This document shows, in pieces, positions 1-64,000 of a stretch of DNA of 64,000 bases. Below the pieces are notes generated by a model. It did not search any database. It was given only the letters and a program-made list of their open reading frames with translations, and was not told the DNA's origin. Each line of letters opens with the position of its first letter. Position 1 is the first letter of the stretch. The stretch covers positions 2,144,001 to 2,208,000 of the forward strand of contig CAXVYR010000004.1 in assembly GCA_963666975.2 (NCBI GenBank). Direction: 5' to 3'. The position numbers and the translations under genes were made by a program. This DNA is from Terriglobia bacterium (lineage in GTDB: Bacteria > Acidobacteriota > Terriglobia > 2-12-FULL-54-10).

Positions 1-1164
1 GGTATAGAGGTTTTCAGCCTGCAAGGTGCCCGGAGCCAAATTGGGCTTGCAGCTTGCTTCTTGTTCTGCCACCTCCGGATTAACGGCTCGGAACGTGGAG
101 CAGGAACTCCCGGCGGAACCTGCCGCTCCGGTGCCGTAATACCACATGTAGTCAGATCCTTCTCCATCTCTCATTACCAGGTCAGCGACAATGTAAGGAT
201 ATTGAAAAACCTCCTTCGTCACTGTAGGGTTCAGGCCGTATCCCCAGGCAATGCGACTATCCATCTCTCCTCGTTTCTCCAGCGTCTTGTATGCCATCAG
301 AGTGTTGAAGGAGTGCAACAACGTTCCTATAGTGGTGATCCCGTCGCCCGCAGACCAGGAGAGCCCCAACCTTAGAATCTCCATCCACAAATCCAGACGA
401 TCATTGAACATCACATCGGCTTCGGCTTGCCGATAGGTCAGCGCTCCTTCCCCGGTCTGCTCATTGGGACGGCCACTCCAGAGAAGCTTGGAAAAATCCG
501 GGTAGACTTTATGAAACTCATCGAGGGCTTTCTGATTGTAAAGAGTTCCGGTAAAGCTGTTTCTCAACATCACCGGATTGTTCGGGGCGGCTCGATCGAG
601 CTGCTGCTTGGTAATTTGCTTGACAAAAATGTTGCTAAACGGGCCAGTGTAGGCATCACCCTCGTGCTGGTAATCCTGCCCGTAGAGAAAGACAATCCGG
701 ATCCACTGCCCGGGCCTGGCTTTTTGGACCAGTTCGTCGAGCAAACGGGGGAACTGTTGCACTTGCTGGTCGGCGGGCCCTTCCAGCCAGCCCTGAAGCG
801 CGAAATCTTCCGGAACCACCTTCTTCATGATGTAGGGATTGAGCGGGTCCCAGTCGGCAGGGTGCTCGTGGGTGTCTATAAAAGTGGGAAGAACGGTCCT
901 TCCATTCAGATCTACGGATTTCGTGCCCGGCCCAGCCAGATCCCGCACTTCGGCATTGCTGCCAATAGCCCAAAGCTTTCCATCTTTGATTGCCAGAGCT
1001 TGGGCGATGTTTCCCGGACTGGTGCTAAACGAGTGGTCATCGAGCGTCACAATCTTACCGTTGTAGAAAACACTATCCGCATACACGACGCGGCCCGCCG
1101 CGAAGATCGTCGGCGCACTACCCAGCCAGAGAGCCATGACAAGAACACATCTGTAATTTTTCAT
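1..1164 (-). CDS. Secreted YtcJ-like amidohydrolase (amidohydrolase_3), 3' end runs off the left edge; missing from the ORF track
   Basis: Manual translation from ATG 1164 (GAGG upstream): MKNYRCVLVMALWLGSAPTIFAA...YNGKIVTLDD...DLNGRTVLPTFIDTHEHP; open to base 1; clear paralogue of 1242-3119. Confidence 0.9.
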   Translation of the reverse strand, partial: MKNYRCVLVMALWLGSAPTIFAAGRVVYADSVFYNGKIVTLDDHSFSTSPGNIAQALAIKDGKLWAIGSNAEVRDLAGPGTKSVDLNGRTVLPTFIDTHEHPADWDPLNPYIMKKVVPEDFALQGWLEGPADQQVQQFPRLLDELVQKARPGQWIRIVFLYGQDYQHEGDAYTGPFSNIFVKQITKQQLDRAAPNNPVMLRNSFTGTLYNQKALDEFHKVYPDFSKLLWSGRPNEQTGEGALTYRQAEADVMFNDRLDLWMEILRLGLSWSAGDGITTIGTLLHSFNTLMAYKTLEKRGEMDSRIAWGYGLNPTVTKEVFQYPYIVADLVMRDGEGSDYMWYYGTGAAGSAGSSCSTFRAVNPEVAEQEASCKPNLAPGTLQAENLYT

Positions 1165-1241
1165 CTCACTTCCTCAATGCAGGTCTGTTGTGAAGAAACC
1201 GCCTCTCACTTGGCAAGGCTTAAGTGGGGGGGCACAAGTGC

Positions 1242-3119
1242 CTACTCGATCTGTTTGACGGCCAGGCTTCCCAACTCGACCTGGGGTCCGGCGGGCTGTC
1301 GGCCCAGATCCCGCGCGAGCGAAGGAACCAGGTGAACAACCTTGCCTCCCACCACCGTCATGAGAACATTGATGTCGGCGAGCTGCTCTACCGGCACGGA
1401 TAAAAAATCTTTATCGATTACCATGAAGTCAGCAAATTTCCCCGCTTCCAGAGATCCCAGATCCTCCTCACGGAACAGGTAATGCGATCCCCAGGTGGTG
1501 CCCGATTTGAGCATCGGCACGCGATCCACCGCCTGGTTCTGGCCATAGACCTTCCCATCCCACGATTTCCGGGTCACGCCGATGACCAGCAAGTCGAAGA
1601 CGTTCCAGCTCGTGGAAGCCAGAGGACGGTCGCCCTCAAACGACGTCATTAAACGGGCGTCCAGGGCCGTTTTTCTGGGGACGATCCGGTCCATTCCGCG
1701 TTCCCCAAAATGCTCAAACTCGAAGGGGGGACGCTCAAAGATGGAGATATTCATCATCCCCATTACCATCCCCAGCCCGGCTATCCGCTCGGCTTGGTCC
1801 CGTCGGGGAGCTCCGTAGCCGTGATCGATTCCATGTCGGCGGGCGCGAATCTGCTCCAGGCTAAGGCCTCCCTCACGGCTCGCCTTTTCGATCAGTTCCA
1901 GCAAGTTATCGATGTCCTTGTCCCCGTCCGTGTGAAAGCCTGTCAATCTGCCGCCTGCTTTGATGACGGCGTAAATTTGCTCGTAGAGCGGCGTGCCGGG
2001 GATGATGGTGCACGTGTTTTTCATTGTTTTCGCGTATTCTGTAAGCGGCGTCAGCGTGCTGCAATTCATACCTATCCCGCCGGGCTCTCCCAGACCGGCA
2101 AACCACAAGTAATCCGAGCCCTGTCCAAAGCGCGTTGCAATATCCGCTACCAGGTACTCGTCGCGATAATCGAAGGGCCAACCCCAATCCCAGGAGAAAC
2201 GAATGGCCATCTCTCCCCGGCGGTCGAGCTCCTTGTAAGCCTTCAGGAAGTTGGGGGAGTAGATGGAGGAATTGAATGTGGTGACGCCGTATCCGGCCCA
2301 CCACGGCAGTCCCACCCGTTCCATTTCGACGATCAGGTCCACGCGATCGCCCAGAAGGATTTCAGGCTCGAAGGTCCGATACCCCCCCACTCCCGCTCCG
2401 ATTCCAGTCTGTGGATCGATCTGGATGAAACTAGCGCCCTGCGAATCTAAGGCTTGAATCAACCCGATGGCCCTGGAATTGTAGGTGGCGCCTGTAAAGG
2501 CGCTCCGGACCGTGACCGGGTTGTTGGGCGCGATCGCATCCAAATTGGCTTTTAGGATCCGAGGCTCATGCTTGTAGGGATGGCCGTGGCCGGCCGAGAA
2601 CCACGAACGGACTTCGTGATAGAACTCGTAGTTCTCTCCAAAGGACAAGACAGCCCGAATCCACTGCCCCGGCCGCGCCCGCCGCACCGCTTCTCGCATC
2701 CTTTGCTCCATCTGGGTCAGCTGTTGCTCGGCCGGGCCTTGCAGAAAAATGTGGATCGCAACATCTTCCGGAATCACTTTCTGAACGAGGTAGGGATTCG
2801 TCATATCCCAATCGCTGGGATGCTCGTGTGTCATGATGAATCCCGGCAGCACCATCTTCCCTTTCAGATCCATCACCTGGGTAGCCCCGCCGGCCATTGC
2901 CCGGATTTGAGCGTTATTGCCAACGGCCACAATCCTCCCATCCCGGATCGCCATGGCCTCCGCAATTGTGCCGGGATTGGAATTAAAAGAGGCATCATCC
3001 ACGGTCACGATTCTGGCGTTAACGACAATTAATTCCGGCTGCTGCGCCATCGCGAACCGAGTCCCCCCAAGCATAAAGATCCATAGAATCAGAAATCGAG
3101 ATATCGGCATCCCTTTCAT
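1242..3119 (-). CDS. Secreted YtcJ-like amidohydrolase
   Basis: NARIVT...DLKGKMVLPGFIMTHEH, C-terminal GSLEAGKFADFMV; start moved to ATG 3119 behind AAGGAG; signal-peptide-like N-terminus. Confidence 0.9.
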   Translation of the reverse strand: MKGMPISRFLILWIFMLGGTRFAMAQQPELIVVNARIVTVDDASFNSNPGTIAEAMAIRDGRIVAVGNNAQIRAMAGGATQVMDLKGKMVLPGFIMTHEHPSDWDMTNPYLVQKVIPEDVAIHIFLQGPAEQQLTQMEQRMREAVRRARPGQWIRAVLSFGENYEFYHEVRSWFSAGHGHPYKHEPRILKANLDAIAPNNPVTVRSAFTGATYNSRAIGLIQALDSQGASFIQIDPQTGIGAGVGGYRTFEPEILLGDRVDLIVEMERVGLPWWAGYGVTTFNSSIYSPNFLKAYKELDRRGEMAIRFSWDWGWPFDYRDEYLVADIATRFGQGSDYLWFAGLGEPGGIGMNCSTLTPLTEYAKTMKNTCTIIPGTPLYEQIYAVIKAGGRLTGFHTDGDKDIDNLLELIEKASREGGLSLEQIRARRHGIDHGYGAPRRDQAERIAGLGMVMGMMNISIFERPPFEFEHFGERGMDRIVPRKTALDARLMTSFEGDRPLASTSWNVFDLLVIGVTRKSWDGKVYGQNQAVDRVPMLKSGTTWGSHYLFREEDLGSLEAGKFADFMVIDKDFLSVPVEQLADINVLMTVVGGKVVHLVPSLARDLGRQPAGPQVELGSLAVKQIE

Positions 3120-3423
3120 TTTTTTTCTCCTTTCGGCAGGTTCCACCGAACGCCCCAGTTTAATCGTATGTCGCGGAACAGAACAGCGGTTAGTGAAGTT
3201 GGCATTCTGGCACAAATAGCGTAACACTGGAACCGGTTTTCTCGATCCGCTAAATACTGCTGCCGCGCTCCATCCCAGGTAAAGCTGTTTAGCGACGTCT
3301 CGGGCCTCCGGTCTCGCTTGTTTGCAGGGTTTTCTTGTAAGGAAGCAAATTGAGCCAGCGATTAAGAAGACCCGCCTGTCAACGACCTGAAGCGCCCCAT
3401 AAAATGAATCGAAACCGTGCGAC

Positions 3424-3640
3424 GGTAGCCACGGTAAATTGGCAGTTCCAATTTGCCGTGGGTTTGTACATTCAATCCGAGCCGCGCGCGCCTGTCCCGC
3501 CTGCCCTGAGCATAGCCGAAGGGAGCGAAGCCGAGGGATCAGCAGGCGGTTACAAACACTAGCGGAAAGTGCGAAAGTTCTTTTGACCGCTCCCTCACAG
3601 CTTGCCCTGAGTGAAGCCGAAGGGGTCGCGGCTCGGATTC
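3424..3640. repeat. Composite REP-like palindrome cluster with nested 24-bp units
   Basis: 3424-3490 is the reverse complement of ~51440-51510; CCGAGCCGCGCGCG...AGCAGGCGG and CCGCTCCCTCAC...GTCGCGGCTCGG REPs each interrupted by CYTGCCCTGAG..GCCGAAGGG. Confidence 0.8.
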
Positions 3641-3768
3641 GCTTCTAGTCGTGGTAATCTGGAGTTAGACGCCGCCTAATACCGGCGCATTCTCGGGCGA
3701 AGGGGGTAGCTCAAAACAGAAAACACCGGCGGGGACATTCCACCTCAAAGAGAGGCAGGGCAGATACC

Positions 3769-4983
3769 ATGGGAATCTTTGAAAAAATGTCAAAACTCGC
3801 TGTCCATCGTCTGGTCATCTCCTCAACCAAAATCTTTCCCGCGAAACCCGCCATTGCCGGAACCAATTGGATCAAACAGGTCCTCAAAAAAGAAGGTCAT
3901 GAGAAGCTGATTTTGGTCAGCCATCCGGAGGTCGGTCTCCGTGCCGCCATCGCCATCCACGACCGCACGCTGGGGCGCCAGGCGCTGGGCGGCTGCCGTG
4001 TCCTGCCCTATCGAAACGAAGAAGAGATGATCCTCGACGTTCTGAAACTGTCCAAGGCCATGACATGCAAGGCCGCGATGGCCGGCCTGGAACGGGGCGG
4101 CGGCAAATGCGTCATCTGGTGCGACCCTCGGACGGAAAAAACCGCTGACCTGCTGTTGAAACTCGCCGAGGAGATTGACCAACTCAACGGCGAATTCGTC
4201 ATCTGCGAAGACATGAACTTTACCCCGCAAGACATCCTGGTGATGCGGGAGAAAACCATTCACGTCTCCGGCCTTCCCAAGCAGTACCACCACCATTCCT
4301 ACCGGGGCAGCGGCGATCCTTCGCAAAAAACTGCGCGGGGTGTTGTGAACGGCATGAAAGCCTGCCTGCGTTTTCTTGGCCTCGGTCCGGTGCGCGGAAA
4401 GACCGTCGCCATTCAAGGCCTCGGCAAGGTCGGCTACGCCTTGGCCCGGCTTCTGCATCATGAAGGCGCGAACCTCGTCGCTTGCGATGTGGACGAAGTG
4501 AGGACCGCGCAATTTGCGGACGAGTTTCACAGCAACCGCCTGTCGAGGCGCCCTCCCTCGGCCCGCGTGGTCGCTCCGAAAGAGATCTTCTCGCAGAAGT
4601 GCGACATCTTCGCGCCCTGCGCGGCGGGCGGCGCGATCCATCCCCATACCATTCCACTTTTACGATGCAGGATCGTGGCCGGGGCCGCCAATAATCAACT
4701 CGCCAATGAACAGTGCGGGAGGATGCTGCGGAAGCGGAACATCCTGTATGCTCCCGATTATGTGATCAACGCCGGCGGGTTGATTAACCTGGACGAGGAA
4801 AAACATCCCCGCGGTTACAGCGAGATGCGGGTGCAGAAGCGGCTGGAGAATATCTACTTCAACCTGCTGCGTATCTTCTGGTACTCCGGCAAATTTGGGT
4901 TTCCCACCAATGAGGTGGCCGATCTGTTTGTGGAGGAGAAGATTCATTTCCAGAAAGAGCTGCATCAAGCAGTTTCTTTCTGA
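3769..4983 (+). CDS. Glu/Leu/Phe/Val dehydrogenase family (leucine dehydrogenase-like)
   Basis: IAIHD..LG.ALGGCR, GGGK, GSGDPS..TA.GV, Rossmann VAIQGLGKVG, GAANNQL, YAPDYVINAGG. Confidence 0.93.
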   Translation: MGIFEKMSKLAVHRLVISSTKIFPAKPAIAGTNWIKQVLKKEGHEKLILVSHPEVGLRAAIAIHDRTLGRQALGGCRVLPYRNEEEMILDVLKLSKAMTCKAAMAGLERGGGKCVIWCDPRTEKTADLLLKLAEEIDQLNGEFVICEDMNFTPQDILVMREKTIHVSGLPKQYHHHSYRGSGDPSQKTARGVVNGMKACLRFLGLGPVRGKTVAIQGLGKVGYALARLLHHEGANLVACDVDEVRTAQFADEFHSNRLSRRPPSARVVAPKEIFSQKCDIFAPCAAGGAIHPHTIPLLRCRIVAGAANNQLANEQCGRMLRKRNILYAPDYVINAGGLINLDEEKHPRGYSEMRVQKRLENIYFNLLRIFWYSGKFGFPTNEVADLFVEEKIHFQKELHQAVSF

Positions 4984-5027
4984 ATGGATATTGGTTTCAG
5001 GGAATCGTTGAACTCACCGCCGGACGG

Positions 5028-5122
5028 AACGCGCGCCTGTCCCGCCTGCCCTAAGCATAGCCGAAGGGAGCGAAGCCGAGGGGTTAGCAAGCGGACCCAT
5101 ACAGCAGTTTTTCAACAACCTC
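5028..5122. repeat. Right half of the MITE seen at 11877-12107
   Basis: Same nested unit plus AGCAAGCGGACCC, ending in GTTTTTCAACAACCT (5107-5121), identical to 12092-12106. Confidence 0.75.
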
Positions 5123-6040
5123 CTAAACCGCTTGCAGCACAATTCCCGCTTTTTCTATAGCGGCTTTCAGCGACTGGATCTGCTCCGTGCCAAGCTCCTC
5201 GGTCTTCCATCGCGGATATCGTTTCACGTCAAACCCCCGCAAGCGGGCTATGGCAGCCAGCACGGCTCTGCCGTTCGCCTTCGTCTTCGCCATGGCCGCA
5301 ACCAGCCCGTACAGCTTGCGCTGATGTTCAAAGGTCTCCTTCCAGCGCTCGTTCCGAATGGCGTCCCACAAGCCGACGCACAGCTCCGGGAATAAACTGG
5401 TCGGCGGGTGAATCGAGCCATTGAGTCCCACAGGAGCGGCGGCGGCCAAATTAAAAATCGACCCGGAAAAAACGCCGAACTCAGCCGGGAGCGTGTGGAT
5501 ATACTTTAACAGTTCATCCACAGCAACAAACGATACCTTGAGCCCGCAAATCGTGGGGATCGCATCGACGTATCGCCGCACCGTCTCCGCCGTCATGTGT
5601 ATGCCCGCATAGAGGGAATTATCGTAGAGAAACATAGGGTATTGCCCCAGCGCGGCCGCCACGGCCCGAAAGTGTTCCAAAATGTCGTAGTCGGTGTGGT
5701 CGCTGTAATAAAAAGGCGGCAGAACGGCGACGGCGGCCGAGCCAATGCTTTTGGCGTGAACAGCCAGCTCCACCGTGGTTTCGGTGTCGGCGCAGCCCAC
5801 GTGCGTTATGATCGGGATGCGGCTCTTTACTTGGTCCAACACCGTTTCGGCAGCCCACCGCCGCTGCGCCGGAGTCATCACAGGCCCCTGCCCGGCCGAG
5901 CCGAGAATAAACAGCCCATGAACGCCGCTTTTCACCATGAATTCCACCAGCTCGCGCAAAACCGGCTCGTCCAACTCGCCCTTGTGGTCGAAGGGCGTAA
6001 TCAGTGGAATTAAAATTCCTTCGCAGACCGTCCTAGCCAT
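5123..6040 (-). CDS. Dihydrodipicolinate synthase-family aldolase/lyase
   Basis: PLITPF, LGSAGQ (GxxGE variant), LPPFYY, LYDN, Schiff-base GLKVS; start taken at ATG 6040. Confidence 0.88.
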   Translation of the reverse strand: MARTVCEGILIPLITPFDHKGELDEPVLRELVEFMVKSGVHGLFILGSAGQGPVMTPAQRRWAAETVLDQVKSRIPIITHVGCADTETTVELAVHAKSIGSAAVAVLPPFYYSDHTDYDILEHFRAVAAALGQYPMFLYDNSLYAGIHMTAETVRRYVDAIPTICGLKVSFVAVDELLKYIHTLPAEFGVFSGSIFNLAAAAPVGLNGSIHPPTSLFPELCVGLWDAIRNERWKETFEHQRKLYGLVAAMAKTKANGRAVLAAIARLRGFDVKRYPRWKTEELGTEQIQSLKAAIEKAGIVLQAV

Positions 6041-6360
6041 AAAACAATGCTCCCTGATTGGATTTTTTCTCCGGCACAACTCCACCGCCCGGCCATCCCC
6101 GGAAAGCCCGGCCGCATCCTATGCGAGTAGTCTGGAGCTAATCGGGTGGGCAATTGTACCAAATCTTCTGCGGCCAGGGCCCAACCCTCCGGCGGTTTAG
6201 CTCAGGAGGGGCGGCAGCATCTGGCCCGAAAAAGGATTGAACACGGCAAGAGGCTGGGGTATATTCCACCCACAAATAAAGGCGCGATCTTGCGCCCCTT
6301 CCGGCTAGGGCGGGAAAACGGAGTTAGGGAATCAGCTCGATATATTAGGGGGAGGGAGAC

Positions 6361-8592
6361 ATGAGTGTTAGACCAAACCGAAGGTTCTTGCGCAGCAATT
6401 GGAACGTTATTGCCACGCTGACCGTTATTACTCTGATTGCCGTGTGGATCGTATTTCCGAATGGGGGGAACCTCTCGGGAGCATCTGCGAAGGGTCGTTC
6501 CTCTTGGTGGCCGCAGACGGGGGGGCCGCAGTTGATATCCGTGCAGCCATTCCCTGAAATGGAGGGAGCCATCTGCGAATGGGTGCCGGCCAGCGCTTCG
6601 GGAAACGACACCCTCGCCGCCTCTTTTCGTCCTGCAGCCTTGCTGAACCATGCGTTGCAAGGCGCGGCACAAAGCGCCCCGGATGGTGTAAGAACCGCCA
6701 CCGAGATTGAACGCGCGCCGCTGCGGGTCATCCGGGACACCTACCCGACATACAGCGCCATCGCCGTCGACACCACCTCTAATGAAGTGTACATGCAGGA
6801 TGAGAACCTGTTCGGCTTGAAGGTGTTCAACCGTCTGGACAACACTCCGCCGAACGCCGCATTTACCGAGCCGAAGCGAGTGATTTCCGGTCCAAACACG
6901 AAGCTCGAGTTTAATTGCGGCCTGTATATAGACCAGAAGACGGGCGACGTCTATTCAGTGAACAACGACACTATGGACACCTTGACGGTGTTCGCTCGCG
7001 GGGCCAGCGGAAATGCGACGCCCAAACGGGCGCTCCACACTCCGCACGGAACCTACGGAATCGCCGTAAACGAGGCCGTGCAGGAACTGTTCCTCACCAT
7101 CGAGCACATCAACGCCGTGGTGGTGTACCGGAAGCTGGCCGACGGGGAGGAAAAGCCGCTGCGGACGCTGCGCGGGCTTCAGACTCAACTGGAGGACCCG
7201 CACGGGATCGCCGTGGACGCGAAAAACAAGTGGCTGTTCGTCGGCAACCACGGCAACCATAAACTGAGCGAGGCTCCCTGGACGGGGCGGTTTGAGCCTC
7301 CCGCGATCACGGTTTATCCGCTGGAAGCCAGCGGCGACACCGCTCCGCTGCGGGTGATCGAAGGTCCCAAGACTCAATTGAACTGGCCGTCAGCGATGTT
7401 TATCGACGAGGAGCGCCAGGAGCTGTACGTAGCCAACGATGTGGGCGACTCCATCCTGGTTTTCCGCAGCACCGACAGCGGGAACGTGGCTCCCATCCGG
7501 ATCGTCAAAGGTCCGCAAACGCAGATCAAAAACCCCACCGGCGTGTTTGTAGATTTGAAAAACGACGAGCTCTGGGCCTCCAACATGGGAAACCACCGCG
7601 CGGTGGTATTCCCCCGCTCGGCGAACGGCAACGTCGCGCCGCTGCGCGTCATCCGGAGCGCCCCGGCGGAAAAGATGGCCCTGGCCATCGGCAATCCCGG
7701 CGCTGCCGCCTATGACAGCAAACGCGAAGAGATTCTGGTTCCCAACTGAGTGGCCCACCCGCAAATTGCGATCTTCGCCAGGCTGGCGAAAGAAAATTCC
7801 AAGCCCACCCGTTTGCTTTCCGGCCAGGCAACACGGCTGGCCCGCACCATGCACGACATCCGCTATGACGCGATCCACGATGAAATAATCGTGCCGAACC
7901 CTTTCGCACAAGCGATCCTGGTTTTCCGGGGAGGCGCCGACGGCGAAGAAGCGCCGATTCGCATCATTCAGGGGCCCCATACGCTGTTGCAGGGAACGGG
8001 CGCGGCGGCGGGCGGAGTGGACCGCCTGGACGTCGATCCGGTCCACGATGAAATCTTCGTCCCCGCCGGGGAAAAGATTTTGGTGTATCCGCGGACGGGC
8101 AACGGCGACGTGCCACCGTTGCGGGTCATCGAAGGCCCCGACACCACGCTCTACAGAGCGCAAGCGATTGCCGTGGACCCGGTTCATAACGTCATCGTGG
8201 CCGGCACGCACAGGAGTTACAACAACGGTCAGGGGGCCCTGCTGATCTTCAACCGCACCGACAACGGAAACGTCAGGCCCTCCAGAATCATCATGGGACC
8301 GAAGGCGGAGATCGGCAATATGAACCAGATTTTGATCCATCCGCCCAAGGGCTGGATCGTGGCGGCACAGACGGGAAACTCCTACGGGGTGCTGGAGCCG
8401 GAAGGCGTCTATGTCGGCGTCTGGAGCATCTACGACGACGGCGACGTTCCCGCGCGCTGGAAGCTCGCCGGAGATAAGAGCCTCATTAAGAAGCCGCGCG
8501 GGATCGCGCTGAACCCCAAGAACAAAGAGCTGATCGTCGCCGACATGCGGCTCAATGCGATGTTGACGTTTTACTTCCCGGAGATTTTTTAG
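6361..8592 (+). CDS. Exported NHL/YVTN-like beta-propeller repeat protein with in-frame UGA at codon 463 (candidate selenoprotein, 743 aa)
   Basis: ORFs 6361-7749 and 7750-8592 are in frame and separated only by TGA 7747-7749, which falls inside a repeat (EILVPN*VAHPQIAIF); ~50-55 aa repeats APLRVI.GP.T.L..P.GIAVD; hairpin at 7772-7793. Confidence 0.8.
7750..7793 (+). promoter_or_regulatory. Candidate bacterial SECIS element
   Basis: TC-TTCGCC-AGGCT-GGCGAA-A-GA hairpin; apical loop starts 31 nt after the UGA; core identical in the paralogue. Confidence 0.7.
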
Positions 8593-8823
8593 ACTTGTTT
8601 CAGAGTTGGTGTATCCCATATTGCGCTCTTGTCAGGGCACGGTTTTAACCGTGCCGCCACCTGGAGCACGACAGCGGCTTCAGCCGCTGAGGTGGGGGGG
8701 TGAATCGCTGGCACACGCAGACTTCAAGACGCACCTCAGGCGCTAAAGTTCACTTGACTGGAGAACCTTTCGGCACGGCTGAAGCCGTGCCCTGACGGGA
8801 TACACAATCCATAAAAACGGTCT
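8591..8823. mobile_element. ~230-bp MITE/BIME-like element with GGCACGGCTTCAGCCGTGCC-type REPs
   Basis: Closely similar inverted copy at ~21410-21638; imperfect terminal inverted repeats AGAC..TGTATCCC / GGGATACA..GTCT. Confidence 0.8.
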
Positions 8824-8979
8824 GGTTTTTTCGGATACGGTCTTAGAAGAACATATGTTTGGCGGAACTATGTTTGATGGGTGGGCGGCCTAAAAAATGC
8901 GGACAGTCCCGACATTTCATTTCCTTGACACGAATCGTCTCTTGTGTTCGAACCTAGCCACCCGATCATCGGAGGACGC

Positions 8980-10203
8980 GTGAACACCATGAAATCCAGC
9001 CGCCGGCGTTTCTTGAAGGATGGCGCCATACTGACCGGTTTGGTCGCCGGGACAGTGCAATCTGCAAGCGGACAAACGCCCGGCCCCGAGGAAGCCGCCC
9101 ATCGCTCGGCTGGCTTTGTGCGCGCGATTGGCGAGCGATCACGTCTTGAAACCTCGGCACGCGCGTGGTCTGATTCTTCCACGGGCCGCGTGACTTCGTC
9201 GCTGACTCCGCTGCAAAACTCCAAAGGAATGATCACGCCTTCGATGCTTCATTTTGAACGCCACCACGCGCGTGTCCCGGACATCGACCCCCGTCAGTAT
9301 CGTCTCCTGATCCACGGCCTGGTGGATCGCCCGCTGATTTTTACAGTGGCGGAGTTGGAGCGCCTGCCTTCCGTATCGCGGATCTATTTCCTCGAATGCT
9401 CGGGCAATAGCCGCAATCCGGGCCGGGGAAACGCGGAGACAGTCCAGGGAACCCACGGCATGACCAGTTGCAGCGAATGGACGGGGGTCCCGCTGTCCCT
9501 GTTGCTCCAAGAGGCGGGGGTGCAAAAGGGGGCAAGCTGGCTGGTGGCGGAGGGCGCAGACGCAGCCAAAATGACGCGGAGCATTCCGCTCACGAAGGCC
9601 ATGGACGACATTCTGGTGGCCTACGGGCAAAATGGCGGGGCGCTTCGTCCTGAGCAGGGCTACCCGTTGCGGCTGCTGATCCCCGGATGGGAAGGAAACA
9701 TCAGCATCAAGTGGCTGCGGCAAATCAAGGTGGTGGACCAGCCCTATATGACAAGAGAAGAAACCTCCCGCTACACCGACCTGATGCCGGATGGCCGCGC
9801 GCGCCAGTTCACTTTTGAGATGGACGCTAAATCAGTCATCACATTTCCTTCCGGCGGACAGAATCTGCCGGGCCCCGGATTCTACGAAATCACGGGCCTG
9901 GCTTGGTCCGGCAGAGGCGCAATCCGCAGGGTGGAAGTATCCACCGACGGCGGCGCGTCCTGGCAGGACGCCCAGCTTCAGGAGCCGGTACTGCGATTCG
10001 CGCATACCCGGTTTCGCTTCGCCTGGAAATGGGACGGCGGCGAGGCCGTGGTCCAGTCCCGCTGCATCGATGAGCAGGGTGGGGTTCAGCCGACCGTGGA
10101 CGATCTGATCCGGGTCCGGGGAAGGAGCTATAATTATCACTCCAACCACATTCAAGCCTGGAAGATCAACCGTAATGGAAGCGTGCAAAATGCGCTGGTC
10201 TGA
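8980..10203 (+). CDS. soxC: SoxC-like molybdopterin oxidoreductase (sulfite oxidase family), Tat-exported
   Basis: SRRRFLK Tat motif, LHFERHH, Mo-ligand FLECSGN, LRPEQGYPLRLLIPGWEG, ITGLAWSG; GTG 8980 behind GGAGG. Confidence 0.9.
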   Translation: MNTMKSSRRRFLKDGAILTGLVAGTVQSASGQTPGPEEAAHRSAGFVRAIGERSRLETSARAWSDSSTGRVTSSLTPLQNSKGMITPSMLHFERHHARVPDIDPRQYRLLIHGLVDRPLIFTVAELERLPSVSRIYFLECSGNSRNPGRGNAETVQGTHGMTSCSEWTGVPLSLLLQEAGVQKGASWLVAEGADAAKMTRSIPLTKAMDDILVAYGQNGGALRPEQGYPLRLLIPGWEGNISIKWLRQIKVVDQPYMTREETSRYTDLMPDGRARQFTFEMDAKSVITFPSGGQNLPGPGFYEITGLAWSGRGAIRRVEVSTDGGASWQDAQLQEPVLRFAHTRFRFAWKWDGGEAVVQSRCIDEQGGVQPTVDDLIRVRGRSYNYHSNHIQAWKINRNGSVQNALV

Positions 10204-10744
10204 TCTTTTGATCCCGGCAGTTTTCTTGGTTGTCTGCGCCGCGGCGCAGGCGCAGTCGCCCGCCTATGGCGTGGGCAGAACGCCGAGCGCCAAAGCAATT
10301 CGTGCGTGGGACATCGCCATTGGACCCGAGGGAAAGGAACTTCCGCCAGGAAAAGGAACCGCGAAAGAAGGCGCCACGATCTACGCACAGCGGTGTGCGG
10401 CGTGCCACGGGCAGACGGGAACGGAAGGACCGTTCAGCCGCTTAGTGGGCGGCCAAGGAACACTGAACACCAATCGCCCTGTAAAGACGGTTGGAAGCTA
10501 CTGGCCATTTGCCACGACGATATGGGATTACATCAACCGCGCCATGCCCGACGATAAACCGGGATCGCTGAGCGCAGACCAAGTTTACGCGGTGACGGCG
10601 TTTCTCCTCTACCGGAATGGCATCATCCAGGAAAGCGACGTAATCGACGCCAAAAGTTTGCCGAAAATCCAAATGCCGAATCGCAATGGATTTGTTTCCG
10701 ATCCACGGCCGGATTGGAAAACGCCGTCTGGCGGTCGTAACTGA
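10190..10744 (+). CDS. soxD: SoxD-like monoheme cytochrome c
   Basis: CAACH heme motif, KTVGSYWPFATTIWDYINRAMP, MPNRNGF; overlaps soxC stop. Confidence 0.88.
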   Translation: MRWSDLLIPAVFLVVCAAAQAQSPAYGVGRTPSAKAIRAWDIAIGPEGKELPPGKGTAKEGATIYAQRCAACHGQTGTEGPFSRLVGGQGTLNTNRPVKTVGSYWPFATTIWDYINRAMPDDKPGSLSADQVYAVTAFLLYRNGIIQESDVIDAKSLPKIQMPNRNGFVSDPRPDWKTPSGGRN

Positions 10745-10801
10745 ACCGCGTGAGCAGAATTAGCAGTGGTTAAAGCAATTTCAGAGTTGGTGTAAAACGC
10801 C

Positions 10802-11887
10802 TTGCTTATAAATCCATCCGAGCCGCGAGACGAAAAGAAAACCCTCGAGCAATTCGACGCGGAATTAGCAAAGCTCCATATGCGCGGCCAGTGGAAGGCC
10901 GATGAACTGCTGGTCCAAACGATAGGCGGGCCGAAACCGGGAGGGAGCCCTTGCGTCTGGAAATGGTCCGCAGTCCATCCGCTGCTGCTGGAAGCGTGCG
11001 ATGTGCTGCCGGAAAGTTTCACGGCCCGACGTCACCTAGGCTTTATAAATCCCGGGCTGGAGCGGGGAGGAGCCACCCACACCATCCGCATGGGGCTGCA
11101 AATGGTGAGGCCGGGGGAGATCGCATGGGCTCACCGGCACACCATCGCAGCGCTTCGCTTTGTGGTCGCAGGGAGCAATCAGGCATACACCGTCGTCGAT
11201 GGCGAGGTCTGCCCCATGGAAAACTACGATTTGATTCTGACCCCGCAGTGGAGCTGGCACGATCATCACAACGAAAGCGGCGAAAACATCATCTGGCTGG
11301 ACGTTCTCGACGCCTCGTTGATTGCCTCGCTGAACGCAACGTTCTACGAGCCGTACGGGGAAAAACGCCAGCAAGTGAGGCGGTCCGGTGAGGAAGGCTT
11401 CCTTCCGGAGCGGGCAGGAGCCCAGCAACTGCCGCTGCGATACCCGTGGAGCGAAGCGGAGAAGCTGCTTGAAAAAATGGCGCACCTGGAAGGAAGCTCT
11501 TACGACGGTCTCTCCCTGGAGTATGTGAACCCCATGACGGGCGGCCCTGCGCTGCCGACACTGGGGTGCCGGGTGCAGATGTTGCGGCCGGGGGAGAGCA
11601 CGCAGGCTCACCGGCACATCTCGAGCGCCGTTTATTTTGTGGTGCGAGGAGAAGGCGAAACCGTTGTGGGAGACGAGCGGCTGGAATGGAACCGGCACGA
11701 TTCCTTTGCCGTCCCCAATTGGAGCTGGCACCGGCACATCAACCGCTCGAAGACGGACGCAGCCATTCTGTTCTCCGTAAACGATACTCCCGTATTTCAG
11801 GCGCTCGGTTTATACCGGGAAGAGCCGGAGAATTCCTTGCAACAGGCGGCGGCTCCCTTAGCGCCCGCTCCATTAGCAGGTTGTTGA
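10802..11887 (+). CDS. Gentisate 1,2-dioxygenase-like bicupin
   Basis: AWAHRHT..ALRFV, TPQWSWHDHHN, YVNPMTGGP..PT, HRH, PNWSWHRH. Confidence 0.88.
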   Translation: MLINPSEPRDEKKTLEQFDAELAKLHMRGQWKADELLVQTIGGPKPGGSPCVWKWSAVHPLLLEACDVLPESFTARRHLGFINPGLERGGATHTIRMGLQMVRPGEIAWAHRHTIAALRFVVAGSNQAYTVVDGEVCPMENYDLILTPQWSWHDHHNESGENIIWLDVLDASLIASLNATFYEPYGEKRQQVRRSGEEGFLPERAGAQQLPLRYPWSEAEKLLEKMAHLEGSSYDGLSLEYVNPMTGGPALPTLGCRVQMLRPGESTQAHRHISSAVYFVVRGEGETVVGDERLEWNRHDSFAVPNWSWHRHINRSKTDAAILFSVNDTPVFQALGLYREEPENSLQQAAAPLAPAPLAGC

Positions 11888-12107
11888 AAAACACCCTTTG
11901 TCCGCTCCCTCACGGGGTCCCCAACGCGCTGCTTTCAGCGCGATGGGGTGTCTCACGACCGCAGCTTGGAATCGGCCTGCTGATTGGGCTGCACTGACCG
12001 AGCCGCGCGCGCCTGTCCCGCCTGCCCTGCCTGCCCTGAGCGAAGCCGAAGGGAGCGAAGCCGAGGGATTAGCAAGCGGACCCTTACACCAGTTTTTCAA
12101 CAACCTC
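11877..12107. mobile_element. MITE with 15-bp perfect TIRs and TTAG flanks
   Basis: AGGTTGTTGAAAAAC (11878-11892) / GTTTTTCAACAACCT (12092-12106); TTAG at 11873-11876 and 12108-12111; internal nested REP. Confidence 0.8.
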
Positions 12108-12119
12108 TTAGGGACGCAT

Positions 12120-12257
12120 ATGGCGGAAGACCCAGAAGCTCTCCAAAATTTGGACCTCCCGACGCTGACCGTCCGGGGACTGGCGAAGGAGTTTAGCCCC
12201 GGCATGATCTTGATGATGACCGGCATCGGAACCAGTCATTTGATCACCGCGCCGGTA
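12120..12257 (+). pseudogene. 5' fragment of an NRAMP-like metal transporter
   Basis: MAEDP...FSPGMILMMTGIGTSHLITAPV resembles TM1 of NRAMP-related transporters; ends abruptly at IS remnant. Confidence 0.55.
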
Positions 12258-12614
12258 GCGGCATCCCGAGCATCGGCGGATGCGGCAGAAATTGCGAGCC
12301 CCAGCAGGGCGAGCCATTTATCAGCGGCGCAAAGCAATCGTGGAACCGGTGATCGGAGTCTTGAAAGAACAACGTGGAATGCGACAGTTCCGGCGTCGGG
12401 GTCTGACAAAGGTTGCGGTCGAACTGGCTCTGGCTGCCACCGCCTTCAACTTCACACGCCTGCGGCACGCAAACCCGGCGCTGCAGTGTGCGCGCTAAGC
12501 GCGGGGAAGCTGGCACGACCGATTTTGTCGGAACTGAATACTGTAAATTCATAGGCCTATATCTCAAAACCGGCAACTCGTTTCGCAAAAGTGGTTCCGT
12601 TTTCACACAGACTC
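12258..12614 (+). mobile_element. 3' remnant of IS1182-family element (transposase tail plus end)
   Basis: RHPEHRRMRQKLR...YQRRKAIVEPV.GVLKEQRGMRQFRRRGL matches 62894-63135; end GTTTTCACACAGACTCT identical to the end at 62780. Confidence 0.9.
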
Positions 12615-12732
12615 TGGAGCCATGCCCTGACGCGGAATCAGACGTGACAATTGGCCCACTCCCGGCGAGTCCAGACCATTGATTTCCTGCCCGGCCTGCT
12701 GTATAGTCTGATGCACGCCTTCTGGGAAAACT

Positions 12733-15594
12733 ATGAAACGAAAAAGATATCTGCTTAGCCTTGCTCTTTTTGCCGCTGCTTTGTTGGTTCCGAACTTCCA
12801 CGTTGTTGCGGCCACCTTATCCGGCACAATTTCGGACACCGAAGGGGCCACCGTCGCCGGGGCTCAAATCATCGTCCGGCAGCCCGATACAGATTTCTCC
12901 GAGATGGTGCTGACGGAAGAAGACGGAAGCTATTTTCTGGAATCGCTTCCTCCGGGAGTTTATACCGTTACCGTTAGAAAATCGGGGTATGCCGACCTGA
13001 CTCAGGGACGAGTCACTGCCGGCGACCCGGCGGAACCCGTGCGGCTGAACCTGCGGCTACAGTCCAGCCAGGAACAAACTACGGTCCGGGCAACCGAGGA
13101 ACTGAATCCCAACATCTTTATCGTGAAGCTGGATACAAATGAAATAAACAGAAATTTGGACAAGCGGGGAGCCAACATTCAATTCCTCCGGGAGTTTCGG
13201 TCGCAGGAGAATAATTACGGAGCAATGTACGGCCACCCGCTGCGGAGGGCAGATTTGCTCCGGCCCAGATCGCCGCTGAGGAACTTCCACGGCTCCCTGT
13301 ACAATTCGCATCAGAACAGCGCCCTCAACGCCCGCTCTTTTTTCACCGTGGGCAGCCTCAGGCCGTCCCGGCGAAATCAGTACGGGGCTACGTTGGGTGG
13401 GCCCCTCTTCAGCGACAAGCTGTCTTTCGATTTCGCCTGGAGCCAGACCCGGGATTCCGGGTTTGTGAATGGAAACGTTCAGGTGCCCCTGGAGAGCGAA
13501 AGGACTCCTCGCTCTTCGGACCCGCAGGTGAACGCCGTCATCGCGAGACTGCTCGAAGGATTTCCCGGAGACCTTCCCAACCTTCCGGACGTCAGCCCGC
13601 GTCAACTGAATACGAATGCGCTTCGGGACATCCGCAGAACGGCCTTTTCCACCCGGCTGGATTACCGGCCCGGCGAGGCGGATCAAATCGCCTTTGAGCA
13701 AAGGTTTTTGGATGCGACCGAGGTGCCGTTTGAAATCGTAGCCGGGCAAAACCCGGATACTTTTCTCCGGCCGCAGAGCACCCATCTGACGCACACCCAC
13801 ACTTTCTCTCCCAATACTCTCTCCCGGCTCTCCGTTGATTTTGACCGCCTGGCGGTTGTGCTCAATATTACGGACCGGTATAGAAATCTGCTCGCCCCGT
13901 TGGGAATTGACGTGGTTCCGGAATATGCTTTCGGCCAAGAAATCTCGGCGCTGGGGAGCGGGGGCCGTGGGTCGAGCCTTCCCCGCAGGCGAGTGGAGAA
14001 TCGGTTTTCTTTTGCTCCGGAAGTAACCCGCGTCCTCGGAAAACACACTCTTTCAGCCGGATTCCGAATCACCCGGTTGCGAATTAATGATCTGCAAAGC
14101 GATAACTCCCGAGGCCAGTTTTCCTTCACCCGGGACTTCGGTCGCTCCGCCGTGGAGAATTTCCTGCACGGAACACCCACCTCGTTTACGATTGCCCTCG
14201 GAGATCTCTATCGCGGATTTCGCAACTGGGAAAACGCCTTCTATTTGCAGGACACCATCCGGGCCAGTTCCCGCTGGACGCTTTCGCTCGGACTGCGATA
14301 CGAAATGGTGACGGCGCCGAACGAGGTGAACGGCCTCACTTCGATTGCCTACTCGACCGACGCCAATAACTTCGCTCCGCAGTTCGGTTTCGCATGGAAT
14401 CCAGGCGGGGGGAAGACGGTCGTGCGCGGCGGCTATGGGATTGCCTTCGGGTCCGTCTTTCCGATCCTCTACCAGCGGGCGCGCTTTAACCCGCCCGAAG
14501 TGCAGGTGATCAAAATTGATAATCCTGACCTGCTTAATCCTTTGGGCGGCGCCGCCGAAGTGAAGAGATCAGAGTTGAATCTGCTGAGTCCGGACTTGGT
14601 GGCTCCCTACTCGCACATGTATAACTTCGGCATCGAGCGAGAACTGCCGGCGAATCTGTTTTTCCGGATCGGATATATCGGGAGCCGCACGTTCAAATTG
14701 CCAACCCGTGCCATCTCCAACCGGGCCCAGCCGGTTCCGGGACTCTGCGAGGAGCGGGAGGGTTTCCCTTTTCTTTGGTGCGGGACGAATACGACCAACC
14801 TCAGGCGGCCTGATCAGCGGTTCGCACAGATCTCAACCGTCACGAGCGGCGGCATTAGCTATTTTGACGGCCTGCAGGTTGCCGTGGACAAGCGCATGGG
14901 CCGGGGATTGACCTGGAATGCCCGCTACACATTCAGCAAGGCCATTACCACTTCAGATACGCATTTTGCACAGATCGGAACAGGCTTCCACAACAGCACC
15001 ATTGAGGACGTCTTCGGCGACCTGAGAGGGCTCGCGCGGTTTGACACTCCGCACGCGCTGACGCTCGGCTACCGGTTTGAGCTTCCCTGGGCGCGCAACC
15101 AGCGAGGAATCCGGTCCCTGCTGCTGGGTGGATGGAACATTTCCGGGACGACCACCTTCCGATCGGGCACTCCCACCCACGCGCATACCGGTTCGGATTC
15201 TCCCGGCTTTGGAAACGCGGACGGAGTGGGCGGGGACAGGCCAAACCTGCTGAACCCTGCGATTCTTTGGAAGAGCGTGGATCACCCGGATACCGCCCGC
15301 TTCATCTTGGCCAAGGAAAATTTCGATACGATCATCCCGCCGGGAGGGCGGGGGAATCTTGGCTATCAGACTTTCCGGAACGACGGCACGCATAATTGGA
15401 ATATCGCCGTCGCGAAGGATTTCCCTGCCGGGGAAACGGGCACTTTTCAACTTCGCACCGAGTTTCTCAACTCCTTCAACCAGCCGCAATTTGACGAAGC
15501 GAGGCACGTGATATCCGCAGACACCTTCGGAAGAATCCTGAATACGTCAAACAAGGGACGCGTCATCCAGATCATGCTGCAATTTCGCATGTAA
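12733..15594 (+). CDS. TonB-dependent receptor, acidobacterial Oar-like type with N-terminal carboxypeptidase-regulatory-like domain
   Basis: Signal peptide, LSGTISD..GA.V.GA, NSALNARSFF, RNQYGATLGGP, YLQDT...LSLGLRYE, NFAPQFGFAW, LRTEFLNSFNQPQF. Confidence 0.9.
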   Translation: MKRKRYLLSLALFAAALLVPNFHVVAATLSGTISDTEGATVAGAQIIVRQPDTDFSEMVLTEEDGSYFLESLPPGVYTVTVRKSGYADLTQGRVTAGDPAEPVRLNLRLQSSQEQTTVRATEELNPNIFIVKLDTNEINRNLDKRGANIQFLREFRSQENNYGAMYGHPLRRADLLRPRSPLRNFHGSLYNSHQNSALNARSFFTVGSLRPSRRNQYGATLGGPLFSDKLSFDFAWSQTRDSGFVNGNVQVPLESERTPRSSDPQVNAVIARLLEGFPGDLPNLPDVSPRQLNTNALRDIRRTAFSTRLDYRPGEADQIAFEQRFLDATEVPFEIVAGQNPDTFLRPQSTHLTHTHTFSPNTLSRLSVDFDRLAVVLNITDRYRNLLAPLGIDVVPEYAFGQEISALGSGGRGSSLPRRRVENRFSFAPEVTRVLGKHTLSAGFRITRLRINDLQSDNSRGQFSFTRDFGRSAVENFLHGTPTSFTIALGDLYRGFRNWENAFYLQDTIRASSRWTLSLGLRYEMVTAPNEVNGLTSIAYSTDANNFAPQFGFAWNPGGGKTVVRGGYGIAFGSVFPILYQRARFNPPEVQVIKIDNPDLLNPLGGAAEVKRSELNLLSPDLVAPYSHMYNFGIERELPANLFFRIGYIGSRTFKLPTRAISNRAQPVPGLCEEREGFPFLWCGTNTTNLRRPDQRFAQISTVTSGGISYFDGLQVAVDKRMGRGLTWNARYTFSKAITTSDTHFAQIGTGFHNSTIEDVFGDLRGLARFDTPHALTLGYRFELPWARNQRGIRSLLLGGWNISGTTTFRSGTPTHAHTGSDSPGFGNADGVGGDRPNLLNPAILWKSVDHPDTARFILAKENFDTIIPPGGRGNLGYQTFRNDGTHNWNIAVAKDFPAGETGTFQLRTEFLNSFNQPQFDEARHVISADTFGRILNTSNKGRVIQIMLQFRM

Positions 15595-15629
15595 CGAAAC
15601 CTTTCCCCGCTCCCCCCGTTCTGCAAACC

Positions 15630-16010
15630 TAAAGCAAATTCATGGTTGCTGTATAGCTTCCCAGAACGCTCGTGAAGCCCCAGAGGGGCGCAAGAGTTTA
15701 GCCCACGGCGCCAGCCGTGGGTGGGAAAGGCCACGCCGGATCAGCCCCGGAAGAGCCTGCCCTGAGCTTGCCGAAGGGGGCGAAAGAAGAGGGCCGGAGC
15801 GTCTTTCGCCCCTCTGGGGCTTGAGGTAATATCGGTCCCCGTTGTCCCAGGGCTTACGCCCTGGGTTAGATTCTGCCGCCCTTGCAGGGCTGTGAAGCAC
15901 TCTACACCAACTCTGAAATTGGTCTGGAGCAGCAGTTTCACAGTAGCTGTATAGCAATCCGAGATGTCATTCCGAGGGTTGAAGGCTTTTCGGCCCGAGG
16001 AATCTGCTTG
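15630..16010. repeat. MITE/REP cluster (CCCAGGGCTTACGCCCTGGG and GTCATTCCGAGG..CCCGAGGAATC types)
   Basis: Multiple palindromes; end motif CTACACCAACTCTGAAA (15903-15919) matches 8598, 10779 and 48645 in reverse; 24-bp unit inserted near 15757. Confidence 0.7.
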
Positions 16011-16070
16011 AAAAGCGGTTTCAGGTTCTGGAAACGAGCCCGCCGCGCCTCCCCTTGCATGCCGCTGTTT

Positions 16071-17969
16071 CTAATAATCGTAGGCCGGCTTATTTTCATA
16101 GGTAATTTGAATGCCGGCAGGCTGCTTCCCAAGCTCCGGGGCATAGTCCTCGTGCAGAAAAACCACATTGCCTCCGACAACCGTCATCAACGGATAGGTG
16201 TTGGCAATTTCGTCCACCGGCTGCACGGTGAAGTAGTCCTGGTTCAAGACCAGGAAATCAGCCAGTTTGCCCGGCTCCAGCGTCCCGATCCGGTCCTCCC
16301 GCAACATGTAATAGGAAGGCCAGGAGGTCATCATCTTCATCAGAATTTCCCGTTCCACGGCCTCGTCCGGCGCAACCATATATCCCTTGTGATTCTTCCG
16401 GGTGATCAGCGGAACCGCATCATAAAAGTAGGTGGTGCTGTTCGTGCCCCGCACGCCGGCTTCGTTTTCAAAGACCACCCTGACCCCGCCCTCCAACAAA
16501 CTGCGGATGGGGGAAATCCACTTCTGATACTGCATCCCGTACAGCTCCAGCCAGGGATAGGTCCGGTCCAAAACGTTTCCGCCACAACTGATGATCATCC
16601 CCAGCCGGGCCATGCGGGGGATCTGGTCGGGACGGGGATAGAGCCCGCAGTGATCCGAGCTGAAGCGCCGCGAGCGGACATAGTCCAGGGTGATGCTGGG
16701 CTCCTCGCGCATCGCCCTTTCGATGGAGTCCATAAAGTAATCGACGCCCCGGTCGGCGTAGGCGTGTCCCAGAGAGACCCGCTCCCTGGAGACGAGAGCG
16801 GCGTAGATACCTTCTGCCTGCGAAGTCCCCGGAGCATTTTTGCAATACTCCCGTTTCTTGATCTCCGGGCGGGACGGGATCGAGGAGCAGAACATGGGCG
16901 GGCCGTCGTCAATGTTGCCCACGCCTGCTCCTGTAGTCCAAAAGTAGTCGCTGCCCATGCCCGCCATATCGCCCAGACGGCGGTAAAAACTGGCCGGGTC
17001 CGGATTGTTCTGGAAGCCGAAGTAGTGAGTGTAGGCAAAGCGGACCGGCATTCTGTCCTGGCTCTCCAGCAGCCGGTAGGCATCCATAAAGCGCAGACCC
17101 ATCAGGTGCGAGGTGAAGGTCGTGATTCCGACCGCGGCGTTTTTCAGCAGTCCGTCCCGGACGACATCAGCCAGTTCCGGAATGTGGTCTTTGAAGTATC
17201 CGTCCACCACCAGGGCCCGGCCGTAGAGCACCAGTCCCCCCTGCTGGTTCTCGTCCATCTCCTCGTTTTCACCCATCGGCGGCTCAAATCCGTAGAGGTC
17301 CACGATGGCCTGCTTGGCCGCGTCGTTAATCATGTAGGCCGGGTGGGCCGCGATGAAGACGGGAACTTCCGGTGACAGGCTGTTGAGATAGCTGACCGCC
17401 ATTTTGTGGTCCTGCACGTACTTCACGCCGGGCCCCATGCCGGAACCGCCGTCTTCCGTGTTCAGATAGAGAAACGCCCACTGGCCTTCCGGAGCGTTGC
17501 CCATGCTCTCCTTCAGCGCTACCTCGATTCCCCGCGTAATCTCCTCGTCGGTTTTCCCGCCAACGAAAAACAGCCGGGAATATCTGTCTATGATCTCTGG
17601 ATTGTCCTCAATCCAGTTCTGCACTTCGCGGTTGTGGATGTGGGTGTGAGAATCAATGATTCCCGGAATTACCGTGTGCCCGCCGAGATCGATGCGTTCC
17701 GTATTGGGCCCGGCCAGAGACAGGATCTCGTCGTTGCTGCCGATCTCGAAGATTTCATCGCCGCGAATCGCCATGGCCTCGACGATGGCGCCGAGGTTGG
17801 TCGTGGTCGACTCATCATCCATGGTCACAATCTTGCCGTTATAGACAATCAGGCTCGGGTAGGTCACCAGCTTTCGCGGAACCGTAACCGAATCCTGCGC
17901 GCTAAGGAAAGCGGCCATAGAGAACACCACGAGGACCGCCAAGACCAATCGGGCAGCATATTTCATCAC
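16071..17969 (-). CDS. Secreted YtcJ-like amidohydrolase
   Basis: Signal peptide, YNGKIVT, DLGGHTVIPGIIDSHTH, IGTLEPGKLADFLVL. Confidence 0.9.
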   Translation of the reverse strand: MMKYAARLVLAVLVVFSMAAFLSAQDSVTVPRKLVTYPSLIVYNGKIVTMDDESTTTNLGAIVEAMAIRGDEIFEIGSNDEILSLAGPNTERIDLGGHTVIPGIIDSHTHIHNREVQNWIEDNPEIIDRYSRLFFVGGKTDEEITRGIEVALKESMGNAPEGQWAFLYLNTEDGGSGMGPGVKYVQDHKMAVSYLNSLSPEVPVFIAAHPAYMINDAAKQAIVDLYGFEPPMGENEEMDENQQGGLVLYGRALVVDGYFKDHIPELADVVRDGLLKNAAVGITTFTSHLMGLRFMDAYRLLESQDRMPVRFAYTHYFGFQNNPDPASFYRRLGDMAGMGSDYFWTTGAGVGNIDDGPPMFCSSIPSRPEIKKREYCKNAPGTSQAEGIYAALVSRERVSLGHAYADRGVDYFMDSIERAMREEPSITLDYVRSRRFSSDHCGLYPRPDQIPRMARLGMIISCGGNVLDRTYPWLELYGMQYQKWISPIRSLLEGGVRVVFENEAGVRGTNSTTYFYDAVPLITRKNHKGYMVAPDEAVEREILMKMMTSWPSYYMLREDRIGTLEPGKLADFLVLNQDYFTVQPVDEIANTYPLMTVVGGNVVFLHEDYAPELGKQPAGIQITYENKPAYDY

Positions 17970-18156
17970 TCATCTCCCTCCTTACGAAGGCATACTCTTC
18001 ACAGAGACTCAAAGTTTAGAGAAGTATTCGCTAGTGCAATAGCTCCGCTATTGCGCTGACTAAAATGAACCTGCAATCGAAAACAGCGGCCAGTCAACCC
18101 TTTGGGGGGCTCTTTCGTATCCGTTATCCCTGGCAAACAAACTACCCAACCATCGC

Positions 18157-18987
18157 TTACCCAACCACCGCCGAGAACAAGGGGATGGGTTCAATTCGCT
18201 GCTGGCGGAAATCCTGCTCGAACTGTTCCATCTCGGTAGGCGTCAGCGGATGGAGAAACTGTTCGTTTCGCTGCCGCAACTCCTGCACGTGGAGGCCGAC
18301 GACCTTCTGCCTGGCTTCTTCCAACGCTTCGAGCGGCGGGGCGGCCCGGGCCAGCTTCGGAATCATCTCCGAACCGTGGTGCAGCTCATCGGCGGCAACA
18401 CCGCGTTCATGCTTGGTGATGCGGTCGGAAAATTCATCGGTCACAGGAAGCTGCCCCATGACGTAGTGGAAGCCGACGGCGGCCCCTTCCCGGTTCATCA
18501 TGATGACGTCCCGGAGCCACTGCGAGCTTGCCTCGCGGGCCAGCTTGGCGCCCAAGTCAAAGTAGCCGTAATGCTCCGGCCAAAGAGCTTTTTTCATCCC
18601 CGGACCCGGCGCAAAGGCGTCGGAAACGTCTCCATACCCCCACATTTCCGGCACCTCGCAGGGCTTGCCATCCAAGTACCAGTTGAGAATCCGCATGTAA
18701 CCAAAATAATGTTCTGCCTCCTCAAAGCTGTCGGTGCTCGACTTCTGGATACTCTCGAGCGGCTCCATGTTTTTAGCCTTGCGGAACATCATGCCAGAGT
18801 GGAAAACCATCGCGCCGTATTCTTTGGTGGTCTGCAAAGCCAGCCAGTTCACGTCCCGGTCCCGATTCCTCCGCTCCGAGTACGCCAGAGCCAGCCGCTT
18901 CGCAGCCCCCGTGTAGCGCTCGATCATCCTCGCCAGTTCCTCGCGGACAAACTTTTCGTCCATCTCATTCTTTCTATCCAGCGCCAT
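18157..18987 (-). CDS. Ferritin-like (di-iron four-helix bundle) protein
   Basis: Pattern E (KEYG)...EEAEH...E (REGAA)...DELHH. Confidence 0.65.
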   Translation of the reverse strand: MALDRKNEMDEKFVREELARMIERYTGAAKRLALAYSERRNRDRDVNWLALQTTKEYGAMVFHSGMMFRKAKNMEPLESIQKSSTDSFEEAEHYFGYMRILNWYLDGKPCEVPEMWGYGDVSDAFAPGPGMKKALWPEHYGYFDLGAKLAREASSQWLRDVIMMNREGAAVGFHYVMGQLPVTDEFSDRITKHERGVAADELHHGSEMIPKLARAAPPLEALEEARQKVVGLHVQELRQRNEQFLHPLTPTEMEQFEQDFRQQRIEPIPLFSAVVG

Positions 18988-19046
18988 ATCGCACCTTCCT
19001 GAGAGCTTTAGTCGGTTTCTAGGGACTTCGGTCTAGTCTCCGCCCT

Positions 19047-21281
19047 TCAAAAAATCTCCGGGAAATAATACGTCAGCACGGAGTTGAGCCTCATGTCCGC
19101 CACGATGATCTCTTTGGTCCTCGGATTCAAGGCCACGCCGCGAGGTCTTTCAATCGTGCTTTGGGGTCCGCCGATCTTCCACCGTGCGGGAATATCGCCG
19201 TGATCGCGAATGCTCCAGACACCGATAAAAGCGCCCTCCGGCGTCGCCGCCGCCCAGTCGGTGGATTGAGGAATGATGATCCAGCCGCGGGGCGGATAGA
19301 CCTGGATCTGCTCCACGATGGAGATTTCTGTCGCAGGCCCGCGAATGATGCCTCGCGGCTGCACATTGCCATTGTCGGTGCGGTTGAAGATCAGCAGGGC
19401 CCCGCTTCCCCTGCCGCCTCCGTATTCGGTGAGCTTATTGAGCCCCACCACCACCACGTCGTTGACCGGATCAACCGCGACGCTGTTGGCGTTGCGCAAT
19501 TGGGTCGCGGGACCTCGGATCACCCGGATGGGGGCAACATTCCCATTCGCTTCCCTGGGGAAGACCAGTACTGAATCCCGGTTGGGGACGAATATTTCAT
19601 TGTTGATCGGGTCCACGTCCAGCCGGTCCGGCCTCTTCAACTGGGTGCGGGAACCCTGAATGATCCGGATCGGCGCCTCTTCCCCTGTAGCTCCGCCTCG
19701 GAATGTCAGAATCGTCTGGCCGAACTGATTCGGCACCAGGATTTCATCATGAACCGCATCATAGCGGATATCGTGCATGGTTCGTGCCAGCAGCGTCTTT
19801 TGTCCTGCCAGCAATCGATGGGCGGTTGCTGTCCCGTTCGCCAGCCTGGCGAAGGCCGCAATCTGCGGATGGGCCACTCAGTTGGGCACCAGAAGCTCAT
19901 CCCGCTTGGAGTCATAGGCCACACCCCCCGGATTGCCGATCGCCATCGCCACTTTTCCGAGCGGCGCACTGCGGATGGTGCGCAGCGGCGCGGCATTCCC
20001 GTTCGCCGTGCGCCGGTAAATGGTGGCCGAATGGTTGCCCATATTGGAGACCACCACCTCGTCGTTTTTGTTGTCCACATAAATGCCGGTGGGGTTTCGC
20101 AGGCCGGTTGCGGAACCTTCGAGGACCCGGAGAGGCGCTACGTTGCCGCTATCGGTCGCGCGGAAGACCAGGATCGAATCCGCTCCGTCATTGGCGACAA
20201 ACAGTTCCCCGTGCTCCCGGTCCAGATAGATTTGTCCCGGCCAGTTCAACTGCGTCCGGGAGCCTTGGATGACCCGCAACGGTGCGGCGTCTCCGCTGGC
20301 GGTCCGCTCGTGCACGGTGATCGAGGGAGGCAGTGTTTTTCCGCTGCCCGGCACCGCCCTGCTTCGAGTCAGCGGCCAGTTCTCCCGGCCGGGATTCCCG
20401 GCGTCCTCCCGCACTTGATGAACCGAGCCGTGATTGGCCACAAAGATCCAATCATTCTCCGGGTCCACGGCAATCCCATGAGGATCGGCGAGACCGGCAC
20501 GATCCCCCTGGATGAGGCGGATCGGGCCGTCTTCCCCTTGCGCCATCTTGGGATAAACCACCACGGCGCTGTCGTGCTCCACCGTCAGAAACATTTCCTG
20601 GTTTTCTTCGTCCACTGCGATGCCGTAGGTTCCGTGCGGAGTGTGAAGTTCGCGGTCGGGAGGAACGTCGCCCCGCGCCTGGCGGGAAAAGATGACCAAT
20701 GTATCCATGGTGTCGTTGTTGACCGAATAGATGTCCCCATTTGCCGGATCCACATAGAGCCCGCAGTTAAACTCCACCTTGGTCCTGTGCCCGCCGATTA
20801 CGCGCTTCGGCTCGGTCATAGTAGCTGTCGGCGGAGTATTGGCCTCTCGGTCATACACCATGATTTGGAAGAGGTTCTCGTCCTGCAGAATGATCTCATC
20901 CCTCACAGGATCAACGGCCACGGCGCTGAAGGTTGGATAAGTATCCTTGATCGCCCGCACGGGAGCGCGGTCGGCGTCGATGGAAGCTCCCCCGTCATTG
21001 GCGTTCTCTGCGAACACTCGCTCCTGCCGCAGAGCAGCCACCAGCCGGCTCTGCGAACTGGCCGGAACCCACTCGCACATGGCGCTGCCAGCGGCGGGCA
21101 TGGGCTCAACCGAGACCAGTTGAGCGAAGCCCGAGGGTCTCCGCAGAGCCGCCTGGGAGCTCGCCTGGAAAGCAGGCTGCTCCGTGTCCCCGGCTGAAAT
21201 GATCCATCCGGCGCTAACGGCCATTGCAGCGAGAATCGCAATGACACCCGGACGCCATCCAGATTGGTTGCTACGCGGCAT
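19047..21281 (-). CDS. Second exported beta-propeller repeat protein with in-frame UGA at codon 468 (candidate selenoprotein, 744 aa)
   Basis: ORFs 19878-21281 and 19047-19877 are in frame, joined by TGA 19880-19878 (ELLVPN*VAHPQIAAF); paralogue of 6361-8592; hairpin at 19855-19834. Confidence 0.8.
19834..19877 (-). promoter_or_regulatory. Candidate bacterial SECIS element
   Basis: CC-TTCGCC-AGGCT-GGCGAA-C-GG, same spacing from UGA as in the paralogue, compensatory T-A to C-G pair. Confidence 0.7.
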
Positions 21282-21409
21282 ATCGGTTCGTTCCTCCTCC
21301 CAACTTGCCCCGCATGAATGGGTCTATTTTAACGGCTAATCAGCCAACTCAACAACCCAGAGAATGCCGGATTGCGCGGGACTGCAAGCGGTCCATTCTG
21401 TTGGCGGCT

Positions 21410-21638
21410 AAACCGTTTTTACGAATTGTGTGTCCCGTCAGGGCACGGCTTCAGCCGTGCCGAAATGCTCTTCAGCCAAGTGCGCTTCAGCGCCTGAGGT
21501 AAGTCTTGAACTCTGCTTGTTCCAGCGATTCAATCCCACCCTCAGCGGCTGAAGCCGCTGTCGTGATCCGAGTGGCGGCACGGTTAAAACCGTGCCCTGA
21601 CAAGAGCGCAATATGGGATACACGAGTTGTGAAACAGG
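21410..21638. mobile_element. Inverted copy of the 8591-8823 MITE/BIME-like element
   Basis: Reverse complement aligns along its whole length with 8595-8820. Confidence 0.8.
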
Positions 21639-21731
21639 TATAGAAAAAGGAAATTGGCTGCACCGCGAATGTGTCGCTCCCGGGTTCCCTCCTTTTATCC
21701 GATTTCCGAATCTTTATCCAATCCCGGCCAT

Positions 21732-23150
21732 CTATACAATTCCGATCAGGGGCCAATACACCGTTACCAGCAAGAACAGAAGAACCCAGTCCACGACCAG
21801 GAAGAATGCAGCAAACTTCAACACGTCCCGGGAGCCATAACAGCCAAATGTATAGCCGGCAATCAATACGAGCGACTGATAGATGAAAAGCTTTCCGCTG
21901 GCGGAAAAACTCCAGATCATACCCACCGCCAGCGGATTCAAGTTATTGTTCACGGCATAATCCATCACCACCGGCAAGGTGACGGCGATGTTGGCGGTCT
22001 GGGAGGCCAGCAGGAGGTGCGAGACAAAAGCAAGCCAATAGAGGACCAGCGCGGAATGCGATACTTCCTGCAAATAGGGAGCTATGTGCCGGAACACGCC
22101 ATCGGCCATCAGCTGCAGCATCTGTGTATCGCGCAACGCGCCGCCCATGCTGATCGTCGCGCCCATGAAGATGAAGATGAAGAAGTTGATTTTTTTTGTA
22201 TTCTCCGCGGTCAAGACCCCGATGCCGGGCAGAGTCGCCGCCAGACCGACTCCCAGCCCCACCATCGCCGGGCTGATGTGGTGCAGCATATCCGTGGCCC
22301 AGATCGCGATGGCGATTGAGGTCAGAATAGCGGCCCGCTTTTCCTTCCCGCTCCAGGGGCCCAGAAGCTGCAACTGCTCCCGCAGGAACTCCCTTCCTCC
22401 GGGCAACTCCTTTTTCTCCGGAGGGTACAGACGCAGCACCAGCCACCAGACCGCAACCGTATAAAAGATATCCAGCGGCAAATACGCAATGAACCACTGG
22501 CTCCAGTACACGGGCACATTGCCGTGTTCAATGATTAAAGACCGCGCCAGGATGGCGGGCGTGCTGCCGATGATGCACTTGTCAAATAGGGTGGCGCAAA
22601 AGACAACCGCCAGCATCATGCCTTTGGCGACATTGCTCTTCCGGTCCAATCCAAAGCTGGATACCACGCCCATGACGATCGTGCCGAGCAAAATCACACG
22701 GGGCGGCCCCGCCGGAACCAGGAAGGTCAGCACAAAATCAGTGAGGATAAAGGCGAGCAGGATGTTTGAAAAAGAGGTGCCCACACGGGAGAGAATCGTA
22801 AAGGCGAGCCGCCGGGCCAGTCCGCTTTCGGTTACCATGGCGGCGATGAAAAGCGCTCCCAGCAGGAACCAGGGCGCCTCGCTGGTGAAGCCGCTAAACG
22901 CGATGCGGGAGGGAACCACCTGGAGAGCCCAGAACAGCCAGCAGCCGAGCAAGCCCGTCATGGCATGGGGAATCACCTCCCCGATCCAGAAGATCACCAT
23001 GAAACAGGTGATCGCCAGGGCGTGCTGGGGGCGCGGATCCAGCGGCAACGGCGCAAACCATAAAACTGCAAGCGTGAGAACGCCCAGGGCCGCCCCAGCA
23101 AGCTTTCCCTTCGGCATCGGAACCGATTCGTTGACTGCTTCGCCGGTCAC
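21732..23150 (-). CDS. DASS/SLC13-family anion (di/tricarboxylate or sulfate) transporter
   Basis: Many TM helices; AFSGF, ESGLARRLA, YWSQWF, LGPWSGKEK. Confidence 0.85.
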   Translation of the reverse strand: MTGEAVNESVPMPKGKLAGAALGVLTLAVLWFAPLPLDPRPQHALAITCFMVIFWIGEVIPHAMTGLLGCWLFWALQVVPSRIAFSGFTSEAPWFLLGALFIAAMVTESGLARRLAFTILSRVGTSFSNILLAFILTDFVLTFLVPAGPPRVILLGTIVMGVVSSFGLDRKSNVAKGMMLAVVFCATLFDKCIIGSTPAILARSLIIEHGNVPVYWSQWFIAYLPLDIFYTVAVWWLVLRLYPPEKKELPGGREFLREQLQLLGPWSGKEKRAAILTSIAIAIWATDMLHHISPAMVGLGVGLAATLPGIGVLTAENTKKINFFIFIFMGATISMGGALRDTQMLQLMADGVFRHIAPYLQEVSHSALVLYWLAFVSHLLLASQTANIAVTLPVVMDYAVNNNLNPLAVGMIWSFSASGKLFIYQSLVLIAGYTFGCYGSRDVLKFAAFFLVVDWVLLFLLVTVYWPLIGIV

Positions 23151-23437
23151 AGGAATACTCCTCCGCAGTTCTCGCTCCGTATGTTGGAAACAGTGAGGGC
23201 GGGACCACCTGCCAGCTACTCTTCAATCGCAGGGCTTTCTTCGTCCAGAAACCGCTTGCTGCAGTATGGGCAGGCCAGGAGAATCTTTTTATGGCGCAAC
23301 TCCTCATAGTGGCAGTAAAAACGCCCCTGGCATCCCGGACAAGTAACCCAAAAAATTCTGGCCATTCTAAAAAGACCGTTCTTCAGAAAATCCGCCAGAA
23401 GGAAGTCCGCAGGCCCAAATGGCGGGAAGGGGCGCGG

Positions 23438-24928
23438 CTAGACACTCCGTCGGGAATCGGAGAATGTCGGCAGCGCATCCAGTTGTTTGGAGTCCACATA
23501 ATTCTCCAGAGGAAATTTCTGGAGAGCTTGCGCCGGAACCCTTACACGGGCCGCAAAGGGCCTTTTTACCGGCATCGTGGCGTCGATCAACAGCTTGTCG
23601 GTGAGCAAATCGTCGCTCTGGGAAGGGTCCAGAGTGTTTCCTTTGACGTTCTTGATGATATCCACCGCTTCGCGTGCCTGCGTCCGGGTGGCGACGGCGA
23701 ACATGACTTCCTGTTCATTAAACGGATCAATGTCGGCATCGACCACAATGATGTTTTTGATAAAGTCCACCTGCCCAAAGGCAGCCAGCGCGGCCTGCTT
23801 GGTTTCCCCCGGCACCTTCTTGTCAATCGAGATGTAGCAGTTGAAGCGGCCGCTCCCGGAAAGAGCGAAATGCACCGCCTTGACCGTGGGCACGATGCCC
23901 TTGATGGTGTTATAAATCGCTCCTTCCTTCGGGATTCCCCCCAGAATCCAATTGTCGCGGTGGCCCACGAAGGCGTGCTGCAGGATGGCTTGGCGGCGGT
24001 GGGTGATGGCGGTCACCTGGATCACGGGCCGGACTCGCTGGGGGCCGTAGTAGCCGGTGAATTCCCCGAAAGGCGCTTCCACTTCGCGCTCATTGGGCAA
24101 AATCTCTCCCTCCACGATCATTTCCGCATCGGCGGGCACCAGAATCTCTTCGCCCCAGGTCTCGGAAGCAACCAGCCGCAGTGGCTGGCCCGTAATCCCG
24201 CCGATGACCGCGTAGTCATCCTTGCCAAAGGCTTCCACATTCAACGCTCCCAGATAAAAGCCGGGGTGGTGGCTGGCGACGATCGCCACGGGGGTGGGCC
24301 GGTTCCGCGATTCGTACTGGCGGAAAATCTGCCAGTTGTGCCGGGGAGACATGTGGATGCCCAGCTTCCGCGGCCCTTTGTACATGGTCCGCAAGAAGGC
24401 AATGTTGTAGAAGCCCTCCTCCGGATGCTTCATCACCGGAGTCATGTTGATATAAGGGGCGGGGTCCATTTCATGATGGCGCACGATCGGGAAGTTGCGC
24501 AGGTCGCACTCCTCACCCCGCGCGACCACTTCTTTGACCGGGGCGTGGGACGGCTCAATGCGAACCGGCGGCAGCGGAGATTCCAGCCGGCGGGCATATT
24601 CCAGGCTCAATTCCATGCCGGACTGCTCACGCTTCAGTCCCAAGGCCAGCGCGCACCGTTCCCGGCAGGCGTAAACATTGCTCAGCAACGGAAAGGGCAG
24701 GTCGTCGCCCCGCATGCCTTTCGTCTTTTCAAACCACACCAGCGGAAACTTCCCCAAGTCCTCCAGATGTTTCAGCACCGCCGTGACCTCGAACTTTGCG
24801 GGGTCCACCGGCCGACTGACCCGGATCATCTCGCTGGGAAAATTCTTTTCGAGCGAGCCCAAAAACTTGCGCAGAGACAGCTCGGCGACAGCCGCGCCGC
24901 TTTTGGATTTAAGAACGGTAGCACCCAT
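23438..24928 (-). CDS. UbiD-family prFMN-dependent decarboxylase
   Basis: VPADAEMIVEG, EAPFGEFTGYY, IVVDADIDPF, ATR, LDPS; start ATG 24928 behind AAGGA. Confidence 0.92.
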   Translation of the reverse strand: MGATVLKSKSGAAVAELSLRKFLGSLEKNFPSEMIRVSRPVDPAKFEVTAVLKHLEDLGKFPLVWFEKTKGMRGDDLPFPLLSNVYACRERCALALGLKREQSGMELSLEYARRLESPLPPVRIEPSHAPVKEVVARGEECDLRNFPIVRHHEMDPAPYINMTPVMKHPEEGFYNIAFLRTMYKGPRKLGIHMSPRHNWQIFRQYESRNRPTPVAIVASHHPGFYLGALNVEAFGKDDYAVIGGITGQPLRLVASETWGEEILVPADAEMIVEGEILPNEREVEAPFGEFTGYYGPQRVRPVIQVTAITHRRQAILQHAFVGHRDNWILGGIPKEGAIYNTIKGIVPTVKAVHFALSGSGRFNCYISIDKKVPGETKQAALAAFGQVDFIKNIIVVDADIDPFNEQEVMFAVATRTQAREAVDIIKNVKGNTLDPSQSDDLLTDKLLIDATMPVKRPFAARVRVPAQALQKFPLENYVDSKQLDALPTFSDSRRSV

Positions 24929-25045
24929 AGGAAATCCTTTCTCCGTATCAGGCCCCTGCATCCATTATTCCGGACAAAAAGGATACCTCAGCCGCAGGAT
25001 TCCCGCAAACCCCCTTCTTGCTTTCTTCTGAGCTGAAGCGGCGGG

Positions 25046-26110
25046 TTATTGCTGGGTTTTGAGTTTTTGAAGCGATTCGAGATAAGGGGCCCTGGCCACT
25101 CCCCGCTCGGTGATGATGGCGGAAACGTAGGAGTGAGGCGTAACGTCAAAGGCAGGGTTCAAGACGGCAATCCCCTCCGGCGCGATCCGCACGCCCTGGA
25201 TGGAAGTCACCTCAGAGCCGGAGCGCTGTTCGATGGGGATCGACTCGCCGGAAGCAATATCCAGGTCCACGGTGGAAAGCGGCGCGGCTACATAAAAAGG
25301 AACTTTGTTTTCCTTGGCCAAAACCGCCACCGAGTATGTTCCGATCTTGTTCGCCACATCGCCATTGGCGGCGATGCGATCGGCTCCCACCACAACGCAC
25401 CCGACTCGTCCGGAATGCAGGAAGTGGCCCGCCATGTTGTCGGAGATCAGCGTGGTTGGAATCCCGTCCTTCTGGAGTTCCCAAGCAGTCAGCCGGGCGC
25501 CTTGCAGGAAGGGGCGGGTCTCGAGCGACAGCACATCCACGTTCTTGCCCTCGGCTATCGCGGAACGGATCACGCCCAAGGCCGTCCCATAACCCGCCGT
25601 AGCCAGCGCACCGGCGTTACAGTAGGTCATCACCGTTTTCCCGGCTGGTATCAGCGAGGCTCCATGCCCGCCCAGGGCTTTGTTCGCTTCAATGTCTTCT
25701 TCTAAGATTAGTTGCGCCTCCTGTTCCAGCTTTGTCCGGGCTGTCTCGATGCTCGCCTCCTGTTTCATCAGGCCGTCAAACAACTCGCTCATGCGCCTGA
25801 TCGCCCAGAAGAGGTTGACCGCCGTGGGGCGGGTGGCAGCCAGGGTCTCGGTGATCTGCCGGAATTCGGCTTTCAAAGCATCCCTGTCTGTGGCCTGGGA
25901 TTGCCGGACGCCCAGAGCAATCCCCATAGCCGCCGTCACCCCGATGGCGGGAGCGCCGCGCACCGCCATGGACCGGATGGCCTCGGCCACCTCCTGGTAA
26001 GTGCGGCACAGTAGATACTCTTCCTGGAGCGGCAACAGGCGCTGGTCGATCAGCAGGACGCCTTCCGGGGTCCATTCGATGGTCTTCACCGTGTTTGCGG
26101 TTGCTTTCAA
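25046..26110 (-). CDS. mtnA: S-methyl-5-thioribose-1-phosphate isomerase
   Basis: [59 protein letters not shown]. Confidence 0.96.
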
Positions 26111-26195
26111 GGAATCACCGATCTTTTGACCCTGCCCACTCTTCTGCCCCGCGAATTCTTCCTGTTCCTATCCGCTCTTCGGGTCTGGCTGGCCC

Positions 26196-27065
26196 TCATC
26201 CGCTCAGGTCGCGGAAGCCGTCCGTGGAGATGTACATCGAGACAAACAGGCAAGCATTGTACGCCAGATGCATTAGAAAAGGCGGCAGCAAGGAGCCGGT
26301 TTTCCCCCGGCAATAGGAAAACACACCTCCCACAACGAGGATGGTGGCGATTTCAGGCCATCCACCCCACAATTGCGGGGCGTGAATGGCGGCGAACAGC
26401 AGCGCGGTTAAAACTACCGCTATCCAAAATCCCCAAAGCTTCTCAAATACGGGATAAAAGAACCCCCGGAAGATCAGTTCCTCCACAAAGGGAGCCACAC
26501 AGATCCCCAAAACAACCAGCATATAGGCAGCGTCGGGACTGGAAAGCCACTTTTCAATGGGCAGTGGTTTCTCGGAGGGGAATAAGTTGAATTGGTCGAA
26601 AGTCCAGTCCAGGATCGGCGCCAGGAAGGCTAATGCTGCGCCGCCGAACAGATAGGCAATCCCGTGCTGCGGTCCGCGCACCCACCGGAGGGCCTGCCAA
26701 AACGGCCGGCGATACTTCGTGGTGATGATGAAGTAGATGAACAGAAGCCACGAAAGCTCCAACCCCACCTGCATCGAAATCACAAAAGGAGTCTGCCTGG
26801 AAGCTTCCTCCCCGGGTGGAAAGAATGAGGAGGCCGCCAAAACCACAAACAGAAAAGAAAGCACGGCAAATAAGACGAAAGCGCCCAGGTCGGCGAGCGA
26901 CCAGGGCGGCTCCATGCCAGAAGTGGGGCTGGAAACCGGACTAGAAGCGGGAGTTACAGGTGCAGTCTCGGAGGGCCACAAAGGAAGCTGCGAACCGGCC
27001 TGATCGGCCGGTTGTTGTTCGTTCCGTGTGCCGGGCGGCTCGCGCCGCAACTCATCCATTGCCAT
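26196..27065 (-). CDS. CPBP-family (CAAX-like) intramembrane metalloprotease
   Basis: APFVEELIFRG, LFAAIH, H..YN. Confidence 0.9.
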   Translation of the reverse strand: MAMDELRREPPGTRNEQQPADQAGSQLPLWPSETAPVTPASSPVSSPTSGMEPPWSLADLGAFVLFAVLSFLFVVLAASSFFPPGEEASRQTPFVISMQVGLELSWLLFIYFIITTKYRRPFWQALRWVRGPQHGIAYLFGGAALAFLAPILDWTFDQFNLFPSEKPLPIEKWLSSPDAAYMLVVLGICVAPFVEELIFRGFFYPVFEKLWGFWIAVVLTALLFAAIHAPQLWGGWPEIATILVVGGVFSYCRGKTGSLLPPFLMHLAYNACLFVSMYISTDGFRDLSG

Positions 27066-28046
27066 TTAATCCTGTTCAATCAGGGCCGCCGCCAGCAGCG
27101 GCAACAGGATTTCGTGATGACCGGTAAGGGCAATTCCCTGGCCTCCATCGAGGGTCGGCCGCCGCACCACATTTTCCGACGGCCGGTACTGCTGTAAAAA
27201 GTCCATGTTCACGGTAGTGAATTCCCGCAACGGGTGGCCCAGGTTGCGCACCACAGAGACTGCCTTCAGGAATACCTCCGGCAGGATCACGGCGGAGCCT
27301 ACGTTCAGGTAAACGCCGCCGGAGTTCAGCTCCCGAACCAAGCTGGCAAACAACGAAAAATCTCGGAAGCTGGTCCCGCCGATGGCCCGGCCATCGGCCA
27401 GCGGATGGTTGTGCGGCGTGTCGGTGCCCAGGGCCACATGGACCGTGACGGGAATCTTCCGGCGATAGGCATGGATCAGCAGGCTCGCATCTGCGAACGC
27501 CGCTTTTCCGGGAGATGATCCCGCCGGTTCCTGACAGAGACCTTCCAGGAACCGGCCCAGTCCCTCGCCCATCCCGATCTCGTCGCGATCGGCGGCCGAG
27601 ATTGCCTGGTTCATCCATGCGCCGGTCTCCTCCGCCATGCCAAACCGTCCTTCGGGCAGCGCGGCGTCTACGTCCTCCGAAGTAGCCCCAGCCAGAGCGA
27701 CCTCAAAGTCATGAATGGCCGCAGCCCCGTTCATGACGATGCTAGAGACAAACCCCCGCTCCATCAGGTCAATCAGCACCGGACTTAGTCCGACCTTAAT
27801 GACGTGGCCGCCCAGTCCCCACAGGATCGGCTTCCCTTTTTTTCGGGCACTGAGAATTGCTTCGACGGCGGCGCGAAAACTTTTGCCGGCCAGAATCTGC
27901 GGCAGCGAATCGACCAGCGCCCCGACGCCTTGCCCTTTCCGGTAGGGGCGCGCGAACTGGCTTGCCTGGACCTTCGCAGGCCGTTTGCCCAAAGCTATTG
28001 TCCGCAAGCCGGTCCGGTCCAGCGGGCCTGTATCATAAATACTCAT
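27066..28046 (-). CDS. Conserved deoxyhypusine-synthase-like (GSU2086-type) protein
   Basis: GGHVIKVG, IHDFEVAL.G.TSEDV, FGMAEET, GSAVILPEVFLKA, GHHEIL. Confidence 0.75.
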   Translation of the reverse strand: MSIYDTGPLDRTGLRTIALGKRPAKVQASQFARPYRKGQGVGALVDSLPQILAGKSFRAAVEAILSARKKGKPILWGLGGHVIKVGLSPVLIDLMERGFVSSIVMNGAAAIHDFEVALAGATSEDVDAALPEGRFGMAEETGAWMNQAISAADRDEIGMGEGLGRFLEGLCQEPAGSSPGKAAFADASLLIHAYRRKIPVTVHVALGTDTPHNHPLADGRAIGGTSFRDFSLFASLVRELNSGGVYLNVGSAVILPEVFLKAVSVVRNLGHPLREFTTVNMDFLQQYRPSENVVRRPTLDGGQGIALTGHHEILLPLLAAALIEQD

Positions 28047-28275
28047 AGCTACTCATGAACACCTGCGGCCAGAAGAATCGTTTCCGGTCCCTCGCGGGCG
28101 GGTCCGGACGTGAGCGGCGCTCAATTGCTTATTGTAAACGGATTCGGTGGTTGGGGAACATTCCCGAAATATTACGGGCAGTCTATTCATTGCGGGGAAC
28201 AAGCAGATGGCAGGCACGGTCTCCCCGGCTTTGGAGCGGGACTATTGATCGAGAGGGTCATTGGATCGCTTTTTG

Positions 28276-31086
28276 TTACCGGGAGCGCCCTCCGTTCATC
28301 CCCGAACGCGCCGGAAGAACCTTGGCGAGGGCCTGGCCCGTGAAGGAACGACGGGAGCGCATCACCTGTTCCGGAGTTCCCTGGGCTACCAGCTTCCCCC
28401 CGGCTTCCCCTCCCTCGGGTCCGAGATCAATCACCCAGTCCGCCGTCTTGATTACATCCAGATTGTGCTCGATGATGATGACGGTGTTCCCCAACTCTGT
28501 CAAGCGGTTCAACACCTCCAGGAGCTTCCGCACGTCGTCATAGTGAAGGCCTGTGGTAGGCTCGTCCAGGATGTACAAGGTGCGGCCCGTCTGGCGTTTG
28601 CTCAACTCGCGCGCCAGCTTGATGCGCTGGGCCTCTCCCCCGGATAGCGTTGTCGAGGACTGCCCCAGGTGCAGGTAGCCGAGGCCCACCTCCTCCAGCG
28701 TTTTCAGCTTCTGCATCACCTGAGGGATGTTTTCGAGCACCGGCAGGACGTCCTGCACCGTGCTCTCCAGCATGTCTGCGATAGAGTGCCCCTTGTAGTT
28801 GACCGCCAGCGTCTCGGAATTGTAACGGCGTCCCCGGCAGATTTCGCAGGTGACGTAAACGTCGGGCAGGAAGTTCATCTCGATGCGCCGCTGCCCGTCT
28901 CCCTGGCAGGCCTCGCACCTTCCGCCGCGGACGTTGAAGCTGAAGCGCCCGGGGCGATAGCCGCGTTCGCGGGACTCCGGCAACAGGGCGAACCATTCCC
29001 GGATAGGAGTAAAAACGCCGGTGTAGGTAGCGGGGTTGGACCGTGGCGTGCGCCCGATGGGCGATTGATCGATGCAGATGACCTTGTCGATCAACTCGGC
29101 GCCTTGCAGGCGGCTGTGCGCTCCCGGCTTTTCCATCGCCCGGTAAATTTTGCGGGCCATGGCGCGGTAGAGAATGTCATTCACCAGCGTCGATTTGCCG
29201 GAGCCGGAGACTCCCGTGACCACGGTGAGCAACCCGATGGGGAACCCGGCCTCTATGCTTTTCAGGTTGTTGGCGCGAGCGCCCAATACCCGAATGAACT
29301 TTCCGTTCGGCTTTCGGCGCAATGCTGGAACAGGGATGGCAAGCTTCCCGGCCAGGTAACGGCCCGTCAAGGAAGCCTCGCTGGCAGCGATCTCGGCGGG
29401 CGTGCCGGCAGCCACCAGATAACCCCCTTTGCGTCCGGCTCCCGGCCCCAGGTCCACCACGTAATCGGCACGGCGAATAGTCTCCTCGTCGTGCTCCACT
29501 ACAAGCACGGTATTGCCCAGATCGCGCAGATTTTCGAGTGTTGCCAGCAACCGGGCGTTGTCGCGCTGGTGCAGGCCGATGGAAGGCTCGTCCAAAACGT
29601 AGAGCACGCCTCGCAATTTGGAGCCGATCTGCGTGGCCAGGCGGATACGCTGCGCCTCCCCGCCCGAGAGCGTGGTTGCGGAGCGGTCCAGCGTCAAATA
29701 GCCGATGCCCACGTCCATCAAAAATTGCAACCGCTCCAATATCTCGCCCACAACGCGCCCGGCGATTTTCTCCTCCCGGCCCATCAGGCTCAGCCCCTCC
29801 AGTATCTGGACCACTTTGCTGACAGGCTCCGCAGTGAGGTCGGCGATGGAGAATTGCTTCACCCGTACGGCCAGACTTTCCGGACGCAGCCGCCGCCCCT
29901 GGCAATTTTCGCAAGCTACAGCCGACATATATTGCGTCAGCCATTCCCGGTATCCCTCCGAACTGCTCTCTTCATAAACCTGCCGGAGACTAGGGATGAT
30001 GCCGGGAAATTTTTTCCGGGAGCGCTGCCCGTTCGATTGCTTGCCGTAGAGAATCTGGTTTTGCACCCGCGTCGGCAAATCACCAAAGGGAGTTCCGAGA
30101 TCGACGCGATGCTCCTCTGCTGCCTCGGCCAGCGCCCGCCGCAGAACCAGCGAACCGGAGCCGGGCCCCAATCCTCCCTCGAGCAGCGGCTTGCCCCAGT
30201 CCACAATCAGCCGGGCGGGATCGAAGTCCCACTTGTTGCCGAGTCCCTGGCAGGAGGCGCACGCTCCGTATTTGCTGTTGAAGGAGAAGGAGCGAGGCTC
30301 AAATGCGGGGACGCTGGTGCCGCAATCCGCGCAAGCCAGCGATTCCGAATAGAGGCGCTCTTCCCCATCCACCACGGCCACCTGTACCAGCCCTTTGGCC
30401 AGCTTCATGGCGGTGGCGACGGAGGCTTCCACCCGCTTCTCCACGCCGGGCCTCACCAGCAGACGGTCCACTACAACCTCAATGGTATGGTTCTTGCGCT
30501 TGTCGAGACGAATCGGCTCCTCCAGGCTGTGCAGCGCGCCGTCGATGCGCGCGCGGAGGAAACCCTCGCGCGCGAGTTTTTCCATCTCCTTCTTGAACTC
30601 TCCTTTGCGGCCCCGAACCAGGGGAGCCAGGATCATGATGCGGTCGCTGCCTTCGAGCGCGAGGACCTGCTCGACGATTTGGTGAACGGACTGGCGCGTG
30701 ACGGGCTTCCGGCAGTTGGGACAATGTGGAACGCCGATGGAGGAATAGAGCAGCCGCAGGTAGTCGTAAATCTCCGTAATGGTGCCCACCGTCGAGCGCG
30801 GGCTGCGGGCGGTGGTTTTCTGTTCAATGGAGATGGCGGGGCTCAGGCCCTCTATCGAGTCCACATCGGGCCGCTCCACCTGGTCCAGAAACTGCCGCGC
30901 ATAGGCCGAGAGCGTCTCGACGTAGCGGCGCTGGCCCTCGGCGTAGATGGTGTCAAACGCCAGGCTGGATTTCCCGGAGCCGCTCAGGCCGGTGACGACA
31001 GTGAGCGCGTGACGGGGAATCTCCACGGAGATGTTTTTCAGGTTGTGCTGCCGCGCCCCGCGAACAGTGATCTTCTCAATCGCCAT
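28276..31086 (-). CDS. uvrA: Excinuclease ABC subunit A
   Basis: [23 protein letters not shown], two LSGGEAQRI motifs, Zn fingers. Confidence 0.98.
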
Positions 31087-31249
31087 TAGATTTCCACACT
31101 CAGTCGTTCCGGCAAGATAGAAGCTACGGAAAGCCCCATGGAAGACAGGACAACCAATTATCATAGCCCTTGTGTCAGGAGAGGGTCAAACCACTGCTTG
31201 TCCAACCGCTTGTCCAGCCCATTACTAATCGCGTGCTCTTCAACAAATG

Positions 31250-31359
31250 GGGCGGTCCTGAATTTGAAGGACGTGCGAGGCAAGGCCAAGGCTTACCAAG
31301 TCCGGCAGTTGCTTCAGATCGTGGAGCGGTATAACCTGTCGCTAGGTGGTGAGGAATGA
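31250..31359 (+). pseudogene. 3' remnant of a HicA-type toxin
   Basis: LNLKDVRGKAKAYQVRQLL..VERYNL is a HicA-type C-terminus overlapping hicB (ATGA); no recognisable N-terminal half upstream. Confidence 0.6.
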
Positions 31360-31586
31360 GGGACTACCATATCAACATTTTCTTCAGTGAGGAAGACGGC
31401 GGCTACATTGCCGACATCCCTGATCTGGCGCACTGCGCGGCTTTCGGCGAGACGCCGGAACAGGCTCTGGGCGAAGTGCTCAAGGCCAAGGCGGTTTGGA
31501 TCGAGGCCGCCAGGGCGGAAGGCAAGCCAGTGCCCCCGCCTTCTTATCGGCCAGCTATTTATCAGGTAACTCCGGTCCACGCCTAG
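31356..31586 (+). CDS. hicB: HicB-family antitoxin
   Basis: SEEDGGYIADIPDL..C.AFGETPEQAL, GKPVPPP. Confidence 0.9.
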   Translation: MRDYHINIFFSEEDGGYIADIPDLAHCAAFGETPEQALGEVLKAKAVWIEAARAEGKPVPPPSYRPAIYQVTPVHA

Positions 31587-31661
31587 CCCCTCGCCGCCAG
31601 CGCTTTCGTAGCCACCGCCCGCCAAGGCGGTTTGGGCGGGGTGGGCTCTTTGGGGGAACCC

Positions 31662-32387
31662 ATGCCAGGAATTGACGATCAGATAGAGGCAGTAAAGAAA
31701 CAGTATCCGAATGAATCCGATTCAACCTTCAATTTGATTCTTCGTGTTGCAGGCCAATTCAACGTATTGGCAGGCGTAGTCAACACAATCAAACAGCAGT
31801 TCTCAGGTGCCGCGGCAACCGATAAGGTAATGGCGCTTCTGAATGTGTTTGAGCAAACGATTCGAAGGCTGGAGCGGAACGTTGAGCGACTGTCGGCGAA
31901 ACTCGAATCTCCTAAATTCGTCGAGACGTTAACGGTGGCTGTCAATGAAACGATCCGCACATCTGACCGGAATAAGATTGAACGATTTGCGGTTGTTTTA
32001 GGCCATTCGGTAGCTGACCTTACCAACGCATTTCCGCTAGAGGAAGCAAGTGCGTACATTCGCGACTTAGCACAGCTAGGCGAGGCCGATATTCAAGCAA
32101 TGAGGATTCTCTATTCTGTTCAATCGCGTCTCTTCACAGGCGGGGCGGTGCCCACTGATCCCAATCCATACACGCAAGTTATCAAAGAAGTGTTCGCTGG
32201 GGTTGATAACGCCAGAGTTTCACGAGAGGAATTCTACTCACGATGCTCACGGCTAAACGGCTTCGGCCTCGCAATAGAAGTAATGCGCAACAACAGTCGG
32301 ATGGCGCCGGGAGATCACTGTTTTCGTCTTACAAAAAGAGGGGCTCAGTTGGTAGAAATCTTGACGCCACCCACCGAAGCTGCCTGA
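31662..32387 (+). CDS. Hypothetical protein, lower GC, cassette-like
   Basis: Intact 241-aa ORF, more AT-rich than neighbours; stop codon lies within an attC-like site. Confidence 0.75.
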   Translation: MPGIDDQIEAVKKQYPNESDSTFNLILRVAGQFNVLAGVVNTIKQQFSGAAATDKVMALLNVFEQTIRRLERNVERLSAKLESPKFVETLTVAVNETIRTSDRNKIERFAVVLGHSVADLTNAFPLEEASAYIRDLAQLGEADIQAMRILYSVQSRLFTGGAVPTDPNPYTQVIKEVFAGVDNARVSREEFYSRCSRLNGFGLAIEVMRNNSRMAPGDHCFRLTKRGAQLVEILTPPTEAA

Positions 32388-32437
32388 CCCGAGTTTTCAG
32401 CAGACGCGTTCGCGGCTGAAGCTCAGAATCGTTAGGT
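32382..32437 (+). other. attC-like integron recombination site
   Basis: GCCTGAC...TTTTCAGC-AGACGCGTTCGCG-GCTGAAG...GTTAGGT (R''/L''/L'/R' layout, imperfect). Confidence 0.5.
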
Positions 32438-32489
32438 GTAGCGTGCCCTACACCGCCTGGCTAGAGCGGGTAGCCCCGGCGAGCGGTTT

Positions 32490-32540
32490 TCCCCTCGACT
32501 TCGCTTCCTTCGGCTTCGCTCAGGGCAGGCGGGGCAAGTT
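32490..32540 (-). repeat. Doubly nested 24-bp palindromic unit
   Basis: Minus strand: CTTGCCCCG[CCTGCCCTGAGCGAAGCCGAAGGA]AGCGAAGTCGAGGGG. Confidence 0.8.
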
Positions 32541-32589
32541 CGCCGTGGGCATTTCTCAAGCGTGACGATCCTGGTGCGAAAGGAGAGAG

Positions 32590-32802
32590 CTAGAGTTTCT
32601 CAGTGGTCAGGCCCGTTCGCTTGGCGATCCGAGCCAACATTCGCGGGCCGATCTCCTCGTCGTCGTGGAAAGCGAAGACGAAATCAGGCCAATCGGGGCG
32701 GCTGAGTGTGCGGTGCGAACCAGACTGACGCTTCCTCTCCCAGCCGATCTTCAGCAGAGCAGCCAGCACCCGCCGGGCCTTTGCCGAGGGCCAATGGCTC
32801 AT
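32590..32802 (-). CDS. hicA: HicA-family mRNA interferase toxin
   Basis: LLKIGW...RQSGSHR, AFHD.EEIGPRML.RIAK. Confidence 0.92.
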   Translation of the reverse strand: MSHWPSAKARRVLAALLKIGWERKRQSGSHRTLSRPDWPDFVFAFHDDEEIGPRMLARIAKRTGLTTEKL

Positions 32803-33005
32803 GCTGCCTGAAAGATGACTTCCAACAATTCAGCGGGAGCTTCGCGTTGCTCCAGGCGCTCAGCGAGCACTCGGAGGGCAAGAGCTTGGACGCGAGCAAC
32901 GGCTTCATCACGGCTCGCGCCGTAGCACATCACGCCGGCCAGAGCGGGCACTTCGGCCAGCCAGCGGCCATCGTCCTCGCGTTCGAGCTCGATCGAAAAG
33001 GTCAT
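32799..33005 (-). CDS. hicB: HicB-family antitoxin (short)
   Basis: IELEREDDGRWLAEVP.L.GV..YG..RDEA; ATGA overlap with hicA. Confidence 0.9.
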   Translation of the reverse strand: MTFSIELEREDDGRWLAEVPALAGVMCYGASRDEAVARVQALALRVLAERLEQREAPAELLEVIFQAA

Positions 33006-33065
33006 GCAGGTACTGTACCATCCTGGCCGGCTGTCCAGCAAGCGCATAGCCATGGTGAGCGCTTT

Positions 33066-33140
33066 TCCTCTCGACTTCGCTCCCTTCGGCTTCGCTTCCC
33101 TCGACTGCGCTCGGGACAGGCAGGGCAGGCGGGGCAAGCA
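33066..33140 (-). repeat. Triply nested 24-bp palindromic unit
   Basis: Minus strand: CTTGCCCCG[CCTGCCCTG[CCTGTCCCGAGCGCAGTCGAGGGA]AGCGAAGCCGAAGGG]AGCGAAGTCGAGAGG. Confidence 0.8.
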
Positions 33141-33353
33141 CGCCGTGGGCATTTCGCGCGGATTCACAAGCCCACGACGAAACAACATTCGTCGTGACTA
33201 CCCACCCCTTCGCCCAATCCACTCTTAAAAATTCCCTGAACCAGAATGGGCAATGGAACGGGTGCGTTGACAATCACGCCGGAATTGATTTTCACGAGAT
33301 CTTCCATTACGCTCGAATATCGTTCGCAGGCACCGAAAAGTTTGGAGGGTAGT

Positions 33354-34721
33354 TTGTCAGAGAGCCGCCGCAGCGAGAGTGGAAAGATCAAGATCATCTT
33401 GCTGCTATTCATTGTGGGGATCGCTGCTTTTTTTCTGTGGCGGGAAATCAGCGCCGCGCCTCCCGTGATCCGTCTCGGCAGGGAGATCAAAGGAATCAGC
33501 CGGTCTACGGAACTCTCCTTCACGGCAACCGATCAACGCAGCCTCCTCGCGCTGAGTTTCTCGATTGAGCAGGGCGGCGAGACGATTCCCATTTTGTCTG
33601 AGTCCTACGGTTCGCGCTGGCGCTTCTGGGAGTCCGGCCCCCATGAATTGACGCGGGCAGTTCGCCTGGGCGTCGCCCACCAGGAGCAACTGCAGGACGG
33701 AGCCGCCGAACTGCGGGTGGATGTTCAAAACAAAAACTGGTTCTCCTCGCGGACTACCCTGACGCGCGACGTGGTGGTCCGTTCCGTTCCGCCGAGGATC
33801 GACATCCTCTCCGGGCTGCTCCACGTCAATCAGGCCGGCAGTGAGATGGTCCGCTACCGCGTCTCCCGGCACACGGTTTCTTCCGGCGTCCGCGTGGGAG
33901 AGCATTTCTTCCCCGGCTATCCGGCGCCGGAAGGGAATCGCGACGAGCGACTGGCCCTGTTTGCCTTTCCCTACGGCGTACCTGCGGATACGGTGCCGCA
34001 AGTGGTGGCGCGCGACGATGCGGAGAATGAATCGCAGGCGAGCTTCCCCTTTCGCCTTTTGACAAAAAACTTTCGCAGCCGCGACTTGCAGATTTCCGAC
34101 CGCTTTCTCCAAGCAACGGTGCCGTCCATCCTTTCTCACACCCCGGAACTCACCGACCAGGGGGATTTGCTCCAGAATTACCTGATGCTGAACGGGACGG
34201 TGCGCCAAAGCAACCGGGCCAAGATAGCGGAGATGTCCAAACAGTCCGCCGCTGAGTTCCTCTGGCAGGGGTCGTTTTTGCAATTGATGAACTCGGCGGT
34301 GGAGTCGCAGTTCGCCGATGACCGCTCCTATTGGTACCAGGGAAAACAGGTGGACCACCAAGTTCATCTCGGATTCGACCTGGCAGCGGTCAGGAATACG
34401 CCGGTGGAGGCATCCAACGCGGGGCGAGTGGTCTTTGCCGAGTACCTGGGAATTTTCGGCAACACAATCATCCTCGACCACGGGTTCGGGTTGCAGTCGC
34501 TCTACGCACATCTGCATTCTTTCGAGGTCGGCGTGGGCGACACGGTCCGCCGGGGCCAGACGATCGGCAAAACGGGCTCCACCGGGCTGGCCGGAGGCGA
34601 TCATCTGCACTTCACGATGTTGCTGGGTGGCGTAGAGGTGAACCCCATCGAATGGTGGGATCAGCGGTGGATTGAACAGCACATCCTGCCCAAGCTACCC
34701 GCAGGGCAAGTAATGCGTTAA
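33354..34721 (+). CDS. M23-family metallopeptidase
   Basis: HLGFD, GN.IILDHG, YAHL, TG...GDHLHF; N-terminal TM; TTG start behind GGAGG. Confidence 0.92.
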   Translation: MSESRRSESGKIKIILLLFIVGIAAFFLWREISAAPPVIRLGREIKGISRSTELSFTATDQRSLLALSFSIEQGGETIPILSESYGSRWRFWESGPHELTRAVRLGVAHQEQLQDGAAELRVDVQNKNWFSSRTTLTRDVVVRSVPPRIDILSGLLHVNQAGSEMVRYRVSRHTVSSGVRVGEHFFPGYPAPEGNRDERLALFAFPYGVPADTVPQVVARDDAENESQASFPFRLLTKNFRSRDLQISDRFLQATVPSILSHTPELTDQGDLLQNYLMLNGTVRQSNRAKIAEMSKQSAAEFLWQGSFLQLMNSAVESQFADDRSYWYQGKQVDHQVHLGFDLAAVRNTPVEASNAGRVVFAEYLGIFGNTIILDHGFGLQSLYAHLHSFEVGVGDTVRRGQTIGKTGSTGLAGGDHLHFTMLLGGVEVNPIEWWDQRWIEQHILPKLPAGQVMR

Positions 34722-34731
34722 TGCGGCGCCC

Positions 34732-35514
34732 CTACTCGCGGATGGCGACGATCCGGAGCCGCCTGTAATCGGCGAACCATGTGCCGTCTCGAAACAGGGC
34801 GGGCCGGAGCCGGTCTTCCACGCAGCGGATCAGGTCCGGCCGCTTCTCCGGTGCCACAGCAGCCAGGAAGTCGCCCGCAAACATCTCCATCCAATTGCGG
34901 ACGCCGTTTTCTCCCTCCTCCAAAGCCGTAGGGCGGTCAAACAAGACAGCGGAACGGACGGCCAAGCCGTGCTGTTCCAGGAGCCCTGCATACTCGCCGA
35001 CGCTCGGGAAATAGCGGCGATTTCGCTCGGCTATTGCTAAAAAATCCTGGGACGGAGCGCCCAGCGCCTTGCTGGCGCTTTGCAGGGCCGAATGAATGAC
35101 CTCGACGTTCCCCTTGCCGCCAAACTCGGCCACAAAACGTCCTCCGCGCTGGAGCGCTGACGCAATGCATGTAACGACCTGCTCCGGCTCCCGCATCCAA
35201 TGCAGCGCAGCATTCGAGAAGACGGCGTCAAAAACCTCCGCGAACGGGAGCCTGCCGCCGTCGGCCACGACAAAACGCAGGCCGGGATAACTGTTCCTCG
35301 CCTGATCGATCATCGCCTGCGAAAGGTCCAACCCGGTGACTTCCGCTCCGGAAAGGGCGATCTGGTGGCTCAGGTGCCCGGTTCCACATCCCAGATCGAG
35401 AATGCGTTCTCCTCTTTGTGGCGAAAGCAGCTCAATCACTTCGCTCCCGTACTTCCACACAAAGGAGTGCTTGCTGTCGTAGAGGGATGCATCCCACCGT
35501 TTGTTGCCCGTCAT
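34732..35514 (-). CDS. Class I SAM-dependent methyltransferase
   Basis: ILDLGCGTG, FDAVFSNAALHW, ADYRRLR. Confidence 0.92.
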   Translation of the reverse strand: MTGNKRWDASLYDSKHSFVWKYGSEVIELLSPQRGERILDLGCGTGHLSHQIALSGAEVTGLDLSQAMIDQARNSYPGLRFVVADGGRLPFAEVFDAVFSNAALHWMREPEQVVTCIASALQRGGRFVAEFGGKGNVEVIHSALQSASKALGAPSQDFLAIAERNRRYFPSVGEYAGLLEQHGLAVRSAVLFDRPTALEEGENGVRNWMEMFAGDFLAAVAPEKRPDLIRCVEDRLRPALFRDGTWFADYRRLRIVAIRE

Positions 35515-35654
35515 GAAGATACCCGCTGGACCGACAAAAACGCGTTCCCCGGCGGGTCCGGCGTTCCTGCGGCAGCCAGCACACCATTCCCAATGGTTGT
35601 GGTCAAGCGGCAGTCGTGGGACTATAATATCCCAACCGATTTTTGGGGGCGTGG

Positions 35655-36125
35655 ATGTCGGATCATCTCAAGAAGAAGTTGGAAGAAGAAATACGAACGC
35701 TGGAACACGAGTTGAACCATGAACTCCCGGCGGAGTTGAAGAAAGCCGTGGCGCACGGGGACCTCAGCGAGAACGCCGAGTACGCCGCGGCGCGGGAGCG
35801 CCAGGACTATGTCAGGGCGCGCTTGGCACAACTGGGCAAGCGGCTTTCAGACATCTCTCTGATCAACTTCAGCAAAATTCCCCGGGACCGCGTGGCCTTC
35901 GGCTCCACGGTTTTGGTATATGATGTGAGCAAAGAGACGGAAATTGAATATAAGCTAGTCGCCAGCGAAGAGGCGGATGTTTCCAAAGGGATGATCTCCA
36001 CCTTCTCGCCCATCGGACGGAGCTTGGCCGGCACGCAGGTCGGTGATATGGTCCGCGTCCAGACACCTTCCGGCAGCAAGGAGTTGGAGATTCTGAAGTT
36101 TTCCACCATCCACGACGAAAGCTGA
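35655..36125 (+). CDS. greA: Transcription elongation factor GreA
   Basis: HGDLSENAEY, FGSTV, IS..SPIGRSL. Confidence 0.95.
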   Translation: MSDHLKKKLEEEIRTLEHELNHELPAELKKAVAHGDLSENAEYAAARERQDYVRARLAQLGKRLSDISLINFSKIPRDRVAFGSTVLVYDVSKETEIEYKLVASEEADVSKGMISTFSPIGRSLAGTQVGDMVRVQTPSGSKELEILKFSTIHDES

Positions 36126-36239
36126 TCTCTGTTTGCCCAGGATCGAGGGGGCAATTTCACCGGATGCAAGTTCCAGCGGAGACGCGGCAGAGGCTGGGTA
36201 AAGACCGAATTTTTCTGAAGATTTTAAGGATACGACGCA

Positions 36240-36836
36240 ATGTTATCGCGAGGCATCGGAACAGGCGGGAATTTTATATTGGATCCTATCATCCGAGGGA
36301 TCTCGCTGACCAGAATCCACCCCAACGTCCTGACGGCTCTCGGGCTGGTCATTAACATCGTAGCGGCTGTCTTTTTTGGGGGAGGACACTTCCTGGCCGG
36401 CGGACTGGTGGTGCTGGGGGCCAGCATCTTTGACTTTGCCGACGGCAAAGTGGCCCGCATCACCAACCGGGCCACCACCTTTGGGGCGTTCTTCGATTCC
36501 GTCATCGACCGCTATTCCGACTTAGCGCTTTACATGGGACTGCTGGTGCATTATGCCCGCAGCGACCGCATTTTCTATGTGGTGCTGGTGGCGGTGGTGA
36601 TGACCGGCTCCGTCATGGTCAGCTACACGCGCTCCCGAGCCGAATGCATCCTTCCGAGCTGCAAGGTAGGGTTTCTGGAAAGGCCCGAGCGCGTCGTGCT
36701 GATCATCATTGGAGCTCTGGCGAACCGCATGGCCCCGGTGCTTTGGGTGATCGCCATCCTATCCAATATCACCGTCATTCACCGCTGTGTCTATACCTGG
36801 CAAGAAACGCAAAAGGACAGGGTGTCCGCCTCCTAG
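36240..36836 (+). CDS. CDP-alcohol phosphatidyltransferase
   Basis: HPN.LT, D..DG..AR, FGAFFDSVIDRYSD, SYTRSRAE. Confidence 0.92.
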   Translation: MLSRGIGTGGNFILDPIIRGISLTRIHPNVLTALGLVINIVAAVFFGGGHFLAGGLVVLGASIFDFADGKVARITNRATTFGAFFDSVIDRYSDLALYMGLLVHYARSDRIFYVVLVAVVMTGSVMVSYTRSRAECILPSCKVGFLERPERVVLIIIGALANRMAPVLWVIAILSNITVIHRCVYTWQETQKDRVSAS

Positions 36837-37012
36837 TCAACTCCGACTCCCTTGCCTTCACCGTTTCCAATCCGGCAGCTAGTTTCGATTTTCCTTTAGT
36901 TCGATTCTTTTTGGGGATGCCAAGCCGGCCTCCCGGAAAGTCCCTTAAAATGGGGCAAGCGTCCGTGAAATTTTCAGAACCTTCACCCTTCACCTTTTGC
37001 TAAGGAGGTCTC

Positions 37013-38209
37013 ATGTTGCCACAACAGTGGATGCAATGGATTTGGCCGGCGGCTGCGGTCGCGGCTCTGATGCTGGGCGGCTACTTGCTCATGAAGCTGT
37101 TCCGATTCGAGGTGAAGCACATCATCGAACGAACGGTGAAAAACAAGGTGCTCGATCCCGCTCTGCTCAAATGGATCGATGAAATCTCCGGGGTCATCCG
37201 GCTGGCGGTAATCGCCGTGGTGGGAATCCTGGCGGTCTTCTTCGTTCTAAGGTCTATGGGGCATCCCGCAGTGGTCGGCTGGGACTTTTCCGTGATCGTG
37301 AACTGGTTGATGGCTCACGGCCTCCGCATCGTTCTCTTGCTGGCCGGCGCCTATCTGGCAAGCAAGATCGCCAACCTGCTGCTCTCCAACGTCGGCCTGC
37401 TGATTCGCCCCTTTGACGAATCCAAGGCGGCGGAGATGGAACGGCAAAAGCGCGCCAAAACGATCAGCAGTGTTCTCCAAAAGTTCGCCACTGCGGCGAT
37501 TATCGGGGTGGCCTTCTTGATGGTGTTGTTGGAGCTGAACTTAAATATCACCCCGATCCTGACCAGCGTGGGGGTAGTGGGAGTCGCCCTCGGTTTTGGC
37601 GCCCAGCAACTGGTCGGCGACCTGATCGCCGGATTTTTCATCATTTTCGAAAACCAGATGCGCGTCGGAGACGTGGCGATCATCAACGGAACCGGCGGGC
37701 TGGTGGAGGAGATTCATATGCGGACCACTGTCTTGCGGAGCCTGGACGGCACCGTCCACGTCTTCCGCAACGGCACCATCGACGCGCTTTCCAACATGAC
37801 CCGGCTCTTTTCCTACTATGTGGTGAACCTGGGAGTCGCCTACAAAGAAGACACGGACCGCGTCTGCCAGGTGGTGCGGGAGGTCGTCGACGGGATGCAG
37901 GCCGAAGAAAAGTATGCCCATTCGATCCTGGAGCCCGTGGACATCCTCGGAGTGGATGAGTTCGCGGACTCGGCCGTCAACATCAAGCTGCGCATCAAAA
38001 CCCTGCCGATCCACCAGTGGGCAGTAGGGCGCGAATTCCGCCGCCGCATCAAGTACCGGTTTGACCAGGAAGGAATTGAGATTCCTTTCCCCCATCAGTC
38101 GATTTATTTCGGAGAGGCGAGCAAGCCATTCAACGTGAATGTTAATAACCCCGGGGGGCAACAACCTGCCTCCACGCCTCCGGGGGCAACCCCGCAACCG
38201 ACCGGCTAA
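37013..38209 (+). CDS. MscS-family mechanosensitive channel
   Basis: ALGFGAQQLV.D...G, G.VEEI..RTT, GIEIPFP. Confidence 0.93.
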   Translation: MLPQQWMQWIWPAAAVAALMLGGYLLMKLFRFEVKHIIERTVKNKVLDPALLKWIDEISGVIRLAVIAVVGILAVFFVLRSMGHPAVVGWDFSVIVNWLMAHGLRIVLLLAGAYLASKIANLLLSNVGLLIRPFDESKAAEMERQKRAKTISSVLQKFATAAIIGVAFLMVLLELNLNITPILTSVGVVGVALGFGAQQLVGDLIAGFFIIFENQMRVGDVAIINGTGGLVEEIHMRTTVLRSLDGTVHVFRNGTIDALSNMTRLFSYYVVNLGVAYKEDTDRVCQVVREVVDGMQAEEKYAHSILEPVDILGVDEFADSAVNIKLRIKTLPIHQWAVGREFRRRIKYRFDQEGIEIPFPHQSIYFGEASKPFNVNVNNPGGQQPASTPPGATPQPTG

Positions 38210-38242
38210 AGGAAAACAGGAACAGACCGGCCGCCCTAGACG

Positions 38243-39868
38243 CTAAAAGGACACCAGTTGGTGGTCGCCCGAATCCAGCGAAATCGCTTCGTAGACCTGA
38301 TCCAAAAATTGGGGTCCATATCGGGCCAGGAAAGAAATCCCGCTGAAGAGTCTTTCTTGCGGAGTTTTCTGCGGGTAGAGGCTGTTTTCGAGCCGCAACG
38401 CATCCCGCTCAACTTGCTCCGTGCGGTTCTGGACAGCCGAAGTCGCTTTGCGCTCCAGGCCGGAGAGCTGATACTGCATCTTCCGGGCGCTTTGTGCCGC
38501 AGCATCCACCAAGGTAGGGTCCACCTGGGCAAGCGCTTTCTGCAGCATCTCCATACGCTCTCCCAGCCCTTTAGATGCCTTCTGAAACATGTCAGTCAGC
38601 CCCTCCGGCAAGAAGCGCGCGGCCATCTTTTCCCGTAATAGCTGCTTTCCCGCATACACATCTAAGAGCGTCAAGCCGTATTTGCCCAGAAGCCGGGTCG
38701 CGGGCCTCTCCAGAATGGTAAAGCTGGCGCGAGGGAAAATGACCGGCATGCGGCCCAATACGCTTTGATAAATGGAACCGGCTTGAGCCAGGTAAGCCAG
38801 TTCGGAGGGACCGGCCACGTAGGCAACCGTGGGCAGCAGGGCATCCTGCATCACCGGACGCAGCAGCACATTGGGAGAAAGATTCTCCGGTTGCTGCTCG
38901 AGCTGCGCCAGCAAATCCTGCGCCGAGCAGGTGCGGCCCTCAGCCGACACAAACTTCTCTCCTTGCAACCGCAAGGCCGAGCGGCGTCCGTTTGCTTGCA
39001 TAAACAGGAGGGACGAGCTCTCCGTCACGCGTACCTGGGCATGGTAGCCGCTCTCGGTCAAGCGGCGGGTGCGTTCGGCGAGGCCGCGCTGCAACTCCGG
39101 GGCCGATTCGACGGCTGCGCGAAAAACACGGGCGCTCAGTTCATGGAGGCGGCGGTCCATCGGGTCCATCAGCACAACGCCGAAGTCGCGGAACAGCCGG
39201 GCCATGAAGCAGCCGAAGGCGGTTCCATAACTCTCTCCCGGCTTGTAGCACTCTGCCAATAGCTCAAACAGGCCTGAGGCCCCGGCAGAATCCGGTAAAA
39301 TTTCGCGCAGTTCATCTTGCAGCCGGACGACCGCAGCGGTGAAAGAAACTTCCCCGACTTGGGCGCCCGGGACCGGGGGTTGATCGAGATGATCCAACCG
39401 TCTCGGATTCCCTTCGCGGTCCTGCACAAAGCAGTGGTTCACCTCATCCAGGTCATGGTCCTCGGTGGCCAGCCAGAAAATCGGCACCGCTTCCAGGCCC
39501 CTGCTCGACAGGCTCCGGGCCAGTTTAATGGCGGTCAGCGCCTTAAAGAAGGCGAAAACAGGGCCGCTGAACAGGCCCATTTGCTGCCCGGTGACAACTG
39601 CATAGCAATCCGGGCGCTCCAGATTTTTTATACTGTCGAAGGTTTGCTCCGAGGAGGAAAACCGCTGGTTCTGTTCCTTAAGAACAGCCGCGACCTGCCG
39701 CCGAAGATCAGCGGGGTACTCGACCGATTGCGCAGCCTTCCGAAAGCTTTCCGCTTCGAACGGGTTATAGGAATAAAATTCGCTCACGCGGCCATAATCG
39801 TAAAGATAGTCCGCGAACAAGCGCGAGGTGTGAGGAATCCGGGTATAGGGAATCGAGTGATCATCCAT
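38243..39868 (-). CDS. bshC: Bacillithiol biosynthesis cysteine-adding enzyme
   Basis: VVTGQQ.GLF.GP, FWLATEDHD..E, SPNVLLRP, YVAGPSE.AY, PQER. Confidence 0.94.
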   Translation of the reverse strand: MDDHSIPYTRIPHTSRLFADYLYDYGRVSEFYSYNPFEAESFRKAAQSVEYPADLRRQVAAVLKEQNQRFSSSEQTFDSIKNLERPDCYAVVTGQQMGLFSGPVFAFFKALTAIKLARSLSSRGLEAVPIFWLATEDHDLDEVNHCFVQDREGNPRRLDHLDQPPVPGAQVGEVSFTAAVVRLQDELREILPDSAGASGLFELLAECYKPGESYGTAFGCFMARLFRDFGVVLMDPMDRRLHELSARVFRAAVESAPELQRGLAERTRRLTESGYHAQVRVTESSSLLFMQANGRRSALRLQGEKFVSAEGRTCSAQDLLAQLEQQPENLSPNVLLRPVMQDALLPTVAYVAGPSELAYLAQAGSIYQSVLGRMPVIFPRASFTILERPATRLLGKYGLTLLDVYAGKQLLREKMAARFLPEGLTDMFQKASKGLGERMEMLQKALAQVDPTLVDAAAQSARKMQYQLSGLERKATSAVQNRTEQVERDALRLENSLYPQKTPQERLFSGISFLARYGPQFLDQVYEAISLDSGDHQLVSF

Positions 39869-40046
39869 AGCGCTATTAGCTTATCCTTACATCCATCATC
39901 ACATCCAGCATCGCGGGGCATCCGGAGTCGAACAAGAGGAAATGCGAAGGGTTACGAGGCTCCGCCGCAGGGCAAGGATTCAACCCATTAGGACAGCAAC
40001 ATACGCGGGGTGCAGGAGACAGAGGAACGAGAACAATGCCGGCCCC

Positions 40047-43000
40047 TTACTTTTCCACCGTTGTTTTATGCAGGTCCTGCAGCGCCATTACCTGGATTGG
40101 ACGTGACTTCCGGGCGGCGATTCCTTCCACGGCGGCCAGTCCGCCGGCTATGGTGGTAATGCAGGGAACCCCGTGCTGCACGGCCGCGCGGCGGATTGTT
40201 TTCTCGTCAAAAAAAGACTTGGCCCCGATCGGAGTATTGATCAGAAGATGTAGCTCTCCTCCCTTGATCAGATCCACGACGTTGGGCCTGCCCTCCATCA
40301 CTTTGTAAACCGATCGCACGGGGATGCCGGCATCCCCCAGCACCCGCGCGGTTCCCCGCGTGGCCACGATTTCAAACCCGATCTCCACCAGCTTCTTGGC
40401 AATGACCACCGCTTTCGGTTTCTCCTTGTCTTGGACGCTGACGAAGGCACGGCCCTGCAGCGGGAGGCGTAGGCCGGCGCTCAACTGGGATTTGGCAAAG
40501 GCCTCCCCGAACTGCTCGCCGATACCCATGACTTCTCCGGTGGATTTCATCTCCGGTCCCAGGATAGGATCCACTCCGGAAAATTTGGCAAAGGGAAAGA
40601 CCGGCGACTTCACGCAGAATTGCTCCACCGGCAGATGTCCCAGCAACGCACCAGCCGCCGGGCCGGTTTTGCGGATGGCCGCAGGCCCCTCTTCCACTGT
40701 AAGGTTGAACTCCCGCAGCTTGCGGCCTGTCATCAGACGGGCGGCCAATTTTGCCAGGGGAACGCCGGTTGCCTTGCTGACATACGGCACCGTGCGCGAA
40801 GCCCGGGGATTCACTTCCAGCACATAAACCTTTCCTTCCCGGATGGCGTACTGAACATTCATCAGGCCCACAACCTCCAGCGCCAAGGCAAGCCGCACCG
40901 TGTAATCCCCCAGCGTCTGCAACTGATCCGGTTCCAGAGAATAAGAAGGCAGCACGCAACAGCTATCGCCGGAATGGATGCCCGCCTCCTCAATGTGTTC
41001 CATGATGCCGCCGATCAGGACCTGTTCTCCGTCGCACAGCGCGTCCACGTCCACCTCGGTGGCATCCTCCAAAAAGCGGTCGATCAGGATGGGCCTGCCG
41101 GGGTGGGAATAATCCACGGCTTCGCGCATGTATTCATCGAGCGTGGATTCATCGTAGGCAATCACCATGGCGCGCCCCCCCAGCACATAGGAAGGGCGCA
41201 CCAGAACCGGGTAACCGATGCGGGCGGCGATCTCCCGAGCTTCCGGCAAGGTGGTGGCGCTTCCGTTCTCGGGCTGAGGGATACCGAGCGAATTCAGCAA
41301 CTGGCCGAAACGCCGGCGGTCTTCGGCCAGATCAATCGAATCGGGGCTGGTTCCGATAATGGGCACCCCGGCCTTCTTCAAAGGCAGGGCCAGGTTGAGC
41401 GGAGTCTGCCCGCCGAACTGCACGATGACCCCATCCGGCTTTTCCTCCGCCACCACTGCCATCGTATCCTCGAACGTCAGCGGCTCAAAATAAAGCCGGT
41501 CGGAAGTGTCGTAGTCGGTGGAAACCGTCTCCGGGTTGCAGTTCACCATGATGGTTTCGTAACCATCCTCTTGCAGAGCAAAGGAGGCGTGGCAACAACA
41601 ATAATCAAACTCAATGCCCTGGCCGATGCGGTTCGGCCCGCTGCCGAGAATCAGGATTTTTTTTCTGGCAGACGGATCGGCTTCTCCCTCCTGCTCGTAA
41701 CAGGAATAGAGGTAAGGCGTATGGGACTCGAATTCCGCGGCGCAGGTATCGACGCGCTTGAAGACAGGCGTCACGCCCCGCTCATTCCGGAGCCTGTAAA
41801 TCTCCTCCACCGAACAATTCCACATCGCCGCCAAGCGCAGGTCAGAAATTCCCGCCCTCTTCGCCCGCAGCAACTCCTGGCTGGAAACCGACTCCGGCGT
41901 GAGTTGCTCCATTCCCTGGCGAATTTCTTCTATCTCCTTCAACTGCTGCAGGAACCAGGGATCAATGGCCGTCATGGCCGATACCTGTTTCACACTCCAC
42001 CCGTGCCGCAGCACGTGGCGGAGATACGTCAGCCGGTCCGGATTGGGAGTGACCAGTTTCTGGGTCAGCAGCTTTTCCTCTACCGTGACGGCTGTGAGCG
42101 CCTTGCCGGTCTCCAACGAGCGAATCCCTTTCATCAACGCTTCTTTGAAGGTGCGCCCTATGGCCATCACCTCCCCCACCGACTTCATCTGCGTTCCCAG
42201 CGTTTGGTCAGCGCCGGGAAACTTTTCAAACTGCCATTTGGGAATTTTGACGACCACGTAATCGAGCGTTGGCTCAAAGCAGGCAGGGGTTTTGCGCGTG
42301 ATGTCGTTGGGAATCTCATCCAGAGTATAACCCACGGCGAGCTTGCTGGCGATTTTAGCGATGGGAAAGCCGGTGGCTTTCGAGGCCAGGGCGGAGCTGC
42401 GCGAGACGCGCGGATTCATTTCAATCACCACCATCCGTCCGGTCTCCGGCTGCACGGCGAACTGGATGTTGGAGCCGCCCGTCTCCACGCCCACTTCCCG
42501 AATCACGGCGAGGGCGGCATTGCGCAGCACCTGGTATTCCTTGTCGGTGAGGGTCTGCGCCGGAGCCACCGTGATGGAGTCCCCCGTATGGACGCCCATG
42601 GGATCAAAATTTTCAATGGAACAGATGACAATGACGTTGTCGGCCAGATCGCGCATGACCTCCAGCTCAAATTCCTTCCACCCCAGGACGCTCTCTTCCA
42701 CCAACGCTTCGTGAACCGGGCTCAAGGCCAGCCCTCGCGTCAGAATCTCCTGAAATTCCTCCCTGTTATAAACCAGGCCTCCTCCGCTCCCTCCCAGCGT
42801 GAAGGAGGGACGCACGATGACGGGGTAGCCGATTCGTCCGGCAAACTCCAGTCCGTCTTCCAGATTTCTCACCACGCTGCTGCGGGGCGTGTCCAAACCA
42901 ATCCGCTGCATGGCGTCTTTGAACATGAGCCGGTCTTCGGCCATTTTGATGGCGCGCAGGCCCGCGCCGATCAGTTCCACATTGTATTTTTCCAGGATGC

Positions 43001-43316
43001 CTTTCTCCGCCAACTGGACGGAAAGGTTCAGAGCCGTCTGCCCGCCCACCGTCGAGAGCAGCGCATCCGGACGCTCCCGCTCTATGATGGCCTCCACGTA
43101 CTCCGGTTCCAAGGGCTCCACATAGGTCCGGTCAGCCAATTCCGGGTCCGTCATGATGGTGGCTGGGTTGGAATTGACCAGAACAACCGTGTAGCCCTCG
43201 CTGCGCAGGGCCTTGCAGGCTTGGGTGCCGGAATAGTCAAACTCGCAACCCTGCCCGATGATGATCGGCCCGGAGCCGATAATCATGATCTTGTGAATGT
43301 CATTGCGTCGGGGCAT
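40047..43316 (-). CDS. carB: Carbamoyl-phosphate synthase large subunit
   Basis: [27 protein letters not shown], duplicated ATP-grasp domains, MGS domain. Confidence 0.99.
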
Positions 43317-43402
43317 GGTGCTCGTGCTCGGTTCTATTTAACTCGCAACTATCAGCACGGCTAAGCCGTACACGGAAGCATTAATCCTCTTGCTAAAAGG
43401 AA

Positions 43403-43627
43403 TCAACGCATGCTTTCAAATTCTTCGACGGTGATGCCTATATTCTTGATGATATTTCGCAACGTGCCTTTGGCTACGTCCTTTCCATGATGAGAGGGAA
43501 CCGTAGTTCACCTGCCATCCGCATGGCGATACGCCGCATGGCTCCCGCTTTGGCGAATCAGATGGAATCCCAACTGGTTCAAAATCCGTTGCACCTCACG
43601 CGGTCTTGCCGGGCGCAGTTTCGACAT
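43403..43627 (-). pseudogene. hicA: HicA-family toxin with in-frame TGA at codon 40
   Basis: Manual translation MSKLRPARPREVQRILNQLGFHLIRQSGSHAAYRHADGR*TTVPSHHGKDVAKGTLRNIIK; TGA at 43510-43508. Confidence 0.85.
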
Positions 43628-43847
43628 TTACCTCAACCCGGTCGATGCCAACTTCCACAGGAATCGTTTCCCCCAAGCTTAGTTTTGCTTCGAGATATAC
43701 CTGGAGTGCATCTTTCAGATTTTCGATTGCCTCTTCGTAAGTATCTCCCTGCGAATGGCAACCTGGGAGCGCAGGGCACGAAGAGATGAAGACTCCATCC
43801 TCATCCTGCTCCACAACTGCCGTGAACGCATATCTTGCCATTCTCAC
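43596..43847 (-). CDS. hicB: HicB-family antitoxin
   Basis: VVEQDEDG, CPALPGCHSQGDTYEEAIEN. Confidence 0.92.
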   Translation of the reverse strand: MRMARYAFTAVVEQDEDGVFISSCPALPGCHSQGDTYEEAIENLKDALQVYLEAKLSLGETIPVEVGIDRVEVNVETAPGKTA

Positions 43848-43896
43848 CTCCGGACCAAGACAACCAACGAGACACGTTTGCGATCCAACCTGGTCA

Positions 43897-45036
43897 CTAA
43901 CTACCGCTCCGCCACTCCTCCATCATCTTCACGAACTGGTCGAACAAATAATGCGAGTCATGCGGACCGGGAGAGGCTTCGGGATGATACTGCACCGAAA
44001 AGACCGGCATCGAGCGGTGCCGAAATCCCTCCAGCGTTTGGTCATTCAAGTTCCAGTGCGTCAGCTCCACGTCACTGGCCGGCAGCGAATCCGGATCGAC
44101 GGCAAAGCCGTGGTTGTGCGCGGTGATCTCCACCTTGCGGGTGGCCATATTCATCACCGGATGATTGCCGCCGCGGTGGCCGAATTTCAGCTTGTAAGTC
44201 CGCCCGCCGCAGGCCAGTCCCAGCACTTGATGCCCCAGGCAGATTCCGAAAATCGGTATCTTGCCGAACAGCCGCCGGACATTTTCCGCCTCCGCCTGCA
44301 AGGGGGCGGGATCGCCCGGGCCGTTGGAAAGGAACACACCGTCCGGTTTCAGGCTCAGGACATCTTCAGCCGAAGTCAATGCCGGAACCACAGTGACTTT
44401 GCATCCCTTGGAAACCAGATGGCGCAAGATGTTTTGTTTAATCCCGTAATCGTACGCCACAACGTGCCAGCGCGGCTCTTTCTTCTCCGCCTCCGCAGGG
44501 GCCTGTCCCGGCAGAAGCGAGACGACGGGGCTGTCCCAGATATACCGCTGTTTGGTAGAGACGCCGGCTGCCAGGTCCAGCCCCGCCATCGGCGGAATGG
44601 ACCTGGCTTTGGCGATCAGGTTCTCCGGCGTGGTCTCCAGACTGGAAACCACGCCGCGCATCGTTCCGCAACTGCGCAGGTGGCGGACGACCGCGCGGGT
44701 ATCCACTCCCCTGATGGCCGGGATGCGGTACCTCTCCAAAAACTGCTCGCCATGCTCCCTGTTGCGCCAGTTGCTGGCCAGCGAGCTAAATTCCCGAACC
44801 ACCAACCCCTCGATATAAGGCCGGGTGGCCTCGTTGTCTTCCGGGTTGGTTCCGTAGTTGCCGATCTCCGGGTTGGTGAGAAGGACGATCTGGCCTGCGT
44901 AGGACGGGTCGGTAAAAATCTCTTGGTACCCTGTGAGGGAAGTATTGAAGACCACTTCGCCGTAGCATTCCCCTTTGGCGCCACAGCCTTCTCCCACGAA
45001 AACCTTGCCGTCTTCTAAGGCTAACAGAGCTCGCAC
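43897..45036 (-). CDS. carA: Carbamoyl-phosphate synthase small subunit
   Basis: [34 protein letters not shown]. Confidence 0.99.
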
Positions 45037-45110
45037 GCGTTCTCCTTAATGTTCTCCACCCGCAGGGATTAGAATTACTCTGTCACAGAAAGGAATGCGG
45101 CGCCAAGAAA

Positions 45111-45746
45111 TCACCGCAGGATTCCAAGCCGGCCAATCGGCCAATAGACAAACACCGCTTTGCCATAAACAAGACTTTCCGATACGGTTCCCCAGGCCCG
45201 GCTGTCGTTTGAGGAGTTGCGACGGTCTCCCATCACAAAGAATTCGCCGGGCGGGACCCGAATCGGCCCGTAGCTTTGCAGGCCCCGGTATTCCGGCAGA
45301 ATGTAGGGCTCGTCCAAGGCTTGCCCGTCGATGAAGACTTCGCCTTGCGTCAGTTTCACAACCTCCCCTGGAAGTCCGATGACTCTTTTGATATAGGACT
45401 TGGCAGTATCCACGGGAAGCCGGAACACAACCACGTCCCCTCGGTGGATGGGCTCCAACCGATAAATAAACTTATTGATAAAGACACGTTCCTGATCCGT
45501 CAACCGGGGCATCATGCTGATGCCTTCCACCTTCACCGGCTGGTACAGGAACACAATCACGATCCCCGCAATGGCCAGCGAGAAAACCAAGTCGCGAATC
45601 CAAACTCGCAACTCCGGTACGAGGCTTTTTTTTGAATGGGAGTCCGTTTGTTGGGAGGGAGGATCCACCGCGGGGCTGAGCTTTGTCCGTTCCGATTGCT
45701 CCATGTCGATGCATATATTTTTACCACAGTTTTGCGAGTCGGGCAA
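45111..45746 (-). CDS. lepB: Signal peptidase I (true start probably downstream)
   Basis: VEGISMMP (Ser), YIKRVIGLPG (Lys), GD.R..S.DSR.WG. Confidence 0.95.
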   Translation of the reverse strand: MPDSQNCGKNICIDMEQSERTKLSPAVDPPSQQTDSHSKKSLVPELRVWIRDLVFSLAIAGIVIVFLYQPVKVEGISMMPRLTDQERVFINKFIYRLEPIHRGDVVVFRLPVDTAKSYIKRVIGLPGEVVKLTQGEVFIDGQALDEPYILPEYRGLQSYGPIRVPPGEFFVMGDRRNSSNDSRAWGTVSESLVYGKAVFVYWPIGRLGILR

Positions 45747-45942
45747 CCCAGGAAGAATCTACAGAAGGTCCTTGCGTTTGCCGGCCACATTGCACAGAAT
45801 TTAAGATGGCCATTGGATTGAATGATTGGTAGATGAATGATTGGCAGATATAGATGCCGGCTGGGCGGCTCCAATGCGTCAAAACAGTTTGACCGTCACG
45901 ACGGCGGTCCGGGAATCGCACAGCGCTCTTCGGAGGGAAAGT

Positions 45943-46998
45943 ATGGTAGCGGGCTACAGCTACTTTTTGTTTTTTTTTGCGATCTTCCTCACGCTGACCA
46001 TACTGCTGGTTTGGCCTGTTTTTCCCTATATTGTGCTGGCCGTCCTGCTCACCTACCTGCTGCATCCTCTGAATGAGCGTCTCCGCCGGACCATCAAATC
46101 CAACGATCTGCGGGCTACTTTGCTGACACTGTTTGCCTTGGTAGCCATTGCCCTGCCTATTGTTTATGCCGCCCAGAAGGTCACCCGAGAGATCGGCTCC
46201 GCGATTCAATTGCGAGGGGGATCGCAAAAACTGTTAGAAAACGCCACGGTCTGGCTGGCCGAACATGAGGCCGAAATGGTGGCCGATTGGATACTGGAAG
46301 CCATACAGCAAGCACGGCAATTTGTCGTCGGTTCCATTCCCAGCCTGTTTGGCTCTGTTCTGAACATTGTTCTGGGAATTTTCGTTTGTCTTTTTGTTTT
46401 CTACTATTTTAGCCGCGAAGGAAGCATGATCTGGGAAAAATTCCTGAACATCCTCCCTCTGCCCGCAAAACTGAAGTCAGACGTCAGCACGGAGATCACC
46501 GGAATTCTGCGGGCGATCTTCTACGGGCAGCTCTTGACGGCACTCGTGCAGGGCAGCATAGGCGGCATCGGCCTCTGGATTTTTCAGGTTCCGCAGCCTT
46601 TTTTCTGGACTGTGGTGATGATCCTGGTGGCGTTCTTCCCAGTCATAGGCACCCCCTTTATCTGGGGTCCGGCCGTAGTGCTCAAGTTCGTGTCTGGCGA
46701 TCCCACATGGCAGTGGCTGGGGTTATTGATCTATGGGGGGGGAGTGGTGATGAACATCGACAATTTCCTTCGCCCCCGGTTGATTGCTCAACACTCCCGT
46801 ATCCATCCGGTTGTGATCCTGATCGGCATTATTGGCGGCACCAAGGTTTTTGGCTTCGTTGGATTTTTGGTCGGCCCCATCATTTTCGGGATATTCCTCC
46901 AACTGCTGCGGTTCTTTGCCGAGTATCGCCAAGCGGAAGCTCAGGCCTCCGCAGAGGATCGTCCTGCGGAAGCGCAGCCGGTTTCTCCGGCTGTTTGA
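45943..46998 (+). CDS. AI-2E/PerM-family transporter
   Basis: YLLHP, ALVQG, DNFLRP.L, FG.VG..VGP; ATG 45943 behind GGAGG. Confidence 0.88.
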   Translation: MVAGYSYFLFFFAIFLTLTILLVWPVFPYIVLAVLLTYLLHPLNERLRRTIKSNDLRATLLTLFALVAIALPIVYAAQKVTREIGSAIQLRGGSQKLLENATVWLAEHEAEMVADWILEAIQQARQFVVGSIPSLFGSVLNIVLGIFVCLFVFYYFSREGSMIWEKFLNILPLPAKLKSDVSTEITGILRAIFYGQLLTALVQGSIGGIGLWIFQVPQPFFWTVVMILVAFFPVIGTPFIWGPAVVLKFVSGDPTWQWLGLLIYGGGVVMNIDNFLRPRLIAQHSRIHPVVILIGIIGGTKVFGFVGFLVGPIIFGIFLQLLRFFAEYRQAEAQASAEDRPAEAQPVSPAV

Positions 46999-47183
46999 CC
47001 TTTTGCGCCAGCGAATTCGGCGGCGGGAATTTGAGTCTGCACAGCGAAAAACCGCGTGTGGGGGGATATCGCCAATATATAAGCGGGGATGGAAGCGGGG
47101 AAAGAACGAATGCTGGCCCCTTGTAACGCAGGATTGCCCAACTATAAGATGGAAGCTGGAATTCCACCCGGGCGGAGGTTTGA

Positions 47184-47888
47184 ATGGCACAAGAGGAACC
47201 GAAAAGGCAGTTTGTGAACTTCGTATTCTATAAAGTGGACCCTGCGTGGCGCAGGCTGCCGGGCAAGGAGCGCGAGCAGGGAAAGGCGCAATTCTGCAAG
47301 GTTGCCACCCAATGGGCGCAACCCGGACGGATGCACACACTTTCCTACACCACGGTCGGGATGCGCGGCGATACCGATCTCATGCTCTGGCGCATCTGTT
47401 ACCAACTGGAAGACTTGCAGCAGATGACCACTGATCTGCTGGCGACGGACCTGGGCAAATATCTCTCCACGCCCTATTCCTATTTGGCCATGACCAAGCG
47501 TTCCACCTACTTGATCGGACACGAGCACGAAGGTCAGGCGGACTCGCGGGGGCAGCTCCGTCCCGGCCAGTACAAATACTTGTTCGTCTACCCATTCGTC
47601 AAAACGCGTGAATGGTACCTGCTGAAACCGGCGACCCGGCAGGGGATCATGAACGAGCACATCACCGTGGGACACAAGTATCCTTCCATCAAGCTCAACA
47701 CCACCTACTCGTTCGGCCTGGATGACCAGGATTTCGTGGTCGCTTTTGAAGGCGACCAGCCGGAGCATTTTGTGGACCTGGTGATGGAATTGCGGGATAC
47801 CGAGGGGAGCCGCTACACGATCCGCGATACTCCCATTTTTACGTGCATCCTGAAGGACGTCAAAACCATGCTGGACACTATCGGGTAA
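47184..47888 (+). CDS. Chlorite dismutase/ChdC(HemQ)-family heme protein
   Basis: YPFVK..EWY, M.EH...G, TTYSFGLDDQDFVVAFE. Confidence 0.88.
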   Translation: MAQEEPKRQFVNFVFYKVDPAWRRLPGKEREQGKAQFCKVATQWAQPGRMHTLSYTTVGMRGDTDLMLWRICYQLEDLQQMTTDLLATDLGKYLSTPYSYLAMTKRSTYLIGHEHEGQADSRGQLRPGQYKYLFVYPFVKTREWYLLKPATRQGIMNEHITVGHKYPSIKLNTTYSFGLDDQDFVVAFEGDQPEHFVDLVMELRDTEGSRYTIRDTPIFTCILKDVKTMLDTIG

Positions 47889-47934
47889 AGGATGGCAGAG
47901 GACGGGCGCAGAGGATAGACACAGAGGACAAGAG

Positions 47935-48639
47935 ATGAAGCATGCAGGAGCGGCGGCCACCCGAAACAAAGCCAAAAGGCGGAAGGCAGTCGGCCAAGAC
48001 CGGAACGCGGGAAACCGGGTTCGGAAAATTGTAGCGCGGCTGGAGAAGGCCTACCCCGAAGCCAAGTGCGCCCTGCAGCACGCCAACGCCTTCCAGCTTC
48101 TGGTTGCCACCATCCTCTCGGCGCAGTGCACCGACGTGCGCGTCAACAAGGTGACTCCGGGCCTGTTTCAAAAGTATCCCACCCCGAAAGACTTTGCCGC
48201 CTTGCGTCAGGAAGTGCTGGAGGCGGAAATTCGATCCACGGGGTTTTACCGAAACAAGGCCAAATCGATCATCGGTGCGGCGCAGAGAATCGTAAATGAG
48301 CACCGGGGACGAACGCCCGATACGATGGAAGACTTGCTCACTCTGCCCGGCGTCGCCCGGAAAACGGCCAACTGCGTTTTAGGCACCGCCTTCGGCAAGG
48401 CAACCGGCGTGGTGGTCGATACTCACGTGCAGCGCATCTCCGGGAGGCTGGGCCTGACCAGCGAAAAGACTCCGGAAAAGATCGAGCAGGACTTGATGCG
48501 GCAGATTCCCCAGAGCAAATGGATCGGCTTCGCCCACACGGTGATCTTTCACGGACGCCAGCGCTGCATCGCCCGTCGCCCGCAGTGTTCCTCATGCTCC
48601 CTGGAAGACCTCTGTAATTCAGAAGACAAAACGGTATAA
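47935..48639 (+). CDS. nth: Endonuclease III
   Basis: LSAQCTD..VN, LPGVARKTAN, VDTHV.R, CX6CX2CX5C cluster. Confidence 0.96.
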   Translation: MKHAGAAATRNKAKRRKAVGQDRNAGNRVRKIVARLEKAYPEAKCALQHANAFQLLVATILSAQCTDVRVNKVTPGLFQKYPTPKDFAALRQEVLEAEIRSTGFYRNKAKSIIGAAQRIVNEHRGRTPDTMEDLLTLPGVARKTANCVLGTAFGKATGVVVDTHVQRISGRLGLTSEKTPEKIEQDLMRQIPQSKWIGFAHTVIFHGRQRCIARRPQCSSCSLEDLCNSEDKTV

Positions 48640-48757
48640 AGCATTTTCGGAGTTGGTGTAGACTCGATCCGAGCCGCGACCGTGAGGGAGCGGGCCCAAA
48701 ACCTGGCTTAATCGATCAGCGTTTGGTGTCCGCTTGCTTGCGCGCGCGGCTCAGATT
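48637..48757. repeat. MITE end motif plus REP doublet
   Basis: TAAAGCATTTTCGGAGTTGGTGTA, then CCGAGCCGCGACCGTGAGGGAGCGG...CCGCTTGCTTGCGCGCGCGGCTC. Confidence 0.7.
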
Positions 48758-48769
48758 AAAGACCTTAAG

Positions 48770-49013
48770 CGCAAGGCGCCGACATGCCGCCGCACAGCGC
48801 ACCTGGAAAAAGTCTGGACACCCTGCCGGGCTTACTGAAAAGAATTATCTCGAACAGATACAACCCCGCCTTGCCGGGGTTACACTCTCGGTCTTGGCAT
48901 CAACACTCGAGGTCTCTGAGCCTTACGCCGTGGGTATTCGTGCCGGGAGGCGTGTTCCTCATCCACGGCATTGGCAGGCGCTGGCGGGGCTTGTTGGAAT
49001 GGAGCCAAAATGA
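48770..49013 (+). pseudogene. Fragment resembling the C-terminal HTH tail of solo Cas1 proteins
   Basis: Y..QIQPRL...LA..L.VS.PYA..IRAGRRVPHPRHWQALA.LVG; recognised from memory only. Confidence 0.45.
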
Positions 49014-49130
49014 GATGAAGTGGCATCGAAGATTGCCGTAGAAGTATTTTGAGTGGCATATGTGGAGCACAAACCCGTCAGCGCTGGACTCGTGGAAAGC
49101 TCAGAAGACTGGCCGTGGTCTAGTGCACAC
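49010..49130 (+). pseudogene. C-terminal remnant of a REP-associated tyrosine transposase (RAYT/Y1)
   Basis: YVEHKPV.AGLV...EDWPWSSA, followed by REP-like ACAGGCATTCTTGCCTGT...GGCAGGAATGCCTG. Confidence 0.65.
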
Positions 49131-49192
49131 AAACCGGACAGGCATTCTTGCCTGTACCTACTTTCGGTAGCGGCAGGAATGCCTGGTCCCAC

Positions 49193-49222
49193 AAAAAAAA
49201 GGCGGCCCACAATGGGCCGCCT
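49193..49222 (-). terminator. Rho-independent terminator
   Basis: AGGCGGCCCATTGTGGGCCGCC followed by a run of 8 T on the minus strand, just after the 49253 stop. Confidence 0.85.
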
Positions 49223-49252
49223 GGAACGAATCACAAACAAACAGAGTTGCGG

Positions 49253-50843
49253 TTAATGCCCGGCGCTTTCCGTGATCGCAGGAACAATGGCCGCAAGCCG
49301 CGGGTCGTTGATTATCAGAGGCAGGTAACCCTGAGCGAACGCTCCACCTGTCCCTGGTTGCGGGCTGTTGATAAACGCGAACCCGTGGCACAACTGGAAT
49401 TCGGCGACTGCGATCGCATAACCCAGAAAGGGCTCGCCGAGCAGTGTCGAGACCACTCCACTCGCTGTTTCGCCTGGTCCTAAAGCGGTGGCTAGTGTTA
49501 CAGGTGATGCCGCAGGAATAGTTCCATCTGTCTTCCAGAAGGACAACGTGACATCTCCGGTCTGGCCTTTGGTGCCAATTACCGCCGGGTCGGCCGTGGT
49601 ATTGGAAACGGTCAGGCCTGCGTCAAAGGCCCCGTCGCCCGTGTTGGGCAGCCAGGAGTAGAGCAGGTAACAGGCGCAAAGCTGCACCTCGATGGCGTCA
49701 TCATCCTTTTGGCTGTTGGACGCAAATACCGGCACCTCCCCGAGGGTAGTCGAACCCCTGAGGGATACCTTCAGGGTGCCGGTCGAATTTGCTTGGAGAA
49801 GTTTAGTCTTGTCCGGCACCACCGCAATAAACTGTATCTGCAGCGTTTCTTTGTTCGCAGTGTCGGTAACCGCGAATGTGATATCCACGTCAACATCCTG
49901 GTTGCCCGCTACCGAATCAAAGTCAGTGGTCAAACTAACTGTCGGCGTGCCAGGAGCGCCGGTCATAGTCCCGGAGATAGTCCAACTGAAGATAGGATTT
50001 GCTCGAAGTTTCACACCTACAGGGATATCCTTGAAAGGCGAATCGGATCTTAAAAGCCTCGGGGGCGACGTTGTTGTTTAACGCGGCCTCGTCCGCCGCG
50101 CTGAGAAATGCCTTGAAAGGCGAATCGGATCTTAAAAGCCTCGGGGGCGACGTTGTTGTTTAACGCGGCCTAACGCGGCCTCGTCCGCCGCGCTGAGAAA
50201 TGCCGGGAAAATTTTCCTCAATCATCACCTTCACATCCTCGGAATCGCCGTCCGAAACATTGCAAAGCAGGAAATTATTGGTAGTAATGCCGGGGTTAAT
50301 TGTCGTTGCCGTGGACAGCCCCGACTGCACTTGGCCAACCGTTAGCGTGCCGACTGAAATCAACGTAACAGCATTGGTAGACTGGAACGCTGCCGGAACC
50401 GACGCCCCCACGGCTACATTGACGCTGGCTCCCGACCCTAGAGCACTTGCGTTGACCCGGGCAGCGGTAACGGTGATCGAGTTGCCATTGGCGCAAGCGA
50501 GAAAATCGGCCGCGACTGTGCCCGTGACTTTCAGGGTCAGTACGCTCCCGACCACGCTCGTGGCAAGGGTTGCGGCGCCCGCCAGCCTACATGTAGTGCT
50601 GACTGTTGCCCCGGCAGCTCCCAAGACGGTTGTCCCATAATCCAAGGTAATGATCGAATCAAACACGATGTTCCCCGTATTGTTGGAGGCGAACGCTACT
50701 GTCCCGACGGCTTCCGTGGTTCCTTCAGACCGCAGGGGTCGCGCGCCGCTGGCGCTGACGAAGAACTGTACCTGCGCAGAAGCGGCGCTCGCTCCAACCG
50801 CAACCAGAGCAAGTGCAAAGAAAATATTCTTAAGTTGTTTCAT
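49253..50843 (-). pseudogene. Secreted Thr/Val/Ala-rich acidobacterial surface-type protein, frame broken by tandem duplication
   Basis: Signal peptide in 50160-50843; C-terminal LLYSW...FDAGL.VSNTT.DP, GYAIA...HGFAFI...AQGYL in 49253-50014; 82/92-bp duplication at 50029-50202. Confidence 0.65.
50029..50202. repeat. 82-bp tandem duplication with a nested 10-bp duplication
   Basis: 50029-50110 repeated at 50111-50202; second copy has TAACGCGGCC twice. Confidence 0.95.
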
Positions 50844-51416
50844 CTAATGTTTCCTTCGTAGTCTTTAATGGAAATGGTGTTTTCAAGCCATTTTCGAGCG
50901 TAAATTTCCTGGCCAAAGAAGATTTCTAAAATATGGCAGCCAACAGCATTGCGGCGAACAAGAAAACCTCATTTCGGTAGACAATCGTGGCCCCCGTCGC
51001 ACTCGAGTTCAGCGCCACATCAGTTCCTTGGAGCCGGATTTATTTTTTTTGACCCGCCGACGGCTGACAGTATACATCTATTGGCCTGAGTTGGGCCACA
51101 CTTCTAGCCGCTCGGCACCGGCTTGCTCCCCAGGGGGTGTAGCACTTTTCCCTTTCGTATAGCCTACCCCGCCAAATGGTTGTCGGCAGTCCTCGATTTC
51201 CCTAGACTGCAAAGAGACAGCAAATGGTATCGATTCTGGCAGGCGAAAGGCAAGCAGGGTTTTTGAAAATTCGCAAAGCTCCTTCTATTTTCTTGTATAG
51301 CGTTGTGTTGTAGCTGGGAGCCAGTGGGTTCAACTGGCAGAAAACACAGTGCTCGGAGGGCTCGACTGGGCCTGCAAATGAGACTGGTCCAGTGAATAGA
51401 GATATATTGGGACTGG

Positions 51417-51512
51417 CAGCGTTTGGTGTCCGCTTGCTTACGCGCGCGGCTCGGATTGAATTTACAAACCCACGGTAAATTGGGACTTCCAATTTACCGT
51501 GGCTACCCGACG
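51417..51512. repeat. REP-like element shared with 3424-3490 and 48715-48757
   Basis: CAGCGTTTGGTGTCCGCTTGCTT.CGCGCGCGGCTC and CCACGGTAAATTGG..CCAATTTACCGTGG hairpin. Confidence 0.8.
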
Positions 51513-51692
51513 CGCGCAGCTCGGGGGGCTCCTGGACCCGGCCAATGGAAAATAGTGCGCTGGAATCCATATAGAAGCGTATAGTATGGGCCTGTTGGAA
51601 GCTAAAAACGGAAATTCCGGTTCAACAGCCCTGCAAGACGCATTGACCATAGACTCTGAGAATGGCTGGTGTGTGGTTCAAACATTCGGATC

Positions 51693-53141
51693 GAAGGTGT
51701 CCCAAACTCAGTTGCAGGTTGGGACGGCGGGTTGAGTTCATATTACGCCACTTCCTCCTTGTGAGAGGAAGCAGCGTTTGGACTTCGGCCGAGAATCGAT
51801 GCCAAAGCCCAGAGATCGTGATAACCCATGATCTTCCGGAAATTCTTCTCGGTCAGCAGAAACGCTCCTGCCACCCAGCGCAACGTCATCTCGCCGTCGC
51901 GCCAGCGGCAAACATTGCCAGTCTTTTTCCGCACGCCCGACTGCGGGCTCTCGATGAGGTTCGTGGTTGCCAGGCAGCGGTGGAGGCTGGGAGGAACGTC
52001 GGCTCGATTGATCGTAAAGGTCTCCTCCAACCCTTCGCGCAAGCTGGCGGCTGCTGCCGGATGATCGCACTCGATCATCCCAGCGAGCTTTTTTATGCGC
52101 ACGATGCCTTCCTCGGCTTGGGGCAATCGCCAGGCGGCGCGCATCAGCGACCGCACCTGATTCGCCAGCATTTTGTCGCCCTTTGGTAACCGCTCAGCCA
52201 CGTTGCGCAGCTTATGAGTACGGCAACGCTGCACCAGCTGATTGCTGCCGAATACTTCCTCGATCCCCGCGCGGAGCGCTTTGGCGCCGTCGATCACAAA
52301 CAGATAGCGCTGATCCGTGCGCAAACCTTGCTGGCGCAGGCGGGTGAGAAGGTCTTTCACCGCAGCGGCGTTTTCGGTCGCGCCCAGTTGAATCCCCAGC
52401 ACATGCTTGCGGCCCTCGATGTCCACGCCCACGGCGCTGATGACGTGGTGGGAGCCGAACCGCATTCCGTCCAGGTAAATCACCAGAATCTCGACCTCCT
52501 CCCAGCGCCGCGCCAACAGTTCTTCCAGCCGCCGCGCTCCTTGCTCGGCCGCTTCCCGGCTCACCTGAGACTTCGACACCCCAGCGCTGTTGGCCATCTC
52601 CGGGATCACCTCGCGGTAGTTCCGCGTCGAAACCCCTTTCAACAGTGCCTCGAACATCTCCTCGCCCGTCTTCTCGCTTTTCCGCAGTGCTTCGTAGGCC
52701 GGCACCGCTTCTTCCCCTCCGCCCTTCCGGCGCAGCCGGGGCCGCTCCACCCGCAGCTGGCGATCGGCCAGTTTCACCCTCCCCAATTGCCGGCCATGCC
52801 AGCGCACCTCTCCGCTCGCCTTCCCGGGACTCTTTGGCCCCGCGATTTGCTCTGCGCTCATGCTCAGAATCGTTTCAATCAAACCTCGCCCGGCCCGATC
52901 AATCACCTCATCCACCGCCAGACGCGCCTCCGTGATCAGATCCACCACCGGCAACAGCATCTGTCCGTTGGTTTGGCAAAACTTCTGGATGGTTTCTTCG
53001 GCTCCCTTGGAACCCAGTTCCAAAACGTGATATTTTCCCTTCATTCGGCGGTTCTCCTTCTATAGGATTTAGGCTTGGCCCGATTCTATTCGATTCGGGC
53101 CGAACCGCCGTTCAACCTTCAACTATGTATGGGACACCCTC
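51693..53141 (-). mobile_element. Complete IS256-family insertion sequence (1449 bp)
   Basis: Imperfect TIRs GA.GGTGTCCCA.AC..AGTTG.AGGTTG; 8-bp target duplication TTCGGATC at 51685-51692 and 53142-53149. Confidence 0.95.
51743..53044 (-). CDS. IS256-family transposase
   Basis: GVSTR, IYLDG, FVIDG.KAL, QRC..HK.RN, TTN.IES. Confidence 0.96.
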   Translation of the reverse strand: MKGKYHVLELGSKGAEETIQKFCQTNGQMLLPVVDLITEARLAVDEVIDRAGRGLIETILSMSAEQIAGPKSPGKASGEVRWHGRQLGRVKLADRQLRVERPRLRRKGGGEEAVPAYEALRKSEKTGEEMFEALLKGVSTRNYREVIPEMANSAGVSKSQVSREAAEQGARRLEELLARRWEEVEILVIYLDGMRFGSHHVISAVGVDIEGRKHVLGIQLGATENAAAVKDLLTRLRQQGLRTDQRYLFVIDGAKALRAGIEEVFGSNQLVQRCRTHKLRNVAERLPKGDKMLANQVRSLMRAAWRLPQAEEGIVRIKKLAGMIECDHPAAAASLREGLEETFTINRADVPPSLHRCLATTNLIESPQSGVRKKTGNVCRWRDGEMTLRWVAGAFLLTEKNFRKIMGYHDLWALASILGRSPNAASSHKEEVA

Positions 53142-53263
53142 TTCGGATCATCGGATTATCAGATCAATGGAAGGCAGAGTGCCACTAGAGTGCCACTGCG
53201 AATCTGCATGAACACTATACTGATACCGCCTCTGTCTAAAGGCGCTGCACCGGATGGGAGGCA

Positions 53264-54898
53264 GTGCTGATGAGGTTCTTCAAGTCAAGGCTTCTTCCTG
53301 CGGACTCGCCGAGCCGTTGCGACTGGCACTACCTGGTGAGCACGTTGAATGCGAACGGCTCCGTCTCTCCCTGTTGCGGCATACAAGATGAGAAAAATGA
53401 CTTCGGCAGCATGGTGGGTAAATCTTTTCATGAAGTCTGGAGCAATGCTCACTATAGCAGCGTCCGCCGCTTGTTCGTCAACGGCGGCGACGACGGGACC
53501 AGCGCGCCCACAATTTGCCACAACTGCCCTCTTCCGGAGGATCAGTCTCGCGGGAAGGATTATATCCAGCGGTTCCTTTCCGATGTGCCGCGCGCCATCC
53601 AGAAGCAGGCACATCAGCTCCTCCCCGGCATGGCCCCTCGCCTGCCCAAGTTTACCTTCCCGCCCTGGCAGTCCCAGTCCCCCTATCTAAAGAGGCGTAA
53701 CGAGAATTTTCTCCTTGCCCTGAAAGAGCGAAAAGACGGCGTGGAACGGCCCCAGAGCTATCCGATTGCCATGGTCATCGATCCATCGTCGGCGTGCGGC
53801 TTGCGGTGTCCCCTGTGCCCGGTATCCTACACTCCGTCGATCCGGGAGAAGTCGCTGATGAATCCGGAGGTGTTTGGTCGGCTGATGGAAGAGGTTGGGC
53901 CCTACCTTTTTTCCATCGACTTCTTCAACTGGGGCGAACCTCTCCTGAACAAGCAATTGCCGCGGATGCTGGCCCAGGCGAAAGAATACGACATCCACGT
54001 GCGCCTCAGCAGCAGTCTGTCTGTAAAAGTGGAGGATGCCATTTTGGAAGCCCTCGTCGATCATGTTGACGGCCTGATCGTCTCGATCGACGGAACCAGT
54101 CAGGAGACCTACGAGAAATACCGCCGCAATGGCGACTTTGCTCTAGCTTTCTCGAATCTGGAGCGCGTCGCAAGGCTCAAACGCGAGCGCCATGCCCGCC
54201 AGATGACCATCTACTGGCAATACCTGGTGTTTTCGTTCAATGAGCACGAGCTTGATACGGCGCAGCGCATGGCAAAGCGGATCGGCGTCGAGTTCTCTCC
54301 CGAGGCCCCCTTCGTCGATGTGGACCGGAACCCGGAGTGGCTTTCTACGATCGACAAGTACGTCATGGACCGCTACAAGCCGATGCTCGCGCAACTCAAC
54401 ACTCTCAGGAACCCCAGCTCGCCTCCGCCGACCGAGATAAAGCTGGCCCTCGGAGGATTTGACGCGATGTTTGACAGAGGGTTCTACGCCTGGGAGAACG
54501 GAGCCCGGTGGCTAGCCGACCAGGGAGCGATCCGGCTGCGTGCCCCTCAAATGCTGGGCCACTTTTTTTTGACCGCCTACGCGCCCCCTGAGATGGTGAA
54601 CGGCACTCCGGTGGTCCTGACCATCCAGGTCGATGGGGAAGAGCTTGCTCGGTTGACGGTTTGCGAAGGAGGGTTGTTCACCAGACGGATTGCCGTTGAT
54701 CCGAACCGCGCACGCTGGCTGAGTGGCAGGGAAGTTCAGGTTACTATCGCGTCTTCCCGCACGTTTGTGCCCAAAGAAATAGTCCGCGACTCCTCGGAGG
54801 ACCGCCGGCTTTCGATCATTGTGACGGAGCTTGGCTTTCGGCCGGGGCCCGCCCCGCAAACGACATCTCTGGAGTTGGCGGCAATCCACAACCCTTAA
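53264..54898 (+). CDS. Radical SAM protein with N-terminal SPASM/twitch-like segment
   Basis: C...NG.VSPCC...C..C ahead of CGLRCPLC, NWGEPLLN, SIDG..QETY..YR. Confidence 0.85.
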   Translation: MLMRFFKSRLLPADSPSRCDWHYLVSTLNANGSVSPCCGIQDEKNDFGSMVGKSFHEVWSNAHYSSVRRLFVNGGDDGTSAPTICHNCPLPEDQSRGKDYIQRFLSDVPRAIQKQAHQLLPGMAPRLPKFTFPPWQSQSPYLKRRNENFLLALKERKDGVERPQSYPIAMVIDPSSACGLRCPLCPVSYTPSIREKSLMNPEVFGRLMEEVGPYLFSIDFFNWGEPLLNKQLPRMLAQAKEYDIHVRLSSSLSVKVEDAILEALVDHVDGLIVSIDGTSQETYEKYRRNGDFALAFSNLERVARLKRERHARQMTIYWQYLVFSFNEHELDTAQRMAKRIGVEFSPEAPFVDVDRNPEWLSTIDKYVMDRYKPMLAQLNTLRNPSSPPPTEIKLALGGFDAMFDRGFYAWENGARWLADQGAIRLRAPQMLGHFFLTAYAPPEMVNGTPVVLTIQVDGEELARLTVCEGGLFTRRIAVDPNRARWLSGREVQVTIASSRTFVPKEIVRDSSEDRRLSIIVTELGFRPGPAPQTTSLELAAIHNP

Positions 54899-55044
54899 CC
54901 GCCGTCCCGCCGGTATCGAATGCTCTCCACCCCTGCGGGCATTTGCGGTGCCGGCGTGTCTTACAAGGGCAGAGAGCCTTTTGGACGCGGACAGGGTGTT
55001 AATGGTCAGGCAAGAAAGCTCGGCGTTGGGGGTCCGCACCCGCT

Positions 55045-57159
55045 TTAGTCGCTCTGGCTAGGTCCCCGCTTTTCTCTTTGTTCCCGCAGAACCGCTTTGC
55101 GGCTGAGCTTGATGCGGTTGCCTTCCACCGTCAGAGCCTTCACCAGAACCTGATCGCCTTCCTTCAGCTCATCGCGAATGTTCTGGATACGGTGCTCGGC
55201 CACCTCGCTGATGTGCAGCAGTCCGTCGGTGCCGGGAATGATCTCCACAAAGGCGCCGAAATCCACCAGCCGAACGACTTTGCCCAAATAGGTTTTCCCC
55301 ACTTCGGCCACGGCCGTAAGGTCGTGGATGATCTGGATGGCCTGCTGGGCAGAGTTTTCGTCGCTGGAGGCGATGTTGATGCGGCCATCGTCCTCGACAT
55401 TAATCTTGACGCCGGTTCTTTCGATGATGGAACGGATGGTTTTCCCGCCCGGTCCGATGACATCCCGAATTTTGTCGGTGCTGATCTTTATGGTAAAGAT
55501 TCGAGGCGCATAGGGTGAAATAGCCGTCCGGGGCTCGGGGAGAGTTTCCAGCATCTTGTCGAGAATAAACAGCCGCGCTTTGCGCGCCTGCTCCAAAGCC
55601 TCGGCCATGATCGCCGGAGTGATCCCCTCGACCTTGATGTCCATCTGCAAGGCGGTAATCCCGCGGCTGGTTCCGGCCACCTTGAAATCCATGTCGCCGA
55701 AATGGTCCTCCGCCCCGGCAATGTCTGTGAGGATGGCATACTGGTCGCCTTCCATCACCAAACCCATAGCGACTCCGGCCACCGGAGACTTAATGGGAAC
55801 TCCGGCATCCATCAACGCCAGCGACGCCCCGCAGACGGTGGCCATAGAACTCGACCCATTCGACTCCAGGATGTCGGAGACCACGCGGAGCGTGTAAGGA
55901 AAGATTTCCTCCTCCGGGATCATGTTGATCAAAGCCCGTTCAGCCAAAGCGCCATGTCCGATCTCCCTCCGGCCAGGTCCCCGCATAAAACGCACCTCCC
56001 CCACGCTGAAGGGCGGGAAGTTGTAATGCAGCATGAACCGCTTATGCGAGTCCCCCTCAATCGTGTCCAGCCGCTGGACGTCTTCGGAGGTGCCGAGCGT
56101 CGTCGTGACCAGAGCCTGCGTTTCACCCCGGGTAAATAGCGCGGAACCATGCGTTCGGGGAAGGAAACCCGCCTCGCAACTCACTGCGCGGATTTCGTCC
56201 TGAGCACGATGGTCGGGTCGGCGGCGGTGCTTCAACAGGTCTTCCCGGAAGATCCGCTCCTCCACCCGATGGAGAAGCCCTGCCGCAGCCTTTGCCGTTG
56301 CCTCCTCGCCGGGAGGATAGGAGTCTAGCAGTTCTTTTCGGAGGTCCTCCACGCGCCGCTGGCTCTCCAGCTTCGACTGGCTCGAAGTATCCAGGGCTTC
56401 TTCCAAACGTTTCCGCCACTTCGACTCGATCTCCTGCTGCAAAGCCGAGTGGTCCGGAAGCGGCTCCACTTTGCGCTTCTGAATCCCCATCTGCTGATAC
56501 AGTCCTTTTAGAGCGGCAACGATCTTTTTGACTGCGGCGTGTCCGAACTGAATGGCCTCGTTCACCATCTCCTCGGAAACCTCCTGGCCCCCCGCTTCCA
56601 CCATGACGATGGCTTCCTCGGTGGCGACCACCACAATATTCAGCAGGCTGCTGCGCTTTTCCGCGTAGGTGGGGTTAAGGATGAATTGTCCGTCCACATG
56701 CCCTACGCGCACCGCGCCGATGGGGTTGTAGAAGGGGATGTCGGACAGATACAGCGCCGCCGAAGCGCCGACGATGCTGATCACGTCCGGATCGTTGTCG
56801 GTGTCGGCGGAAAGAACCATGGCGATCACCTGCGTTTCCGAGCGGAATCCTTCCGGAAAGAGCGGGCGAATGGGCCGGTCGATCAGCCGGCATGTGACGG
56901 TCTCTTTTTCACTCTGACGGCCTTCCCGTTTGATGAAACCGCCTGGGATTTTTCCAGCCGCGTAGGTATACTCCCGGTAATCCACCGTCAAGGGAAAGAA
57001 ACTGATTCCCTCTCTGGCTTCCCGCAGAGCGCACGCCGTAACCAGTAAGGCGGTATCACCGAAACTCAAGTAAACCGAGCCATCCGCCTGTTTTGCCAGG
57101 CGTCCTGTCTCCAACTCTAATTTCTTATTGCCTAACTCAATACTTTCTCGATAAACCAT
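55045..57159 (-). CDS. pnp: Polyribonucleotide nucleotidyltransferase
   Basis: ETG.LAKQA, RLIDRPIRP, RREIGHG, ESNGSSSMA, GDMDFKVAG, KH and S1 domains. Confidence 0.99.
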   Translation of the reverse strand: MVYRESIELGNKKLELETGRLAKQADGSVYLSFGDTALLVTACALREAREGISFFPLTVDYREYTYAAGKIPGGFIKREGRQSEKETVTCRLIDRPIRPLFPEGFRSETQVIAMVLSADTDNDPDVISIVGASAALYLSDIPFYNPIGAVRVGHVDGQFILNPTYAEKRSSLLNIVVVATEEAIVMVEAGGQEVSEEMVNEAIQFGHAAVKKIVAALKGLYQQMGIQKRKVEPLPDHSALQQEIESKWRKRLEEALDTSSQSKLESQRRVEDLRKELLDSYPPGEEATAKAAAGLLHRVEERIFREDLLKHRRRPDHRAQDEIRAVSCEAGFLPRTHGSALFTRGETQALVTTTLGTSEDVQRLDTIEGDSHKRFMLHYNFPPFSVGEVRFMRGPGRREIGHGALAERALINMIPEEEIFPYTLRVVSDILESNGSSSMATVCGASLALMDAGVPIKSPVAGVAMGLVMEGDQYAILTDIAGAEDHFGDMDFKVAGTSRGITALQMDIKVEGITPAIMAEALEQARKARLFILDKMLETLPEPRTAISPYAPRIFTIKISTDKIRDVIGPGGKTIRSIIERTGVKINVEDDGRINIASSDENSAQQAIQIIHDLTAVAEVGKTYLGKVVRLVDFGAFVEIIPGTDGLLHISEVAEHRIQNIRDELKEGDQVLVKALTVEGNRIKLSRKAVLREQREKRGPSQSD

Positions 57160-57340
57160 TTCTCCTCGTTTCCTTTAGAAAAATACCGGTCGAGAGGCGC
57201 TCCATTGAAGAAGAACAACCGGATTTTTCAGTAACTCCGAGACGCTCATTGCAATTCTGTTGAGATCGGGCAGCAGTGGAAGCGGTCTTCGCCGCGGTGT
57301 GGCGCTGCCGGTGGGCGGGTATACGCCGAGCAGTCGGAAC

Positions 57341-57388
57341 AAAAAATAAAAAGCGACCTCAGGAGGATGCCCCATCCTTGCGGCCGCC
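57341..57388 (-). terminator. Terminator-like hairpin between rpsO and pnp
   Basis: GGCGGCC.CAAGGATG..CATCCT..TGAGGTCGC followed by TTTTTATTTTT on the minus strand. Confidence 0.55.
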
Positions 57389-57613
57389 CTGCTTGGTAAT
57401 CCTAAATTCAAATCCGATGAGGTCGCCAGCCCATCCTCTGCGGGACAATGGGTGCGAGACAATGGGCGCGTCACCAACCTTTTATGCCAGCCCTTAAACG
57501 CGATCCGATGACTACCACGGTAAAGATGATACCGTCGTTGGGGGGGCACCGCCTCTCCCGCTCCGGCGGAAGGCCTCTCGCCTTCTTGCGCGCCGCACGG
57601 GGAGCACGAATCG

Positions 57614-57883
57614 CTAGCGACGAATTCCCAAACTCTGGATGACCTCTTTGTAGCGCGATGTATGACGATCCTTCAAATAATCCAGCAAACGACGGCGCTT
57701 GTTCACCATCATCAACAAACCACGCCGGGAAGCGTGGTCCTTCTTGTGCAGCTTAAAGTGTTCCGTCAACTGCCCGATTCGTTCGCTCAGAATGGCTATT
57801 TGAACCTCCGGCGAACCCGTGTCTTTCGTATGTGCCCGATACTTTTCAATGATCGGCGCTTTTTGTACACTCGCCAGGCCCAT
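57614..57883 (-). CDS. rpsO: 30S ribosomal protein S15
   Basis: [25 protein letters not shown]; upstream of pnp. Confidence 0.99.
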
Positions 57884-58220
57884 CCAGTGCGCTATCCTTC
57901 CCTAAATATTCTTGTTACCTATTCTCATTACAAAACATACCACAGTGGCTTGGTCCTGTAAAGCCTGCTCCGCCTCGGCCTTCCGCCCGGCGGAACAGCA
58001 CGGCCAGCGGCAATCCGGAGGCCTTCCCCCCCCGTTCAACATTTCGGACTTGTGCTAGAATCCAGATTTATTCAACATACACTTCACAGCAGGCGGCGCC
58101 CTAATTCCAAACGCTCCACAGGTTCCCTGCCTGGAACCCAAGGCTATGTTGGAACTGCCAGGCCGCTAGCAACTGGAACCGGACGCTTCCGCGCGCGATA
58201 AGGCAAACAGCGAGGTAAAG

Positions 58221-59981
58221 ATGGATGGCCGGCTGATTGTTCTCAGCGCACCGCTTACCGAAACCATTGACCACGCGGGCTACTTCATTCAGATGGGCAT
58301 GGCTTCGCTGCCGCAGTGAATGGAGTTTGCCCTGAACAGCAAATACCCCGCTTGGCGCGACGTGGAACACAACGAGGACGGCTCCGCGCGGTCGATGCCG
58401 GTCGGCGTTCGCCTGATCGAAAAATCCCTGCTGCGCGAATTCAAAGAGCAGGACTTGGTGGCCTGCTATCCGGACGATCTGGCCAAGTTCATCGGCCCGG
58501 ATACGCGCGTGGTGGCCGTCTCGACCCATAATCCTTTGGGCGTTACCTTCGCTGCCGGAGTCTACACCTCGCTGTTCGGCTCTTCCAAGCAACCCATCAA
58601 TTCGCACTATGCCAGGGACCTTTTCCAAAAGATTCGGTCGAGTCCCTACCGGAAAAATTTCAAGGTCATTGTCGGAGGATCGGGCGGGTGGCAGATCGCG
58701 CAAACCGACAGCTTTGAGGAGTTGAGCGTGGACTGCGTGGTGGAAGGCCGCAGCGAATCTTCGGAAACGATGGCGCTGTTCCACCGCGCGATTGCCGGAG
58801 AACCACTGCCCCGCCAGTTGGATGTGCCCCATCCAAAGGACCGAGGCGATATCCTGTTCCCTTCCGCAAGGACCACCTTTGGAGTCGTCGAGATGACCAC
58901 CGGCTGCGGCCGCCGCTGCCAGTTCTGCGTGCCGGATCTCAATCCGCAAATCGACCTCCCCAAACAGAAGATTATGGAGGCCGTCCGGGGCAACGTCCGA
59001 AATGGAAATAAACAGGTCTCCCTCGCCACCGAAGACATGTTCATCTGGGGCCAGGTCCAAACCGAGACGCCGTTCTTTTTTCCCAACCGCGAGGCCTTGC
59101 TGGACCTGTTTGGGGAGATTGTCGGCACGCCGGGCGTGGAGCAGCACCTGTTGAGCCACTGCACCATCGCACCTTTTGCTGTCGATCCCCTCCTGATCAA
59201 AAAACTTTCCGATATGCTGCTGCCCAAGAGCCCCATTCATCTGTCGCGCCTGAGCACCCATCCGCAGAATAAGGCGCTCTCTCCGCTGATCGGTCTCGAA
59301 ACGGGCTCGGTGCGTTTGGCCAAGAAGATCATGCCCAGCAAGGGTGTCCCGTTTTCCATCGAAGACTGGCCCAGCGTGGTGCTGGAGGGATTGCGGGTGG
59401 CGAATGAAAACAATTGGTTCCCGGTGATGACGCTGATTGTCGGCAGCCCGGAGGAAAACGACGAAGACGTGAAAGCGACACTCGATCTGGTCTATGAGAT
59501 GGAACGCCGCGGCCTGTTCGCCATCCTGGTGCCGTCGATATTCACGCCCCTGCACGACACCCGCATGGAAAAGCAAATGGGCGTGACCGAAACCCGGCAG
59601 CTCACTCAGTTGCAGTGGCAGCTGATGATGAAGTGCTGGAAGTTCAACCTGCGCCCCGCCCTGCAAAGCTGGTGGGGACCAATGGCTTGGCAGTTCGGGT
59701 CCATCATCCTGTGGTTGTATAAATTGAGAAAGCTCAACGGTCCCAATTTCACATGGCCGCTGTTGATGTTTTCCGGCGCCTTCTCGGAAAAGACCCTGGA
59801 ACGGATGGGAAAAATCTATGTGGGCAAGCCGCTGAAAACCAAGAGCCGCCAGGAACTGATCGCCTCGGTGCGTCCCCACTACTGGCAGTATTTCCGCCCC
59901 GACAACGGGGACCTTCCCGCCAACGGCGCCCCGCCGCCGCAGACGACTGCAGCAGGCCCCGCTCTTTCCGTCGTTTCTTGA
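58221..59981 (+). CDS. Radical SAM protein (B12-binding-like N-terminus) with in-frame TGA at codon 33
   Basis: CGRRCQFC, ETGS; GAGGT then ATG 58221 opens MDGRLIVLSAPLTETIDHAGYFIQMGMASLPQ*MEFAL in frame with 58320-59981. Confidence 0.8.
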
Positions 59982-60052
59982 ACTGAGAACGAAACTGGTT
60001 TTGCCGCAGGCGACGCCAAAACCGGGAGATGTGCTTTGCGCCTGTGGCAGCC

Positions 60053-60580
60053 CTAACTGGCGCGGATGGCTTCCACGTCAATTGTAATTTCGACATCGCT
60101 GCCGACCACGGAACCGCGCTCCGGCATAGATGCATTCCAGCTTACACCGAAGTCGTGCCGGTTGATCCGGGTCGTCGCAAAAAAGCCGATGCGCGTGTTG
60201 CCGAAGGGTGTATCCACCGGACCGAAACACTGCGCATCCAGCGTGACCGGCCGGGACGTTCCGCGGATGGTCAATTCGCCAGTGACCTGGTAATTGCTAT
60301 AACCGGTCTGTTGGATGCGGGTGGCCTTGAAGTGGATCGTCGGATAGTTCGCTACGTCCAGAAAATCCGGGTTGCGCAGGTGACCGTCGCGTTCCTTGTC
60401 TTCGGTTGAGAAACTGCCGGCATCAATGCTCACTTCCACCGAGGAATTGGCCGGATCAGCCGGCTCGAATTCGAGGGTCCCTTTGATATTCTTGTAATGG
60501 CCACGGACTATCGTGATCATCATGTGCCGCACGGCAAACGCCACGCTGCTGTGGCCCGGTTCGAAATCCCAATGAGCCAT
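60053..60580 (-). CDS. YceI-family protein
   Basis: HSSV.F.VRHM, RD.HL...DFLDV..YP.I.F, INR.DFG. Confidence 0.95.
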   Translation of the reverse strand: MAHWDFEPGHSSVAFAVRHMMITIVRGHYKNIKGTLEFEPADPANSSVEVSIDAGSFSTEDKERDGHLRNPDFLDVANYPTIHFKATRIQQTGYSNYQVTGELTIRGTSRPVTLDAQCFGPVDTPFGNTRIGFFATTRINRHDFGVSWNASMPERGSVVGSDVEITIDVEAIRAS

Positions 60581-60653
60581 CGGCTGATTACCCTTCCAAG
60601 AAGTCTTTCACCCGCACATCCCTAGTCCAATCGCCCGGCGCTGTCTCGCCACC

Positions 60654-61772
60654 TTAGGGAACCGCGTAGTAGCCCTTCTTGGCCCGGATCTCCACATTTT
60701 TCCTGCTCGTCCGGATCTCCACCGCGCGGAATGTTCTGTCCAAGGCGGGATTTTTCGGAATGTAACCGATGGCGTATTGATTGGTCAGCTCGTCGCCGAT
60801 CGATTCCAGAGCCCGGGTGAGCGCCATGGCAAGCTCGGCGGAGTACCGCCCGGTCCCCGGTCTGTAGACGGAGTTTTGACTCTCGTAGAGCTGGTGCTTG
60901 GAGATGTAGCCGGTGGCGAAGGCGGCGCTCGGCAGATCGTCCAGAGGAGAGTACATCTGGCCTCCGGTTTCCCGCACCAGACGCCGGAGAACGTCGTCGC
61001 CGGGAGCATCTTCCCCGTAGCCGTTGGCGCTGACGGCGAATATCCGGACATCGGCCCGCAATGCCACGTCCACCGCCTGCTCCAGGCTGTGCTCGCTCAG
61101 GCTGTCATCCCCGTCGCTGAAGATGACCAGCACCCGCCGGGGAATGCCGGGACCCGGCGAGGTCATGAGCTTTTTCTCCGATGCAACGATGATGGCGTCC
61201 ATCAAGGCCGTGCCACCGGCGGCCTGCAGGCCGTCGAGCGCCGTGGTCAGGTCGTCCGGGTCAGTGGTGAAATCCTGAATCACGTCCGGACCGTGGTCGA
61301 AGGTCATCAAGAATCCCTGATGGTCCGAATGATTTGTCAAAACATAGTAGCCGAGCTGCATGGCGGCTTCTTTTTCAAACTTCAGGCGGGGCCGGGCGCT
61401 GGTGCTGGTATCCAGCAACAGTCCAAAGCGAAGCGGCAGATTGGTGGCCGGGCTGAAATAGGTAATGTCCTGCTCCACCCCGTTCTCAAACACTTTGAAG
61501 TCCTTTTCCTGGAGGTCCAGCACTAATTTCCCTTTCTTGTCAAAGACAGTATAGGGAATCTGCACCTCCTTCACTTCCACCCGAATCCTCTGGCCGTCCG
61601 GGCCTACCTGTTCGGAGGCCGTGGCGTTCTGCTCGGAGGTCTGAGCCTCCAGCAATGTCGCCGTGCCTGCATGCAGAAGAAAAATCAACAGGCAAAAACC
61701 AAGCAGAGCTAGGCCGCTCCATCGAGCGCTGTAGGAAGCTGATCGCGTAGAAACTCGCATCGCAGGGACCAA
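60654..61772 (-). CDS. Acidobacterial VWA-domain protein
   Basis: MIDAS DTSTS, GTALMDA, SDGDD..S, ETGG, QY.IGY.P, RAKKGYY. Confidence 0.9.
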   Translation of the reverse strand: MVPAMRVSTRSASYSARWSGLALLGFCLLIFLLHAGTATLLEAQTSEQNATASEQVGPDGQRIRVEVKEVQIPYTVFDKKGKLVLDLQEKDFKVFENGVEQDITYFSPATNLPLRFGLLLDTSTSARPRLKFEKEAAMQLGYYVLTNHSDHQGFLMTFDHGPDVIQDFTTDPDDLTTALDGLQAAGGTALMDAIIVASEKKLMTSPGPGIPRRVLVIFSDGDDSLSEHSLEQAVDVALRADVRIFAVSANGYGEDAPGDDVLRRLVRETGGQMYSPLDDLPSAAFATGYISKHQLYESQNSVYRPGTGRYSAELAMALTRALESIGDELTNQYAIGYIPKNPALDRTFRAVEIRTSRKNVEIRAKKGYYAVP

Positions 61773-61869
61773 AACCGCACCATAGGATTAGAAGATTCTA
61801 GCATGGATTGATCTCTCGTTTCACCTCGTGTAAGCTCTCTCCAAACAGTCCCAAACAGACGAGGGCAAA

Positions 61870-62251
61870 AAGGTGGCCGTTTCCCCAGGGAGGTCGTGCC
61901 CGGCAGATATCAAGCGGGGGTGGCACAGAGCCAGTGTGGTCGAGGGACGGTCGCGAGTTGTTCTATCGCAATGGAACTAAGATGATGGTTGTTTCCGTTG
62001 CAACGGAGCCTGACTTCAGTTCTCGCTTTCCACGGAACACCAGAGGAGCTGTTCACCGGGCTCTACGCGCTAACACCTTTCAGGTATCCAAACTACGATG
62101 TCAGCCTGGATGGGCAACGATTGCTTATGGTAAAAGCCGAATACACTGGAACCAGAGGACACCGGGCTCTACGCCGCACCTTTCAATCAACGTCGTCAAC
62201 GTCGTGTTAAACTGGTTTGAAGAGTTAAAGCAGAAGGTGCCGGCCAACTGA
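61870..62251 (+). pseudogene. Frameshifted C-terminal remnant of a PD40/TolB-like (kinase-associated) protein
   Basis: QISSGGGTEPVWSRDGRELFYR, NYDVS.DGQR.LM and NVVLNWFEELK lie in different frames; no 5' part. Confidence 0.75.
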
Positions 62252-62252
62252 G

Positions 62253-62678
62253 ATGAGCGACCAAACCAATCCGCAATTGCATCGCACTCTGGGAGCCATC
62301 GTGGAGCATGCGGGAACGCTCCGCGAGGTGCCAAAAGCTGACTTGAGTCCCGGAGACTGGGTGGAGGTGACCACTCTCAACTCCACCTACTCGATCCGCG
62401 TGCTGGAAGACGGTTTCTATTCCGTCTCGGGCGGGTGGTTTGACCGCGAAGGTTTGTCGCCATTCAGAACGACCATTACCGGCTGTAGCTGGGGCGGCAG
62501 CGCCATCAAACTGGACATTGTGGCGGCTTGCGGCCTGCATCTGGAGTTCGGCAACCGTGTGGTGACCAGCCCCATCCGGAAAGTTTACGTCATGCGATTT
62601 AGCGAGCAAGCACCGGCGCGAATGAACGTGGTGATGAATTGGTTTGATGCGCCGAATCACCACCGCCCTGGCGAATAA
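62253..62678 (+). CDS. Hypothetical protein
   Basis: Intact 141-aa ORF with host-like codon usage; V.T.NSTY, GGWF, GC.WGGS, LEFGN.V.TS. Confidence 0.75.
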   Translation: MSDQTNPQLHRTLGAIVEHAGTLREVPKADLSPGDWVEVTTLNSTYSIRVLEDGFYSVSGGWFDREGLSPFRTTITGCSWGGSAIKLDIVAACGLHLEFGNRVVTSPIRKVYVMRFSEQAPARMNVVMNWFDAPNHHRPGE

Positions 62679-62779
62679 AGCAATAAAGAAATGCTCCGCA
62701 AGACGCTCTTCCGAATCCAAACTAATAACTACAGCATTTTACGGATTGATGTATAGGGGTTCGTCAGGGCACGGCTACA

Positions 62780-64000
62780 GAGTCTGTGTGAAAACGCGGT
62801 TTCATTTGCTACGTATCATCGGTGATAGGAGATCAGCGGATGAATCTGCGTTATTCGATCGTTCCGAACTTTCTGGTCAGGGCTTCCGGTTGCTTACCCC
62901 GCCCGGTCCAGGGTTGGTTTCGTGCGCCACAGCCGGGTGAGGTTGAAGGCGATGGTGGCCAGAGCCAACTCCACCGCGACCTTCGCCAAGCCCCGACGCC
63001 GGAACTGTCGCATTCCACGTTGTTCTTTCAGGACTCCGAAGACCGGTTCCACGATTGCTTTGCGCCGCTGATAAATGGCGCGCCCGTCCGGGTCTCGCAA
63101 TTTCTGCCGCATCCGCCGGTGCTCGGGATGCCGCACCGGTGCGGCTCCCACCACACGCTGGCCTCGGTTCAGTTCCCGTGCCAGATTCGAATCCGGAACA
63201 TACGCATCCATGCCGTCCCGGGCCAGTTTCCCGATGGCCTTCACCTGAAAGAAGCCGCTGTCGGCGCTGAGCTTCTGGGGGCGTTCCGCGCAGCGTTGTT
63301 CGACCGCCTCGACTACCGGGACCAGCGAACGGTGGTCGGTGGCATTCCGGGTGACGCGCTGTTCCACGATGAGGTGATCCTCACTGACGGCGAGGTCCGC
63401 CGTGTAGCCCAGCGTGAATCCCTTCCGGGTGCGCCAGAATCGGCTGTCGGGATCGATTTGCGACCGGCGCTTCAGGCCGCTTTTGCTCAACCGCTCCAGT
63501 CGGCGCGGGATTTCCTTCAGCCGCTTTTCCAGCGCCGCCATCTGTTCGGCGCTCAGTTGCTGGCCAGCCGCTTCCTCGGAGGTCTGGGCGTCACACTGTT
63601 TTTGCCAGCGGCGAATCCGTCGCCGCATCTTGGCCCGCTGGGCTCGCAACTGGGCGACCGTCTCCACTCGATCCCGCGAGGCATTGGCCGCCACCCGCGT
63701 TGAATCAATCGCCACGTGCCCCAGCCGACCCATCCCGAGCGAACGCGCCAACTCCACCCCCTGCGTGAACAGATCGTTCAGCGCCCGGGCATGCCGCGTC
63801 CGAAACTGGTTGAGGGTCCGGAAATCCGGCGGGGCCCCACCCGCCAGGTACCGGAAGGCCAAATCCTCCCGCACCCGTTGCTCCAGCCGCCGCGCCGACG
63901 TGATGTCCAGCGCGTAGGCATACAGCCACACCTTCAGCAGCAGCGCCGGGTGAGAGGCTGGGCGGCCTTGCTCGACCTATCCTTGCTCGAACGCCTCCAG
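62780..64000 (-). mobile_element. IS1182-family element, truncated by window edge; transposase has in-frame TAG at 63979-63977
   Basis: GRP..HP.LLLKVWLYAY, S.RRLE, PDFRTL..FR, AIDST...ANAS, ADSGF, RK..VEPVFG..K; end AGAGTCTGTGTGAAAAC. Confidence 0.93.

What the first reader, a model, noticed from the sequence alone, without database searches (positions are those of the whole stretch)
6361..8592. Candidate new selenoprotein: exported beta-propeller with in-frame UGA and SECIS-like hairpin (copy 1)
Seen: two in-frame ORFs are separated by a single TGA (7747-7749). It lies in the turn of one propeller repeat (EILVPN*VAHPQIAIF versus the intact repeat EIIVPNPFAQAILVF), so the repeat register runs straight through it. 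The downstream GTG has no clear Shine-Dalgarno and no signal peptide, while the upstream part has a hydrophobic leader. A hairpin TTCGCC-AGGCT-GGCGAA follows, with its G-containing loop 31 nt after the UGA. Known: bacterial Sec decoding uses a hairpin just 3' of the UGA with a G in the apical loop (E. coli fdhF SECIS, AGGUCU). Inference: one 743-aa protein with Sec463 in a PNUVAHP motif unlike the usual CxxU/UxxC redox motifs. NHL-repeat selenoproteins have been reported from metagenomes, so novelty of this particular family needs checking.
Basis: partly seen in the sequence, partly recalled or inferred. Interest (0 to 1): 0.93.

Follow-up and report, generated by a model that had tools for sequence, protein, structure and literature searches.

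The report
Expanded selenocysteine beta-propeller family in Acidobacteria
The in-frame TGA is almost certainly read as selenocysteine, so the two open frames form one membrane-anchored double beta-propeller protein, one of a family present in about 6 to 27 copies per genome in uncultured soil and groundwater Acidobacteria and filed in databases as two unrelated fragments.

Summary
Window 6361-8592 (+) is one frame broken by a single TGA at 7747-7749, followed by a hairpin TTCGCCA-GGC-TGGCGAA at 7774-7790.

The selenoprotein reading is strongly supported.
- All 8 full-length paralogues in this genome carry TGA in the same PN-U-VAHPQIA motif. So do 92 of 92 copies in related loci and 95 of 96 matches in five related genomes (6-27 per genome).
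- The hairpin is paired in 99.2% of cells across 72 distinct copies and shows compensatory changes. Two natural TGC (Cys) variants lack it.
- 119 of 119 full-length database homologues have Cys at that column.
- The genome holds tRNA-Sec, selA, selB and selD.

The predicted protein has 743 aa: an N-terminal membrane helix, a disordered linker, then 12 NHL-type blades. Sec463 lies in a turn of blade 7. Function is unknown. I infer an extracytoplasmic redox or nucleophilic enzyme that uses Sec463 with invariant Arg455, Arg495 and His498.

Pfam, NCBIfam and the selenoprotein papers I could search do not describe the family. I rate it a new member of a known kind. The unusual feature is its size, in a phylum credited with few selenoproteins.

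The parts
6351..6355 (+). Shine-Dalgarno-like GGAGG, 5 nt upstream of the ATG
   Evidence: read from the sequence
6361..8592 (+). Single coding sequence of the selenoprotein (743 aa plus TAG stop), copy 1
   Evidence: Homologues align from about residue 10 to residue 743 across the TGA.
6397..6453 (+). Codons of the N-terminal hydrophobic helix (residues 13-31), a predicted membrane anchor. Residues 32-109 are a low-confidence linker that holds the conserved MxGxxCxW-PAS motif (Cys72).
   Evidence: AlphaFold2 model; consensus of alignment A2
7747..7749 (+). UGA read as selenocysteine (U463)
   Evidence: TGA at this column in 92 of 92 copies and 95 of 96 matches. Cys in 119 of 119 full-length homologues.
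7759..7771 (+). Small proximal hairpin (CCGCA-NNN-TGCGG type; 4 bp in this copy)
   Evidence: 87.2% of cells paired, 3 of 5 pairs with double changes. Variants CCGTC-AGT-GACGG and CCATC-TGT-GGTGG keep the pairing.
7772..7792 (+). SECIS-like hairpin: core stem 7774-7780 with 7784-7790, apical loop GGC 7781-7783, up to two more pairs at the base
   Evidence: 99.2% of cells paired in 72 distinct copies. Compensatory changes at 3 of 7 core pairs and at pair 27-45. 0 of 500 shuffles reach the observed values. Absent in the two TGC variants.
19047..21281 (-). Copy 2 of the same selenoprotein gene (744 aa plus stop), 55-58% identical to copy 1. TGA at 19878-19880, hairpin core at 19837-19853.

Best explanation
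Window 6361-8592 encodes one 743-residue selenoprotein.

Decoding (inferred from the standard bacterial pathway). SelB carrying Sec-tRNA(Sec) binds the hairpin 24-44 nt downstream of the UGA, whose apical loop is GGN. It delivers selenocysteine to UGA 7747-7749, and translation continues for another 280 codons.

Protein (predicted). An N-terminal membrane helix is followed by a disordered linker of about 80 residues and then twelve NHL-type four-stranded blades. These most likely form two six-bladed propellers on the outer side of the cytoplasmic membrane. Sec463 sits in the turn between the third and fourth strands of blade 7.

Family (shown). There are 8 intact copies in this genome and up to 27 in relatives. 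Members exchange Sec and Cys at this one column.

Function (inference, low confidence). Sec463 is the catalytic nucleophile or redox centre of an extracytoplasmic enzyme. It acts together with Arg455, Arg495 and His498, which are invariant in both Sec and Cys forms, possibly on an anionic or sulfur-containing substrate. The many paralogues would differ in substrate.
For: 1. TGA is conserved among diverged paralogues.
- 8 of 8 full-length copies in this genome (49-62% identical) have TGA in (L)VPN-U-VAHPQIA.
- 92 of 92 copies in this genome plus loci L015-L081 have it.
- 95 of 96 matches in G001, G003, G009, G012 and G005 have it. The exception is half of a frameshifted copy.
- 17 of 17 further metagenome copies have it.
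- Similarity runs through to the C-terminal FPEIF in all of them.

2. Sec/Cys pair.
- 119 of 119 homologues of the Cys form P0003 have Cys at the column.
- 21 of the top 150 library representatives also have Cys there.
- Two copies in related genome G011 have TGC at the DNA level.

3. RNA element.
- The core helix is paired in 99.2% of cells of 72 distinct sequences, against 33-50% when the partner is slid.
- Three of 7 core pairs show changes on both sides. Some of these cost amino-acid changes: A-R-L-A becomes P-R-L-G or D-R-L-S.
- 0 of 500 shuffles reach the observed values.
- RNAalifold adds pair 27-45, with CG in 30 sequences, GC in 15 and 22 double changes.
- Third codon positions are frozen: GCC in 72 of 72, and Arg is AGG in 70 of 72 rows, AGT and CGT in one each.
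- The two TGC variants keep F-x-R but lose the hairpin, with 4 of 7 pairs.

4. Machinery.
- tRNA-Sec is found by ARAGORN and by Rfam at 72.8 bits against a cut-off of 47.
- selB scores 371.8 bits and selA 563.5 bits. selD scores 349.5 bits and has its own in-frame TGA.
- selB is present in 11 of 14 genomes of the bacterial family and in 6 of 6 that are at least 90% complete.

5. TGA is not reassigned genome-wide. 47 of 47 outer-membrane barrel matches have no internal TGA.

6. Structure. The AlphaFold2 model has mean pLDDT 85.1 and pTM 0.80. The TGA falls inside one blade, between strands 457-462 and 468-473.

7. Candidate active-site residues. In 137 aligned Sec and Cys forms, U/C463, R455, R495 and H498 are invariant in 137 of 137. 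They are not part of the repeated blade motif.

8. Database fragments. 23 library representatives end exactly at residue 462 and 10 start at residues 464-466. This is what gene callers produce when they stop at a Sec codon.
Against: - There is no direct evidence that selenium is incorporated or that a product of about 80 kDa exists.
- RNA-library contigs cover parts of both halves without mismatch (X17: 7129-7346 and 8331-8564). None bridges the TGA, and DNA carry-over cannot be excluded.
- The hairpin lies over a conserved peptide (F-A-R-L-A), so part of its conservation is at the protein level.
- Its 3-nt GGN loop, with no bulged U, differs from the E. coli fdhF element as I recall it. No Rfam family matched it.
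- The proposed function rests only on conservation and on the usual roles of Sec.
- Fold and sequence searches found only generic propellers.
- No conserved partner gene was found.
- I had no coordinates of the model, so the proximity of U463 to R455, R495 and H498 is not shown.
Confidence: 0.92

Rival explanations
1. The TGA is a true stop. Two adjacent genes, or a decayed gene, encode separate N- and C-terminal propeller proteins, perhaps coupled through the overlapping TGA-GTG.
For: Gene callers and databases treat them as separate ORFs of about 440-480 aa and about 275-285 aa. A GTG directly follows the TGA.
Against: The stop would cut one predicted blade in two. There is no Shine-Dalgarno motif before the GTG. 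The junction is identical in more than 100 diverged copies, with no spacer variation. Fused Cys forms are the rule elsewhere, 119 of 119. A covarying hairpin sits at SECIS distance and is lost in the TGC variants. Pseudogenes would not all keep one TGA and an otherwise open frame.
Confidence: 0.02
2. The UGA is read through, but not as Sec. A suppressor tRNA inserts Cys or another residue. Candidates are an allo-tRNA or a tRNA-Sec-like tRNA(Cys), both described by Mukai et al., the former in Acidobacteria.
For: PMC5389517 (abstract and passages read) reports allo-tRNAs in Acidobacteria that may act as nonsense suppressors. It also reports selC*-type tRNA(Cys) in other phyla that may act as opal suppressors.
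Against: ARAGORN found only one tRNA with anticodon UCA in this genome, and it is the tRNA-Sec. Rfam confirms it. Unusual tRNAs could still be missed. selA, selB and selD are present. A position-specific hairpin is what SelB-dependent decoding needs and what general suppression does not. TGA still ends ordinary genes.
Confidence: 0.04
3. Rival for function only. Sec463 is a ligand of a metal centre, as in formate dehydrogenase or [NiFeSe] hydrogenase, rather than a free redox nucleophile.
For: His466 follows three residues after Sec in the Sec forms (U-V-A-H). His498 is invariant. Some propeller enzymes carry metal centres, which is recalled and not tested here.
Against: His466 is not conserved in the Cys forms, where D, Q, Y, N and R occur. 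No metal-binding family matched. There are no neighbouring metal-insertion genes among the recurrent neighbours.
Confidence: 0.2

Closest known systems
Bacterial SelB/SECIS-dependent selenoprotein genes (prototype: E. coli fdhF)
   Same: In-frame UGA. A hairpin shortly downstream within the coding sequence with G in the apical loop. Cys-containing homologues. selA, selB, selC and selD in the genome.
   Different: The hairpin is short (7-9 bp, GGN triloop) and starts 24-27 nt after the UGA, preceded by a second small hairpin. The fdhF features used for comparison are recalled, not tested. The protein fold, a propeller, is unrelated to the usual thioredoxin-like or molybdopterin selenoproteins.
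NHL-repeat six-bladed beta-propellers (PknD sensor domain, the designed Pizza proteins derived from it, TRIM and Brat NHL domains)
   Same: Pfam NHL matches at 34.2 bits against a cut-off of 20. A profile of the family hits Pizza6, TRIM2, TRIM3, PknD and Brat blades. The blades have four strands.
   Different: There are twelve blades in tandem with a membrane anchor. One blade is rebuilt around a Sec/Cys-containing turn (PN-U-VAHPQ), and the next blade carries RTMH in place of the usual PxG motif. No solved structure shares these motifs.
YncE and 7-bladed lactonase family proteins (the labels that databases give the fragments and the Cys forms)
   Same: Weak profile matches: Lactonase PF10282 at 26.6 bits and NCBIfam YncE at 17.6 bits. 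JGI names the Cys forms 'DNA-binding beta-propeller fold protein YncE'.
   Different: The YncE equivalog cut-off is 400 bits, so the protein is not a member. The match covers only part of the lactonase profile (positions 164-330 of 344). Twelve blades are predicted, not seven.
Selenoprotein-rich bacteria (Desulfobacterota)
   Same: Tens of Sec-encoding genes per genome.
   Different: Published records are 46 genes in Desulfosediminicola flagellatus (PMC12013277, passages read) and 63 in the Olavius algarvensis Delta 1 symbiont (PMC13326102, passages read). My recollection is that in those organisms the genes are spread over many families. Here up to 27 genes of one family lie in a 3.8-Mb acidobacterial genome. 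PMC1794560 credited Acidobacteria with 4 selenoproteins in 3 families (table read), and the one Acidobacteriota genome tested in PMC12013277 had 3.

Membership tests
Bacterial selenoprotein gene (SelB/SECIS-dependent) | In-frame UGA conserved at one column among homologues | tested here: met
   8 of 8, 92 of 92, 95 of 96 and 17 of 17
Bacterial selenoprotein gene (SelB/SECIS-dependent) | Homologues with Cys at the same column | tested here: met
   119 of 119 full-length homologues. TGC at the DNA level in L082 and L083.
Bacterial selenoprotein gene (SelB/SECIS-dependent) | Stem-loop just downstream of the UGA with G in the apical loop. The bSECISearch criteria (loop 16-37 nt from the UGA) are recalled. 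| tested here: met
   Loop GGN begins 32 nt after the UGA. G35 is invariant. 99.2% of cells are paired, with compensatory changes. bSECISearch itself was not available.
Bacterial selenoprotein gene (SelB/SECIS-dependent) | selA, selB, selC and selD in the same genome | tested here: met
   selB is in 6 of 6 related genomes that are at least 90% complete.
Bacterial selenoprotein gene (SelB/SECIS-dependent) | Selenium shown in the protein (75Se labelling or mass spectrometry) | not testable with these tools
   Only RNA-library contigs of both halves were found, and none bridges the TGA.
NHL-repeat beta-propeller (Pfam PF01436) | Match above the Pfam gathering score | tested here: met
   34.2 bits against 20
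NHL-repeat beta-propeller (Pfam PF01436) | Six-bladed propeller of four-stranded blades | tested here: inconclusive
   The model has 12 four-stranded blades and matches tandem propellers only at TM about 0.3. The 6+6 split is inferred, because I had no coordinates.
YncE (NCBIfam NF052280, equivalog) | Score above the curated cut-off | tested here: not met
   17.6 bits against 400
Lactonase, 7-bladed beta-propeller (Pfam PF10282) | Full-length match to the profile | tested here: inconclusive
   26.6 bits against 21.7, but the best stretch covers only profile positions 164-330 of 344

The most novel reading that the evidence does not exclude
This is an undescribed selenoprotein family and the largest single-family expansion of Sec-encoding genes in any bacterium, with up to 27 per 3.8-Mb genome. 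It makes certain uncultured soil and groundwater Terriglobia some of the most selenium-dependent bacteria known. It also defines a new class of extracytoplasmic, membrane-tethered propeller enzymes with a Sec-Arg-Arg-His active site.
Probability: 0.5. Interest if true: 0.8.

Novelty: new member of a known kind. Interest (0 to 1): 0.72.

Why it matters
- Public annotation splits every Sec-type member into a 'lactonase/NHL repeat' protein and a 'hypothetical protein'. Hundreds of genes are therefore misannotated, and the selenoproteome of these Acidobacteria is underestimated by roughly tenfold.
- A family with this many Sec paralogues implies a strong selenium requirement in a group of soil and groundwater bacteria. 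That bears on selenium cycling and on why these bacteria resist cultivation.
- Sec in an NHL propeller outside the cytoplasm is an unusual chemical setting and could lead to a new enzyme activity.
- The two natural TGC variants, together with the abundant Cys forms, give ready-made controls for experiments.

Tried and rejected
Function by fold. Foldseek against the PDB gave only tandem WD or YWTD propellers (Utp21, Pwp2, LRP6 E1E2) at TM about 0.3. A profile search of PDB sequences gave only generic NHL blades. Neither says anything about function.

Function by neighbours.
- I clustered ORFs around 74 loci. The largest clusters were shadow ORFs on the opposite strand of the family's own genes.
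- Real recurrent neighbours were a TonB-dependent-receptor-like barrel (11 loci), an unnamed 345-aa protein (9 loci), a DHDPS-family protein (6 loci), amidohydrolase-like proteins (5 loci each; my reading of the sequences, not scanned) and a molybdopterin oxidoreductase (5 loci). None is general.
- In this genome 3 of 8 copies lie within 5 kb of one of about 40 barrel genes, and two of those share one barrel gene. Only 1 of 5 molybdopterin oxidoreductases is adjacent. I treat these links as weak.

RNA and expression.
- Rfam found no family at the hairpin.
- No RNA-library contig bridges the TGA. Parts without cover say nothing either way.

Distribution. The first sample of relatives suggested restriction to one bacterial family. 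A wider class sample corrected this to five families. A phylum sample with P0001 found only 2 of 401 genomes. Only two candidates per genome were scored.

More Cys-form DNA. The metagenome scan with Cys form P0003 returned only Sec-type copies, 17 of 17. DNA-level evidence for Cys therefore rests on L082 and L083.

Tree. FastTree on 139 sequences: 22 Sec forms of alignment A2, 115 Cys forms of 680-800 aa, and the two TGC variants, midpoint-rooted. Shorter hits and most Sec copies were left out.
- It shows one large Sec clade (17 of the 22, support 0.967) and four small Sec lineages among Cys forms.
- Parsimony gives 5 changes.
- Support near the small lineages is low (0.4-0.6) and the rooting is arbitrary, so I claim only that Sec and Cys forms interleave.

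Literature. Searches: 'selenoprotein' + 'NHL repeat'; 'selenoproteome' + 'beta-propeller' + 'bacteria'; 'Acidobacteria' + 'selenocysteine' + 'selenoprotein'; 'selenoprotein' + 'lactonase' + 'SECIS'; new selenoprotein families; 'selenocysteine' + 'YncE'; 'selenoprotein' + 'Acidobacteriota'; 'COG3391' + 'selenocysteine'. None returned a paper describing this family. By find mode, the words NHL, propeller and lactonase do not occur in the main text of PMC13188914, PMC13326102, PMC9312934, PMC2398784, PMC12013277. NHL and propeller are likewise absent from PMC1794560, where lactonase was not among the terms. Two papers by Haft were not held.
Full report
OBSERVATION. Window 6361-8592 (+) holds two ORFs in one frame, 6361-7749 and 7750-8592, separated only by TGA at 7747-7749. 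Read-through gives 743 residues with U463 in EILVPN-U-VAHPQIAIF. The repeat EIIVPNPFAQAILVF follows at residues 508-522. GGAGG lies at 6351-6355, 5 nt before the ATG, and nothing comparable precedes the GTG at 7750. The hairpin is TTCGCCA (7774-7780), GGC (7781-7783), TGGCGAA (7784-7790).

THE TGA IS CONSERVED.
- The window is G000:C4:2144001-2208000 in a 4.23-Mb genome of 4 contigs.
- tblastn finds 8 full-length paralogues, 49-62% identical. One is copy 2 in this window (19047-21281, minus strand). All 8 carry TGA in (L)VPN-U-VAHPQIA and stay open to a shared C-terminal FPEIF.
- A degraded ninth copy (C4:2003473-2005033) still has the TGA.
- In this genome plus loci L015-L081, 92 of 92 matches that cover the column have TGA. 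Some loci overlap; 79 of the downstream 63-nt segments are distinct.
- A 70-residue query around the site gives 96 matches in five related genomes: G001 23, G003 27, G009 19, G012 21 and G005 6. G003 is a single 3.8-Mb contig. Of the 96, 95 have one TGA. The one without is the second half of a frameshifted copy.
- Seventeen further metagenome copies all have TGA.

SEC/CYS PAIR.
- The representative library holds 6365 relatives at E <= 0.001 and 815 at E <= 1e-30.
- I compared the top 150 with the 70-residue segment around the site.
  - 21 have Cys at the column.
  - 26 end before it, 23 of them exactly at residue 462.
  - 15 start after it, 10 of them at residues 464-466.
  - 30 align in another register (ordinary NHL blades).
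  - 58 do not match the segment.
- A search with the Cys form P0003 found 827 proteins at E <= 1e-30. All 119 further listed proteins, mostly 730-770 aa, have Cys in [NS]-C-V-x-x-P-[RQ]-I.
- Sources name these proteins 'DNA-binding beta-propeller fold protein YncE', 'hypothetical protein' (one) or nothing, and none calls them a selenoprotein.
- Inside the same bacterial family, genome G011 has two copies with TGC at the column (L082 and L083).

THE RNA ELEMENT.
- I aligned 72 of the 79 distinct 63-nt segments that start at the TGA. The 7 left out are copies in this genome outside the window, which could not be given by reference.
- The core helix (columns 28-34 with 38-44) is paired in 99.2% of cells, against 33-50% when the partner is slid by 1-3 columns.
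- Three of its 7 pairs show changes on both sides: C-G to U-A four times, G-C to C-G twice, and C-G to A-U once. For every measure, 0 of 500 shuffles reach the observed value. The sequences are related, so this is not a probability.
- RNAalifold adds two basal pairs. One of them (27-45) has CG in 30 sequences, GC in 15 and 22 double changes.
- The loop is GGN, and G35 is invariant.
- Some compensations cost amino-acid changes (A-R-L-A to P-R-L-G, and to D-R-L-S). Synonymous positions are frozen: GCC in 72 of 72, Arg is AGG in 70 of 72 rows (AGT and CGT in one each), and TTT for Phe goes with GCA in 4 of its 5 occurrences and with a G-U pair in the fifth.
- The two TGC variants encode F-P-R-L-A and F-E-R-T-A without the hairpin, at 4 of 7 pairs. 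Among Sec forms, 68 of 72 have 7 of 7 pairs and 4 have 6 of 7.
- A smaller hairpin directly after the UGA (columns 13-17 with 21-25) is paired in 87.2% of cells. It keeps its pairing in the variants CCGTC-AGT-GACGG and CCATC-TGT-GGTGG.
- Rfam has no match here.

MACHINERY AND GENETIC CODE.
- tRNA-Sec lies at C3:431675-431772 and scores 72.8 bits in Rfam against a cut-off of 47.
- selB scores 371.8 bits, selA 563.5 bits and selD 349.5 bits. selD has its own in-frame TGA.
- selB is found in 11 of 14 genomes of the bacterial family and in 6 of 6 that are at least 90% complete. The three without it are 69%, 82% and 88% complete.
- TGA is not a general sense codon. None of the 47 outer-membrane barrel matches in the genome has an internal TGA. 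Copy 1 itself ends with TAG.

THE PROTEIN.
- Pfam gives NHL at 34.2 bits and a partial Lactonase match at 26.6 bits. NCBIfam gives nothing near a cut-off; YncE scores 17.6 against 400.
- An AlphaFold2 model was built from 22 read-through paralogues (alignment A2). Its mean pLDDT is 85.1 and its pTM is 0.80.
  - Residues 13-31 form a helix.
  - Residues 32-109 have low confidence.
  - Residues 114-738 form twelve four-stranded blades.
- U463 lies between strands 457-462 and 468-473 of blade 7.
- Foldseek finds only tandem propellers at TM about 0.3. PDB sequences match only as NHL blades.
- In 137 aligned Sec and Cys forms, the residues invariant in 137 of 137 that are not part of the repeated blade motif are R455, U/C463, R495 and H498. 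V464 and P467 are each invariant in 136 of 137. His466 is not kept in the Cys forms.
- Most long forms also carry a conserved MxGxMCxW-PAS motif (Cys72) in the disordered linker. A short subtype lacks it.

DISTRIBUTION.
- Named contigs are all MAGs labelled Acidobacteria, Terriglobia, Candidatus Sulfopaludibacter or Solibacteraceae.
- In a class sample, 31 of 401 genomes, this one included, have a match at E <= 1e-60.
  - By family, not counting this genome: f1 11 of 13, f4 13 of 35, f5 1 of 72, f6 3 of 70, f7 2 of 74.
  - None was found in the other nine families.
  - The f5 genome is G750, which is unpublished.
  - Every listed match has at least one TGA.
- A phylum sample found 2 of 401.
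- The Cys forms were not seen in these samples, and I could not name their taxa.
- A midpoint-rooted FastTree of 139 sequences interleaves Sec and Cys forms, with five changes by parsimony. The sampling was uneven and local support is low.

CONTEXT.
- Around copy 1 lie a DHDPS-family gene (5123-6085, minus strand), a sulfite-oxidase-type molybdopterin oxidoreductase (8944-10203), a cytochrome c (10175-10744), a cupin (10802-11887) and a TonB-dependent-receptor-like barrel (12733-15594).
- None of these neighbours is general across loci.

EXPRESSION.
- DNA contigs of run X2 cover the TGA without differences. That run may be the source sample.
- RNA-library contigs match both halves exactly (X17: 7129-7346 and 8331-8564; X18: 6732-7123). 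None bridges the TGA, and DNA carry-over is possible.

MECHANISM.
- Shown: a conserved UGA, a covarying hairpin at a fixed distance, Cys homologues, and the Sec genes.
- Inferred from the established bacterial pathway: SelB with Sec-tRNA(Sec) binds the hairpin and decodes the UGA.
- Inferred from the model: the protein is tethered to the membrane with its propellers outside the cytoplasm.
- Speculative: Sec463 acts as a nucleophile or redox centre with R455, R495 and H498, possibly on an anionic or sulfur substrate, and the paralogues differ in substrate.

NOVELTY.
- No Pfam or NCBIfam (June 2026) model describes the family.
- Eight literature searches and term look-ups in six selenoproteome papers found nothing on it.
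- Published record selenoproteomes are 46 genes (PMC12013277) and 63 genes (PMC13326102). Acidobacteria were credited with 4 selenoproteins in 3 families (PMC1794560), and one Acidobacteriota genome with 3 (PMC12013277).
- Supplementary family lists and two papers by Haft were not available to me.

VERDICT. This is a real selenoprotein gene decoded by the known mechanism. The family is apparently undescribed and is unusual for its scale and its fold.

Noticed in passing
window 19047-21281 (-): Second intact copy of the same selenoprotein gene. TGA at 19878-19880 and the same hairpin at 19837-19853. It is 55-58% identical to copy 1.
   Followed up: yes
window 8944-10744 (+): A sulfite-oxidase-type molybdopterin oxidoreductase (Oxidored_molyb plus Mo-co dimerisation domain) overlaps a c-type cytochrome gene, which looks like a SorAB-type pair. 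It starts 352 nt after copy 1. A similar oxidoreductase neighbours the family in 5 of 74 loci.
   Followed up: partly
window 12733-15594 (+): TonB-dependent-receptor-like outer-membrane barrel with a CarboxypepD_reg domain. There are about 40 such genes in the genome (47 matches), and 3 of the 8 selenoprotein copies lie within 5 kb of one.
   Followed up: partly
G000:C4:1360322-1361257 (locus L010): selD carries one in-frame TGA, so the selenophosphate synthetase is itself probably a selenoprotein.
   Followed up: no
G000:C4:2003473-2005033: Degraded copy of the family with an internal deletion and a frame change. It still keeps the TGA and a hairpin with compensated TTTGCC/GGCAAA. Short fragments of the family also occur at C4:2142931-2143059, C3:1088474-1088860, C3:482019-482192, C1:7731-8129 and C2:86234-86344.
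   Followed up: partly
G000:C3:962094-964319: This copy departs from the family consensus over its last 30 or so residues and ends late. That suggests a frameshift near the 3' end or a sequencing error.
   Followed up: no
window 7759-7771, and columns 13-25 of alignment A1: A second small hairpin lies directly after the UGA. It keeps its pairing through double changes that also alter the peptide (PQIA to PSVT or PSVV). It may be part of the Sec-insertion element.
   Followed up: partly
residues 60-80 of the protein (window about 6538-6600): A conserved MxGxMCxW-PAS motif with Cys72 sits in an otherwise disordered linker. It is present in most long forms and missing from a short subtype (for example L055, L067). 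It might be a tethered partner cysteine for Sec463.
   Followed up: no
loci L028, L043, L050, L057, L061, L063, L067, L069; G000:C3:768183-772799: Family members often lie in tandem or in pairs, with up to three in one 8-kb locus. This points to recent local duplication.
   Followed up: no

What the first reader, a model, noticed from the sequence alone, without database searches (positions are those of the whole stretch)
19047..21281. Diverged paralogue keeps the same UGA and a co-varying hairpin (copy 2)
Seen: this paralogue differs at many residues and has indels relative to copy 1, yet has TGA at the same position (ELLVPN*VAHPQIAAF). The 17-nt core TTCGCCAGGCTGGCGAA is identical, including wobble positions and an AGG Arg codon. 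The outer stem co-varies (TC..[A]GA versus CC..[C]GG), and a small CGCA-nAT-TGCG hairpin precedes it in both. Inference: an identical stop in two diverged copies makes sequencing error or recent pseudogenisation very unlikely, and the nucleotide constraint points to a recoding signal. Cys residues shared by both copies (CEWVP, EFNCGLY) are candidate redox partners.
Basis: partly seen in the sequence, partly recalled or inferred. Interest (0 to 1): 0.9.

Follow-up and report, generated by a model that had tools for sequence, protein, structure and literature searches.

The report
Overlooked beta-propeller selenoprotein family, many copies
The in-frame TGA in this gene is almost certainly a selenocysteine codon followed by a standard bacterial insertion hairpin, and the gene belongs to a large exported beta-propeller family absent from the published selenoprotein lists I could read, present in 8 intact copies in this genome.

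Summary
Window 19047-21281 (-) is one 744-codon gene with a single in-frame TGA (19878-19880). It is 55% identical to a second copy (6361-8592, +) whose TGA lies at the same residue. Both carry UUCGCC-AGGCU-GGCGAA 25 nt downstream.

The genome has tRNA-Sec, SelA, SelB and a Sec-type SelD. It holds 8 intact copies and one internally deleted copy, and every copy has this TGA and hairpin.

- Of 120 database homologues, 87 have Cys at the site and 30 stop exactly before it.
- Among 165 distinct homologous DNA windows, 158 have TGA and 7 have TGY.
- All 158 TGA forms keep a G-G or G-U apical loop on a 9-bp stem with strong covariation.
- Synonymous variation collapses only in the 15 codons after the TGA.
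- The coding sequence beyond that is under purifying selection.

The hairpin meets all four published bacterial SECIS criteria and resembles the hairpin in this genome's own selD.

The protein is a signal-anchored tandem NHL/lactonase-like beta-propeller of unknown activity. No such family appears in the 2022, 2025 or 2026 selenoprotein catalogues I could read. Four related Acidobacteriota genomes carry 17-37 TGA-plus-hairpin sites each.

Verdict: a real recoding signal using a standard mechanism, in an apparently undescribed and strongly expanded selenoprotein family.

The parts
19047..21281 (-). Copy 2: one gene of 744 sense codons plus a terminal TGA stop (19047-19049). It encodes a signal-anchored tandem beta-propeller with Sec at residue 468.
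   Evidence: Searches give the ORFs and translation. One search gives Pfam NHL 38.2 bits (cut-off 20) and Lactonase 33.8 bits (cut-off 21.7). One search gives an AF2 model with pLDDT 89.6, pTM 0.85 and about 12 four-stranded blades.
19878..19880 (-). In-frame UGA, read as selenocysteine (residue 468)
   Evidence: locate it. Cys occupies this column in 87 of 120 database homologues, and 30 end just before it. TGA is found in 158 of 165 distinct homologous DNA windows.
19835..19855 (-). SECIS main stem-loop, +26 to +46 from the U of UGA. The core UUCGCC-AGGCU-GGCGAA is 19837-19853 and the apical GGC is 19844-19846.
   Evidence: Searches give the fold (core alone -8.2 kcal/mol). Searches show a 9-bp stem with 95.1% of cells paired and four Watson-Crick pair types at pair 27-45. 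One search shows loop G-G or G-U in 158/158 Sec forms.
19856..19868 (-). Small upstream hairpin CCGCA-GAU-UGCGG, +13 to +25
   Evidence: The central pairs are kept in 146-149 of 150 sequences. Pro CCG is used in 139/139 and Ala GCG in 138/139. Its role is inferred, not shown.
21192..21245 (-). N-terminal hydrophobic segment (residues about 13-30): a signal peptide or signal anchor
   Evidence: Sequence and predicted helix 13-24. No signal-peptide predictor was available, so this is inference.
21075..21077 (-). Cys69 (CEWVP), almost invariant, in a low-confidence N-terminal arm
   Evidence: 132/142 Sec forms (7 of the rest are gaps) and 80/84 in alignment A3. pLDDT is 52-65.
20763..20765 (-). 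Cys173 (EFNCGLY), in the inner strand of blade 2
   Evidence: Cys in 136/142 Sec forms, but Ser in 58/84 of the mostly Cys-form alignment A3.
6361..8592 (+). Copy 1, the paralogue (743 aa). UGA at 7747-7749, small hairpin at 7759-7771, SECIS stem-loop at 7772-7792.

Best explanation
The TGA at 19878-19880 is a selenocysteine codon. During translation, SelB carrying Sec-tRNA(Sec) binds a bacterial SECIS hairpin in the mRNA. The hairpin is a 9-bp stem with an A-GGC-U apical loop, and about 30 nt separate the UGA from the loop. This delivers Sec to the ribosome, giving one 744-residue protein rather than a 467-aa fragment. A small hairpin sits between the UGA and the main stem, and its role is unknown.

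The product is an exported or membrane-anchored tandem NHL/lactonase-like beta-propeller. By strand topology, Sec468 lies in the loop after the second strand of blade 7. That is the same face as the invariant R500, H503 and Y507 that lead into blade 8, so these residues probably form the active site (inference).

The family alternates between Sec and Cys at this position. It is expanded to 8 intact copies in this genome.

Shown here: the anatomy, the conservation, the covariation and the presence of the Sec machinery.
Inferred: actual Se incorporation, export, and a redox or nucleophile role for Sec. The enzyme activity is unknown.
For: **1. Sec machinery in this genome.**
- tRNA-Sec with anticodon UCA scores 72.8 bits.
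- SelB scores 371.8 bits against a cut-off of 242.
- SelA scores 563.5 bits against 268.
- SelD scores 349.5 bits and itself contains one in-frame TGA.

**2. Sec/Cys pairing.** Of the best 120 database homologues, 87 have Cys in the aligned column and 30 end exactly at ..LVPN. One has W and two have gaps.

**3. Paralogues.** All 8 intact paralogues in this genome have exactly one in-frame stop, a TGA at this residue.

**4. Homologous loci.**
- 86 of 86 sites found in 78 of 79 genome loci are TGA.
- Of 79 sites found in 77 of 80 metagenome loci, 72 are TGA.

**5. Published bSECIS criteria (text read).**
- Loop of 3-5 nt and stem of 7-9 bp.
- G at the second loop position in 158/158 Sec forms, followed by G in 152 and U in 6.
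- UGA-to-loop spacing of 30-31 nt.
- Core hairpin alone -7.2 to -9.0 kcal/mol, and -13.3 to -20.8 for 48 nt.

**6. Covariation.**
- Pair 27-45 is CG 34, UA 30, AU 27, GC 22, GU 2 and unpaired 35.
- Pair 30-42 is CG 142, UA 6 and UG 2. In the UA sequences both changes are synonymous: Phe UUC to UUU and Ala GCG to GCA (read from the sequences).
- 105 cells changed on both sides, against 38.7 +/- 5.2 in shuffles (0 of 500 shuffles reach this).

**7. Synonymous constraint in 142 distinct Sec genes.**
- Relative codon entropy averages 0.88 over 413 columns.
- The 13 lowest six-column windows all fall between two codons before the UGA and 19 codons after it, and the five lowest (0.16-0.31) lie wholly within U+4 to U+15. 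The minimum is 0.16 at U+7 to U+13.
- Arg at U+11 is AGG in 135/139, although AGG is only 9.3% of Arg codons gene-wide.

**8. Relaxation in Cys forms.** 3 of 7 Cys-form DNAs have lost the loop GG (AGAAU, AGAUU, CGAUU), against 0 of 158 Sec forms.

**9. Translation beyond the TGA.** dN/dS for copy 1 against copy 2 is 0.205 downstream and 0.268 upstream.

**10. Internal positive control.** This genome's selD has UGA followed by GUCCAAA-GGU-UUUGGAC, the same A-GGY-U loop type.

**11. No global reassignment.** TGA is the terminal stop of 6 of 14 Pfam-supported genes in the window, including this gene.

**12. Other carrier genomes.** SelB is over the cut-off in 5 of 5 and SelA in 4 of 5.
Against: - No experimental evidence of Se incorporation exists for any member.
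- No Rfam family matches the region. I do not know from any call whether Rfam holds a model for this kind of SECIS.
- Folded alone, the 64-nt region is no more stable than its shuffles, with z-scores of -1.12 and +0.05. The support comes from comparison across sequences, not from thermodynamics.
- The negative control is thin. The 7 Cys-form DNAs belong to one clade, and 4 of them still have the intact hairpin.
- The single divergent Cys form I could fetch lacks the element, but RNAfold draws another, shifted hairpin there.
- The codon after the TGA is GTG in 133 of 142 sequences. GTG could in principle serve as a restart codon.
- SelA was not found in 1 of the 5 other genomes, G402.
Confidence: 0.93

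Rival explanations
1. There are two separate genes. Translation ends at the TGA and restarts at the adjacent GTG (TGAGTG), producing a 467-aa and a 276-aa protein that assemble into the propeller. The hairpin would serve coupling or mRNA stability.
For: the ORF listing gives a GTG-started 276-aa ORF directly after the TGA. GTG is the codon there in 133 of 142 genes. Public gene callers report the halves separately: 30 of the best 120 homologues end at LVPN, and Atlas clusters have lengths of 431-504 aa and 273-303 aa.
Against:
- No Shine-Dalgarno-like purine run precedes the TGA, whereas GGAGGAGG precedes the true ATG (sequence).
- The break would fall inside a blade, between strands 462-467 and 474-478.
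- Full-length relatives are continuous, with Cys exactly at the site.
- This model does not explain the G-G/G-U loop rule, the likeness to the selD hairpin, or the loss of the loop GG only in Cys forms.
Confidence: 0.03
2. The UGA is read through without selenium. A near-cognate tRNA inserts Trp or Cys, stimulated by the downstream hairpin and independent of SelB.
For: One database protein (P0008) carries W at the site. This is most simply a gene call that used a code reading TGA as Trp, which is my inference. Hairpin-stimulated read-through is a known phenomenon (from general knowledge, not from any call).
Against: - The full Sec machinery is present in this genome, and SelB in 5 of 5 other carrier genomes.
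- The loop obeys the SelB-type G-G/G-U rule in 158/158 and matches selD's hairpin.
- The alternative residue in relatives is Cys (87 of 120) and never Trp encoded by TGG. In my loci the sites were TGA, TGC or TGT only.
Confidence: 0.03
3. The copies are pseudogenes or assembly or sequencing errors, and the hairpin merely reflects the conserved peptide FARLA.
For: One further copy in the genome (C4: about 2003420-2005036) really is degenerate, with an internal deletion and a frameshift.
Against: - 158 distinct sequences from independent assemblies have the same TGA.
- Contigs from three other studies reproduce 19878-19880 without differences, although none bridges it by 31 nt on both sides.
- dN/dS downstream is 0.205.
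- Constraint lies at synonymous sites, and wobble positions covary, neither of which the peptide can explain.
Confidence: 0.01

Closest known systems
Bacterial selenoprotein genes with a SelB-type SECIS just after the UGA (classic example E. coli fdhF, from general knowledge; here the genome's own selD)
   Same: There is an in-frame UGA inside the coding region. A hairpin starts within 30 nt, the apical loop has G-G/G-U, and the spacing lies within 16-37 nt. Cys-containing homologues exist, and the genome has SelA, SelB, SelD and tRNA-Sec.
   Different: A second small conserved hairpin lies between the UGA and the main stem. The element is almost sequence-identical across 150+ paralogues and orthologues, so it behaves as a genomic repeat: contig depth is 7-12 times higher at 19797-19946.
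NHL-repeat / 7-bladed lactonase / SGL-type beta-propellers (Pfam PF01436, PF10282, PF08450, PF01731); YncE-like proteins as named by JGI for the Cys forms
   Same: There is repeat-level sequence similarity above the Pfam cut-offs and an all-beta propeller fold.
   Different: The protein is twice as long, with about 12 blades. Scores against the curated YncE and 6-phosphogluconolactonase models are far below their cut-offs: 17.6 against 400 and 16.6 against 370. No solved structure is closer than repeat-level hits, the best being E 2.8e-7. None of these families appears in the selenoprotein catalogue tables I read.
Catalogued prokaryotic selenoprotein families: 87 in the 2022 table (PMC9312934), 9 added in 2025 (PMC12013277), the 2026 catalogue (PMC13188914), and 111 in BSepDB (PMC13326102)
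   Same: It was predicted by the same logic those authors use: a Sec/Cys pair, a bSECIS and TGA-containing homologues in other Sec users. The lists already include a few families outside the thioredoxin fold that face the envelope, such as a TonB-dependent receptor and an MtrB/PioB-type barrel.
   Different: No listed family carries PF01436, PF10282, PF08450 or PF01731, or the words propeller, NHL, lactonase or YncE. There is no CxxU/UxxC motif here. The copy number per genome, 8 here and 17-37 sites elsewhere, looks unusual. For scale, the top-10 genomes in BSepDB hold 46-63 selenoprotein genes in all, and none is from Acidobacteriota.

Membership tests
Bacterial selenoprotein gene (SelB/bSECIS-dependent) | In-frame UGA aligned with Cys in homologues | tested here: met
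   87 of 120 database homologues have Cys in the column and 30 stop just before it. 7 Cys-form DNAs have TGC or TGT at the codon.
Bacterial selenoprotein gene (SelB/bSECIS-dependent) | bSECIS consensus as stated in PMC13188914 section 5: 3-9 nt loop and 4-16 bp stem; G in the first two loop positions; 16-37 nt from UGA to loop; MFE <= -7.5 kcal/mol | tested here: met
   Loop of 3-5 nt and stem of 7-9 bp. G at loop position 2 in 158/158. Spacing of 30-31 nt (counted). Copy 2's core alone is -8.2 kcal/mol. One of the 8 paralogues is -7.2 for the core alone, but -17.4 with its extension.
Bacterial selenoprotein gene (SelB/bSECIS-dependent) | Genome encodes tRNA-Sec, SelA, SelB and SelD | tested here: met
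   all are over the curated cut-offs.
Bacterial selenoprotein gene (SelB/bSECIS-dependent) | Sequence downstream of the UGA is translated in the same frame | tested here: met
   dN/dS is 0.205 downstream and 0.268 upstream. The downstream part is 55% identical at protein level, continuous with Cys-form relatives. This is evolutionary evidence, not direct evidence.
Bacterial selenoprotein gene (SelB/bSECIS-dependent) | Selenium is actually incorporated at the UGA | not testable with these tools
   This needs 75Se labelling or mass spectrometry.
NHL-repeat / lactonase-like beta-propeller superfamily | Pfam match above the gathering score and a propeller fold | tested here: met
   NHL 38.2 bits (cut-off 20), Lactonase 33.8 (21.7) and Arylesterase 24.4 (21.3). 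The AF2 model is all-beta with about 12 blades.
YncE (NCBIfam NF052280) and 6-phosphogluconolactonase (NF008258) equivalogs | Score over the curated equivalog cut-off | tested here: not met
   17.6 against 400 for copy 1, and 16.6 against 370 for copy 2.
Any already catalogued selenoprotein family | Shares a domain model or name with a listed family | tested here: not met
   No NCBIfam hit over its cut-off. No listed family carries its Pfam domains or names. BSepDB's own family list is in a supplement I could not open.

The most novel reading that the evidence does not exclude
This may be a previously unrecognised selenoenzyme class: an envelope-located tandem beta-propeller whose Sec sits with invariant Arg, His and Tyr rather than in a CxxU redox motif. 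It is amplified to 17-37 UGA-plus-SECIS genes per genome in some soil and groundwater Acidobacteriota. That would be the largest single-family selenoprotein expansion known. It would move these bacteria, so far credited with 3-4 selenoproteins, close to the most selenium-dependent genomes on record. The recurrent neighbours are TonB-dependent-type outer-membrane barrels and amidohydrolases. These suggest a diversified set of Sec-dependent enzymes acting on imported substrates, with chemistry not yet seen in selenoproteins.
Probability: 0.35. Interest if true: 0.85.

Novelty: new member of a known kind. Interest (0 to 1): 0.65.

Why it matters
**Annotation.** Gene callers split these genes at the UGA. 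The public databases I searched therefore hold many 430-500 aa and about 275 aa halves labelled as hypothetical proteins. Recognising the family would correct many annotations.

**Selenium use in Acidobacteriota.** The literature I read credits this phylum with few selenoproteins:
- 3 families and 4 proteins in a 2006 survey (PMC1794560, passage).
- 3 genes in Occallatibacter riparius (PMC12013277, passage).

This family alone gives 8 intact copies here and 17-37 sites in four related genomes. The largest catalogued selenoproteomes hold 46-63 genes in all.

**Protein chemistry.** This is a large, probably extracytoplasmic propeller with Sec and no thioredoxin-like motif. It offers a directly testable case of what Sec does outside the classic redox folds.

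**The RNA element.** The near-identical SECIS across many paralogues is a natural data set for SelB-SECIS recognition rules.

Tried and rejected
**Function from structure.** Foldseek against the PDB returned only generic tandem propellers such as WD40 doubles and LRP6/LRP2, with TMq 0.25-0.32. A profile search of PDB sequences gave only NHL-repeat-level hits. Neither yielded a functional analogue. The model's coordinates are not exposed by the tools.

**Function from neighbours.** I clustered ORFs from 159 loci.
- A TonB-dependent-type barrel with a CarboxypepD_reg domain occurs in 27 loci.
- An Amidohydro_3 protein occurs in 15 loci, and an Amidohydro_1 protein in 6.
- The sulfite-oxidase-like gene and cytochrome c next to copy 1 recur in only 1 locus.
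- The DASS transporter next to copy 2 recurs in 5 loci.

Many loci have short flanks, so these counts are lower bounds. They do not define a function.

**Rfam.** There was no meaningful match at 19700-20000.

**Single-sequence folding.** The region is not more stable than its shuffles.

**Expression.** I laid contigs from 4 runs on the gene. The one RNA run gave a 270-nt contig at 20667-20936 and a 33-nt piece at 19872-19904, which may come from a paralogue. It gave nothing downstream of the UGA. That library could also contain DNA. This says nothing either way about translation.

**Negative control.** I wanted DNA from the large all-Cys clade (71 rows). I obtained only 7 Cys forms from one clade and one divergent Cys form.

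**Phylum survey.** With P0001, 2 of 401 genomes matched at E <= 1e-30. In that sample the family is rare outside a few lineages.

**Tools and files that were closed.** Paper supplements are closed, so BSepDB Table S2 and deep-Sep Table S2 might list this family without my seeing it.

**Counting note.** I tallied the per-genome numbers by hand, so I quote only the tool's own counts.
Full report
**What is there.**
The minus strand of 19047-21281 reads as two abutting ORFs of 467 and 276 aa, separated only by TGA at 19878-19880. Read through, they give one 744-residue protein ending in a normal TGA stop. A paralogue lies at 6361-8592 on the plus strand, with its TGA at 7747-7749. The two proteins are 55% identical (420/760) with 42 gap positions, and the TGA falls in the same motif, LVPN-U-VAHPQIA. 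Downstream, both have a small hairpin (CGCA-nAU-UGCG) and the identical 17-mer UUCGCCAGGCUGGCGAA.

**Genetic background.**
The window is part of a 4.23-Mb genome in 4 contigs, 98.9% complete.
- It encodes tRNA-Sec with anticodon UCA.
- It encodes SelB, SelA and a SelD that itself has one in-frame TGA.
- TGA is not reassigned. It is the terminal stop of 6 of 14 Pfam-supported genes in the window, including this one.

A tblastn search of the genome finds 8 full-length paralogues. Each has exactly one in-frame stop, a TGA at the same residue followed by the same kind of hairpin. There is also a ninth copy with an internal deletion and a frameshift that still carries the TGA and hairpin, and several short C-terminal fragments. 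One paralogue has UUCCCC..GGGGAA instead of UUCGCC..GGCGAA. This keeps the pair while changing the peptide from FARLA to FPRLG.

**Sec/Cys pairing.**
Of the best 120 database homologues (3879 hits among 8000 scored candidates):
- 87 are full-length with Cys in the aligned column;
- 30 end exactly at ..LVPN;
- one has W;
- two have gaps there.

I built a FastTree of residues 100-467 with the trait column left out. It needs at least 6 Sec/Cys changes among the 120 labelled rows of the 122 in the tree, 5 of them forced by well-supported branches. It shows a 71-row all-Cys clade and a 40-row clade with 30 Sec and 9 Cys forms. This dynamic exchange is the pattern the selenoprotein literature uses to recognise families (PMC12013277, passages).

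**The RNA element across relatives.**
I fetched 79 loci from species genomes and 80 from metagenomes.
- Sites were found in 78 and 77 of these loci respectively.
- All 86 sites in the genome loci are TGA.
- The 79 sites in the metagenome loci are 72 TGA, 5 TGC and 2 TGT.

Together with this genome's copies, that gives 165 distinct 105-nt windows: 158 Sec forms and 7 Cys forms. In the Sec forms:
- the second loop nucleotide is G in 158/158, followed by G in 152 and U in 6;
- the six core pairs are all intact in 148, and five of six are intact in 10.

RNAalifold on 150 distinct 54-nt windows independently extends the stem by two pairs. For the resulting 9-bp stem, 95.1% of cells are paired. The structure as a whole, including the small hairpin, is 93.3% paired, against 33-53% when the partners are slid. 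There are 105 cells changed on both sides, against 38.7 +/- 5.2 in shuffles, and 0 of 500 shuffles reach this. Pair 27-45 joins two wobble positions and shows CG 34, UA 30, AU 27, GC 22, GU 2 and unpaired 35.

It is available in 13 of the 35 sequences where 27-45 is unpaired, and it can be drawn in both window copies from their sequences.

**Synonymous sites.**
I made a codon alignment of 142 distinct Sec genes.
- Relative codon entropy averages 0.88 over 413 informative columns.
- The 13 lowest six-column windows of the whole gene all lie between two codons before the UGA and 19 codons after it. The five lowest (0.16-0.31) lie wholly within U+4 to U+15, and the minimum of 0.16 is at U+7 to U+13.
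- Pro U+4 is CCG in 139/139. Ala U+7 is GCG in 138/139. Ala U+10 is GCC in 135/135.
- Arg U+11 is AGG in 135/139, against 9.3% gene-wide. Ala U+13 is GCG in 136/140.

Between the two window copies, pS is 0.26 in U+1 to U+15, against 0.59 upstream and 0.64 downstream. dN/dS is 0.268 upstream and 0.205 downstream.

**Comparison with the published SECIS model.**
The consensus in PMC13188914 (section 5, read whole) asks for four things:
- a 3-9 nt loop on a 4-16 bp stem;
- G in the first two loop positions, mostly N-G-[G/U]-N-N with the outer two paired;
- 16-37 nt between the UGA and the loop;
- MFE <= -7.5 kcal/mol.

The element here has A-GGC-U on 7-9 bp with 30-31 nt spacing. The core alone is -8.2 kcal/mol, and the first 48 nt fold at -17.4. 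This genome's own selD has UGA followed by GUCCAAA-GGU-UUUGGAC, the same loop type.

Three of the 7 Cys forms have drifted to AGAAU, AGAUU or CGAUU in the loop, which no Sec form shows. This fits relaxed constraint after a Sec-to-Cys change. However, the seven are kin and four still keep the element. One divergent Cys form, sitting in a genome with many Sec copies, has TGC and FAKGA (TTC GCA AAG GGG GCG) instead of the element, though RNAfold draws a different, shifted hairpin there.

**The protein.**
Pfam finds NHL, 7-bladed lactonase and arylesterase repeats above their cut-offs. NCBIfam finds nothing near its cut-offs. AlphaFold2, run with an 84-sequence alignment, gives pLDDT 89.6 and pTM 0.85. 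Residues 1-100 are poorly ordered and carry a hydrophobic helix at 13-24. They are followed by about 12 four-stranded blades, most simply two six-bladed propellers (inference).

The structural and sequence neighbours in the PDB are generic.

Sec468 follows strand 462-467. The invariant R500, H503 and Y507 lead into the next blade's first strand. In propellers, these two loop types face the same side, so they probably form one site (inference from general knowledge of propeller topology).

C69 is nearly invariant in both Sec and Cys forms. C173 is Cys in 136/142 Sec forms but Ser in 58/84 of the mostly Cys-form alignment. This could reflect a Sec-linked partner or shared ancestry alone. I could not measure distances.

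**Context and distribution.**
The record titles of the loci name Acidobacteriota (Terriglobia, Bryobacterales/Bryobacteraceae, Solibacteraceae, Candidatus Sulfopaludibacter), two Binatia and one Verrucomicrobiia MAG. Recurrent neighbours are a TonB-dependent-type barrel in 27 of 159 loci and amidohydrolases in 15 and 6 loci.

A degenerate pattern for the UGA plus hairpin, allowing up to 3 mismatches, finds the following numbers of sites:
- 9 in this genome;
- 25, 23, 37 and 17 in four related genomes;
- 0 for the reversed-pattern control in every genome.

In those genomes almost every full-length protein match has exactly one TGA. SelB is over its cut-off in all five carrier genomes searched (those four plus G405), and SelA in 4 of the 5. 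The genome with 37 sites is a fragmented MAG. The one with 25 is titled as a single chromosome. In a sample of 401 genomes of the phylum, only 2 matched.

**Independent data.**
The gene is held almost entirely (>= 0.97 of sampled words) in 12 public runs from 4 studies. Contigs from three of those studies reproduce the region with no difference at the TGA. Their depth is 7-12 times higher just at 19797-19946, as expected if the element is shared by many paralogues. The contigs break there, so none bridges the site by 31 nt on each side.

**Is it known?**
- The 2022 table of 87 families (PMC9312934, Table 1 read whole) lists no propeller, NHL, lactonase or YncE family.
- The nine families added in 2025 (PMC12013277, section 7 read whole) include none.
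- The 2026 catalogue (PMC13188914, searched by terms and read in passages) lists none of these names and none of the four Pfam accessions.
- The main text of BSepDB holds none of the terms. Its family list is in a closed supplement.
- Five literature searches found no paper linking selenoproteins with this fold.
- NCBI entries among the homologues are truncated hypothetical proteins.

I therefore rate it an apparently undescribed selenoprotein family using the ordinary bacterial mechanism.

**Verdict.**
Confidence is 0.93 for Sec recoding through a canonical bSECIS. The mechanism is standard. The novelty lies in the protein family, its fold and likely location, and its unusual copy number.

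Noticed in passing
G000:C4:2003420-2005036 (same genome, outside the window): A ninth copy of the family has an internal deletion of roughly residues 205-440 and a frameshift at the junction. It still carries the TGA and an intact hairpin (UUUGCC..GGCA variant).
   Followed up: partly
L012 (G000:C4:1360322-1361257): The genome's selD is itself a selenoprotein gene (..VKAAG-U-ASKLSP..). Its hairpin is GUCCAAA-GGU-UUUGGAC, starting 14 nt after the UGA. I used it as an internal positive control.
   Followed up: yes
window 8944-15594 (+): Downstream of copy 1 on the same strand lie a sulfite-oxidase-like molybdoenzyme (8944-10203), a c-type cytochrome (10175-10744), a double-cupin protein (10802-11887) and a TonB-dependent-type barrel with a CarboxypepD_reg domain (12733-15594). 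Only the barrel recurs beside relatives (27 of 159 loci).
   Followed up: partly
window 19797-19946: In assembled contigs from three public runs, word depth is 7-12 times higher here than in the rest of the gene, and the contigs break here. The UGA-plus-SECIS segment behaves as a dispersed repeat shared by the paralogues.
   Followed up: partly
G000:C1:7731-8129, C3:482019-482192, C3:1088474-1088836, C2:86158-86281: There are short stand-alone matches to the C-terminal 30-144 residues of the family. They may be gene remnants or a separate small domain.
   Followed up: no
L177 (G403:C212:2000-4682): This is a Cys form (TGC, ..LVQS-C-IAQPQLVAFAKGA..), 49% identical to copy 2. It sits in a genome with 37 UGA-plus-hairpin sites, so Sec and Cys paralogues coexist in one genome.
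   Followed up: partly
P0008 (database protein): One JGI protein has W at the Sec position (LVPNWVAHPQIA). Most probably a gene caller read TGA as Trp.
   Followed up: no
window 1242-3227 (-): An Amidohydro_3 protein lies 3 kb upstream of copy 1. Amidohydrolases of this type also lie next to relatives of the propeller in 15 of 159 loci.
   Followed up: partly
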